A DNA stretch of 64,000 nt from Octopus vulgaris (Eukaryota), in the NCBI GenBank assembly GCA_951406725.2, contig OX597825.1:48732001-48796000 (forward strand), read 5' to 3'. The position numbers were made by a program, and so were the translations under genes. The notes below the pieces were generated by a model. That model was not told where the DNA came from, did not search any database, and was given only the letters and a program-made list of their open reading frames with translations. Each line of letters starts with the position of its first letter. Position 1 is the stretch's first letter. Shown in pieces: positions 1 through 64,000 of the stretch.

Positions 1-845
1 TGTTGCAGCGCTTTGGTAACTTGCCTCTTTAGGCCTAGTTTTATATGCAGTGGTGGCAAAATGATTTTTTCCTTCATAACTACATTATGGCATCCAGGCG
101 TCATAGTCTTCCTAGGTGGCCATTCTAGGCGTACATAATGTTCTGATCAAGCCATACTGTCCCATTTGCAAAGGAAACACATAGACTTGGTGTATCCAGT
201 ATGTAGCTAATTAAGTAGGGTTACTACTTTCAAGTCCGCACAAATTAGCCCCTCATGCTTCTTGTAACTTATGCGGTCTAGAATAAAAGCGATGTTCTTA
301 TATGGCTCTCTAAAAATGACTCAGTGAGCAACTGGAACTGAAGGCATTGTGTTGCCAATGTGCAACAGAACCGCCTTTATGCTATAAAGGGATGCATCTA
401 TGGAGAACCTCCACTCATTTGGTTCATAGGTCAGCACAAGGGCATTGAATAGGTCTCTTGGTATCATTACAATAAGTCAAGTGAAGAATTATGCAGATGA
501 CACTAGATTTTCTACTGATACAATGACAACTGGATGCATGCATTGTAAAGCAAAGAAATGTCCTGGAGAGACACCTGCATTGTGCTGCAGTGGTGGGAAG
601 GTTAAACTCCCAGCAATACCCCAACCTCCAGAGCTATTGAAGAAACTGTTATCATCAACTGACTAAGATTCCAAGCACTTCCAAGAACTGTAGATCTGCA
701 GAACGCTTGCTAAATACTGTAATTCGAGCATCTTTATCCAACAGGTTCCATTGTTACAGACAGGAGGCTTAGACGTCACTCTGTTGCTTTGTTATCAGTT
801 TCAGCTCAATCCTGTTTGTACTCAATTCATACGGAACCATCAGTG
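1..845 (-). mobile_element. Decayed Chapaev-type (CMC) DNA transposase fragment, interrupted at ~489-688
   Basis: Manual minus-strand translation gives, in order, QWNLLDKDARITVFSKRS, LTYCND, YEPNEWRFSIDAS, SIKAVLLHIGNTMPSVPVAH, ICADLKVVTLL..GYTKSMCFLCKWDS and KIILPPLHIKLGL. These match motifs I recall for Chapaev3-type transposases. Several stops; runs off the window start. Confidence 0.8.
489..688 (+). mobile_element. Helitron Rep-helicase N-terminal fragment without termini
   Basis: ORF 445-666 reads CMHCKAKK.PGETPALCCSGGKVKLP...PPELLKKLL then *DSKHFQ. Homologous in inverted orientation to 2161-2358. Confidence 0.8.
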
Positions 846-1719
846 TATCTAATGTAAGATGGTAATTTACGAAAAACTACACACAAAATACCTCTAGGAA
901 AGGTTATTTTCATTTCCGTATTTTTTATTGTTATATAGTGTTATTGATATCACTATCGCAGGAGAAAGTAGAGGAAGATAAAGAGCATGAAAATATGGAA
1001 AAGTATGATCCACCGAAGGAGATTGGAATGCTGTGAGGGATGAAGAAAATGTTAGTGATTCCAGTGGTGACCGGATCATTGACAAGCATATCAGACAGTT
1101 TCGAGTACTGTAAATAAAATCGGAATTGTTGCAAGGTCACAGGTCATGCAAAAGACAACACTTTTTGGTACAGCAGGAATTCTAAGGGTATCTTGTCTAT
1201 GTAAGGTAAAGGAGAAGAAGTAGAAAGGGACTTTTGTCAAGTTGTTGTTGACTGCTCCTTAAGTGAAATGCCCGGACTGTTTAACATTTAAGTCTCTGAG
1301 ATTTACAAAAATGAAACATAATAATGTCATTAGTCACCACTGTAAAAGAACAGTACAGAACAATTCAATGCGATATGATGTGATGAGGGATTATATTAAA
1401 CAGTAAAATATGAAAAGAATGAAAAGTTTTAAAATTTCCTAAAGGTACTGGTGGGGACACTTCCAAGGCAGGCTCGTAGAAATCCTACAAAAACTACGGC
1501 CACCCCGACCACTGGGGCAAGTGCTCTCTCCATATTTATTTCACAATGTACAGCTGCATGCTTAGAGCAGCATCGTCGACTCGGACAATTATTCCCGCGT
1601 TCATCCATCTTTCAACACACTGACTTTTATTTTGAAGTAATACATTCCTTCCACATCAATTGATCGTTAAACAGCATGGCTTTTATAGCGAGCTTATTCA
1701 TAGAAAAAATATTATATTT

Positions 1720-2839
1720 ATAGCAGAAATAGCATAAATAGCCGGCGTTACCCTGGTTAAAGAGAATAATGAAATTTAAAAACGCCGTCTAGATTACGCA
1801 GGTCTCAACTGCTTGTAGCTGAGATATCTACTTTTACATTAATAACTCACCAACCCATACCAACATGGAACATAGACGTTAAGTGAAATGTTCGAAGAAA
1901 GTTTTCAACTTATATATGTATGTAAAGAAAATATACGTAATTGTTTTGACTAGCTTATTTCATAACCAAACAATAGGTACAGTTTATAAACAATGAAAGG
2001 CCAAATTTGGTGATTCATTTGACAGAGTTAGTAGAGAGCCAATCCGAGGATAAATCTGACCTTGGATCTTGAAAGTTTGCATGAAACCTGACTTAATTAA
2101 ATCTCTTGTGGCGCCAAGTGATGTCATCTGTAGTGCAGCATTGTATTGTCTAATTTTATTTTGGAAGTGCCTGGAATCTTGGTCAGTTGATGACAACAGT
2201 TTCTTTAAATGGCACTGGTGGTTGGGGAATTACAGGGAGTTTAACCTTTCCACCACTGCGGCACAGTGAAGGTGTCTCTCCAGGTCACTTCCTTACTTTA
2301 CAATGTATGCACTCAATTGTTATTGCATCAATGGAAACTCTAGAGTCATCTGCATAATGACCTGCTAGATCATAATTGAAAGCTGCTTCATAGAAGTTGT
2401 TCTGCAGTGGAGATCCTATTCCTTGTCAGCCATGCATACCTCTGTTCATCACTTTGAGATGCTCTGGCTTTAGTAGTGCACACTGTGTTCATTTCTAGAA
2501 AGCCAGAAGTAAATATTTAAAATACTTTCAAAGACGGGTATCTAATATAAAATGCAATATTTTTTTTTAATGACCAAGAGATGTAAAGGAGACAATCAAT
2601 TTCTGAAAGTTACTTCGCAAAGAGTTACTTCCCTTCACGTAACTAGGAACGGGTGTTTTCTGCCCCCAGGGGCCCGTTACTGATTATGTAAAAAACTTTA
2701 AGAGTTTGAAACCATCTCTGAAACATAAGTGATGTATGTACCCAGTTTGGAGAAAATCAGTCGAAAAATACGGCCGTTATAATCTGTTAGACACACACAC
2801 ACACACACACACACAGAGAAGGGGATTTATATTAATAGA
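1720..2839 (-). mobile_element. Internally deleted Helitron with Rep remnant
   Basis: Minus-strand 5' end A|TCTATTAATATAAA followed by (TG)n. Rep remnant SRHFQNKIRQYNAALQMTSLGA..GFMQTFKIQGQIYPRIGSLL (1984-2196). Degenerate GC-rich 3' hairpin (ccagggtaacgccgg) near a CTAG-like end at ~1720. Confidence 0.75.
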
Positions 2840-3217
2840 TATATCAGATTCAGCAGAACCTTAGGAAAAATCATAACATTTCATCTTTCGAGTGCTGATA
2901 CAATAATTACTAATCGTGTGGGGAATTCCCTTCTTATTTATTACATGACTTAAACTTTATGTTTAAAGTTGTGAAACGGAAAATGTTTGAAAATGTGTAA
3001 GTGAAAGTATCAATGTATCACACACTGTCTTTAATTATGGCGGATAATTACGTCATGTGACGTGTAGAATTCACGACAATGTACAGTACACTTGAATGTG
3101 CAGTAACTACGTGGATCTAACAATTGAATAATCATCGCTGAAACTGAGAGTTCATTTAGTTTCATTGAATAAAAGCAGAGATGTTCGATTTTTAATATCA
3201 TATTTTTGTTTTGAGAT

Positions 3218-3345
<128 letters not shown>

Positions 3346-4066
3346 TGCATGTATGCATGTATATGAATTTCAGGGCCTAACCAATCTAATGCGCATAATT
3401 ATACCATAAAGCACTCCTTGATGTTAGATAGAATAAGGAAATTATGAAATGGAAGTGTAACTAGGTTATGAATTATGGTAGAATATGGTTAAATTTAATA
3501 TTTGCGTGTGTGTGTGTGTGTTATTTTTATGGTAAAATATTTGAAACCGATGTTACAATAAATTGAATAAGATTCAGGGAAATAAGTTCGTGAGGAATAT
3601 CACTGAAAAGAAATATTCGTTTTATGAGGAATTTATGTATAAAATGAGAAACGACTTTGGTGTTTCCCTTTATGAAATCTGAGAAATCATGAAGCGTCAC
3701 GTAAAATTCTTAGAAAAACTTGAATAAAATTTTCTATAACTGTAGCTTACAGAAACAAATAGAACGTTGCGAAGATGATCTTATTCATTATTTGTGAAAA
3801 GAATTATAATTTTCATTCGATTTTCTTTTCTTTTCTATTTATAAAATAGAAGAAAATTGCTTTTCACTGGGGAGAGCAGATACAACAGTAAATATTTTAT
3901 CAATTGTTTATTTTATTTTCCTTTATTTAAGACCCTTACCGTTGTCCATAAAACAACCAAAAACATTTTCCCCATGTCAGCAAGATTACAATAAAGGAAT
4001 ATCTTTCCATATTGAAATGGAATTAATAGCAAAGAAACAGAAATTATTTTCCCTAACAAGAGCAAT

Positions 4067-4708
4067 TTATAATCCAATAATGTCGATAATTTCACTTCAT
4101 TCAGGATATTTCTTTCTCTCATAAAAGAAGCTTCAAATTAAATTCTGTGAAAGGTAGACCACCATTTTAAATTTCTGTTCAACTGATAAGTGACAGTCAC
4201 CAAATGTTTACTTTTCATACGTAATTAACAGTTTCGAAACGATATAAAGATCAATATAAGAAATTTCATCCTTCGGTATATTTTTGAAATAGTTTCATTT
4301 TTCAGTTCTCATCAATTCTATTATTCTGTCTTGAGTCATAAAAGTGGAAATTGCATTTTCTATTTCTGTCAAGATATTATAGCTATTTTTTAAAACCACA
4401 ACAATGGCAGAAAAGTGATTGTCTTTTGGAAACCTCGTTAATAAAGAATTTAGTTTGTTTTTAATTTTAATTTTAGAATCTGTGATTTCTCTTTCCAGAA
4501 TACGAAGTAGATCGTTTGGCAATTGCAACGAGTTTCATTGAGATTTATACTTCATCAACAATTGCTGCTGCTGGTTTCATGTCATCCGTGCTTTAATATC
4601 AATAAGCACTAGTGCACGTAGCCTTGAAATTGCATCAGATATGTTACGCAGAGTAAAATTGCAGTATTTTGTTTCGTTTCGCAATGCCTTACAGTTAACC
4701 TGACTGGT
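4067..4708 (-). pseudogene. Decayed coding-like frame of unknown family
   Basis: One frame of ~210 codons broken by only 5 TGA and 1 internal TAA, in AT-rich DNA; includes ORF 4295-4528. No domain recognised. Confidence 0.35.
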
Positions 4709-4722
4709 AAACTACCTTGTAA

Positions 4723-4912
4723 GATTGGTTTCAAATTTTGACTCTGGGCCAGTAATTTCGGGGGACGGTGTAAATCGATACATCGACCCCAGTACTCAAC
4801 TGGTACTTATCTTATCGACTCTGAAAAGATGAAGGAAAAGTCGACCTCGGTGGAATTTGAACTCAGAACATAAAGAGTGGCGAAATGTCGCTAAACATTT
4901 TGATCGCCACCT
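4723..4912 (-). mobile_element. tRNA-derived SINE (Meta/MESC-like central domain) with 15 bp TSD
   Basis: Minus strand has B-box-like GAGTTCAAATTCC, then GGTCGAC..TTCATC..GTCGATAA..AGTACCAG. Flanked by taaactaccttgtaa (4708-4722) and taaactaccttgcaa (4913-4927). Confidence 0.85.
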
Positions 4913-4944
4913 TAAACTACCTTGCAATACACTGTAAAGAATAA

Positions 4945-5090
4945 TGAGCTGGCAAAGTTGGTGAATTAACAGAAACTATTAACGCGTTGGATATAATGCA
5001 TTTCGGTGTTTTCTTCTAATCACTGCATTCTGTGTTCAAATTCTGCCAAAATAGCCATCACCTTTCATCCTTTCAAGCTCGATAAAACAT
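4945..5090 (+). mobile_element. Degenerate SINE of the same superfamily
   Basis: gtgttcaaattctgcc..cctttcatcctttcaagctcgataaaa. Confidence 0.6.
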
Positions 5091-5099
5091 ACCCCTACC

Positions 5100-5167
<68 letters not shown>

Positions 5168-5174
<7 letters not shown>

Positions 5175-5967
5175 AAAGGGCTTAGTAAAATAAATTACTT
5201 TGCCGCATACTGAACTCATTAGAAATAGCAGCTAAAAAACTTTTTTAAAGCTATTTCTAATACTTAAAGAAAATCTCTCTCATATAGTGTTTGCTTAACT
5301 CAACTCACGAAAGTTTGGGGGTAAAGACATCAAAAAATCAAATGCAAAGGTTATTTGAGAACGTACGTTTCAAGATTAGTCAACACGACACTTCTATCAT
5401 CAGCTCAGAAACTCCTTGGTTTGGATTTGAAAACACTGAAAGTGAGAGCATACCCTTTCGGCTTCTCATCGCTTTCGAAGATCTGCTCGTAACTAACAGT
5501 GCCAACAAACTCAAATATGCAAGCGAAGAATTTCTGTTCTCCCCTTTCCACCAGCGTGGGTTAAAATCAGCAAACACTATGCTTATTTCGGTAAAATCCG
5601 AAGCATTAATTAGAGGGAGATTAATTATAATTTCAACAATTGAGGGTAAAATTAATTAATTATTAATCAATTTCACCAAGTGTTCAGTATGCAAAGGGAC
5701 CATTTTTTTGATGTCTTTACCCCCAAACTTTCGTGAGTTGAGTTAAGCAAACACTATATGAGAGAGATTTTCTTTAAGTATTAGAAATAGCTTTAAAAAA
5801 GTTTTTTAGCTGCTATTTCTAATGAGTTCAGTATGCGGCAAAGTAATTTATTTTACTAAGCCCTTTTATATAATGTAATAATTTGAATTCGCCTTAAATG
5901 GTCCCTTTGCATACTGAACACTTGGTGAAATTGATTAATAATTAATTAATTTTACCCTCAATTGTTG

Positions 5968-5975
<8 letters not shown>
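5168..5975. mobile_element. ORF-less, hammerhead-bearing two-arm element inside (TA)n (PLE-type terminus / retrozyme-like)
   Basis: Apparently exact inverted repeats 5168-5337 vs 5703-5872 and 5626-5705 vs 5896-5975; (TA)n on both sides; HHR at 5352-5413. Confidence 0.7.
5352..5413 (-). ncRNA. Type I hammerhead ribozyme, intact core
   Basis: Minus strand reads ugag-CUGAUGA-(stem II)-GAAAC-guac-GUU-cuca. Stem I is ugag/cuca; stem III region is palindromic (AACGUACGUU), as in PLE minimal HHRs. Confidence 0.7.
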
Positions 5976-6017
<42 letters not shown>

Positions 6018-6469
6018 CATGTGTGTGTGTGTGTATGTATATAATATGTATATATATATATATATGTATATCTTCATTCTAAACATAATTATAAATGAAA
6101 ACAAACATTGAAGGATCACTTAATATTTTTCAGTACAGTATCATCTAAGTTTAGAAGGAAAAGTTGACAGTCATTTTGAAGTTTCAGCCATGTAAGTTTT
6201 CATTGAGACAGACAGACAGAATTTATATAGGAACACACAAACTTACCTATATGCAGAAACGAATACACCTCCAAACACTAACATACATAAAATATTAGCA
6301 TCAACATGATGGGACATACACGTAACAGAAATACTCGCGGAAGCATCGTTGGATATATACATATAAAGCATACTGATATACACATGCATATGCACTCGCT
6401 TAAGCAAGAAAAACATAGACATGCGTGTATGTGTGCGTTTGTAGGAAAAGGTGTATAAAGGTGCAACGT

Positions 6470-6720
6470 GAAGACTCACTCATGTGGAAGATGCGGTTTC
6501 AGTGGGGAAAAGGAGCAAGAGTTAAAACTAGGAGGAGAAAGTAAAATGGTAGAGAAAGAGCTGGGGACGAAGAAGCTTCAGAGGGGACAGGTGAATTTGA
6601 AGAAGAGAACTGTAAGAGACGAAATAATTGGAGAGTGATAGAGTAGGATTGGAAACAGCGGAATATGCAATTGATGGTAAACTGGAGGTGCTAACAGAGG
6701 GGTCATGCAAACTAGAACTG
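6470..6720 (-). mobile_element. CR1/L2-group LINE RT C-terminal remnant
   Basis: Degenerate translation resembles the RT C-terminus of this group (..SL..YF..YSS.L.. then SF.P.T..). Heavily decayed. Confidence 0.4.
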
Positions 6721-6887
6721 CTCTCAATAGGTCATTTTAGTCGATCTGACACCAAACTGGATGATATAATCAGTGTGCAGAATCAGTTTTAATGTATTTC
6801 TCTTTTGATGCAACAAAACTTTAGTAACTTTATACTCACTGTGTATTGAGAAATTTTATGATGTGAAGCAATGTCTGAAAATTATTT

Positions 6888-7028
6888 ATACATACATACA
6901 TACATACATACATACATACATACATACATACATACATACATACATACATGCATATATACATACATGCATACATACATACATACATACACACATACATACA
7001 TACATACATACATACATACATACATACA

Positions 7029-7056
<28 letters not shown>
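6888..7056. repeat. (ATAC)n microsatellite
   Basis: Direct reading. Confidence 0.97.
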
Positions 7057-7060
<4 letters not shown>

Positions 7061-7222
7061 CACTCGCGAGTGCGCACAAATATATATTCCAGTGGGTGAG
7101 AAGTCTAAAAGAATCTAATTGGAATAAGAATTGAACGATAAATTCTTGAGTAAACAAAATATTTAATCCATAATCGTTAGACTGATAAAATATATTTTGT
7201 CGAACTAACGCTTATGGATTAA

Positions 7223-7323
<101 letters not shown>

Positions 7324-9656
7324 CTAGGACAGTTTTAATGATGATGTACTACAATTATTGAGGAAAGTACCAATTTCTGACAAGCTTGTCATATTGGGAG
7401 ATTTCAAAACAAGAGTTGGAAATGACTGCATTTCATGGCCTGTTTTATGCCGACGTGGGATTGGAAAATGTAATAAAAATGGTGTAGCTCTTTTAACGTT
7501 TTGTACTGAGAATAATCTAGTTGTTACCAACACTCTGTTTAAGCAGAAAAATGAATATAGCACTCAGGATTTAAGGAAAGGCATCTCATAGATCATATTT
7601 TGATCAGGAAGCGTGATATGAAGGATGTTTCTAGTGTTCAGACCATGAAAGGAGCAGAGAGCGGGACTAACCATCATCTAGTGCGTGAGAAAATGAAAGT
7701 TTCAATAATTCCTAAAAGTTGACAGTCTGGTCCTATGGTACCGAAAAACTTAAATGTTGCAAACTTCAATCACCAAGCAACTTGCAAAGATTCTATATTA
7801 TAGAAAGTATCAATCTTGATCCAAAAAAATCTATGGGTTGATATCAAAACCCAAAGTATTTCGGCGTAAGTCCAGTTACTGGTTTTCAGACAAATCACCA
7901 GAAATTCATGATCTACTTTTAGAAAAACGAAACCTAGGCAATACACTTCTTTCTCAGTTTTTGAATCCCAACTCAAAGGAAGCTTTAAAAAAGCTGAAAG
8001 CGAAAGAGCAGCAGACTATTCTAGGGAAAATTAAACAGGAATGGTGGAATGACAGAGCAAAAGGGGTGCAAGAAGCAGCTGATAGAAATGATGCCAAAGG
8101 TTTGCACTCTAATGTTAAGGAGGCATATGGCTCAAAATCTTCTTCAGTAGCTCCAGTAGGAAGAGCAAATGGACATGTGCTTTTGACTGACACCGCTTCT
8201 ACTCATAAAAGTTGAGTGGAAAATTTTTCTGCACTTCTGGATAGACCATCATCCATTGACATGAGGATGATAAAAAATATCGAACACCTTCCATTTATAG
8301 AGAAGATGTCATTTGAACAAACTCTAAATGTCATTTATTTAGCTGTGAATGAGCTGAATAACATTAAGTCTCAAGAGTCTGATGGAATTTGTGCAGAGGT
8401 CTTGAAATATCGAGGAGACAAAATCTTTGAACTCGTAAATATATTAATTTGTCGCTGTTGGAGAATTGAGGGAGTACCTGAAGACTGGAGTGATGCCATT
8501 TTACTCTCCTTGTATAAATCGGGGTCAAAGGATCTGTGTGGTAATTTTCGTGAGATTTCGTTTTTGCTTGTAGTTGAAAAGGTCCTTGCCCACGTTCTGT
8601 TAGAATGTTTAAATACCAAATATAGTATCCTAGTCTTAGTGTGGTTGATTGTGTCTTTAGTATCAGAAAATTTCAGGAAAAGTGCATTGAACTGAATCTT
8701 GCCCTATACCATTGCTTTGATGATTTAAGAAAGGCATTCGACACTGTTAATCGAAATGCATTGTGGCTAATTCTAAGGAAAATAGGTTACCCAGAAAAAT
8801 TTGATATGAAGGCTTGAGTTAATTTTGATGGTAGGCTTTCTGAATCTTTTGCCTTGGAAAATGGAGTAAACAAAGGAGACCTTGATGCACCCACCCTCTT
8901 TGCAATATACTTCGCTGTTGTGCTGTTACACGCTTTTCAAAACTCTGCGGAGGGTATTTACTTAAAATATCGAACAACAGGGAATATTTTTAATCCGACC
9001 AGACTGAAATTCAGCACAAAGGCTTTTATTTCACTCATTAGGAAACTCTTATACACTGATAATTGTGATGAATTAGGCTTGACCATCAATCTGGAAAAAG
9101 AATATCAGTTGTAATGCTTCAGCCTGAACGTGGTGTTATTTGCGACTTATCTAAAATCTTTGCTATGGGTAAGGTTGTTGACTCTTTCATTTACCTTGGA
9201 AGCTCTGTACAGAGTGAGGGAAATCTAGACACAGAAATACTTCTGCGAATTCAAAGCGCAGTACAAGCATTTGGTCACCACGCGTTTGATTTATAGTCAC
9301 CACGCGTTTGACGCCAACAACGTATAAATAATAACACAAAATTGTCTCTTTACAAATCGTTTTATTCTTCTAGAACATGGACATGTAATGAAAGACATTT
9401 CAAATAGTTTGAACGATTCCAACAAAATTGCCTTCGCCGGGTTTTGAACATGGAGTGGAGTGAAAGTATTTGAGGAGGCCAGGATAACACATCCAAGACT
9501 CAAGAGAGATTTAAAGAAGAATGTTGCGATGGAGAAGGTGAATCTCAGTGACCTTTTTGTGGGCACAGTTTGTGATGAACCATGCCTTTCTTTTGCTAGG
9601 CTCAACTCTCATTTGAGGACCCATGAAAAACGAACCTCCACCAACTATTCAACCTA

Positions 9657-10946
9657 CGAGGGACGTTCAATAAGTAATGCCTCTGACCCACTTGCAGTTG
9701 TTTGATCTAGCTGACATTTTGCATGTGCAATTATTCATATCTCTATAGAGTAAGTGGCACATTACAGCTCTGAATTAATTGTGGTTTCTGATTTACAGGT
9801 GTTTGAACCGAGTCAAGTGTGAAATGGAGCCTGTTGAGTGTCGAGCAGTGATCCGGTTTTTGTATTTGAAAGGACGCACACCACGGGAGACTTTTGATGA
9901 AATGAAAGTAACTTATGGTGATGATGCCCCATCATATGACCTTGTAAAACGCTGGCATCGTGAATTCAAACATGGTCGGAACTCTGTGGAAACAGCTCTC
10001 AGATCTGGTCGCCCCTTCTGCCATTGATGAGGCATCTGTCCGTCAAGTTGAGGCTGCCATTTTGGAAGATCGACGCATAATTATTCGCCAAATAGCCCAT
10101 GAGGTCAAGATTAGTACCGGGTCTGTGGAAACTATCATTCATGACCATTTGCATATGCAAAAGGTGTCTGCCAGATGGATTCCCAGGTTGCTCACGCCTT
10201 TCCAGAAACAAGAACGCGTCGAGTGCTCGAGGGTGAATTTGGAGATGTGCCAAGAAGATGAATCAAAATTTTTCAAAAGACTGATTACACAGGATGAAAC
10301 CTGGGTCCATCACGATGATCCAGAGACCAAAGTCGAGTCAATGCAGTGGAAGGACCGTGACTCACCCCCTCCAAAGAAGGCAAGGGTGCAGTCCTCCGCT
10401 GGCAAGGTCATGCTCACAGTCGTCTGGGACCAGGACGGAGTAGTGATGACAGATTTCCTGGCAAAGGGTACCACAATTGCAGGAGCCTATTATGCTTCAC
10501 TTTTGAGGAAATTAAGAGAAGTTATCAAAATCAAGAGGCGGGTCAAGATTAGCAAAGGTATCCTCCTCCTGCAGGACAACGCTCCGGTCCACAACTCGCT
10601 TGTCGCCAGATCAGAAGCACAGGCGTATGGCTATGAGCTCCTCCCCCATCCCCCTACTTTCCGGACCTTGCACCCTCTGATTTTCACCTCTTCCCAGTCA
10701 TGAAGTTGTTTTTGAAAGGAAAGCGTTTCCCTGATGATGCAGCCTTGATTTCTGAAGTCACGTTCAGGTTGGAGGACCAAGCTGGGGTCTTCTACAAAAA
10801 CGGTCTCCAGAGCTGCATCAAACAATGGGAGAAATGCGTTACTCTGGGTGGTTGCTATGTAGAAAAAGACTAATAACTGTGCCAAGTTTCGTTGCTCTAC
10901 TGCTATGGGAAGTGGGTCAGGGGCATTACTTATTGAACGCCCCTCG
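9657..10946 (+). mobile_element. Full-length mariner (DD34D-type), 1290 bp, TA TSD
   Basis: 37 bp TIRs cgagggacgttcaataagtaatgcctctgacccactt with 2 mismatches between ends; TA at 9655-9656 and 10947-10948. Confidence 0.97.
9824..10873 (+). pseudogene. Mariner transposase with two frameshifts (~10015, ~10655)
   Basis: MEPVECRAVIRFL..RSGRP / WIPRLL / TQDETWV / LQDNAPVH / LAPSDFHLF..GCYVEKD*. Confidence 0.93.
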
Positions 10947-11964
10947 TATGTATCTGTGCACACCTTTCAATGCCGTGTATGCCATAAGGTCTGCAATTCT
11001 AAAAGAGGTCTCAAAATACATTTTAAAGCCAACAAAGTTCAGAACTTAACGGCAGCTCTTGATGGTCCAAATCGGATATGCAATCTAAGTAAGTGTCTTT
11101 TCAATACGCTGTCTCGTTTAAAAAGCCACATCAGACGCCATGATGAATCTAAGGTATAGGTACAAGAGGTGGTCAGACTCTGCATACGGAGTAGACAACC
11201 ACCTTATATATATATATGTATACAAGACTATATTATTCTCTGTATATATGCGTGTCTCTGAGCGTACAAACATATATATGTATGCGTCTGCACTGGCGTA
11301 AATGAACAACCATATACACATTGTTTTAAAAAATATTAAAGAATTACTTATAAGTATTATTTTGGAATAATGTGTTTACGTCCCCGTAACTTAATGGGGA
11401 CCGTTACTTAAGCAGCAATGCAATTTCACTACTTCCATTGTATGGAGTATATAACGTTTATAATAACATTTCCACTAGAACCAGAAATGAAACCAGAAGC
11501 GTGAGATAGAAGCAGCCGTTTTCGCACTAGGTTTTTAAACGAAAGACATAAAGAGAAGCGCTTTCTTTAAGCCTTCATGTCATATTAAAAGAACAAAGAC
11601 AAAAAAATCAAACAGTGGGTATTTCAAAGGACAAGAGACTCGATTTACCAACTGATGATCGGAAACGATCAACTGTGAGTATTGGAAATTGGAACCTTTC
11701 AGTTATAATATACATACATACATAAATACATAATACATACATACATACATAAATACATAATACATACATACATACATAAATACATAATACATACATACAT
11801 ACATACATACAAACATATATATATAATTAAATAATATTGGGGTAAGTACCTTGTAATATGGCCATGCAAAGTTCTACACTTATTGGCCATCTGATGTCAT
11901 ACAGTAGAAATGCTCTTGCGAGTGTAAATACATCAAGAATTCAATAATATCTATATAGACAGAT

Positions 11965-12305
11965 AAATAATTGAAACTGGATTGAACGACAGTCTTTATT
12001 CAAAATCACTACAACTGTTTCGACATATTTTTACACTCGTAGTACATTGTTGAGATAATAAGATTACCACTTTGTGTAATCAAGATCATCCATCCAAAGT
12101 GTAAGATGCGCCTTCTCATGTGATTGTTTTAAATAATCCTTCGTTAGATCATACTGTCCTTTCACGAATTCATCTTATGACAACTTTGCATTTCAGTCCT
12201 CAATAAAGTATGTACAAGTATTAGCATTTATAGAATCGGCACCAGGTTTTGCTCCTTATATGGAAAGAAAATCCGATCCATTGATGTTTGAAAGCAAGCT
12301 TTATA

Positions 12306-12362
<57 letters not shown>

Positions 12363-12610
12363 GTGTGAGTATGTATAGGTGTATGCATGTATGCACACTT
12401 GCTTTAGTATTCATTATCCAACTAGCAGCATGATCTAACAAAGAACTTATTTAAAACAAACATCTGAAGAAGCGCATCTTACATTTTGGATGGATGGTAG
12501 TGATTACACAAGCTAATTTTAACATTTCACCAATATACAAGTGTAAAAATTTGTCGAAACAATTGTCGAGGTTTTAAATAAAGAATGCCATTCAATCCAT
12601 TTTCTATTAT
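11965..12610. mobile_element. Old inverted pair of PLE-type termini with HHR motifs around a (TA)n tract
   Basis: 11975-12160 is the diverged reverse complement of 12425-12610. Plus copy: CTGAAGA (12464-12470)..GAAAC-aatt-GTC (12556-12567), flanked by ttatttaaaac/gttttaaataa. Confidence 0.65.
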
Positions 12611-12689
12611 TTATTCATACATACATAGATACACACACACACACACAACACACACACACACACACACACACGCGCGCACACACACACAC

Positions 12690-13260
12690 GCAAATAGTTT
12701 ACTTGCATCATGATGATTCGTGCCGTGTATCAAAATGTCAACATCATGACTGCTGTTCAATGCTTTATGAACTCTGTAAAAATTGTGAGGCCAACTGCTT
12801 GAGAAAGGCAAAGATTTTTCTGAACGAGCTGAGCCATCCAGGTGAGTGAGGATGAAAAGTACTTCTGCCAGGACCAGTTGCACAACATCCAGAAAAACAG
12901 ATGGCTTGCTTACAATCCGTGTAATTCCACACGTATCATCAAAACCAAATTTCTCCAAACTGTGATGGTGCTTCGATGTCTCTCCAGTGAGAGTGACGTC
13001 AGGCTGCTCTACATATTTAACTTCACCAGCCCCAACATTTCTGGCTTCCTAACTCCTGGTGACCCCCAGGGATTATATGTGTGTGACGCAGTTGAGAAAG
13101 ATACCAACCACTCTATCTGCAATACGAAGACCAAGTTTGCGGCCAGGATCAAGGAGGTGTTTGAAGATCTTCCCAGAGACACAGCAAGAAACCATGTGCT
13201 ATGTTCCGGAGTCGTTTTGAAGCACTGATGAGAGCTGAGAGCGGCAACTTTGAGTAAACT
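12690..13260 (+). mobile_element. Decayed Tc1/mariner transposase, maT/DD37D-like
   Basis: SEDEKYF..NIQKNRWL..KTKFLQTVMV..SSE.DV; P..L..YV...VEKDTN...NT....ARIKEVFEDLP. Confidence 0.7.
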
Positions 13261-13524
13261 GTTATCTCCCATCTATCACCTAAAGGGTGTTCAGATTAAA
13301 TTTGTTAGTTTGCATAAAAGGAAAAAGAAACACAATATTCTATCGGAAAATAAAAGTACTTTAAAAAATCGAAAAGTATCAATCTATATCGAACATGTGT
13401 TTACTCCCTTACTTCCCTTTTTTATCAGTACCCATTCCATGTAGTTTCCTTTCTACATTTCATAATTTATACAACATTCTTTACATATTCGCTTCTTACA
13501 GTTTTGTTGATTTAATATTTCATA

Positions 13525-14303
13525 TCTACTATATAAACGAAAATGTATGTGCGTGCGTGTTTGCGTTTGAGTGTGTGTATGTGTGTGTGTGTATCTGTGT
13601 GTGCGCGCGCGTGTAGCCTCGAAAGTCTCTGAACTCTAGAAAAACAGATTTGATTTTCGAAATCTGCGAGAAAAACGGATTTGATTTTCGAAATCTGCGT
13701 CCCAACGGCAGATTTTCGGTTAAAATTAATCTAAAAATATAATTTGATCTGGGAAATAACTCAGCTTTATATCAACAAAGCTACCACTTTTTATCAGTCT
13801 CCCCCAGTTTCTGTCTCTGTTACTTCTTTCCTCTCTCCTTATATTTACCACGCTCTCTCTGTATATGTGTGTCTTTCACGCATGATTCTGCATTTCAGTT
13901 TCCATTGTTTTCCTTTTGTGTAAAGCTTTGTCATTGTTATCTTTACTCTCATTATGTGATAGACAGCTATCATTTATAAAACACTAGTTTCCAACCCCTG
14001 TCTTCTGATTGCGTAAAAATGATCAAAATCTAAACCTCTGTAGCATTTTTCCAATATTTTGTTTTCTGGAGTGACTGAATCAGAAAATACGATTTAGCGA
14101 GAAAAAGTACTTGAAAATGCTAAATTTAGAAGTTTTCACTTATTTTAAAAATTGAAAATCTGAGACAGCCACAGAAAAGATCTCTGTCTATATTTTTCCA
14201 TCTTTCATTCACACGTTTGTACTTGTAAACTTTACCCCTCTGTATATATTTACCGCACACTCTGTCACTCTTTCCATGAATATGTATATTGCCCACGCTT
14301 AGT
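13525..14303 (+). mobile_element. Probable non-autonomous Helitron
   Basis: 5' A|TCTACTATATAAACG followed by a TG-rich tract, like the other Helitron 5' ends here; internal 31 bp tandem duplication at 13640-13700. 3' end uncertain (gcccacgc-TTAG|T). Confidence 0.45.
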
Positions 14304-15486
14304 ATATCTATCTTTGTGTTTGTGTGTATGTGTACATGCGTGTGTGCCTGTATGTAAGAAATTTCCTTGTTTTATATGCTTAAGGAAGTAGATTAGTTAA
14401 AGTGTTAGGGAAGAAATCATGTAGTGTCTCTTCCGACTCTTTGAATTCAAACTGTGACACATCCGCTGTCGCTGTTGTGGAGATGTATCGACGGTCATTA
14501 CTTTGGGTCAATATCGGTGGAGAGGAGAGACTTGCAAGCACGCATAGGCAACAGTTAACCTCTTCAAAAAAATAAAAAAAGACAATCTTGCGAATCATTT
14601 CTTTTGCAGCGGAACAATATCTGGAACCTGGTAGTCGTTCTGCAACGAAAATTTTGTTGCTGCATGAAATACAAATTAAATCTGAATTTAACAGCTTTGT
14701 GTGTTATTGAATAGTTGCTCCGGAAATGTAGGGAAATATTGGTTAGGATCTGTGCAAATTTATATCACTGAAATCATTCCTTCTTTGTTCAGATGCTAAT
14801 AATACATACATTTTTATGTTGCTGAGCGTTTGTATGTCAAACTTAGTGGAAGAATCTATCATACAGGTATGCATACATACACTCATGCACATACACACAT
14901 ACGCATTTAGACACTAACACTGATACAAACATATACACACACACGTATGCATACATATATAAATGCATACATATAGGTATATGTGCTTTTTGTGTGTATG
15001 TAATACGAAATATGATTTTCTCTTTCAATTTCTTTTATTTCTTTCTATAGATCAAGGGTTGTTTAAGCATACATCTGTCATGTACTCTGACTGACTGGTC
15101 CACCACACTTCAGTTTTGAAAGTAAAAAATTGCAGGAAAAGCATGATGTGAAGAAAATAGTTTCCTTTGAGAAAAAGCTACTCAATATTGTAAACATAAC
15201 AAATGACAAACATATGCATTATTACTTTAAGAAGAATGTCAGCGCACTGATTGATATCTGTAGCTATACTGGAACTTAGAGCAGTTAATATTACTCTGCT
15301 TTTTAAAAATGCGCAAGTTTGACATCTATGTATTTAAAGGGGAAAATAAAACTTCCAGACAAAAATGATCTGAAAACAGTGTGAAATTTATTTTTTTCTA
15401 GAATTTTAAATAAGAAGTGAAAGTATTCAAAGTGTTGTAGTAATATTATTTTTCAGCCTATTTACCAGACGATAGCGTAAATGTTT

Positions 15487-15528
<42 letters not shown>

Positions 15529-17949
15529 CATTACGTCTCAATGAGTTTGATCTCCAATCATAAAGTATTCAATTTTGGTTATGCACATTGTTTTAGACTG
15601 AAATTGAAAGAAATGTCATTTCAAAATTAATGATAACAAACTTGGCATCCACTAAATCACCGATTCTGAATAATTACTTCACTTTAACTTATACTTTAGA
15701 GGGAAAGACACTGCCTTGTGTCATCACGTTGGTTATTGCTGTAAAGAACAAAGAAATGGTAGAAAATCAGCATATTTGATCTGAAACTATACTGCATTTG
15801 ACTGCTGTTAGAAGTCGCACCATCGATACAGAATTAAGAAAGTAATTGGTAAATACTTTGGACATAAAAAAAGAAAATGATTTTCATTAACATACCAAAT
15901 TATAAAGACGAAATAACTAACCTAGAATTATACTTTTGGTAGCAATCAGCAATCGTAACATAGATTAAGTCCAAGACGACGTTACAGAATAGTTTGGAAA
16001 ATTCTTGAATTCTGCAACATCAGAACAATTCTCGAAGGTAACGCAACACTTTGAAAATTCCCCACATATGTTAAATTTGCTGGAGAGTGATAAGAATTTA
16101 GGAACTTCATCTAAATTTGATAGTGGAAGTTTTCTAGAGAAGAACGAGGAAGATTACTTTCTTTAAAATCAGAGCAGAGAAATATCGTAAAAAGATCTTA
16201 ACTTGCGAAGAAAGATATAAATTAAGAATTGTCAAATAGAAAACATACTGCATAGCATGAAAGCTCCATAATGTATATAGAATCAGAATGAAAGATATTC
16301 ACATAGAACTTGTTAATAACAGTAAACTCAACTCCGTTATCTAAATGGAAGTCACAATTGTTACAATCCCAAAGCAGTTACAATTGTTACAAATTTTCTA
16401 TAATTACAAAACAAAATAGATTCGTTCAGTTTTCTTCATTCTTTGTCATGGGTAGTGATCCCCACTTTAAACTATCTTTTAGAATTAAAATCATAAAAAA
16501 AGTAAGAGATGGGACTCTCTTTTCACCATTTAGTTAGAGGTGGGAGAGTAGAACACATAGTTCTTTTAAACACTTCTGACACTAGTGGGAGAAAGGAACG
16601 AAGTTATCTACCAAGATGCTTACAACAGAGTAGACTCCAGTAAAAGCACCTAAGAACAAAGTGTGGATTTTAACCCGGGTGTTAACCTCTCTAAAACAAG
16701 AATAGTCTTTACAAGGACATTTCAGTTTCTGTTTCACAAATTTTACTCTAAATACGGATCTATAGTATACACGGTATATAACACACGCCAAAGATACTAT
16801 ACTATGGGATCGAATTGAAAATCACATAGTTGTGAATCAAAGTTGTAATTCCCACAAGCATAACTGTTGTCATATTAATATCTGGGGTAAATTTTTTTTA
16901 GTTTGATATTTTATTAGTGTTAACAGTGTCAACGCAACGATATCTGGATCTCTGGATTAGAATGTGTCACTAATTACCAATACATTCTGATAACTTTCTT
17001 TAAACTACTATTAATTATATTCTAATTGGTAGGATTCTATCGATTCTTGACATATAAAAGTCAAAATTGTTTCATTAAAATAAAAACTTAAAACTGAGAG
17101 AGTCGAAACTAGATGCTGGAAAGTATTTAGTTCGATGCTCAGGTATTTGTCAGATAACAGGCCCTCTGCGATTAAAAAGTAAAATAAATGATATAGAAAT
17201 TTCCACGAAAATCATGAAAATAGAAATTAAAAAGAGCTCTAATACAAGACAATGTGGTATGTTGAGGTGATAGAAAGCATTAATTTATGGCAATAACTGA
17301 ATAATGTAGTCGTAGAAGCACGAAGTACAATAGCCAGTCTGGTAAAATATAAAATAACATGAAGAGAATTAGAAAATACAAAATACGAAGATATTCAAAG
17401 TGAAAAAATTTAAATATCACCGAGAAAAAAAAATGAAACAACAAAAGAAAGTTGAAATTAGATGAGATCATGAGTAAGGAGAGATAAGAAAATGAAAAGA
17501 AAAAAATCTGAGATGAATGAAAAATCACCAAAATAAAGAAATGTTAAAAAATACAATATTTTATGTAAAATAAAATCTTTTAAGTCTGTAAAAAAATTCA
17601 TCAAAACCTTACACCCCACCATATTCCACTAAAATATGGAAATTGACAAGGAGATTTGTAAAACTTTGGTAAGAGGCCAGTAGAGTTGAAATATCACAAT
17701 TTATATAACTTAATGAAAAGTAAAAAAAAAAAAATCACTTTATTCCTCAATGAAATTCGAATAAATTTTGAAAACGGGGTAGAACTGAATGGAGTACATA
17801 TATTTAAAGAGGATAACATTTCATAAATCTAGCTAAAATAATTAACATGTCTAACATGCATTTATGAAGACCTAGTTCACCCAAAACAAAGATTTCTTAA
17901 ATATGCTAAATAATGATAACATACCAGCTGGGTGTATCAATAAAATAAA

Positions 17950-18100
17950 CATTATTATGTTGTGTCTGGAGAGAGTCATTCTTTTTTGGTGCCTTATAAT
18001 TTAACTCACTCACCGGTAATATTTCCACTTATTTCTTTTTTTATTTTTCTAAAATTTTCGTTGCGCCTTGCAACCTTTTCAATAGTTTTGACTCTGTCCG
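17950..18100 (-). mobile_element. Short PLE-terminus-like repeat, three copies in window
   Basis: Homologous to 27885-28030 (same strand) and 28848-28990 (opposite strand). Minus strand has an HHR-derived GTTGC-loop-GCAAC-GAAA hairpin. Confidence 0.55.
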
Positions 18101-18234
18101 TTGCTCACACTTTCCCTATACTAAATAGGAAATATAGATAGTTGATATCATATCCCCATACCCCCAGTTTACACAGGTAGAGTAGAATAGTTAGTGGGCT
18201 GTTATGTAGATGTATGTATGTATGTGTATGTGTG

Positions 18235-18270
<36 letters not shown>

Positions 18271-18289
18271 GATATATGATGTATGTATA

Positions 18290-18940
18290 TGTGTGTGGGT
18301 GAGTGTATACATTTCCTTGCTCGAGAACTCTCTGAACAGTTTCTCTCACTCAACAACTTTTCGACCATATCTTTTTGAGGACATCTATTTCTCTTCATCC
18401 CTCTCAGAAGAAGTCATCATCCTCAGTGACTTCAATATTCGAAACTCATCTTACCTCTCACGTTTATACCCCGCAGGTACAGAATCCAAATATTTTCCAA
18501 TCCTTAACCATTTACATCACATTTCACGCTCTCTGAGTGACACACACACATATTCTAAATACCCGTATCTTCTTACTCACTTCCAGACTCTACTCTCACA
18601 CTCTTGAACCGTTTCTGCACCTTCTTAGATTACTGCTGTTTCACGATAACCCACCACACAGCCATATACTACACAAAATATCGAACTTAAAATCATCTGA
18701 CTGATTTTGTCCCACAAGATCTATGCTATCCTTGGTATAAGTACGTCCCTGCTGGCCCACAGCTTGGCGGCTATCTAAGATACTTCTCTTAGGCATGTGC
18801 CATAAGATCCCCAATTGCCAAAATCCACTGGCCAAGTATACAAAGTGTACTTACTCTGCACCGCAGACGTATGCTTTTCTATATTGCCGAGTCCTTCGTC
18901 ACTTACGCTACTCATGCTGTAGCCATTGAAGTCATTGTAA
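18290..18940 (+). mobile_element. CR1/L2-group LINE endonuclease remnant
   Basis: EEVIILSDFNIRNSSYL..PAG....F.ILN.L matches the APE GDFN motif region. Confidence 0.55.
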
Positions 18941-18953
18941 CATACACACGCAC

Positions 18954-19019
<66 letters not shown>

Positions 19020-19989
19020 ATCAACCATCAATTTATATATAACCAAGTTAGTTTCCTTTCTATTTTCTAGTTTCCTTTCTATTTCATAGTTGCTATGTTA
19101 ACTATAGCCAATGTCGAAATATTCTATTTATTTCTTGCCCTGCACGTTTATTGTATATTATTATATATCAAGTATGAAGGAACGCAAACTGTCCTGATAG
19201 AAAATTGCTTCACAATCTCGATACATTATAAAGGAAAAATAACTTTTTTGATAAAATCAAAATAGTTATTCAGGCAAATGGCTAGAGAACGGAAATTGAG
19301 GTAAACAAAAGCTACAGTGTGAAATGACTTTCATCATAAACCAATTACTGATAGAGAAATACATAATACAGATATGCAACTACGAAAAAGCAACAAGAAA
19401 GCCAAAGAATCCCCCATTATTTATTCACGTATAATATAATATATTTCTGAAGCAAGAGGGAGATTATTTTGCCTGGATGGAAATACAGTTATCAGACAGA
19501 CACCTCTATATGCAGTTTCGTGTGTTTTACCAATTACTCCTGTTTTAATGTTTGGTAAACACAGACGGGATGTTCTGATAGAGCATCATAACATCTACCA
19601 TTGCGACCATTAATCTATTGTAGCTAAGCAACATCTTTAGCTGAAATCGAATGATGGTGCATAGTCACGGTATGCGAAACCAAATCTCAGCTGGCAGGTG
19701 AATGAAGAGGCTGCGATTGTAAGTGGCACACTAAATTACAGTAGAGTGTCAGAGACTAAAAGTTTTCGAGTGACAGATACTGTATACTATTTTATACATC
19801 TCTACTAAATACATCTCTACAATATACACTTCCATTCCACAATACGTGCATCCTCCAAATTATACACTCCTACCACATTACTTCTCTACACTCTACCTCT
19901 TCTCCACTATATCCCACTTTATCCAACCCTCCATTACAATCTACACTCTCTCCCTCTATTTCATTGCAGCTTAACACCGTAAACGAAAG

Positions 19990-20230
19990 TTCACGAAGAA
20001 TGCTATCTACGTCGACCGCACATTCTCGATTGAATGAGGAGACCGGTACAGGAGAGACATACCTGGTCACAGCAGTTGCATTGGAGATTCTCTTTTCGAT
20101 TTGGTGCTGTTGTATCATTTTCTCGTCATGAAAACCCTGTACGCAGTTCCAAAGGAAGCGATATTGTGGCGAGTGTGGCCGAAGTCTGGTAATCGAAGAC
20201 TATCGTAGACTACTGCATACATGCACTACA
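19990..20230 (-). mobile_element. RTE LINE 3' fragment
   Basis: CDQVCLSCTGLLIQSRMC resembles the RTE C-terminal C..C.SR.GL.SH.R.C finger. Confidence 0.5.
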
Positions 20231-20809
20231 CTAGATTATACCAATGGACGGCATCATTATTAAAGGTAATGAAAGTGTGGAGGATTGTCGGAATTTGAGA
20301 AGTGATTGATAAAATAACTTTCTGCATTTAGTTCTATCCATTTTCTTCTTGAGTTCAAACCCATCTTTGCCCTTCCTCATCCGTTGCATTTTGTGTCAGT
20401 TTAATAGACTATGCTCAATTCCAATATTTCAGACTTAGTCTTTATGTTAGGAACCTTTACTAATATTAATGAAATGGAAATAAGTTGTTATCGAAACAGC
20501 GGATAACATATATTTTCTTCCGTATAAATAGAATCTCATTGAAAATGTTTTACTTACATTCATTCAAGATCAATAAACTAAATATCGGTCATATTCGTTC
20601 TCCCTCATAGATTCGGTTCACTGGAATATTATCTACTCACCTCCTACAGACACGACTAGCTGAAATATTATCAGCGTTTCACTCCTATTGACCCACCTTA
20701 ATGGAATATCACTAAAGTTCCAACCCTAAACTAGAAATCACACAACTCACTGTATTTGTACTTAAATCTGTTATTAACCTATAACATTTGCATAACATAA
20801 TCCCATTTA

Positions 20810-21025
20810 TTGGTTTCAAAATTTGACAGAAGGCCAGAATTTTTGCGGGTGAGAGTAGATCGATTCAATTGATCCTAGCACTCCACTGGTACTCACTTTA
20901 TCAAGCCCAAAAAGATGAGAGGCAAAGTAGCCCTCTGAGGAATTTAAACTCAGAACGTGATGACGTATGAAATGCTGTAAGCATTTTGCCCGATGTGCTA
21001 ACGATTCAGCTAAGTCACTACCTTA
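20810..21025 (-). mobile_element. SINE, same family as 4723-4912
   Basis: ggtttcaaaattt..ctggtact..ttatc..aaagatga.aggcaaagt..gaatttaaactcagaac. Confidence 0.75.
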
Positions 21026-21114
21026 TGTGTCAATAATGATTACATAGAGATTCCTTATACAATTAATAGCTATAAAAGATATAACCTGTTTCATTAGTAG
21101 TCATAAAAATACTC

Positions 21115-21190
21115 TATGAGGTTGTGAGTTCGATTCCTGGACAGGGCAGTGTGCTGTGTTCTTGAGTAAGACACTTTATTTCACGTTGAT
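21115..21190 (+). mobile_element. CORE/V-type SINE head fragment
   Basis: B-box gagttcgattcc followed by gtgttcttgagtaagacacttt. Confidence 0.55.
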
Positions 21191-22929
21191 TGTGAGTGAA
21201 ATATTTCCTCCTCTAGGATAATACACCAGTATATTTCAGGTAAAACCCATAGATTCGTTTACACTGCAAAATAAATTAAGGCATGAAGAACAAAGTAATT
21301 TGACAGAAACCAAGTGAAATGTCTGAAGGCGTTTTGAACTTGTAACCTGTGAACAAGAGGTCCAATAAATTAATCTAATCTACTCTGCCAGTCTAATTAA
21401 ACTCCGATACCTTCTCAGGCGAAGGTAATCGAAACTATTACTGAATATCTATCAGAGAAAGCATCTCGTTCTGCCCTGACAACTTTATGGCTCTAAATCG
21501 AATCAATATGATATAAAAGTTTAACTTGATTTTTCGTAAAAAATGCTTGTTTTTACTCCAACATTTAAAAGAAATCAAGGTTTTGGGAAATAGTTTAAAA
21601 CTTTAAATAGACACAATGGAAACTATCGATTATTTGGCGATCAAAAGCCAAGCACTGAAGATGAACATTCCAATTTTAATATTCTTTCATAAAACTAATC
21701 CTAATTTTGAATTTAAAACATATTGGACCTCAGTAAAAATTTATTTACATTTTTTATGACTAAGAATAAGGAATTTATTAAATATGCATATTCGCAATAT
21801 ATATTTGTATACCGCATAGTTATATGCACTCATATATGTGTGCATAAAATTTTATTTTAGTATTATGGTATTCCCAGCTTGTAAATTTATTTAAAAATTA
21901 TATCATTGGATCGATACTTGCTGATTTTTAACGAAAATTGAAGAGTTTGAGGCAAATTGTAGATTTTGACTAGTTTTTCGATTCCTTGTCAGAGCTAATT
22001 TACTTGACTTGCACTAGTTTTTATGGCCATTAGAATGGTATGGGCGTCATATCATTTAGGCTCTCATTTCTTTAAAATTTAGCGCTAGAAAAAGTTCGGT
22101 GCTTAGCTACAGATCAGTCCTGATTGAGCAGAACTATGATCAATGCCATTCTGTCAAGAGATATATTGTCAAATGCGTCTTTATTAAGACGACAGACAAT
22201 AATTTGAGGTAGATCGGTCAAGTTATTTTCAGTGGGATTTAAAACACACCGAAGTAACATCAAAACCGATAGTAATAACATACCTGATGAAATGATGTAA
22301 AATCTGTTTCGAAATCAAATTTCTGTGCAAAGAATCAAATTACCAGAAAATACGTCACACGTTAGAAAATTGGATCAAGAGATAATAGGACATTTTTGCA
22401 AAGAAACATGAACGAAATAATATTTAATTCAATGAAGATATTCTGATCTAGAGTATAAATTTTCTTGACAATAACAAAAAAAGATATTATCACTTTCCAT
22501 CTCTCGAAATCCATTATTTGATATTTAGACAAAAAAAAATCTGTTGCAGTTTTGTATAATCAAAGTACAGCTATAAGAAGGCACACCCGTCCATTTTTAA
22601 GCGCATATAGTAGCATGTACCATGATTTCACTATTTGTTTGAGGTATATATGTAGTCACATAGACACCTCCTCAGCCCTCTCACCCTTGATTCTGTGCAT
22701 CACCCAGAATGTACGGCTGAAAAGGAAGGAGAAGTATGCCAGCACCTGACTGGTACACACTACGACTGAGCAGACTGAGGCAAAATGAAATGAAATGCGT
22801 TGAAAATTTATGAGCTGAAAGGTGATGATGGTAAAAATGAATAAGTAAACTACATTTTGTAGTGAAGTTGTAAACCGTCAATCCATTTACATCTACACTT
22901 GTATCTATACCAAGACATATTCAAAAAGG

Positions 22930-23240
22930 AAGAGGAAATGGTAGATATATACTTTATGGAGGATACCCTTGATAGAGGGCATGGTTAGTGTCTCTGAAGT
23001 AGAATGGGAAAACAGCAAATAGAAGTGACATAAATTGGTCAGAGAATTTGAAAGTCTTTCAGTTTGATAGCAACAAGCATAGACGATGACAATCTGGGAT
23101 TGTCAGTGTTTTTAACCTTACGGAGGAATTAGTGAAAATTCGAGATGTTTTCGAGATGATGTTGGCTGCCGTAGATGGAAGTAAGGAGTAGGAAATAAAC
23201 TGAGGTTTTGGTTAGAAAGCGTGCAGTCTCAGCGAAGTTT
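22930..23240 (-). mobile_element. Decayed CR1/L2/Jockey-group LINE fragment
   Basis: Very degenerate pre-RT region by eye. Confidence 0.3.
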
Positions 23241-23429
23241 TGAACTAAAAATATTAATTGCTAACATGGTAAATATTCGTTCGCTAAACTATAATATCTC
23301 TACATTTCAAATGCTTTTATAATAATATCACATCAGTGATGGAGTTGGCAGTGTACTATGGGTTTCAGAAGGAAAATATTAAAATTCTGTTGTGTCTGGA
23401 GTGGGAAAATTTCTGGATTAAAATTTTTT

Positions 23430-23900
23430 TCTGTTACGCCAAAACTCTCTTTTTCCAAACCTGTCCTGACAGTGAATAGTGAAGTCACTTGAAGTAAAAC
23501 AGATTGTGCTCTGAACTCACCCCTCATTGCGAAACTGTTTGAGTCGAGATAATCCAGCAGATACTGGCTAACGTTAGGTAGTTTGCTTACAGCGCCGATA
23601 CGATGCTACTGAAATTTTAGAGCAATAGTAGTCCATGTGGATTCCGGAGTTTTTGAGCCTTTCCTCTCGTTTTGGGACTTTCCGATCATCATGCTAAATG
23701 ACAAAACATTGTTAGTTGTCCTCAGTAATACCGCCATCTGTTGTTGCAGTCCATTCATTTTAGTAGCATACTGAGTATGCTGAAACCATGATGCAGTCTG
23801 CTTCATTGAGGCTTATTGATTCCTGAAAAGATTGTATGGCAATTCCTATTTGGCTGCTCACCGAGCTTGTGTGCCTGTAAGGAAGCAGTCAGTAGTTTAT
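23430..23900 (-). mobile_element. Decayed RTE RT fragment
   Basis: ADCIMV..LQQQM and a downstream YL.S-like segment, in the order expected for RTE RT domains 5-7. Confidence 0.45.
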
Positions 23901-24813
23901 TTCTTATCAACTTATTGCATTCAATCCTTGTTTACTTTTCTGTAAAGTGGTCCTGTAGTCCTCATAGCTCACTGCTGTGTAACAAACATGATTGATGGTC
24001 AAGGAAATTTATCTGCTATTGACACACATCTTATCCAACAAGAACTTCTGCCGATGTTAGAAAAAAAAACTAGGTTAGTTTTTCTTTGCTAACGAGTATA
24101 CACAGTGAGACGATCCACATTAATCTTTAAGACTGAAAACCATGTGTGTTATTTCAGTAAAACACAACTATGTAAGTGTAAATATATAGGAAAAGAAATG
24201 TTTAGTGAGAAATAATGACAGTTAAAGTCAGAATATCCAGTTTTATATCATAAAATACCCAGTATCAACAATATGGAGAGTTTGTGTGTAATAAAATGGG
24301 AAAATATATGCTTCAGAATTTGAAGTTATTAAGAAAGTATTTCCTGAAATATTTCCTTAAAGACAACCAAATCATATATAAACTGAATTATATATAAATA
24401 AATAAAAATCTCATTTGAGGAATATTTTACTGGAGATGTTGTGATTTATTGCAAGACTGATTATCCAGAGAAACCATATTTAGAAACTGTCAGTGTAAAG
24501 AAATATTTTCTTGAGATTAGAGAAGGTAAAATATATTTTTTTTAACAGTTGGCAAAATAATATTCTTCTTTTATTATCAATTCTTATTTATTTTGGACCA
24601 CATATTGAACTTCTAAAATTCCAATTAGTGGTACAGACTGGTAATTTAGAGAGCAAGTAAATTTTGATATCTTGACTCAAATCGAACAGGAAATATAACC
24701 CTAAGTAGTTATGCTGGCTGAAATTATATCAATCGTTAGCTATGACGATTCATATAATAGAACGTTATAAAGTCACCCAATGAAATGCTAAGATTTCTTT
24801 TGTGTCACACATA

Positions 24814-25666
24814 CGAGGTGCGTTCTAAAAGTAACCAACATTATTGATGCCGCGTGGATAAATTCCTTTGGAAACGAATGCGACCTAAATTTCGTGCCGG
24901 TAGGCTACGTCATTTCTCAAGTGTTACGTCTATAGTGCAGACGTTTAGTGTGCGCTCGTCGGATTTTCGTTTTCACATAAGATGACTGAAAGCATCGAAC
25001 AGAGACTATAAATCCATTTCCCCATCAACAGCGGTGATGGTCTTCATGAAGTCTGGAACGTGGTTTGCGCTGTCCATTTCCATACAGAGTTGCTTCTGCT
25101 GCTCCACCAGCCCCTTGAGGACAAATTTCCCCGAGAATTTCTGCATGCACAGATCCCCCATTAAAATAGAATGCAATGATTCTGTGCTTATTTTCACTTC
25201 GTGAACAATTGCCTGGATTATTACACGGCGGTCTTCCATGAATATTCATCGGACCTTCTCAACCGGTTCTTTGTTTTGGCCTGCCTGAACGTGCCTCACT
25301 TTCCACTGAGGTGCAACCATTTTTGAAGCAGTTTTACCAATCATTGATTTAATTTTTGTTTATAGCGTCATCGCCAAAAGCCTGTTGAATCTGCAGGATG
25401 ATTTGTGCTTGAGTATCACCAAGCTTTTGGCAAAAGTTGATGTAGTATCTCTCCTCGATGCGTTCGGTATAAACGAAAATTCGACGAGCGCGTACTACAC
25501 GTCAGTACCCTAGGTATAACAACCGGGAACAGACATAGCCTACAGCTGCGGGAATTTTCAAACATGCACAGAAGGGTTGGCATCACCTTTAACCCAAAGG
25601 ATTTTGCCCATACAGTATTAGTTTTGGCGGGAAAAATAAAGACGGATACTTTCTGAATGCACCTCT
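24814..25666. mobile_element. Mariner derivative built from two 5' halves
   Basis: TA-flanked TIR-like ends (cgaggtgcgttctaaaagta / agaggtgcattcagaaagta). Plus-strand start MTESIEQR at ~24980 abuts a minus-strand transposase N-terminus (INFCQKLGDTQ..RSGRP..EDRRV..KFV.K..PDFMKTI). Confidence 0.75.
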
Positions 25667-27515
25667 TATGTTTTGAGTAATATGATTGATAAATTGTACA
25701 GAGATAGTAGCTGGAGAATTCTGACAAAATTTCTAAAACTTACACAAGGCAACACCAATCATTGAAGAGGTCTAAAGTCGATTGAATCAATTGTTCATGT
25801 GCAGTTTATCGATCCCAGAGGAATAAAAAACGAATTTAACTCCGGACAGATTTGATCGCAGAAAAATTGAAGGGACGAAGTTAAATACAGCATTTAATTT
25901 AAACGTCTGTACGAGAAGCTACAATAATTAGAATCGGTCATGCGATGATAAAAACGAAACTGAAGGAGTTCTGTTTATATCCAAATTGTCAGAGTTGATT
26001 GTAGAGTCAAAAATTGGTTTCTAAAGGATTTTTAAAGACACTTGAGAATCTAGTGGAAGAGATGTAAACTACGAAAATAATTGATTTTAATTACAAAGAA
26101 TATTGAATTAATACAAATGTAAAGCCGAAGTCGTTAACGGTAGACGTTTAATGCGGATAAAAAATTCATGATGTTCTGAAAAAATTAGAATTATCAAGAA
26201 CATGCTTAGACAAGTTATTTTACACTCATAGCCATTTTATTTGGAATTAACTTGTCTACCAATCCATTACATTCAATTTATATTTGCTGTCTATTGTTTA
26301 ATTTCAGCTAATTGCACAGTAAACTACTTCAATTATATATTTCACGACAATTATGTACACTGTTGACTCTTGTCTCTCGTCTCTAAGGAACATATAGCTA
26401 AGACGTAAACATAATACAATCAATTTTATTCAAGCAAACAAATCACAAACATAAATCTAAATCTAAAATATAATTTTGTTTATAGAGAAACATTATAATT
26501 AATCAAACTTTTATATGTAAGTACATCAACAAATATATCTACTCCCTCATAAAGGTCAAACGATTGACAATCACAAAAAGATTAAGAGGAAAAATTATAT
26601 GAACTGCATTAAGTTTATGAGAATAAAGTTGCCTTGAATAGAATATAAAAAATATTTAAAATAAAATGCCCGGAAGATACAACTGTAAATACAGCTCTTA
26701 TTATCAGCACAGCGTCGAAGTTAAATTATACGCAGTCTTCTTTGTAATTAAATTCAAAATAGACAAGCTTAAATAATACGGAAGTGAAAAAAAAAGAAAA
26801 AAAAGAAAACATTAATCATTACGGAAATTCATATGTTCTTTATTGCATTGAAGTGTTTCATTTTGGAATGAGAGAATTCATACTTGCCAATTCCACGGAA
26901 TTATCAATATTTACTCCTAAAAATCAACGTTCAGTCTGCTACCAGAGATTTGTAAACATCAGCTTGTTGATTTCTTTCCTAGCCGGAAGTGTAATCAATT
27001 TTAATATGGTAGCCATGGTGATCACGCAACTTCTTAGCATTCATGGATCATCATTATTTTTGTCAGAAATATAAAAATAACTATTTTGTTGTTAACCCTC
27101 TTCAGTATAAATGTTACAATTGGGGTTGCAAACTGACCTAAAAGTCTTTATTTCTCTCTATGGTGATTTTTAAGAGAAATAGTCATTGAAACACTCGGTC
27201 ACTAATGTAAAGTCTTTATACTAATGAGCATTTCATGATTGTACCTTGGTCGTTATAATGGCCACTTCATTCCCTTTTACAGTACATAGATTTAATGGTT
27301 TTCATCGTATATTCACAACCTGCTCACATATTTGCTTTCTCTCTTTCCTTCTCTATCTCTCTCCTTTACTTTCTAGCACAAAAGTATATACAGTTAATAA
27401 TTCCATCAGCCTTGTTTATGTAATTAAATTCGGAGACACTAAGCAAAATGTACGGATTTAATATGTATTATATATGCATATATATGAATATTCGTTCGAA
27501 ATAGCTAATGATTAA

Positions 27516-27546
<31 letters not shown>

Positions 27547-27711
27547 CGCACACATAGCCCGCACTCACACATACACTTGGGTTAATGATATATTGTAATC
27601 AGTATGTAAACATGCGTGTGCGTGTCCATGTACGTGTAACCGAATTGTCCTTCGGTCAAAGAAATTATTTGGTAACCATTCAAGCAAGAATTATATTTTA
27701 TAGTAAAATTG

Positions 27712-27808
27712 TCTATGTGACGCGGCTGTGTGGTAGGAAGCTTCCTTCCCAACAACATATCTCCGGGTTCAGTCCCACTGCCTTGCATCTTGGGAAAGTG
27801 TCTCCTGA
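27712..27808 (+). mobile_element. CORE-SINE head, same family as 56373-56766
   Basis: gctgtgtggtaggaagctt..gggttcagtcccactgc..ttgggaaagtgtct. Confidence 0.8.
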
Positions 27809-27884
27809 AAGAAGCACGTAGTATATATTTCGTTTTTATATTAGGTTTGCAAGATTCTTTATGTGAATTCGTGTGTTGAAGCAT

Positions 27885-28527
27885 ATTTTATTGTGCCTGG
27901 GAAGAGTCATTCTCCTTTAGTGCCTTTTAATTTATCACACTCACTGGTTCGATTTCCACTCATTTACTTATTTATTTTTCCCAAAACTTTCGTTGCGTCT
28001 TGCAACCTTTTCAATAGTCGTTGACTCTGACTGCTTGTATGTGCATGAGTTTGTGTGACTATGTACGTGCGTCTGTTATGTATGAAAGTGTGTCTCCATA
28101 TGTGCCCTTGTGTGTGTATGTGTGAAGTGCACGTGTATGTATATGGTCATGTCTTTCAGTTTCCATGTGTGTATGTGCGTTGGTATGTGTGAGCTTGTCT
28201 GTGTATTACCTGTATACCTATCTATCTATCGATCGATCTATCTATCTATTTATCTAGTTACTTTCATATATGTTTACCTCCACGCCACACACACACACAC
28301 ACACACATACACACACGTCTACATGTATATTTCCTATTTATGAGGACCTACAGGATATTTCATTTATGAGGACTTACAAGAGTACGTCCTCATAAATGAA
28401 ACATCCCCAGTACTAAATAAGAAATATACGTAGAAGATAGTCATACACCAATACCTAGAGTTTATATATACACAGGTAGAGATGTTAGTAGGCTTTTATG
28501 TAGACGTATATATATATATATTTATCT

Positions 28528-28560
<33 letters not shown>

Positions 28561-28568
28561 GATTTATC

Positions 28569-28621
<53 letters not shown>

Positions 28622-28990
28622 CTATATATATATGTAGATAAATAGATATGGAAGTAAACGGATAGATAAATAGATAAATAGGTACATGGGTAATACGGAC
28701 AGACAAGCACACACATATACACACAAATACACACACAAATACACACGAATACACACATACATACATAAATACATATATACATACATACATATGAGTATAC
28801 ACATGCGCACAAACAAACACACAAACGAAAAGAACGCAGCTTTGATAACAGAGTCAATGGCTGTAGAAGAGGTTGCAAGATGCAACGGAAATTTTAGAAA
28901 AAATAAATGAAATGAGTAGAAATCGAACCGGTGAGTGTGTTAAGTAATAAGGCACTAAAAGAGAATGACTCTCTCCAGACACAATATTTA
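27885..28990. mobile_element. Inverted pair of PLE-terminus-like repeats flanking a microsatellite cluster
   Basis: 27885-28030 is the diverged reverse complement of 28848-28990. Confidence 0.6.
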
Positions 28991-28991
28991 T

Positions 28992-29185
28992 GCGTGTGTG
29001 TGTATTTGTCCCCCACGCCGGTGTTGGTTTGTTTACGTCCCCATAACCTAAAGCTTCGGCAAAAGAGACCGATAGAACAAGTACAAGGCTTTAAAAGAAG
29101 TACTGGGATCGATTTATTCGAATAGATTTCTTCAAGGCAGTGCCCAAGTAAGTCCGAAACAAGCTAAAGTATAAAAGAATAAAAT
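28992..29185 (+). mobile_element. SINE tail, same family as 56373-56766
   Basis: tttgtccccc..tttacgtccccataac..ttcggcaaaagagaccgatagaa.aagtac..gaaacaag, then an A-rich tail. Confidence 0.75.
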
Positions 29186-29379
29186 AATTTATAAGTTGTT
29201 GCTCTGTGATAGAGCTTGTGCATTTTCAGAACGGAAATATTTTAAAATTTGGCAGTTCCATCCTGGCGCATGTTGATATATGTCCGCTTAACGGGATTTT
29301 CATGAGTTTCCTACATTATTGATTTGTTGCTAGTGTCCCGTGAATCTTCTGCAAAGCAATAAACTCGTCATCCACAGAA

Positions 29380-30045
29380 AGTTATGGTGACCGGCTGAAC
29401 GTTCGCCGTCGTGACGAATTCTGAGCGGCACATATGTTCTTCACCTGCGCGGTGAGTTTCCTAATGGCCTGCAGAGTGTCCGCTTGAATGGAATCAGGCT
29501 GCTGAAAAGAAGCTACGACTATTGAGGGGGAAGGAAAAACAGTAGCCAATTTGTTGTCCGCAGTTCCATTTCCAGTGTACTCCAAGATTCTATCGGCAGA
29601 CAAGGCTAACTAGTCGATGAGAGTGATGTCCATGCTAAGGGCGAGAATCCCCTGCACGTGCGAAGGCAAACGAGAGAAGAAAAGCTGTTTCAGAAAGGAG
29701 CTGTTTTTGAAAGAACCCTCGGTGAGCTCTCTCATTCTGCGCAGCAGTTGAGTCGGCGTCCTGTCCTCCAAATATTCGTCACAAATTAACGTGCGGAAAC
29801 GCTTGCTCTCGGGTATGGCCGTCCTGTGAATAATCTCTCACTTGACGGATGAATACGCAGCATCTTTAGGGGTGTCAATGATGATATCCTTGAGACTAAT
29901 AGCCAGTGAGGGAGAGATAGAACTCAGCAGTTGCTGCCGCTCGGATGAAATGTCACTCGCCACGAAATACGAGTCCAACTGGGAAAACCAGAGCCGCACA
30001 TCACTAATGGCTGGTAATGGTGAATGGCTCATTCTGACTGAAGTC
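29380..30045 (-). pseudogene. Ty3/Gypsy gag remnant
   Basis: DVRLWFSQLDSYF..LKDII..P....YSSVK / LEDRTPTQLLRRMREL..FLKQLFFSRLPSHVQGILAL..LA.SADRILE. Confidence 0.85.
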
Positions 30046-30391
30046 TAAATTGACAAAAACAAACAGGCACAGTCTGACAAAATCTTTCGTGACTCGTATT
30101 CTCACTCCAAATTTGTATATTAGAACCTATGATAAGGCAAACTCGAATAATGTTAAGCAATGGCGGCGAGCGGGCAAAATCCAGACGAAAACGGTGCATG
30201 CATGAGGCACATGGTCAAGCGATGGAGACGAAGGCCATCCGCCATGTTGTATACAACAGAATATTGACACACATGGGTGTCAAAAAGGAGAACCGGCTAT
30301 TCAAAATACTATTTGTTTTTGTTTTTACACGTATCTCCTGCCCTTCCTTCTTTTTTTTTCTTAAGGAAGATATCCGATAGATATTTTCCGG

Positions 30392-30405
30392 CGTCGGGGT
30401 CACCA
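30392..30405 (-). promoter_or_regulatory. Primer-binding site complementary to tRNA-Trp
   Basis: TGGTGACCCCGACG is complementary to the eukaryotic tRNA-Trp 3' end CGUCGGGGUCACCA (from memory); it lies between LTR and gag. Confidence 0.85.
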
Positions 30406-30407
30406 CT

Positions 30408-30845
30408 TTAGCAGATTTTTAGCCCACTAATTTAATATAATGTTCGGTCATCCTTCGATCGCTGTTAGAATCAATCCAGTGAGGAACAACAACAACTCGT
30501 GTGAGATTTGTGAAAACTTCGAGGGATTTATTCCGATCCGGGATGAGAGCATTTACACAGCTTGAACATTTACATTCAGTAGAACAAAATGGAATTTGAA
30601 CCAGGAAATTTTTTCGAATTGCCGCATTCCATGACTGGGGAAAGAGGATTTAAGAAAATTCAATCAACGAGAAGTTGTCTCGTAGCAGGAACAGAGATGG
30701 AAAAGCCGTGGCTAGCTGCAGGTAGCATGTGACAGAAAGAAGATATTACCTGTTTGTGCACGTCTTTTATAGCTATGAAACGAGCGCCACCTAGTTGCTA
30801 ACGATGTGACAGGGAAGATAACTATAGGTGACTCTCATTAGAACA
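30408..30845 (-). mobile_element. 5' LTR of the Gypsy element
   Basis: Starts TGTT at 30845, TATAAAA near 30765-30771, ATTAAA near 30431, ends just before the PBS. No partner LTR seen. Confidence 0.6.
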
Positions 30846-30859
30846 TGACGGCACTGGAT

Positions 30860-31640
30860 TCAAATAAGGTTGCCTTCAGATATGTACCACATTTTGGACT
30901 ACAAAATTTAGTAAACTTAGGGTTGGGTACATGTTTGCCGAAGTTAAAATGTTTTTTCGAAGTCTTCGGTTGCCTTTGCTTTGATGCTAAGTTGATTTTC
31001 TTAGGATATTTTCAATTTTTTGTTTTGAATTTCAAGCAGAATAGATCTGTTGCTAAACGTTTCATTATTACTTGGGTTAAAAGTAGACACAAAAGTAAAA
31101 CATTTTGGGGGGCTTTATTTCTTATATTTTTGACATCAAGGGGATCTAAACATTTTGCCCTTTCTATTCCATTTACAATAAAACTGAGTGACAACATCCT
31201 TAGTATTATTTTTAGTTCTAAATTTTGATCCTGTATTGCAATGTTTTATAGAATTGAGGACATTCTCTTAGCTAAGTTGAAGAGAATATATCTTTTTAAA
31301 AATAAGTTTAGGATGGCCGGATGTGAAAGGTAGTTAATGTTTGGAACCTGTGGGTATGAAGTGAATATACATTTCATATTTACTCATGATTAAAATGTCT
31401 ATAAATGGTGGTGCTTTCTGGTTGAATTTCTTCGTAAATTGAATATTGTCGTTTATATTATTTATCAAATTCTTAAATTTCAGTCGTTGATTTAGATCAT
31501 CATCCCACAAAATTAAACAGTAATCTAGGTATCTTTTCCCATTTTCTCTTCAATGCATGTACAATGTATCTCCAAATATGTATGTAGATTGTGTCTCCAG
31601 TAGATACTTCATAGACATCCTTTTCATGTTGACCTATTAT
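30860..31640 (-). mobile_element. Penelope-like RT/thumb remnant
   Basis: ENGKRYLDYCLILW (RYLDD), NIQFT..PFIDILI, PTGS...LPFTSGHP, FNLAKR, FVSTFNP, KQPK, KFCSPKCGT. Confidence 0.85.
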
Positions 31641-31834
31641 TAGGCGTAACTTAGGTTCCCCCTGCAGTCCCCGATATTTAACGGCGCATTGAATCCTTTT
31701 CTTAGCCAATCAGTTCCGGATTTAACCCCGAATACTTAGAAAAATAAGTACTGGGATCTATTCAATTCTTCAAGGCCGTGCCTTTGCATGCTCCAGTCTA
31801 ATGACTGAAACAAGTTAAAAGATTTTATACAATA

Positions 31835-32535
31835 TCTATTATATAAAATCCGTTCTGTCTGTGCGTGTGTGTGTCTTCTAGGATCTCGGGTCCTCCATGC
31901 CATTGCGCTCAAATTTGATATGTAGATACCGACAGTATCAGGGTGTGTACAAATCTTGGAAAAAGTACAAAAATCGATTCCAGGTGAAAATGCGATCGAT
32001 AAAGCCATGGGAACGTGCATTTGTACGCGCAAGTACATCAGCTGTTGCGATCGATACTACACGTACGCGAGAAAAATGCACGTGCAGTTTGCGCCAAAAA
32101 ATCATCATGCTTTTCTATCTAGATTTACCTCCAGCTAACCCCTTTGCATGCATCGCTTTTGTCCTGCTTTTCTTCCGTCAACCTGTACATAACTGCACCT
32201 TCCATTTTTTGTTGTTTTTGTACTGCTTGTAGGCACGTTCCTTTCCTGCCAAGCTTACCGTTTAAACCATGTTTGTGTTCTACCAGTCAACAGCCTTATC
32301 ATTACTGGTACTTTCAACTATTCGGTTGCATATTTGTGTGAATAAAATTGCTTTTCTTTGGAATAGAAAAAAGCCTACCTTAAATTTTTTCTTTTGCTGG
32401 TGTCTCAAATTTAGATTAAATCAGTGTTTCTCAAATGGGAGGCCTATGAGACGGTCGGACAAGTTGTTTTGAGAAAATTTGGTTTAAATGTCTGACAACT
32501 CAGCACCGTCCATTGGACGGGGGGCGTTTTGCTCG
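31835..32535 (+). mobile_element. Non-autonomous Helitron
   Basis: A|TCTATTATATAAAA 5' end followed by TG repeats; hairpin ccgtcc-att-ggacgg at 32506-32520; CTCG|T (CTAG variant) 11 nt later. Confidence 0.8.
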
Positions 32536-32576
32536 TATATATATATATTATAAGAGCACAAAGTGTACATACGCCG

Positions 32577-32617
<41 letters not shown>

Positions 32618-34358
32618 TATTATATTAAATTAGAGATAAAACCACTATTAGGCAAATCAAACAGTGAAAATCATAAGCCAATACATAGAAATAAAATTAA
32701 TTAAAAAAAAACATAAAATATAAAAAATATAAAATTTCAAATTAGAATATTTAAATTAAAGTTAGAATTAAAAAAATTATTTAAATAATTTAAACTTATA
32801 AATTTTAAATATATATATATTTATTATTATTTTATTTTATTTATTTATTTTTCTAAATATATAACTATCAAAAAGTATTAAAAGTTTAACATAAGATAAA
32901 GAGTAAACACACTACGATTGTTTCCTGCCCGTAACCAATTCGAATAACAATAATTTAAATTCAATTAATAATTCGAATTTTGGTTACAGTCAATATTCAG
33001 GTTAATTGTAATATTTTAATAAATAATCAGAAATATTTAAACAATATTTTTAAGAAATAAATAATATAATAATTTTACTTATAAAAAACTCTATTATCAA
33101 ACTAGAAACTTAACGATTATAATTATATCAAAACATCAATTAAATATTAATTTTAATTTTTAAGTATTAATTTTTAAGGTAAGAAACCCACCAATAATCT
33201 AATATCAGTAATAGTCAATATCTAATTACATAAATATTTTACAAAAAAGCTATTATATTATTAAAAATATGAAATTTAAATAATATATAAATTATCAATG
33301 AAAATATATAAATGTATATCAATAAGATCTAAAATAATCTCTATAAATAAATATATATGCACATATAATAAAGACCTAATAAATTAATTTTTCATATCTA
33401 AAGATGAAATAGCTAATTTCAAAAATGCAAACAAACAATCTTAAACGAACGCTATAGCAAATTAACTATCTTTATATCTTGTTGGCTAAATAATAACTTT
33501 CAGAAATCTTATATTTAAAATACTTAAAGAAATAATCAATTCTTATATAGTATCAAATAAATACTATAAATATATTTATCAATGGGAATAATAAAACTAG
33601 CAAATATCAATTTAAAAAGACAATATATAAGTTAAAATAATAATTATAAGGAATTTAAAACTACAATTAATGCTATTAATACATGTATATACATAAACCT
33701 AACTTTAAACAACTCGTATACTTGCTATCAAACAACATATCTATCGCTAAGAAAATTCTTACGAATAAACTTAAAGTTAATATCTAATAATTATATAGAA
33801 AATTACGATAATTAGATCATTACATAAACAACCATATTTACATTAAAAAAATATTATTACACCATAAGACTTATAAAATATTAAAATTTAAAGATCTGAA
33901 ATATAAATATATACTTAGCTTAGCGGGATTTTGTGATGAACCAAACCTTTGAATCGGAAAACGTCTTTACAGCGTTTATAAGAATACTCGTGGAATTACG
34001 TTATTAGCAAAAAAAGAATAAATTTTTGAAGAATTCATTAAGCGTGAGGAACAAATACGCTTTATCAATGAAGATTGTGAATGCGAACAGTTATGGTTTA
34101 TCAATAAATGTAAATAGAATGAAGTCACAAATAAAGAATAAAATCACTCTATATTATAAGATTTATTAATAAAATAACTATGATAAATAATACTTAATAC
34201 AGAGTAAATTAAATAATTAAAAACCACTAATTATTATATATACTCTAAAAATCTTATATGATTAATAATATATGATTAAATATATAAAAAAAGTTTTTAT
34301 AGTAACCCCTCAACGTACTATAAATTATTTCCCAATTACTCTTATAATTATAAGCTAA

Positions 34359-34936
34359 AACTATATAATTCATCACTATTTAACCTTTAAAGGTATTTTT
34401 TAATATGCTGGCCATTGATAAAATCTTTTCGAAAATGTTATCCTATATTAGATGTAAATTTAATACTATTCACTTCCGGACTCTCTCACTATATGAGAAT
34501 TATCAGCTCGATGACTCGTGTCTTGAGGAATGTTGTAGAATTTCTATTTTGGATATATTTGGGGTACTTAAGTGTACACATGACTCAGTGTTTACCTCTT
34601 CCATGGGTGCGAGAAAGTATCTAATTTATTTTCTTATCGTATTTATCGCTGACGACGAGAAAATTCTGTATGAATTAACTCAGAAGTCGGGGCCGATTCT
34701 ATAATAACGAAATGTTTTAGAAATTTCTGTCGGCTTGCTTCGAGATGCGTGTTTATAGTGATGAATTATATAGTTAGTGACGATTTAAGTCTATTATCGG
34801 CATATTTGGCATTGGAAGTATTTTCTTTTGCTCTTATTTATAAATTGTTTATAAATTTAACCTTTAATGGAATTTTTTAATATGATGGCCATTGATAAAA
34901 TTTATTCGAAAATTTCATCCTATATTAGATGTAAAA
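34359..34936 (+). mobile_element. ORF-less ~477 bp monomer with terminal direct repeat, ending in (TA)n
   Basis: 34379-34458 recurs at 34856-34935; 34359-34379 is an inverted copy of 34755-34775; CTGACGA at ~34649. Homologous to 35522-36513. Confidence 0.6.
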
Positions 34937-34979
<43 letters not shown>

Positions 34980-34981
<2 letters not shown>

Positions 34982-35400
34982 AAATACAAAATGGGACAAG
35001 AACGCAAAACACCCGGACAACTAGGTGATACAAAAAGAGACAACAGAACATCCAGATAGACGATAGAAAAAAACAAGGACGGGTCATTCGAAGTTTTCTA
35101 TCCTCAGTCAAGAACCGGATCATCCTCTCAATTTCGGCTGATTAATCTTGAGATTGTTCCAATCTGGCCAGCCCAAAGGAAAAACTAAGCTATGAGCATT
35201 AGATTCCTTGTAATAAAGTATCAAATGTATACGAAAACAAGGACGGAAAAACAGACGATGTTCCACGAATATAAATACAAAATACAAAAAAAAAAATAAT
35301 AATAACAGGACATAATAACAGGTGTCTTTCGACTGGGGACGAATTGAATTCAGCTGGCCTGTGTGGAAATGAAGACTTACGGTAGAGATATAAAACTTTT
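34980..35400. repeat. Unclassified interspersed repeat between microsatellites
   Basis: Sharply bounded by (TA)n and (GA)n; resembles octopus TA-associated repeats as I recall them. Confidence 0.35.
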
Positions 35401-35471
35401 TTTTATATATGGAGAAAGAAAGAGAGTGAGAGAGAGAGAGAAAAGTATCGTTACACACATGCATGGAATTT

Positions 35472-35521
<50 letters not shown>

Positions 35522-35522
<1 letters not shown>

Positions 35523-36591
35523 ACTATTAATATAGGGTGAAGTTTGTTTACAGAAAAAAAAAATCCATCAAAAAAATGTGGCAGCATATTAAAATACCTT
35601 AAGGTTAAAATTATAAACAACTTATAAATAAGGGCAAAAGAAAATTATTTCTATGCCAATATACTGATAACAGACTTTTAAATCGTCAATTTCCACATAT
35701 TATTTACTCGCTACAGAAAACACGAAGAGCTGAAATCGAGGAAAGCCAGCCAATAGAATTTTTTTAAAAAGTTCGTTATTTCTATATTGAATTAATTTCG
35801 GAATTAATCTCATAATAGATTTTTTCCTCTTCAGTAGAAAATACGAAAAGATATAAATAAGATACATGCGCCCATGGAAAAAAGCCGAAGCAAAAATCAT
35901 GAGTATATATAAGTACCCCAGATATATCTAAAAATAAAATCCTTTGGTCAGCCTCAGCACACGTGTGAACTGTTCTCCACTACAGCTTATAGTGGTTACC
36001 GGTCCCTATAGAGAATAGTAATAAGTCTACTACTAATATAGGATGAAGTTTGTTTACAGAAAAAAATTCCATAAAAAAATTTGGCAGCATATTAAAATAC
36101 CTTTAAGGTTAAAATTATAAACAACTTATAAATAAGGGCAAAAGAAAATTATTTCTATGCCAATATGCTGATAGCAAACTTTTAAATTGTCAATTTCCAC
36201 ATATTATTTACTCGCTACAGAAAACACGAAGAGCTGAAATCGAGGAAAGCCAGCCAATAGAATTTTTTAAAAAAGTTCGTTATTTCTATATTGAATCAAT
36301 TTCGGGATTAATCTCATAATAGATTTTTTCCTCTTCAGTAGAAAATACGAAAAGATATAAATAAGATCCTTACATGCGCCCATGGAAAAAAGCCGAAGCA
36401 AAGTACCCCAGATATATCTAAAAATAAAATCCTTTGGTCAGCCTCAGCACACGTGTGAACTGTTCTCCACTACAGCTTATAGTGGTTACCAGTCCCTATA
36501 GCGAATAGTAATATGTGGAAATTGACAATTTAAAAGTCTGTTATCAGCATATTGGCATAGAAATAATTTTCTTTAGCACTTATTTATAAGT

Positions 36592-36594
<3 letters not shown>
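35522..36594 (-). mobile_element. Tandem dimer of a ~506 bp monomer plus inverted arm, inside (TA)n
   Basis: 35522-36027 repeats at 36028-36513; 36509-36594 is the reverse complement of ~35617-35703; minus-strand CTGAAGA once per monomer. Confidence 0.8.
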
Positions 36595-36677
<83 letters not shown>

Positions 36678-36723
36678 CATATATATATATGTATATATAT
36701 ATATATGTATATATATATGTATG

Positions 36724-36757
<34 letters not shown>

Positions 36758-36924
36758 GTCATCTGATCAATGGTACTCGAAAACAACCATCACCAGGTTA
36801 CCACCTGTCGGCAGGCGTTAAAAGGTCAGGTCGAAGGATATTTGGTCGCAGACATTTCAAGATGACCTGAAGACAGTCAACCTTGCTTGGAATAGATATG
36901 CATGAGTATCAGCCAACCAAACTT

Positions 36925-37160
36925 GCTTAAGGAAGCTTGCTTCCCAATGTGCTGAGTAGCAGCAGAAGGTCATAAAGATAATAATAAAAAGCTTTGTTTA
37001 CACCCCTCTAATTTAGCAGTTCTGCAAAAAAAATTCCTAGAGAATAAGTACCAGGCATAGAAAAATAACCACTGAAGTCAATTCGTTCGGTTAAACTCAC
37101 AAGACCGTGTAGCGGCATGGTTGCACGTCTAATGAGTGAATTAAGTAAAAAATGAAAATG
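36925..37160 (+). mobile_element. Degenerate CORE-SINE pieces
   Basis: aagcttgcttccca..tttagcagttctgcaaaa..tagaataagtaccaggc..ggcatgg..taatga.tgaa. Confidence 0.5.
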
Positions 37161-38836
37161 TGTGTGTGTGTGTGTGTGTGCGTGTTTGAGTGTGTGTGCG
37201 TATAATGTGTGTGTGTGTTATAAAATTCCTTATAGCTGCTTAGGCACTAAGCTCCGAATCTCTCAACAGTTAAACATCCTGTGCCAGCATGCCTGTAATG
37301 CCAACAGTGAAACAAGATCATTTATTTTTCTGTCAACCAGTATGATGTACATGTGTAGAGTAGAGTAGAGTACTACATATACGTGTATGTGCATGTCCGC
37401 GCACATACAAACATAAAGAGCATAATACTTAATTATCAAATGAGGGTGCTTTGTCTATTTAACAGCTAGAAACAACAGCCAAATTGCCTTAAAATTGCAC
37501 TCTACGAATGATCATTTTGATAAATTATATAATAGAAAAGATGTCTTATGAAGCAGGTGGAAATATCATTAATAGAGATAGGGGAAAGTCATCACTTAAG
37601 TTTGGTTGGAGAACGGACATCCGATTGGCTACTGAATTATAGAATCAGATTTTGGAAATGCCTCAAAGGAAATCACTATCAAGCCGTTCCTATTAATGTA
37701 CCACATTGTATATGTTTGTGGCGTAAATTTGAAATAATATTTTTGTAATAAGGATATTAGAAAAAAAAAAAAAATAAACAAGAGACATCGGAGATGCGAT
37801 GCACACCCTGCGCACAGATAAATTTTTTCGCAAATTATAGTGTGGCTTACAATGCGTTGTTTACCCATGATTTTTAATTGAAATGAATTAAGCTTTGTAA
37901 GTGTTTGACGAAACATGTTTATCGGGAAATTTGTAAGTTGGATTAAGAAATTTTTTTACGTATCACCATTATAGGTATCGATACTCAGGTAAAATTAAGA
38001 AATCAACTCGTGAATAAACGAAATCCTCGAATCCAACACTGTATACACGCACACACATGCACACACAGATTCACACAAACACACACACGCAGTCGCATAT
38101 TTATGTATGTATTTATGTATGTATGTATCTACCCGCACATGTCTACGCGCATACGTACACCATAATCTATACTTGTGCTGGCGAGGGTAATTGATATAAA
38201 AATGAAAGTGAACAAAATGAAATACTTATAGAAAATATTGCATAGAATATGCGAAGTGTTTTGAAAGTCTTTCATTTATGGTAGGTGAAACAAATGTTCG
38301 CTGTAGGATATAAATAATATGACCTCTTGCTTTTCGGAAAATTTGTAGGTTCGATTAAGAAATTTTTTAAGTACCGCCATTATAGAAGTGGCAAATTTCC
38401 AAGGGCAATTTCGGAAAAGAAAATAAATTGAAAAAATATAATGGGTTGTATGATAATAAAATTGACTAGCGTTCTCTTAGGTGAGACCTGAATAAGAAAG
38501 TATCCTATAACTAACAGCATTTAATTTCCTTCTTTGAGATTAGTATTTATGGTCAATTTGCGCGCACTCTTCTTTCTAATGAAGTTTTTGTCTAACTCCA
38601 TTCAGATGACGTCAGTAGTATTTACGTTCGATTTTCAAACAGCCATTTCCAAACATTTGACAAACAAAAACTAAGAGTGCACAAAAAATAGCTTCCTTCT
38701 ATTTAGTTCCGTGTTCTTAGAGAGCGACGGAAATGGTGGCTTTGAATAAATCCTAACACTTAAATAACGCAGCATAATGACCAGGCATACAAGCACACAC
38801 ACAAACACACAAACACACACAGTCATACTCACACGC

Positions 38837-38911
<75 letters not shown>

Positions 38912-40332
38912 GTTCAAATATAATTATGCAAACAGTTTGAGGAACAGCTATTAACTGTGGAGCGTTTAGATTTTCAATTTACTACATATTAAATTAAAAA
39001 CTAAAACATTTCTTCAAAAACCATTTTTCACCGTAGACATAGCAACAATCTTAGACCAATACTTTAATGCTTTGTTGCAGTCATCAGCGGACACACCTGT
39101 GTGTATTTTATATACAGCCCAACAGTTTAATACTACGTCACAACTTCCATTACATAAACACAGACACACACACACTTCAAACGCAGACTAACATTTTCTT
39201 TCTGTGTCACCTAATTTCACACAAACATAGAATACAACCATAAAGTGCATAACAGCACAATTGTACGTGAAGTCAATTGCTTATTTCCTGTCCTACATGT
39301 TTATAACTATTCCGATTCAATGCTCGTAACGAATAACTGGAATGAAAGACAACAATGCTACGAAACAAACTCTGGAGTACTTGAAGGGGTTGATCTGGAA
39401 ACCTAGAAAAGATGATCAATGATTAACCATAATTTCCTGCACGTCGACAAGGGTCGAAACGCCCAAGGAAATTTGAACACCACTCGCTGTGTGAAATTGT
39501 GTGGGCATGTTTATGTGTATGCAAGCGGTGTGATGTATTTGTATAGTTACAGACATAGACAAATGTTATAATCTTACAAAGTGATAAGGAATATGTGTAA
39601 TAGTTTCTCGTAAGGGACACTCATTTCCCAGTAAATGGTGCACTAAAATGATGCATAACTGAACGTGTCTTCATCTGAAAAAATTCTAAAATTGCGACGG
39701 CTAACTTGTGGCACTAAATGAGAATGACGGAACGGCTTATTAATATCTATAAATGTTTCATCGTTCCATAAAGGATGTGTTAATTTAATGAGTTATGTAA
39801 ACAATTACTCTGATATTAGTAAACGGTTATCATGTGTTTGAGGCTTGCCTAAACGCATAAAACGAATTTTCATTCACATGATCGGAAATTGACATGCCAT
39901 CATCTCGACAAAGATATAAAATTTATTATCAAACCGATCATAAGAGCTCACAGCCACATTAAATAGTCGACATAGGAAAACAAACGACGTCCTAATTTTG
40001 TAAAATTTCTCCAGCGTGGAATATACGGTTTTAAAAATACTAGGAGTCTAAGCTGCACTGGTGTTATTTTTCGAAAATTTTGATTAAATGCTATTGTTGA
40101 AGTTTTTATCGAAGAGTTTTGTCTTCTAATTTCAAGCTAACCTTAAACGTAATTTTTCAACTCATTACAATAGAGAAGTGAGACTGACCCATATTATGTG
40201 TAATTAATATGCAGAACGTCTCACGTATACATTCATAGAGTAGCTTGGATCAACTAACAATGCAGACAACCAAGATGGGGCCTATTGGATAGATGTCCAC
40301 AATAACAATGAGTGGCTTAGAGTAATAGAGAA

Positions 40333-40400
40333 ATGATGCTAATGACGATGATAACGACGACTATGGTAATGATGATGATGATGATGATGACGATGATGAA

Positions 40401-40448
<48 letters not shown>

Positions 40449-40505
40449 AATGGTGATGATGATGATGATGAGGATGATGATAATGAGGATGATAGTAATA
40501 ATAAT
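40333..40505. repeat. (ATG)n microsatellite grading into (ATA)n
   Basis: Direct reading. Confidence 0.95.
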
Positions 40506-41143
40506 AAGAAAGAAGGAAAGAAAGAAAGAAAATGAACGCAGTAGACGAAATAGAAAAAGTAAGCAACAGAAGAAAAAGAAATAGAAGACTATAATATTAA
40601 AGACTGTAGTGAAAAGAAATGACTGGAAGTTCTCTCAGTGCTTGATTTCTTGGAACCAGCGATTCTTCAAGTAAACGCAATTTATGTTTATCAGTGTGTG
40701 AAGAAATTTATGGCCTGTTCTTTTATAAAACGAGAGATAGCATATGTCCTCTCTTAAGATTAATTTCTTATGCCACAAGAAGTGGTGCACTGGCTGTTGC
40801 TTATCGGGTCGAAAATCTTGGCTTGAAGTAAAGCACATCCCCACATATTAATGAGAGTGAGAGGTACACAAATTCACACATTAATAGATATATACATAAA
40901 CACATGCGTACGCATTCAGATATCTACATACAAACACATATATATTCGTATATATACAAATACACATACTCAAACATATAAGTAAGCATATATAATACAC
41001 ACCTGATTGCTATAGCAACACCTTTCTGCGCATGTCCAGCCCACACACACATATCGGCAACATTCGTCAATTTCTTGAAAATGGGGTCATAAAATCGAAA
41101 TATAAGGTAAGTGTACATTAATTTACATATTTGTTTTCTTGTG

Positions 41144-41182
<39 letters not shown>

Positions 41183-41596
41183 TGTATGTGTATTTTAAGT
41201 TATACAAATATCAAGGAAAACATAAACAAATAGTACCAGGGTAGCAAAAATTCACATAAGTGCCAAGGTTATTTACACCCTAAAAGGTAGAAATTCCAGG
41301 TTTAAGTGGAAATGGTGTCTAACGCATTTGGCTCCATTTCTTAATTTATTCATAATTTATCCAAAATTGTAACAATAACCTGTTACTTTTCCTTAAATTT
41401 TTCTACTTGTTGAATCATTCATTCATAAAATTTACAGACAACATAGACAAAAAATTCTTCTTAAGAAAAAAACGTATTTAAATAAATTTTAATCTTATGA
41501 ATAGCGAAAGCGAAACCGGTCGACAAACACAATACAAGATATATAAAAAAGTATATTAAAACTATGTAAAGTGTGTGCATTTTCCTTCTTTAATTT

Positions 41597-41629
<33 letters not shown>

Positions 41630-41637
<8 letters not shown>

Positions 41638-42129
41638 ATATTTCGGAATGGTCATATTGCCAGTTTAGCCAATAAAAACACACGCACTATATATTTGGTG
41701 TTATTTTGCTTCAGTGATATTTATTTTTTACATTAATCTTAATCTTATTTCGGCCAAAGTTCTTTCGTCACACTCCTGTGACCGCATCAGTGGTCCTTTG
41801 TTTTCTTCTCACTTACTTGTGTCTCTCCTTACTAACCGTCAGCCATTTTGTATTTCTATTGTATGACGGTTAGTAAGGAGAGACACAAGTAAGTGAGAAG
41901 AAAACAAAGGACCACTGATGGGGTCACAGGAGTGTGACGAAAGAACTTTGGCTGAAATAAGATTAAGATTAATGTAAAAAATAAATATCACTGAAGCAAA
42001 ATAACACCAAATATATAGTGCGTGTGTTTTTATTGGCTAAACTGGCAATATGACCATTCCGAAATATAACAATATCTGTTTCAACACACGACTTCACATA
42101 AAAAATCTTGCACAACAAATATTTAAACG

Positions 42130-42130
<1 letters not shown>
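41630..42130. mobile_element. ~212 bp-arm palindrome inside (TA)n with an HHR-like motif in each arm
   Basis: 41630-41841 is the reverse complement of 41864-42075 (2 mismatches seen), with a 22 nt loop; right arm extends ~55 nt further before (TA)n. Confidence 0.85.
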
Positions 42131-42207
<77 letters not shown>

Positions 42208-42299
42208 TGTGTGTGCGCACGCGTCTGTGTATGTGCGTGCACTCCTCTATATATATATGACCATATATATATATATAGCACATCAGGATCAAACATAAA

Positions 42300-43230
42300 T
42301 TTACGTACAATGCGAATATCAGCTAAAGAGCGATATCAATGTAGGATACTGCAAATATACTGTATATATGTGGATAAAAATGTGTTTAAAAGTGAAAGAT
42401 TGTGCAAAAAGCACAAACATTGTACAAAATGTATTTCAAATGTAAATGCCAGTTATATACCAATTACTTCTGTAAATATAAGCAGTGCAAACATTACAAA
42501 ATCTAAATGTAATCTTGCCAAATTACCGAATTGCAAAACAAATAATTTGTGAGTACTGACATACAGAAATATATGCAACTGGGTTTAGAGTGTCGGAGTC
42601 TAAAATCTCAAAAATATTCACAATTTCAAATTTACAAATGACAACTTGTCAATAAGGAAAAGAGATTGTTACAAAATTAATTTTTGCGTGTAAGCAGCAA
42701 GGTATTAAACATAATTGAAAAAGCGAAAATTTTTGTTGTTCTTAGATGGAATATTATAAAACCACAAATATTTATATCACGAAATTTTAAGATAAAGAAA
42801 TGCAGGATTGAAGATTGTGATATAGAAATGTTAGAGTATGTCGTTCCCTGTATGTGGATGAGCGCCCTGATGCGCAATAGTTATTGGGGTTTGAGCATGC
42901 AAGAGGATGTAAGTTCGATTTTGATTTATGATTTTGCTTGTAATAACGTGGAAAAGTCTTGACTGTACCGTTGGCAAGTACCATTTTGCATGTAAACCTT
43001 TTGTGTGGTATATAATCACCCATTTAATATTGCATTTGGTGTTCGGTTAGGTTTTCACATGAGAATACGTAAAGAAAGTGGTGTAAGCTTTTTTTAAATA
43101 TGCTTCTGAATTAGTGGACGAATTGGTGGGACCGAAATTTTAAAGTAGTATCTGTTAGACAGATCTAGAGTTTGCTTCTGTGCCAGAAATTTTGTGAAGA
43201 TTTCTGTTTGGTAAGCGATGGATTTTTAAG
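42300..43230 (-). mobile_element. Highly decayed CR1/L2-type RT C-terminus
   Basis: HFLYVFSCENLTEHQ weakly resembles KFLGV.IDENLTW..H; many stops. Confidence 0.3.
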
Positions 43231-43434
43231 CCATAACTTCTCGATTATCAAACAGTGTGTTTAGTGTATGTTGTGTGGCCAGCAACTAGGGGACCTTCTC
43301 AACTGGCTACGGTCAAAAGCAAACCGAACATGCAAATTTGTGGTCTTGAGCTGTAGCCCATCTTTTATACTAAGACAAAATAATCTACATAACACTTCCA
43401 ATCAGTTAAGATCGGAAACCATGAGAGCCACTGC

Positions 43435-43470
<36 letters not shown>

Positions 43471-43473
<3 letters not shown>

Positions 43474-44020
43474 TAGTTTTATTTTTATTTTTATAGCGTG
43501 CTTTCACTTCACTACCGAGCGCAGCTCTGTGTGCCTTGGGTATGTGCTGTGATTTGTTGTGATGCTCTGATGGTTATTGTATGGAAAGTGTTCTGCGTAG
43601 GATGTGTGCAGTGCCTAGTAGTGCAATTTTCTGTATGTTATATGTGTTTGTAAGTCCTGGTGTTTTTGTTATGTATTTGTCTGAATATTTTTTTATCATG
43701 CCTAATGCACCTACTATGATAGGAATTGTTTCTGTTTTCAGATTCCACATTCTAGTTACCTCTATTTCCAGGTCTTTGTATTTTGAGAGTTTCTCCATTT
43801 CTTTTAGAGACACGTTGTCATCTGCCGGTACTGATACATCAATTAGAAAGCATTTTTTTTCTTCATGGTCTCTGACAACTATATCTGGTCTGTTGGCCTT
43901 AATTTCTCTATCTGTGTGTATCGGCATATCCCAGAGTATGGTTGCTTTCTCGTTTTCTGTGACCTTTTCTGGTGTGTGCCTATACCATCTTTTTTCTGTT
44001 GTTATTCCATAATGTTGGCA

Positions 44021-44022
<2 letters not shown>
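43471..44022 (-). mobile_element. Young 5'-truncated R4/Dong non-LTR element in (TAA)n
   Basis: Open RLE domain ILWD.PIHTD..IKANRPDIV...LIDVSVP.D.N...KE.EK..KYKDL..IVGALG..LGTAHILRR; stop at 43574; ~100 nt 3'UTR; (TAA)n on both sides. Confidence 0.93.
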
Positions 44023-44089
<67 letters not shown>

Positions 44090-44115
44090 CATTATTGTTA
44101 TTATCATTATTATTA

Positions 44116-44151
<36 letters not shown>

Positions 44152-44183
44152 CATTATTGTTATTATCATTATTATTATTATTA

Positions 44184-44262
<79 letters not shown>

Positions 44263-44267
44263 CATTA

Positions 44268-44352
<85 letters not shown>
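44023..44352. repeat. (TTA)n microsatellite
   Basis: Direct reading. Confidence 0.97.
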
Positions 44353-44354
<2 letters not shown>

Positions 44355-44355
<1 letters not shown>

Positions 44356-46960
44356 ACATTTATTAGTTTCAGGCAAATTTCTACTGCATCAGCTACTACA
44401 CCTCCAAACTGCTGGTATGTGTGCAGCATGGTGCGTTCTTGGGTGGTTGGGGGAGTGAAAACTCTTCCCAGTATTGTATTGTGTCAGCTTGTTTTTTTAA
44501 AGGGGTCTAGTTACAGTCTCTTGTTGTCTTAGTGTTTGAATCGTGTTTTGTATGTGTAATGTGAGATCTGTTCTTCTGTCGGGCATCTAGTTAGTTGGTA
44601 GTTGTTAATTTTATCGGATATTTGCTATGTAGCGTATGATTGAGGATAGTTTTGTTAGGGCTGAAGTATGGAACTGATATTGTCTTACGCAGGATGTATG
44701 CTATTCCTAGAAGAGTAAGATTTTTTTGTGATAGTATGTAGTGTCGAGACTCCAAGTATATCTTCTACGTTTTTGCTCGTGTGTTTTTTCTTATCATGCT
44801 CAGTGTTCCAGTTATTGCTGGTATTGTTTCCACCTTCATGTCCCACATCTTGAATACTGCAGCTTTGAGGTATTTGTACTGTGACAGTTTCTCTACTTCT
44901 TTTTGAGCAATATTTTAATCAGAAGGGACTGCAATGTCTATCAGTATGCTGGTGTTTTTAGCTTTTCTTTTCCAGTCCTTGATTATAATATCTGGGAAAT
45001 TAGCTTCTATTTCTTTGCTAGTTTGAACAGATGGCTGTGGTCTGGTCTGGTCATTGTCACGTATCTTGTTTGGTGTATGTTTTTTACCATTTCTTGTCAG
45101 TTTTTGTTGTAATTTTGGCATATTTTCCAGTAGATATAACTACTTACTCGGTCATGTCTTCATATATATTCAGATTTGGCAAGGACTGGACAGCCAGAGA
45201 TAATGTAGTCAACTGCCTCTGTTTTGGTTGAACATTCTACACTTGGTGTTAGAGCCTGTTTTCATTATTTTGCTTTTATAGTTGTTTGTGATCAGACATT
45301 GGGCTTGTGCAGCGAGAATCAGTCCTTCCGTTTCAACTTTTAACCAGAGCTTTTGAACCATTATTGACTTTTACTTAGGATCACTTCTTCTGTCAAGCCT
45401 TGCTGAGTATTGGTCATGGAGTGATTTTTCTCTCCATTTTTTCTTAAGTATGCTTTGCAGTTATGGTTTCATGTTGTTTTCTTTTTTTTGTTTCTTCAAC
45501 CATTTCTGTTATGTTGTCATCTGAGATCAGTATATTACTGTAGCTTGCTTCCGTTTTGTATTTTGTTTCCCTCTTTTTTTAGAAAGAAGCGCTTCTTTTT
45601 CTCGTGTTGCTTTATTACATTACACTTATTGTTTCTAACTACTTTTCTAGTCCAAATGTTGTTATTTTATAGTACTTCTCTATTTGTATCAGGCCACGAC
45701 CTCCTTCTGAGGGGGTAGATATATTCTCTGTGTCTGCTTTGGGGTGGTGACTTCGGTATGCTGTTAATCGTTTTCTGGTTTTTCTATTTAAGTTTCTCAA
45801 TTCATTGATCTTCTAGTTTACTATGTCGAGGCTGTAATTTATGACTAGTATGGCTAGCGTGTTTATCGCTATTATCTTATTTTCAGCATTGACTTCAATG
45901 CTTGATATTAGTCTAACTCTTCTGTAATACGCTATTCTAATTTTCGCTTTTATTTTTGTGTATTTTATTTTAGTTGTTTTGTCTATTCCTAGATATTTGT
46001 ATGGACGAGTGTGGTCTAATTCTCTTATTCCTGTGTCTATGCCGGATGTTGTGTTTTCAGTGCTGATTAACTTGTCTACTCTCAGTGTCACTTTGACACA
46101 CATGTTCAACCCCATATTCATCCCAATATCCTTGCAGAAACTATGGACAATTTTTAGGTTTCTCTGTTCCGAGGTATTTTTAGGGAGTATTTTAAAACCA
46201 TCCATGTATAGGAGATGGTTTATTGTTTATCCACAGTGTCTATAAACCGTGGTGGTTTCGTTTAACAAGTTTGTTAGCGCGGTCAGAGCAAAACCAAAAT
46301 GCAGGGGTGACAACGAGTCTCCTCGGAAAATCCTTATTATTATTAAGCTACTTCATGCTAATTTAATGAGTAGGAAAGTCAAGAATCTTTCTTAGGATTC
46401 TTGCAGAATACAGGATGGTACTTTTCTGCAGTATGACAATACGAGTGTCAATTCCAATATCTTTCATTCTCGTAGATAGCATTTTGGGTGTTGTGCAATT
46501 ATCACAGGAATAATTCTTGTCTTAGTCTTCCATAGTGTCCTCAACTCTGTTAACATAAGAAATTGCAAAGTCTATGATCCTACAGTGTGCGTTAATTTTG
46601 TCCCCTGTAATAACATCTGGTCTGCTTGCTTCAATAAGATGGTCAGTTTTTATAGAGAAGTCCCGTAAAATCCTATAATTCTCATCCTCTACGACAACCT
46701 CTCGTTCTACTAGATTCCTGTTATTTCGAAGTCACACATCCAGCAAGCATCCTAATGCACTCTTTTACTTATGTAGACATTCCTGCGAATAAACTCTTTT
46801 TGTGCTGTATTATCACATTCACTCAAGAGATGATTGATGTTTTCGCCTCCTTTTCTTCAGATTCATTTGCTGTCCGGCTGAGGTTGATTTTTGCCTTGTC
46901 AGATTCCTTCGAATGACCTGTTCCTGAGTGATTATTTTATTATAGTTATTAATATTATAA
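44355..46960 (-). mobile_element. Older, longer R4/Dong element (RT + RLE), decayed
   Basis: IFRGDSLSPL.F, HLLYMD, FCKDIGM.MGL..C, PYKYLGI, NKIIAINTLAI.VI.YS, LKVETEGLILAAQ.Q, PDII..ILIDIAVP. AAT repeats at both ends. Confidence 0.88.
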
Positions 46961-47000
46961 TCATTATTATTATTATTAAAAAGTAGTAGTAGTAGTAGTG

Positions 47001-47057
<57 letters not shown>

Positions 47058-47194
47058 GTATTAGTAGTAGTATTAGTAGTAGTATTAGTAGTAGTAGTAG
47101 GAGGAGGAGGAGGAGGAGAGGAAGAAGAAGAAGAAGAAGAAGAAGAAGAAGAAGAAGAAGAAGAAGAAGAAGAAGAAGAAGAAGAAGAAGAAGA
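46960..47194. repeat. Compound trinucleotide microsatellite (TTA)-(AGT)-(AGG)-(AAG)
   Basis: Direct reading. Confidence 0.95.
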
Positions 47195-48112
47195 TACGAA
47201 CGGAAATTGAAGGTGGGGAGAAAGGGAAGGGAAAAATAATGTTGGAGTTCGTAGAGAAAAGAAATGGCTGAGAGAGCTCTCAATACTTGATTGTATTCAA
47301 CGAGCGATTTTAGATGTAAACATGAATTATGTTTATCAGGGTGTGAAGAAGTTTATGATCTGTTTTGATAATATTGGACATATCATACGTTCTCTCTTAT
47401 GATTAATTGCTTATGCTCCATCAGTGTGCATTGGCAGTCTTTTATTGGTTTCAACGTTGTGTTGTGAGGCACAAGTGCATATATAAATACGCAATGATAT
47501 ATACACATATATTCAAATATACACATACATATGTAGACATAAAGTGCAAACACATATATATACACACACGTATACATATATATTAAACAACTACATGCTT
47601 ACACAGGCATTTTAATATTTTTGTTATAATAATAGGAATATTTCATAAACTTAATCCTATAGACTATTCAAAGTAAATAACATGAAACTTAGTTACAATT
47701 ATCTTCTCCACACATATTGCCAGCATCAACGCTAAAATTTTATTTGACCACTCTGCCTCCGACATGCACTAACCACACAAACAAACACACATGTACACGT
47801 GCACGTATGCATACCCATGTTGTCTATATATAAAGTTATGGTGGTCTGTTATAAGTTTATATAAGAAAAGGATTTCAATGTAAAAGGTGAACAATTGGGA
47901 AAACTAGATTCTCATTCGATGAATGTCTTAAGTACATCCTTAGATTATGAAACTATAAATAACAGAATGATATACATTGAGGTATAATCAATAAATTAAG
48001 CATTTTCATCTTCCACGTATAGAATTATTTTGTATATTCTTCTAGCCTTTACCCGAATCTAGGATCTCAAAAACGCTCTGATGTGTTTGTGCGTGAGTTC
48101 GCGTGCTCGTCT

Positions 48113-48239
48113 TATGTATGTATGTATGTATGTATGTATGTATGTATGTATGTATGTATGTATGTATGTATGTATGCATGTATGCATGTATGTATGTATG
48201 TATGTATGTATGTATGTATGTATGTATGTATGTATGTAT
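48113..48239. repeat. (TATG)n microsatellite
   Basis: Direct reading. Confidence 0.97.
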
Positions 48240-48403
48240 CTATCTATCTAGTTATCTGGTAGGAATGCAGTACAAAACCCGACCTTGAAGCTACCTACAC
48301 TCTTGAATTGTAGTCTCAAGTAAACTCGAAATTCTTCTGGTGTAGAAAATCCAGGTGTCATATCTGTTCAACCATCGTGTGGGTATCTCAAAGAGTAAAG
48401 TAT

Positions 48404-48691
48404 TATCCAAATAAGAGGAAAAATAAATAGTTTAGCGCATCATTAATGACCAGTTATAATTGTTACTATACCTGTGCCGTACTTAGAATGGTACGTCATG
48501 AGACAGAATCAAAGCTCCCCTTTCACATTATGCCCCTTGTGAGATTGCAGTTTATGGTGCACGTCATCAGTGAGAGGAGAACCTCAAATATTACGTAATT
48601 TTTTACATTGAATTTTGCGTGCAATGGTACAGTAAATATTATAGATGGTCATTAATGATATGTTAAGCTCATTGTCTTTTCATTTGGATTA
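48404..48691. mobile_element. MITE with ~65 bp imperfect TIRs
   Basis: atccaaat..catcattaatgacca..ttactatacc vs ggtacagtaa..tggtcattaatgat..atttggat. Confidence 0.7.
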
Positions 48692-49065
48692 TACATATAC
48701 ATACCCTTTCGGCTTAATAATTGCAAAAGGTTAGTCTGATTAAGATCTTTATATAGAAAATAATTTATTGACCTTTATAAGCACTTTTCTATTTCTTTTT
48801 CTTTTTTGTTCTCTTTACTCTTTTCTTTTGATCTAATTGTCTTGGATCCTGTCTCTTTCACTCTATCGCTATTCTTAGGGCATATCTTAGGTATTACTAC
48901 TTCTTTTCTTTTTAATTCTTTTTACTTCTTTTATGGGTTCTTCTTATACCTATAGATAAAATTATCTTATTCTGCTTCTAGGAGGGGATTTCCTCCCGCT
49001 CAAATTCCTAAATTTATTTCCTCCGTACGTTCTTAAATCTTCCTTGATAATGCTTTTCTGTGTAC

Positions 49066-49183
<118 letters not shown>

Positions 49184-49214
49184 ACAAATGAAGTGTTTTC
49201 CCAAATAAAATTGC

Positions 49215-49316
49215 TCTTCATCTTTGAAGTTCCGATGAAGCTATAGGATGATGCACAAGAAACTAACTATAAACACATTACATCTTATAGTAGAAACAGC
49301 TGTAACCAAAGGAAGA
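49215..49316 (+). ncRNA. Degenerate type I HHR (one core substitution)
   Basis: CCGATGA (49232-49238), stem II ctataggatg/catcttatag, GAAAC-agct-GTA (49293-49304), imperfect stem I. Confidence 0.55.
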
Positions 49317-49482
49317 CCATGACAATTTCTTATGCCTTAGTCATTCTAATTTCTAATATGTAAACACACACACGCGCGCATATATACTGTCAATATATAA
49401 ATGAAAAAAGAAACTTTATGCAAGTGTGAATGTGTGTGTGTGCATTCGTGCGTGTGTTGTGTGTGTATGTGTGTGTTTGTAC

Positions 49483-49518
<36 letters not shown>

Positions 49519-49519
49519 A

Positions 49520-49660
49520 ATAGAATTCCAAAGCATCTATTCCAAGGAGAACTATATTCTAGAAGAATGACTAGCTACTTCAGATACAATCTCACAAAAA
49601 GTGAAATTCCTGTGGCCAGTTGGGAAATAATTGCATTGATGTATATTAAAAAGGAATGCA
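49520..49660 (+). mobile_element. RTE 3' fragment
   Basis: RIPKHLFQGEL..IPVASWEIIA. Confidence 0.55.
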
Positions 49661-49785
49661 CTAAACATGCATACACCTCTCTTTTTCGCACAGTAATAGT
49701 GTTGTGTGGAAGTAAAACACTCCTATTGGTTGGCTCCTAATGGACTGTACCACAATATAATTGGACATACGCAGAGATTCATTTG

Positions 49786-52427
49786 AGCAGAGTAAACCCA
49801 AGAGTTAAAATGTTATTGCGGTTTCGCCTTTCGGACTTGCTTTTTGATTGACTTTCTTTTACCCAGTTGGAGGTAAAGAATTTTGAAATGGAATCTTCGC
49901 CAGAACACGTCGAGAGTTATGCATCGGCGGCGAGTAGTCGCGTGACAAACGCTACAAACACATTGGAAGTGCGAGAAGTAGCAATAGACCTCCAGAAGAT
50001 TGGAAGTCACGGGGAGCTGCTCCAGAAGGTGGGGGAAAACCTGAGACTGACGCCTCCAGAGGAAATGACCAATAGTACCAGGCAAAAGACAGTGTGCTAC
50101 ACAGCAAAAAATTGAGATAGCGACGGAGGAGGCTATAGAAAAATGTCTAGAAAATGTGAAAAGTGTAACCACCTACCACACCAAAGGAAGAAAGTACAGC
50201 ACAGTGGAGGTGAGATTTACCACAGAAAAAGAGGCAATGAATCACTCCACTATACCGCTGAGATCACAGGAATGGGTGCTCCCACCAACCTACTGCGGCA
50301 AAATAAACGCATACAAAACACACAGAGTCACAAAATGCCTCGAAAACACAAGGCTCACATTATGGCATACGCCAAAAGCACGGCAATCAAAGGCATGATT
50401 ACCAAGTTTAAGTCGGTAATCAGAGTAAGATAGCCGGCTGAGGCGAACCCGAAATACACTAAGCGCAGATTAATCGACACAGAAAAATACACAAAATTAA
50501 AAGAAATATTTGGTCCACTCATTGACCTGTTAGGTTAGGAAGTAGAATACGTTACCCCACCTCCGGTCGTAGATTACAAAGACATAATACAATACCTGAG
50601 ATAGTAAATGCAGTAAGTAAAATTTGTAATGATGAAAATTTGATAAAAACTGGAAACAAAAATAGTTAAATCTAACCACCTGATAGTGGGGCTCCAGTGG
50701 CCATTTTACCATCATTTTTTTCACAGTTTCACCTTTCATCCGTTTCATGTTTTTTGTCTCCACTTGTATTGTTCTATCTGTCCGTACGCCGTCCACTCTG
50801 TGTTTCGGGCCTCTGTGCCTAATAAAAAATTAGTAGAGTAAAGTCGAGAGTTGGATTGTTATTGCGGTTTCCCCTACGGGCTTGTTTTTGATGGATTTTC
50901 TTATCCCCAATTTAGGGTAAAGAATTTTGAAATGGAGTGTTCGCCAGAACACGTCGAGAGTTATGCGTCGGCGGCGGGTAGTCGTGAGACCAACGCTACA
51001 AACATTTTGGAGGTGCGAGATGGAGAAATAGACCTCCAGAAGATTGGAAGTCACAGGGAATTGCTCCAGAAGGAGTGGGACGAATCTAAGACTGACCCCT
51101 CCGGAGGAAGTGAATAATAGTACTAGGAGAAGAACAGTGTTCGGCAAAACGCTCTTCTTATCCAGCAAGAAAATTGAGATTGTAGCGGAGGAGGTTATTG
51201 AAAATGCCTAGAAATCGTAAAAAGTGTAGCGACTTACTACACTAGAGGAAGAAATACGGCACAGTGTAGGTGAGATTGCCACGGAAGAAAAGGTAATCAA
51301 TCCCTCCACTGTACCTCTGAGATCACAGGAATGGGTGCTCCCGTCAACCTACTGCGGCAATAGCGACGCGAGAATCAGGGCTTGCAGAGAGCCGCCATAA
51401 ATAGAGGAAGCAATGTTAGTGGCAGCCATAACTTATGAATCGGAAGAAATCAAAATATTGCAAGTCTCAAGAACTAAGAAGCTGAATTGATAGAGTTATG
51501 GCCTGGAAATGGTGGTCCAGGCCACCCAAGAAGATTTGAATGCGATAACGGAGGAAATACTTCTGCCGGAAGATAAGAAATTGAGAGTGGTAGTGGATGG
51601 TCGTCCACCCACCTGCTACCACTGCAATGTGAAGGGAAACATGAAAGCAAAGTACCCTGAGCTAAGTAACGAAACAAGTGAATACCAACGTAAATCAGAG
51701 AGAGATACCAAGACAGCAGCCCCAATCATGGAAGAAAATACGGAAGATACACACAAAGAAGGATTCTTTGAAGTTCCAAAAAGAAAGTGAGATGTGGCAG
51801 CAGTGTAACCCCCGAAATCTACTAAAAAGAAAAAATTAAGACTGAAGATGACACACAATCATTTTACAGACTAGACATACTCACACAGTATACACAACAA
51901 GTAGAAACACCAAAAAATAGTGATACCACCCCGGTTATTAATACAGACCTAATGCAGAGAGACAAAACACACAGACCCCAAAACTCCCCCGAAAACACAA
52001 GGCTCACATTTGCTGGTTGAGGCGAATCCGGAATACACCAAACGCATATTAATCGGCAGAGAAAAATACTCAAGATTAAAAGAAATATTTGGTACACTAA
52101 TTGACCCGTTAGAAGCTGGGGTAGGATATGGTGCCCTGCTTCCGATTGTAGATTACAAAGACATAATGCAGTAAGTGAACTAGTAAATACAGTAAGTAAA
52201 TTCTAAATGATGAAAATTTGAAAAAAACTTAAAACAGAAATATTTAAATGTAACCACCCGAGAATAGAGTTCGAGTGGCCATTTCTCCTTCATTATTATA
52301 TAATTTCACCTTTCATCCGTTTCATGTTTGGTGCCCACTTGTATTGTTCTGTCTGTCCTTGTGCCGTCCTCTCAGTGTTTGGGCCTTTGTGCCTGATAAA
52401 GAATTAAGCAGATTAAAGCCGAAAGTT
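49786..52427 (+). mobile_element. Two head-to-tail ORF1-only L1/Tx1-like units
   Basis: Units ~49807-50831 (internally deleted) and ~50853-52406 share 5' and 3' ends. ORF1-like SYASAA..VEVRFTTEKEAM..LRVVVDGRPPTCYHCNVKG (degenerate CCHC knuckle). Each ends in A(G)ATAAA. No APE or RT. Confidence 0.7.
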
Positions 52428-54546
52428 GCGTATTGTCGAGAGTTGTTACCAGTATTTGAGTATAACGATTTGCGAGGACATTATTATCATCCGTTATATC
52501 GTACGTCGGACATGCGATACAACAAATAGTCACATTCATAGAAGGATATAGACACACATTAATGCTGTACACGACCAATTCTTAATTCATTAAAATTTTC
52601 ATGGTACAGAATAACGGTATTTTAATGCATGAGAAGGGAAGATAATTTCAAGAAATAAGAAATAAAAACTCAATCAATTAACATTTTATGAAAATATACA
52701 CATCTTTATCAAAATTTTCCAATACTGATATGTTGATATTATTATGGTATATTTCAGGATATCTAGTATCACACCCTTACCCTAACACATGCATTTAAAA
52801 AAATACAAGACGACATGTTATTATGAAGGTACATTCGTTATTATATTGCGTATTAGAAATTCGCACGACAAAGAACTTTCCAAAATATCTCAATATATAT
52901 ATTAATACTAAAATCATAAAAATCAATAGGACAGATAATAGGTTATCATACAAATCTGCCTTTACCCGAGACACAGCGCATTAAAAGCTATTGCAATGTT
53001 ACCGAAACATATTGTGGAGCCGTTATATTTGACATGTTTTCTCATTATTCAATCTCCACTATAGTCTTTTATATAGTCTATTTTTAGAAAATGTCATTAA
53101 CATTTATCTTCGTAGATTTACAGCACCACAATTCCATGCACTTCTATTTAATAATAATTCCTTGTTACGACACTGCAGAGTCGAATACAATATAATGGCT
53201 GCGGTTGGCGAGACACGTCATCTATCAGAATCAAATTAGTTTTAGTCAAGATAACAATCAACAAATGCTGCCAATATTTTCCATATTTATATGCATATTT
53301 TTGCTGCTATTTTGTATAATGTTGTTGCTTATTGATATCTAGAGTTGTCTTTGTGATAGCATGAAAGTGTTTTGGTAACTGAGCCTAAAGTTTTAACTGT
53401 TACCTCTCTCCATACTCCTGAAAGATGTTGGATTTAGAGTTTTCAAATACTGTCGCTGTTATTGTGGTTCTTTTCTGGGTATAAATTGTTCTTTATTTGA
53501 TGATGCAGACTATTTGGATACTACGATGAAATAATTGATCGGTTATTTTATAGTACACTTTCAACAACATTTTGTTACTTCTCTGATAACTGGAGTATAT
53601 ATTTGAAAAAAGAAATTCTAATATTGGCGTTTTCTTTATTCAGAGCAAGTAACTTACCGCCATTGTCACACTCCCAACTTTCTCAATGTAAAGTCAATAT
53701 TGGTTAGTGCATTGCTCTCCATCGGGGTATCTCACCGCAAATATTTGCTCAACAAACTCTAACAGATTCTTCTGCACATTTGTATCTGTCCAAGAGATAA
53801 GTGGCACGTTATCTTTTATTATTCCCTTTATAATTATTCTTCACAGCCCGCTTTTTCAGCTATTGTTATTTCTTTCTCGCCAAAAACAAATTTTCCATGG
53901 GCTCCAGTAATATTGATTCGCTCTTTTTGACAAATTACTCGGGTGAAAAGTTTATTATAAAGCTTCATGTTAAGATGGCATAGAAAACAATGAGAAATGA
54001 AACAAAACATTGATAGAATAAAACTATCCGGACGGTGGAGTTGAAATACTCATTTAATAATATAATGCTAAAACCATTTCCTATTACGAACTGATTTCTC
54101 GATTTCATAACGTTTAAATGAAAAATATAATTTTCCAATTCACAAGAAATGAGATCATAGTTTTGTAAAGAATTCACTACATCCTAATTTCCCAGAAAAT
54201 GTTAGATAGAAGGCAAATGTCATTGAATATATATATTCTGTCATAATAGTTTGTGGGAAATACATCACAAGATGCTGCTGTTATCTACTTTGGTCCAGCT
54301 TTGATAAACTTCAATGATTCCAGACATATAATGATCTATTATGGTTCTATAACTTTGAAAGGTGGTTTCGCTGAAGCATTGATGTGTTTGTAGTTTTACC
54401 AACACACATTCACACACAATGATGCTCATATCACACACAAAGACATACATAAATTCATAAATGTGCTCATGACGCAGCCACGCATATGTATGTCAATGTG
54501 TATGTATGTATGCGCATGTATATACATACATACATATATATATATG

Positions 54547-54612
<66 letters not shown>

Positions 54613-54688
54613 CATATAAATATATGTATATACGCATGCATACATATATAATATAATATATGATATGATACAATATAATATAATAAAT

Positions 54689-54741
<53 letters not shown>

Positions 54742-55216
54742 CATGTATGTTTGCATATATGTATCATTTGAAGTTACATAATGCGGCCTGGATATCACGA
54801 AAGATGGGATTGAAATGATTACAAAATGGCTGCTTTGTATAGAGAAGACAGTGAATATATAAAGTGGAGACAAGATGATAGATATAAAACACTAAATACA
54901 AAGTCACGGTGGTTCAAAAATCCGGTGGCCTTTACCATTAGATATAAAATAACTTTACATTGTTATTGTACAATCGTATATATAGATTAGCATATAGTAT
55001 ATAAGTTTTGAAAATTAGATAGAAACTGAATTGAAATGTTATATATATAATTATATATATATAATTTCAGTAAAACAATTAAGATTCAAGTGAGTTCCAA
55101 TGAATTCACATGAATGTGGTACTTAACTTAGCTTCACCAGAAATCTTTATGGTATTAACCATAAAATAATGTGGGGTGATTATAAACAAGAAAAAAGCAA
55201 CAAGAATGGATTAGTT

Positions 55217-55307
55217 GTTCAGTACAATTGTTTCATACGAAGAACAGATTTATTAAAAGCTGTAAAAATTGCAACAAATACAAGCGTCCTGTATTCATCA
55301 GCCAAAA
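55217..55307 (-). ncRNA. Type I HHR, intact core (sense 3' terminus of the PLE)
   Basis: uuuugg-CUGAUGA-auac..guau-GAAAC-aauu-GUA-cugaac. Confidence 0.75.
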
Positions 55308-56220
55308 CACATATGAGTTTTCCAAACATCCTATGGGGTGAGGCTACACTCATGAAGTATCGAAGAGAGTTCTATGAAAAGCAAAAGTTAGATTGTAAGC
55401 AGACTTAAAATGTTTTCTAATGATGTACAGTTTTATAAAAGGTTCTAAACAGGTACAGTTAGAAAGAAAGAACACCAGTGGAAGAGCTCACAGATATCTA
55501 TTTAAGATATATTAGAGTTTAGTTTTTTTAGTAAATACAAGATAGACCTAGCTCTATACGATTATTCTATACGATTTTTAAAAAAATATTTAAGAGTCTT
55601 GATTTTTGAGTGAATACAAGATGAACCTAATTCGATACGGTTATTAAAAAAAATTTTTTTTCTATGCTTTAAAATTTCATATGTCTTCCATGGAGCAGAG
55701 TTGGCAACCTACCCTGTTATTTCTATAAGGCATCGCTCTTCTAACTATTTCCCAATTAAGGTTATATTTAATATTATTACTTTTGAGTTCCCAGATCTTA
55801 CTGGAAAGTGTGGTGCAGCCAGCTTTATGACGTAACTTAAAAGAGGAGATATGTTTGTTTAAATTTTATAGTACAACCCCAATAAAAAAAAATTGTTATT
55901 CTCAGTAGTTATGGTACATTTATAGATTACGTTGTGGACCCCACACATACCAGGTTCCGGGCATTTTGACTTAATCCTACAATTACACCTAGGGGGATCA
56001 TCTTCAGATTTAGAATTATTTAGGGATAGATATCTCATATTGCTGCTATTCAGATAATTATGAGTATAATTATCGTTATTATAGGTAATGTTGTTATCTA
56101 AAGCTGTGTTATCATTTATCGATCCGCTTACACTATCATTTAGCTCTATAGCCATATCATAATTACCCCCATTATTGGTATTAGCCTCACTCCCTAGGAT
56201 GTTTGGAAAACTCATATGTG

Positions 56221-56311
56221 TTTTGGCTGATGAATACGGGACACTTGTATTTGCTGCAATTTTTGCAGCTTTTAATAAATCTGTTCTTCGTATGAAACAA
56301 TTGTACTGAAC
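56221..56311 (+). ncRNA. Type I HHR, intact core (inverted pseudo-LTR copy)
   Basis: CTGATGA 56227-56233, stem II atacgg/tcgtat, GAAAC 56294-56298, palindromic CAATTG, GTA 56303-56305. Confidence 0.78.
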
Positions 56312-56339
56312 AACTAATCCATTCTTGTTGCTCTTTTCT

Positions 56340-56372
<33 letters not shown>

Positions 56373-56376
<4 letters not shown>

Positions 56377-56587
56377 TCTTTTACTATTTTACTTGTTTCA
56401 GTCATTTGACTGCGGCCATGCTGGAGCACCATCTTTAATCGAGCAACTCGACCCCGGGACTTATTATTTTGTAAGCCCAGTACTTATTCTCTTTTGCCGA
56501 ACCACTAAGTGACGGGGACATAAAAACACCAGCATCGGTTGTCAAGCAATGCTAGGGGGACAAACACAGACATACAAACACACGCAC

Positions 56588-56626
<39 letters not shown>

Positions 56627-56766
56627 TACGATGGGCTACTTTCACAAGGCTTTGGTCGGCCCGAGACTATAGTAGAAGACACTTGCTAAGGTGCCACGCA
56701 GTGGGACTGAACCCGGAACCATGTGGTTGGTAAACAAGCTACTTACCACACAGCCACTCCTGCGCC
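56373..56766 (-). mobile_element. Near full-length tRNA-derived CORE-SINE with internal (TA)/(TG) tract
   Basis: Head GGCGCAGGAGTGGCTGTGTGGTAAG..GGTTCAGTCCC, CORE-like CACCTTAGCAAGTGTCTT, tail GACTGAAACAAGT then (AAAAGAGT)-type repeats. Confidence 0.9.
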
Positions 56767-58255
56767 TATATATATATGCATTCCAGACAAATAGGTAACA
56801 ATATTCTATAAATTATTTAGAAATATATAACAGCGTTATATATACCAGATAAAAGTACATATATAATAGTCAGTCCGACGATGGCTTAGCAGCCCTAAAC
56901 TTCGAGGTCACTGTCAACAATATTCTTGTTTAAAAATACATAATAATCGTCAATGTATCATAATGTAAATACATAATTGAAAAGTAAATTTACACATCCC
57001 AGCAACGGCTCATGAGAATGTCAATGGCATGTGCTCACAGCTGAAACAACAATGTATTGGCAGAAGACAGTGCACCAATAACAAACCATTGAGTTTGAAT
57101 TCTTTTCCTCCCGCATATTAGTGAGGAACATGTTAATTTACTTTCTTCTAAATGAACAGTTCAATCACAGTAGATGTTTACGTCTAGAATAATCGGGAGC
57201 CTCTAACTATTATCTGGGATGGTTGCTTCTATTAATGTGTAACAAAATATCACATTTCCATTCAATGTTTGCGATGAGAATTACACATTCACCCAAGTAA
57301 ACAGCCACACACATACACTCATATAGGATGTGCGTTTATGTGTCTGTGAATGTATTTTTAGAGTACAATGGGCTCATGTATATATGTATATATCAAATAC
57401 ATTTTGAAGCGAAACAGAGGCGAATATGGAGAATATAATATTCTTGTTTTCTAACCATCAATTTTCTAAGATAATTACTTGTAAACATTACTAATGAGAT
57501 AACTTCCCATTCTTTACTCTACACGTCTCCCTTGTTCACATCTATATTTTCTAATTCAGTAAAGCGTTATGCCTAATTAGGAATCCCCATTTTGTTCAGT
57601 TGCAGCTCAGATTAAGTTCTTTTGGCGCCAGCCCTGATCTTATGAGACTCCTTATTGTTTAAAAGAACATGGATTCATACGCATTACTATTTTTTGTCTT
57701 ATAACTATTTATTCATTCAATAAGAAAATTTAAAATGTGACATTCAATTCATAATAGATATATGTTATTTATATCTTAAACGAAGCAGCTATGGCACTCA
57801 TAATGTAGGTCCACATCTGTATATATATATATATATATATACATAAAGTAAAAGAATAATTGACGGCTTAATGCAATTGTCTTAAAGAAATATATCAATT
57901 GCTATAAGAAAACAATTATTTAAGAGAAAAATGCATTAAAATAAGACCATTCCAGAAGTTACTTTTCGCTGAACAAATATAAATTTCTTACTCAGACACA
58001 ACATTGGTTTCAAGCGTTCATTCCATTAGCGGGAATCTGGTACAGTGCCTGGAATTTAAGTACAATGTGTGTGAACAATTTCTTCTCTCAAGAGCTTGGT
58101 ATGTCAGCCATCTAAAGTCTGATGAGCTGGGTAGAAATGGAGCTGCTTGGAAGTTGGTTCTACCGCCATGCACACCTTTGTATGAAAAAGAGTAATAGTG
58201 TCACATCTACGAGCGTTCTAGAAGAACGAAAGCTAGGCTTCAGTCATTGTGATGA

Positions 58256-58307
<52 letters not shown>

Positions 58308-58842
58308 ACACACACATATAATTCATAGATGAGATCCAAATGTTCTCCGTATAGAATACACTTATAGTACTCAAGAGATTTAAACTTGAGTGGGTATAGG
58401 AGTAAATGTAAGTATAAGTAAGTTAGATCAACGTATAAAGTGTATTAAATACATGGAATACAAAAATTGTATTTATGTTTACATACAAAAAGGTCCGACT
58501 TACACAGAATACAAAGGATATAGCAAATTAAAGGGGTTGAAGAAAAGTATTACAAATCAAGCTGTTGTTTCTGGGGGCTCAGTTGTCCAAAATAATGTTT
58601 GTAGATTGATTCCACTGTAGGATGGCATGAACCTCCGTCTTTTTGTATGGAAACATATATACATTTTTTTTCTTATCCCTACATTTACTTCTGTATATAT
58701 ATATATATCCCTTAAGTTCGTTTATGGAGAAACGTTTTTGCCTGTATTATTATGTTGGCTACGGCCTAGTGATTCCAACCTGCTTCAGCAGTTCTATGGG
58801 ATCGCACCGAGCTGTGCCGATATAACGAAGGATAATTATAGT

Positions 58843-58862
58843 AACAACAACAACAACAACAC

Positions 58863-58929
<67 letters not shown>
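58843..58929. repeat. (AAC)/(AAT)n microsatellite
   Basis: Direct reading. Confidence 0.96.
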
Positions 58930-59635
58930 CCGTAGATAGAATTTGTAAATATTTTAATGTATCACTACGTGCGTTTCCACAAATCACATGATTATTGTGA
59001 CCATAGTCCGCTTTCTTGGGATGATTACAGTATAATTTGGAATATTCATCCTCGCAACTGTTAAAACGGAAAAACCAAGACAGAATAAACAGCAAAGGAA
59101 CAGTTGTGAAGGTGAATGATAAAAGCTCCTCCATAACAGGAATGTCTCCAAACAGCACCACACCACTGGCAGTGCCAGTACAATCCACACCCGAGGAAAA
59201 TAAGAACACGGTTGCTGGAGAAAGAAGGCGTCTGAGCAGTAATAATAAATTCGTTAATAAGCAAAATTCACACACAAACACCGATGTGCACAACATAAAT
59301 GCAGGTGAGGAACAGGAAAACAATCCATTCAGAAAAGGTAAAATTAATACAAATTTAATAACACCTGCATGGTAAAGAACGTAATTTACAAATGTGAAGT
59401 GAAGAAAGGTGCACTAAAATATGCGTACATAAGTCTAACCGGAGACACCATGAAAAACCGGCTACGAAATCATCTTACGTCATTTTCCAATGATAACAAA
59501 AGTTACAGCACATCATTATCTAACGGAGGCTCAAACAGAATGGGATGGACATACAACTAAAAAAAAAAATGTTAGACCATACAATAAAACATCGCAAAGT
59601 GTAACTCTGAAGCAATGTTTATTTGAGATGAAATT
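58930..59635 (+). mobile_element. Decayed Penelope-like GIY-YIG fragment
   Basis: CMVKNVIYKCEV..YAYISLTGDTMKNRLRNHLTSFSND.KSYSTSLS, preceded by a long polar linker. Confidence 0.8.
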
Positions 59636-59639
59636 GATC

Positions 59640-60090
59640 TCTAGTCTTTAGTGGCCCATTTAGACAGTTTGAGATCTTTACTCGACTTCTGATTAGAATC
59701 TTCCTATCTTTGGTAATTATGTTTTTCTGTCGGTTTGGCATTCTCTCTGGAACAAGCTTACTACATGAGTAATACATAACTGTTATAGAGTGCTGTAGAT
59801 ATATGTCAATGTCTCGCGTAGAGAGACTGGTTGACAGGATTTATTTCATGATCTCTATCTGAATGCCATCAGCTAGAAAGGTGTTGGATGCTTCTAGTAA
59901 CCTGCATGTCTGTAGTTTTCTGTTGACCATACAGAGTTAGTTCTACTAAGTTAAGATGCGAGTGAATCATCAGCGTCACGTTAACAATTTGAATGAGCAC
60001 TGTGTTATTTCTGAAGCAGAGGTGCAGGAAAGTTTTCCCGCTCGTTTTTGTAAAAAATGTAAGAGGTTTGTTTAACCAACCCACCTAACT
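59640..60090 (-). mobile_element. CR1-group LINE APE C-terminal remnant
   Basis: KPLT....TFLHLCFRNN..LIQIVNV....HSHLNLVEL resembles PT..N.LDL.F.N..SDH. Confidence 0.45.
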
Positions 60091-60357
60091 ATAGAAAACT
60101 ATAATTTAATATCTTGAAATGACGATTATTAACTGCCATCATTGAAATGTGAGCTCACCTCTACCCTTTGTTTTATTAATAGAATTATTGTGGCGAGCGT
60201 CATCACTTTAGAATTTTTTTATCGAAACAAAATGTACAGTGAGGAACTGCTGAGCTGTAAAATGTGCCATAGTAGTAAAATGTGTCAGTGAAATACGAGC
60301 AGATGTTGAATACGCCAAGACAAGTAGAAATCTTTGAATCAATTGAAATAACAACGA

Positions 60358-60435
60358 AGGAAGAAGGAGAAGAAGAAGAAGAAGAAGAAGAAGAAGAAGA
60401 AGAAGAAGAAGAAGAAGAAGAAGAAGAAGAAGAAA
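60358..60435. repeat. (GAA)n microsatellite
   Basis: Direct reading. Confidence 0.96.
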
Positions 60436-60956
60436 AGGGAGAAGGAAAAAACAGAAGCGGCGCATAAAATTATGTAATCTAAATCAATCAATGATTGGTA
60501 CTTGCTGCCAGCCTATAAAACCAATATTTTACCAAATATAATGTGTTTCTCAATCTACCGTTTTGATTCTTTAATTAATTTCCTTTATTTCTCTTCGATT
60601 AGTTAACTTAATATTTCTTCATTATCAGTAATGATTGAGAACTAATCCCATCTTCAATTACCCAGAAATATTTAGGCGACGGAAAAAAATGATTAAAATG
60701 ATTATTCATTAAATGTTTCTTATGAAAAAATGATTTTTTTCTGTTTTAGTAAGCTCCTTGGACAATTGAAACCTCTCACTTGCAAGTGTCTTCTACATTA
60801 TAAAGCCAGAAATGACACTTAATTTTACACTCTGTGACTTGTCTACCAATATATGTTGAAAAGAGATTAAATTGATGCTATTGCAAGGAATGTGTCACTG
60901 TGAAATTAGACACTGTTTTGGGTTATCTTGCTTTAATAATGGTGATGATGATGATG

Positions 60957-61020
<64 letters not shown>

Positions 61021-61022
<2 letters not shown>

Positions 61023-61543
61023 CAGAAAAAAGATGGTATAGGCACACACCAGAAAAGGTCACAGAAAACGAGAAAGCAACCATACTCTGGGATATGCCGA
61101 TACACACAGATAGAGAAATTAAGGCCAACAGACCAGATATAGTTGTCAGAGATCATGAAGAAAAAAAATGCTTTCTAATTGATGTATCAATACCGGCAGA
61201 TGACAACGTGTCTCTAAAAGAAATGGAGAAACTTTCAAAATACAAAGACCTGGAAATAGAGGTAACCAGAATGTGGAATCTAAAAACAGAAACCATTCTT
61301 ATCATAGTAGGTGCATTAGGCATGATAAAAAATATTCAGATAAATACATAACAAAAACACCAGGACTTACAAACACATATAACATACAGAAAATTGCACT
61401 ACTAGGCACTGCACACATCCTACGCAGAACACTTTCCATACAATAACCATCAGAGCATCACAACAAATCACAGCACATACCTAAGGCACACAGAGCTGCG
61501 CTCGGTAGTGAAGTGAAAGCACGCTATAAAAATAGAACTACTG
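61021..61543 (+). mobile_element. Second young R4/Dong 3' fragment in (TAA)n
   Basis: Nearly identical to the reverse complement of 43471-44000; 1 nt shorter in an A-run at ~61330, giving a frameshift. Confidence 0.93.
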
Positions 61544-61547
61544 AATG

Positions 61548-61607
<60 letters not shown>

Positions 61608-61624
61608 TTCATTTCAATTATACG

Positions 61625-62158
61625 CATAATCCCTAAAATTTTGGGGAGGGTGCTACTCGATTACATCGACCCACTGCTAACTGGCATCTGAGTTCAAAAC
61701 ATAAAGAGCTGGAAGAAATGCCGTTATGGATTTTGTTCGGCGCACTAGCGATTCGGCCAGCTCGTCGTGTTAACAACAACGATTTTAATTATAATGGCTT
61801 CAGACTTTGGCACAAAGTCAGTAATTTCGGTGGAAGTGTAGGTCGACTGTATCGACCTCAGTGATCAACTGGTACTTATTTTATCGATCCGCAAAGATGA
61901 AGGGAGGAATTTGAACACAGATTGTAAAGACAGATGAAAAGCATTTTACCCGGCGTGCTAACGATGCTGTCAGCTCGCCGCCTTAATAATAATCTTCTCT
62001 ACTAAAATCACAAGGTTTGAAATTTGTGGTGAAGGGGCAAGGCAATTTCATCGAAACCAGTATTCAACTGGTACTTAATTTATCGACCCCGAAAGGATAA
62101 AAGGCAATGTCGACCTCGGTGGAATTTGAGCTCGGAACGTAGCGACTGGTGAAATACT
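61625..62158 (-). mobile_element. Three tandem Meta/MESC-like SINE copies
   Basis: Repeated atcgacc..caactggtactta.tttatcga..gaatttga blocks at ~61625-61772, 61800-61985 and 61995-62158. Confidence 0.8.
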
Positions 62159-62184
62159 CTAATAATAATAATAATAATAATAAC

Positions 62185-63450
62185 AAAAAAGATTGTTGAC
62201 GATACCCCCAGTCAATTTCTGCTTAACTAAATTGCTTACCCGGTCCCTGTAAGCCTTACGTGCCGGAAACGACATGTTCAGCTTCCAGTAACTGGGTCCA
62301 AGCTTACGCGTCTTATCTAGGCCGACCGTACAGATTACAAACTTATGGTCTGAATAGGCGACTGTTTTAAAACTGGACACCCTACAATGTTACTAGTGAA
62401 AATTCTATCTATTTACGATCTAGATGCTCCTAAGCGGTTGGTCCAGGTCCACACAGGCGCATTAGGGAAATCTCATCGGTACTTGATCAAATAGTTGGAA
62501 CTGTCTAATCAGGTGCTTGAGGCTTTTTCACCTCGCCTTTCTATCAGCTACTTCCACACAACCCCAACGTTGATCTACTAACAGTAAAGGGCAAGACGTA
62601 CCTAGAAAGGCTTCCAGCTGCCTTAAGAAACCTGGTCGTTTGGCTCCGGTAGGAGCGTAGATGGCCACCAGTCTAAAGACACTACCTTCACTGTTACTCA
62701 TGTACAGGGCCACCAACTTCCAGCCCGGGTCCCGGAAGATCGACTTTACCTCGAGATCCAGTTCATTCGTATACAGTAATGCCACTCCACCTCCCGGCTG
62801 ACTAACAGATGCAAGGATCCGATAGTCACCGAACTTGGGGGCCAATGCGCGTGTATTTGATATGCTGGTAACCCTGACAGCAGTTATATCCAATTCTTGA
62901 GACCTGAGGTCGTTGAGCAGGCGTTTCTGCTTCCAGTGTAATCACAGACCTCGCACATTTAAAAACCCTACTCTTAGTATGACCATGTTAGCAAGCTAAA
63001 TTGAGAAAAGAAAGGTTTACTTACCTCCCGATGTCTTGTGATGGTCGGGTGGTTCGACCTCCATAGTTGGTGGGGTCTTTTTAGGGAACCCCTTTAAGGG
63101 CATCGATGTCGGTCTCACGTTCAGGGTTGTACGTCCTCCGGAAAGCTATCTCGAATTTTTGTGTAGAAATCGAGCGACACTCGCACCAGTATATCTTCTG
63201 GTATGAAATGTGTTCGATTTGACGATCACCCCACCACTGTTTCAAATTCTGTGTTTTTGCGTTATGAGTGCCATCAGTTCCTCGTTGTCCCTTCTAATAA
63301 GTACGAAACTGGGTGTTTTGTGTTGATGATTAATTTGTTTGCTTGACTGCAGTGATGATGGTGTTGTTTTTGTTGTTTCTGTATGTGTTGTGAGTGCGAT
63401 ATCTGCAGTTTTAGATGTTTGTGTGAGTTGTCTGTTCCCGCTTAGGTTGT
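62185..63450 (-). mobile_element. Tx1/L1-clade LINE: ORF1 end plus ORF2 APE endonuclease, decayed
   Basis: ORF2 ATG at 62986: MVILRVGFLNVRGL..GGGVALL..RLVAIYAP..YSDHKFV..GPSYWKLN. Cut off at an (AAT)n tract. Confidence 0.88.
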
Positions 63451-64000
63451 TTGCGTTTGGAGGATTCTGGTGATAACGTGTTGCTTGTATTTACTGATAT
63501 ATCACATCAGCGGTGATACTGTAAGAAACTGTGAAATTAATGTTTCTTTTCATAGGTAGAATACTTCGTAAGAGATTCTATATAAAATGCTTAAATTGTG
63601 ACTAATTGAGTAACATACTATTACTGATTGGACAAGCTGTGACTGCTTTCTGTATGTTGGGAGTAGCAGATAAACGATTATATTGTTACATATATAGCTA
63701 TATGATCGAAGTCAGTAATCTGCGTTAATCTATTGAAATCCTATATCCAGTTAGATGGATGTTGCACTTCACATGCAGATTTTTAAGCCATAAAACAAGA
63801 AATATAATAATAGCAATGACGAAAAATGAAGACGTGTCTCAAACATGCCTGTATGGTGTTAACTAATGGAAAGGAGAGTTAGCTAGTTGTAATACTCGAT
63901 GTTCTAATGAGTTCTGTGTTCTGAAGCATATTTGATAAGATATGTTCATTAATAATAATCACAAATAAGGAAATCAAATTTAATAAAACTACATCTGGAC

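Follow-up and report, generated by a model that had tools for sequence, protein, structure and literature searches.

The window, by which we mean the whole 64,000-nt stretch of DNA that was analysed, is animal DNA rich in microsatellites. Two (TA)n arrays (5100–5174 and 5972–6071) enclose an insert of 809 nt. It consists of two arms, with the 3' ends of both facing outwards (Table 1). Read in RNA sense on the minus strand from 5705, the long arm runs through segment B, segment X, a hammerhead motif (HHR) and segment A into (TA)n. Read on the plus strand from 5704, the short arm runs from A through a spacer to B and again into (TA)n. This is the permuted order that a sequence-only reading of the stretch had described. 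The same reading took the repeats to be identical and the arms to meet in a T run, and both statements hold: the two copies of A are exact reverse complements over 171 nt and the two copies of B over 80 nt, each with 0 mismatches, and the overlap at the junction is 2 nt. The long arm crosses the predicted ribozyme cut site without interruption, and the short arm starts 22 nt past it. The locus thus holds a single hammerhead and head-to-head partial units.

Put into a single order, the parts of both arms make up a unit of 560 nt (34% GC), slightly longer than the ~555 nt first estimated. TATA occurs four times in the unit, spread over three places, and both arm ends lie within 2 nt of such a word (chance ~4e-4, with the window width picked post hoc), in agreement with the earlier remark that each arm stops near a TATA-like site. 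Counted strictly, the unit overlaps the (TA)n target by 2 nt at the A end and by 4 nt at the B end. No target duplication is readable at 5167–5975, the flanks being microsatellite. The insert has no long direct terminal repeats, there were no tRNA gene calls and no further copy of the 560-nt unit within the 64-kb window, and a bacterial promoter scan gave no result. The left copy of A contains a 13+7 bp hairpin (~5214–5265). Positions 5555–5580 of X are complementary to positions 5732–5757 of A, and this pairing closes the predicted circle fold. A short dispersed repeat, which we take to be an octopus SINE, occurs at 4724–4902, 20809–20988, 61795–61903 and 62049–62155, the first copy just left of the insert.

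Table 1. Features of the 809-nt insert and of related inserts in the window.
Feature	Position	Strand	Remarks
(TA)n target array, left flank	5100–5166		
Long arm, 539 nt, B-X-HHR-A, RNA sense	5167–5705	minus	3' end is site a, at 5167
Segment A, left copy, 171 nt	5167–5337	minus	identical to 5704–5874
Stop-free frame, 123 codons, antisense to the hammerhead	5288–5659	plus	judged non-coding
Hammerhead motif, type I	5340–5420	minus	descriptor match; cleavage predicted
Segment X, non-coding	5421–5625	minus	long hairpin at ~5425–5520
Segment B, left copy, 80 nt	5626–5705	minus	identical to 5896–5975; 5' end of the long arm
Head-to-head junction of two 5'-truncated arms	5704–5705		2-nt overlap within a T run
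Short arm, 272 nt, A-spacer-B, RNA sense	5704–5975	plus	3' end is site b, at 5975
Predicted multibranch fold	5826–5920	plus	11-bp outer stem and inner hairpins; predicted to enclose site a
Spacer linking A to B, 21 nt	5875–5895	plus	join present in 4/4 runs compared
(TA)n/(TG)n target array, right flank	5976–6071		
Second hammerhead family, tandem dimer, 504-nt period	35522–36593	minus	hammerhead matches at 36338 and 35834
Near-perfect palindrome (96%), 446 nt, between (TA)n arrays	41630–42075		minimal hammerhead-like motif in each arm
Head-to-head insert, 166-nt arms	55181–56347		hammerhead motif in both arms; 60-nt stem II region

The hammerhead motif and the coding capacity of the unit

The motif has a CUGAUGA core (5403–5397, minus strand) in a type I hammerhead layout. 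Stem I consists of 4 bp and a distal helix; stem II has a U-U at its base, with GAAAC at 5371–5367; stem III has 2 bp closed by a palindromic GUAC loop; and a GUU triplet precedes the predicted cut, between 5360 and 5359. Position numbering within 5340–5420 follows the hammerhead convention. A type I descriptor, composed after the motif had been seen, matches it; of 5000 shuffles of the whole 809-nt element, 1 matches as well. Rfam gave 0 hits in the window at gathering score, and with E values up to 10 it gave 26 hits in 5000–6100, the hammerhead not among them. The minimum-energy fold contains stem II and the distal helix, with the hammerhead core mis-paired (z +0.9 to +1.5). One listed family variant hits the free seventh position of the core, and a loose end in one public run (X2, see below) carries a variant with another letter at that position together with a paired stem II base. 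On the opposite strand of the element, a search for hammerheads and Rfam families found no hammerhead core.

The motif resembles the axolotl retrozyme hammerhead HHR_Amex2, which has a 2-bp stem III with a tetraloop and a U-U at the stem II base, and which is described as cutting to 22% as a monomer and more as a dimer (PMC7229834). Animal hammerheads typically have a short palindromic helix III (PMC4209133), and among 9 Xenopus retrozyme dimers just 1 is described as cutting in vitro (10.64898/2026.07.22.740005). By this analogy the hammerhead is of a weak type, with self-cleavage predicted. A metagenome scan with a strict hammerhead pattern had 0 hits, one with a looser pattern had 6, and a scan of viral contigs had 10; these 16 matches were set aside as chance, with a stem I of at most 1 bp in all and no likeness outside the pattern (best E 0.01). 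The main X2 contig stops at 5361, adjoining the predicted cut. We did not take this as a sign of cleavage, as a variant letter there gives the same result and contigs cannot show ends.

The longest ATG frame of the RNA-sense circle encodes 29 aa, and for this strand the earlier statement that there is no open reading frame stands. The antisense strand has a stop-free frame of 123 codons, a length reached by 24 of 2000 shuffled circles. This frame is not conserved. It belongs to no Pfam family, none of 6 candidates proved to be a homolog (0/6) and the best Atlas score was 0.83; the 31 listed family substitutions within it comprise 4 silent, 26 replacing and 1 stop, and 8 of the 9 listed indels shift the reading frame. 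We rejected it as a gene, for it lacks a family, a homolog and a look-alike and is broken by family variants. The 560-nt unit is accordingly treated, from its sequence, as having no protein-coding capacity. The insert contains no reverse transcriptase or GIY-YIG endonuclease frame, so it is not an autonomous EN+ Penelope-like element (PLE).

Folded as a circle, the RNA-sense unit is far more stable than its shuffles (z −7.4, 40 shuffles), as is the opposite polarity (z −6.5); ten control stretches gave z values of −1.45 to +0.81 (12 shuffles each). Family variants did not significantly avoid paired positions (10 of 40 variants disrupt a pair, against a mean of 13.0 under the null, P = 0.15; the test used 40 of 65 variant rows). 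The strong fold in both polarities, and the rarity of so long a stop-free frame among shuffled circles, would suit an integrated viroid-like RNA or a small coding circular RNA with the antisense frame as its gene; near-identical inverted repeats are, besides, prone to mis-assembly. We regard a viroid-like origin or an assembly artefact as very improbable. The unit has neither ribozymes in both polarities, as judged from hammerheads and Rfam families, nor a conserved open reading frame, its antisense frame being broken by family variants and without a homolog. In addition, the family is abundant in runs guessed to be DNA from two organisms, where similar junctions occur at single-locus depth.

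Copies of the family in public runs

Of 24 public runs listed, 20 contain the sequence in question. They cover three organisms in 10 studies, and no run carries an RNA record. Four of the 20 were compared: X1 and X12, guessed to be DNA (organisms A and B), and X2 and X19, guessed to be RNA. X1 was covered to ~80% and is possibly the window's own source. The reference for the comparison was 5338–5895, in which each part of the unit is present once. It was matched by 4501 contigs in X1, 55 in X2, 28 in X19 and 1768 in X12, and 30 of 30 bins were covered in each run.

The join from spacer to B (5705/5895, opposite strands) was found in all four runs, in 11, 1, 2 and 6 contigs with depths of 1522, 92, 131 and 9317. 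The continuation from the hammerhead into A was present as loose ends, again in all four (14, 1, 2 and 4 contigs). Contigs that read from X into the hammerhead core occur in X19 and X2, and contigs that read from B into X occur in X1 and X2, the latter with only 13–27 letters within B, below the 31-letter rule. No contig in the four runs covers the entire 560-nt unit. Because the spacer-to-B and hammerhead-to-A joins recur in 4/4 runs, the permuted order of B and A is, as far as short contigs show, the family's own cycle; a single linear order is not what the other copies present. Single contigs reach depths of >1000, against 28–82 for junction contigs (contig depth, not copy number), and the family is a high-copy one, probably with hundreds or more copies in the genome.

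Head-to-head junctions are not confined to the window. Among the 15 joint rows listed (32 in all), 13 lead from an antisense half into a sense half, which is head-to-head in the 560-nt layout. With 4 from a second table there are at least 17 other junctions of this form, 15 in X1 and 2 in X12; one joint row (5706 to 5448), whose kind is not indicated, was excluded. The 17 have scattered breakpoints and depths of 28–82, as for single loci; where given, the shorter side of these contigs is 21–28 letters long, a class flagged as weak. Scattered endpoints in other copies had been named beforehand as the check on a repeating non-coding template with one hammerhead, and together with the joins in 4/4 runs they bear that proposal out. 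Nine of the 17 have an arm that begins in X, within the hammerhead or at the B/X border, and these arms, if they end at site a or b, would cross the cut site like the long arm at 5167–5705. Seven of the 17 breakpoints fall within 5830–5846, immediately 3' of A's long hairpin (P = 0.03 for a width set post hoc), a lead for stalling of the reverse transcriptase at that hairpin.

These junctions bear on the idea that a satellite array was rearranged at the DNA level, by inversion or repair, with no RNA step involved. Template switching during repair is possible in hairpin-rich AT DNA. Unequal crossover, moreover, can expand retrozyme-type repeats as satellites (10.64898/2026.07.22.740005). We nevertheless give this explanation very little weight: the 17 other junctions are all head-to-head, like this one, and break at different places, both 3' ends at 5167–5975 face (TA)n in an insert that is isolated within the window, and the form recurs in unrelated hammerhead families, of which one carries a GIY-YIG-like frame (see below).

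The main variant in X19 has a depth of >100 from the last part of A through the spacer and B, and of ~4 over the adjoining X at 5604–5622, and 43% of the matched sequence in this run continues into unlike sequence. This variant may be either a diverged sister family or a coding partner with a common module. In both runs guessed to be DNA the depth changes 3- to 4-fold at 5623. Such a step would suit many copies that end at site b; we did not use it as evidence, as summed contig depth is no copy number.

The X19 observations would also fit a reading in which the arms are only the terminal repeat (pseudo-LTR) of a longer, coding PLE and the 560-nt cycle is apparent. Coding PLEs share the architecture, and a coding insert of the same form lies at 55181–56347. 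There is, however, no sense-strand ATG frame longer than 29 aa; in the long arm X and the hammerhead come within 290 nt after B; depth over X is high in all four runs; and none of the 24 loose ends listed (of 212) resembles a branch into a coding frame. With no coding middle seen among the listed contig ends, we consider it very unlikely that B belongs to such a terminal repeat.

Template and route of insertion

The insert is probably a young, high-copy, non-coding hammerhead retroelement of Octopus, that is, a non-LTR retrozyme or non-autonomous PLE with a 560-nt unit. At the level of sequence, the retrozyme assignment rests on the hammerhead motif, the lack of coding, the high copy number, the 560-nt cycle and the circle fold. 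Non-LTR retrozymes of animals have been described by Cervera and de la Pena 2020 (PMC7229834) and by Li, Clavereau and Pollet 2026 (10.64898/2026.07.22.740005). Like those of metazoans, the unit is AT-rich, non-coding and highly self-paired, has one type I hammerhead and belongs to a high-copy, heterogeneous family. Its 560 nt compare with described unit lengths of 170–400 nt (PMC7229834) and 51–972 nt (10.64898/2026.07.22.740005). Retrozymes of this kind are described as tandem arrays, whereas 5167–5975 is a head-to-head pair of partial units; the short contigs of the four runs revealed no tandem array of this family. The words "inverted", "head-to-head", "microsatellite" and "Octopus" are absent from the main text of PMC7229834.

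In form the insert resembles the insertions of Neptune- and Naiad-type PLEs (PMC8557442, PMC3846280, PMC4209133), as described there: it shares an inverted 5'-truncated copy at the 5' end, the partial-tandem logic, unequal 3' ends, a (TA)n target (at one locus here) and a short palindromic helix III. Inverted 5'-truncated copies and a bias towards (TA)n or other microsatellites are standard in PLEs (PMC8557442). Unlike Neptune and Naiad elements, the insert has no reverse transcriptase or endonuclease frame, and its 3' ends are offset by 101 nt rather than by a tail of 30–40 nt.

We propose the following route. A tandem source locus would yield an RNA longer than one unit, and the weak hammerhead would cut part of this RNA, probably as a dimer, with monomers perhaps ligated to circles as in known retrozymes. 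A Neptune-type PLE protein, acting in trans, may nick both strands of the (TA)n target. Reverse transcription would start from two fixed internal RNA sites, a and b, which lie 101 nt apart, 193 and 294 nt past the predicted cut site. The cDNA from site a would run for 539 nt through the ribozyme cut site and that from site b for 272 nt, and these two 5'-truncated cDNAs would be joined head to head over the 2 nt observed at the junction. The permuted order would then follow from two starts and two stops at different places of a repeating unit.

L1 twin priming likewise joins two target-primed cDNAs head to head over microhomology, and on linear RNA its arms do not overlap. Here, unlike in L1, A and B were each copied twice and in permuted order, so a repeating template is needed. 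The nearest precedent is the anole Poseidon element PAc, in which reverse transcription starts at two internal sites, both target strands are extended and ribozyme cleavage is not required (Frangieh et al. 2024, PMC11167929). As here, the starts of PAc lie downstream of its hammerhead, and unprocessed RNA is a good template for it. The PAc starts are 30–40 nt apart and have no homology to the target, in contrast to the 101 nt and the TA overlaps of 2–4 nt at our locus; PAc also belongs to another clade, and the template here is non-coding (PMC11167929).

The earlier interpretation had both arms copied from a circular or tandem RNA. The repeating unit was upheld; circle and uncleaved tandem are not separable by contigs. 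Since the long arm crosses the cut site, the template at this locus was either an uncleaved multimer or a re-ligated circle, and an uncleaved tandem transcript accounts for the arms about as well as a circle does. With a linear tandem, at least one of A and B must have been copied off two separate units, and only a very homogeneous array would then leave them identical. With a circle this identity comes free, which lends the circle modest support; conversely, a weak ribozyme makes uncleaved multimers likely and weighs against it. On balance we lean slightly towards an uncleaved tandem transcript as the template of this insert; a circle is the less probable of the two but a serious candidate, and some other template is improbable. 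A circle is therefore plausible, yet the arms alone do not imply one. That an RNA circle of the 560-nt unit occurs in the cell we hold, by analogy, to be somewhat more probable than that it does not. Minority alleles at 5742 and 5745 are common to both arms, which indicates that the two derive from one molecule or one source locus.

Fold-back of a single cDNA is a different way to reach the same arms. A 640-nt cDNA would start at site b, make one full turn of the unit as far as the beginning of B, prime itself over T/A microhomology and copy its own A-spacer-B; the spacer-B "tail" would afterwards be trimmed from the other end, and a tandem or circular template would still be required. On this route neither the 171/171 identity of A nor the 2-nt junction needs a second RNA. 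Self-priming has been proposed for the head-to-head palindromes of rotifer Penelope elements (PMC3846280), the tail has been ascribed to endonuclease-mediated resolution (PMC8557442), and the near-perfect palindrome at 41630–42075 is compatible. Against it, the PLE protein of the anole, once purified, nicks the two target strands and extends both (PMC11167929). Several junctions (for example 259/165, 240/71 and 235/156 in unit positions) can, moreover, be read as short non-overlapping arms, with their 3' ends unseen, and two such arms cannot arise by fold-back. We consider fold-back unlikely, although it is the strongest of the rivals to two separately primed cDNAs.

Priming by TA microhomology, as first proposed, appears weaker than stated. 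The overlaps with the target are real, but they amount to only 2 and 4 nt here and to about 0–4 nt in other inserts, so that TA pairing probably fine-tunes start sites that are otherwise set by the RNA fold or the protein. The predicted fold at 5826–5920 is a candidate recognition module for the reverse transcriptase. A bolder version, which we offer as a conjecture that is probably wrong in at least some part, is that Octopus retrozymes are retrotransposed from RNA circles and that a folded module of ~100 nt, common to families that cannot be aligned, directs a Neptune-type protein to both starts. If this were true, the insertions would supply the footprint so far lacking between the Penelope machinery and retrozyme RNA circles, with the module as a transferable signal by which target-primed insertion is directed to (TA)n. 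The 101-nt offset, which exceeds the 30–40-nt tail described for PLEs, counts against the proposed PLE-type route as a whole. In the window we found no coding partner that resembles the 560-nt unit in sequence, and the unit has no likeness to the Neptune-like insert at 55181–56347.

Both ingredients are already known kinds: non-LTR retrozymes, and the inverted 5'-truncated arms of PLEs. A literature search, with supplements, repeat databases and most subscription journals outside its coverage, found no cephalopod retrozyme and no inverted retrozyme insertions described. What the locus adds is that a young non-coding family bears the insertion form of PLEs, with head-to-head arms at many loci and with unequal 3' ends and a microsatellite target at 5167–5975. 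The case for mobilisation of retrozymes by PLEs has been built on ribozymes that the two have in common, on their co-occurrence and on similar terminal repeats (PMC7229834; 10.64898/2026.07.22.740005). A Penelope-type footprint on a hammerhead family bears on this link, so far argued only indirectly, and makes two questions testable in the genome: which of circle and uncleaved multimer serves as template, and how the positions of both starts are set.

Other inserts in the window

Three more inserts of similar form lie in the window (Table 1), with 3'-end offsets of 96, ~120 and ~55 nt to set beside the 101 nt at 5167–5975. The first, 35522–36593, has (TA)n at either end, an inverted arm of 85 nt and 3' ends that are offset by 96 nt, and by the two-unit definition it is a retrozyme. 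An older relative of its family (~70% alike, 477-nt period, with a (TA)n end) occupies 34378–34937, where the hammerhead descriptor found no match. In the palindrome at 41630–42075 the offset consists of ~55 extra nt on one side.

The insert at 55181–56347 appears, from its one copy, to have a long arm that reaches ~120 nt beyond the end of the short arm. This long arm holds a frame-shifted frame with a Cys-rich linker and a GIY-YIG-like stretch. Proteins that match the frame come from Octopus sinensis and Octopus vulgaris (84–92% identity), on which basis we regard the host as an Octopus, and one Octopus homolog (P0001) matches PF01541 at E 0.003, below the cut-off. A Cys-rich linker preceding the nuclease is described as a mark of Neptune-type elements (PMC8557442, PMC3846280), and judged by its sequence the insert is a broken Neptune-like Penelope element. 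The Octopus homolog is publicly named myelin-regulatory-factor-like, apparently a mis-annotation.

In the alignment, an arm end of 35522–36593 lies no more than 3–4 columns from site a, and a similar fold is predicted to enclose it. Aligned as whole units, the 560-nt family and two other units of the window are no more alike than chance, shuffles reaching the score in 221/500 and 486/500 cases. A model built from the two other families alone had 5821–5927 as its best outside hit (E 0.14, 19.5 bits; best unrelated stretch 14.3). In the shared fold 6 of 21 pairs change on both sides (4 sequences, two of them nearly identical), a count for which the region was picked by eye and the structure came from the same alignment. 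Kinship of the 560-nt and 504-nt families through a shared predicted fold is thus a lead only. Overlaps of 0–4 nt with the target, and one end at the same place of a fold common to the second family, would by analogy point to internal start sites defined by the protein, as in Frangieh et al. 2024 (PMC11167929).

Several further repeats were seen in the window. A dispersed pair at 43438–44096 and 60935–61576 is 95% alike over 659 nt, each member inside (TAA)n arrays, and has the look of a 3' end left by a further retroelement that targets microsatellites. A Mariner-type transposase frame lies at 9948–10703 (PF01359, E 4e-22), and older inverted repeats at 11963–12614 (80%) and 27889–28986 (70%) are arranged around central TA-rich arrays.
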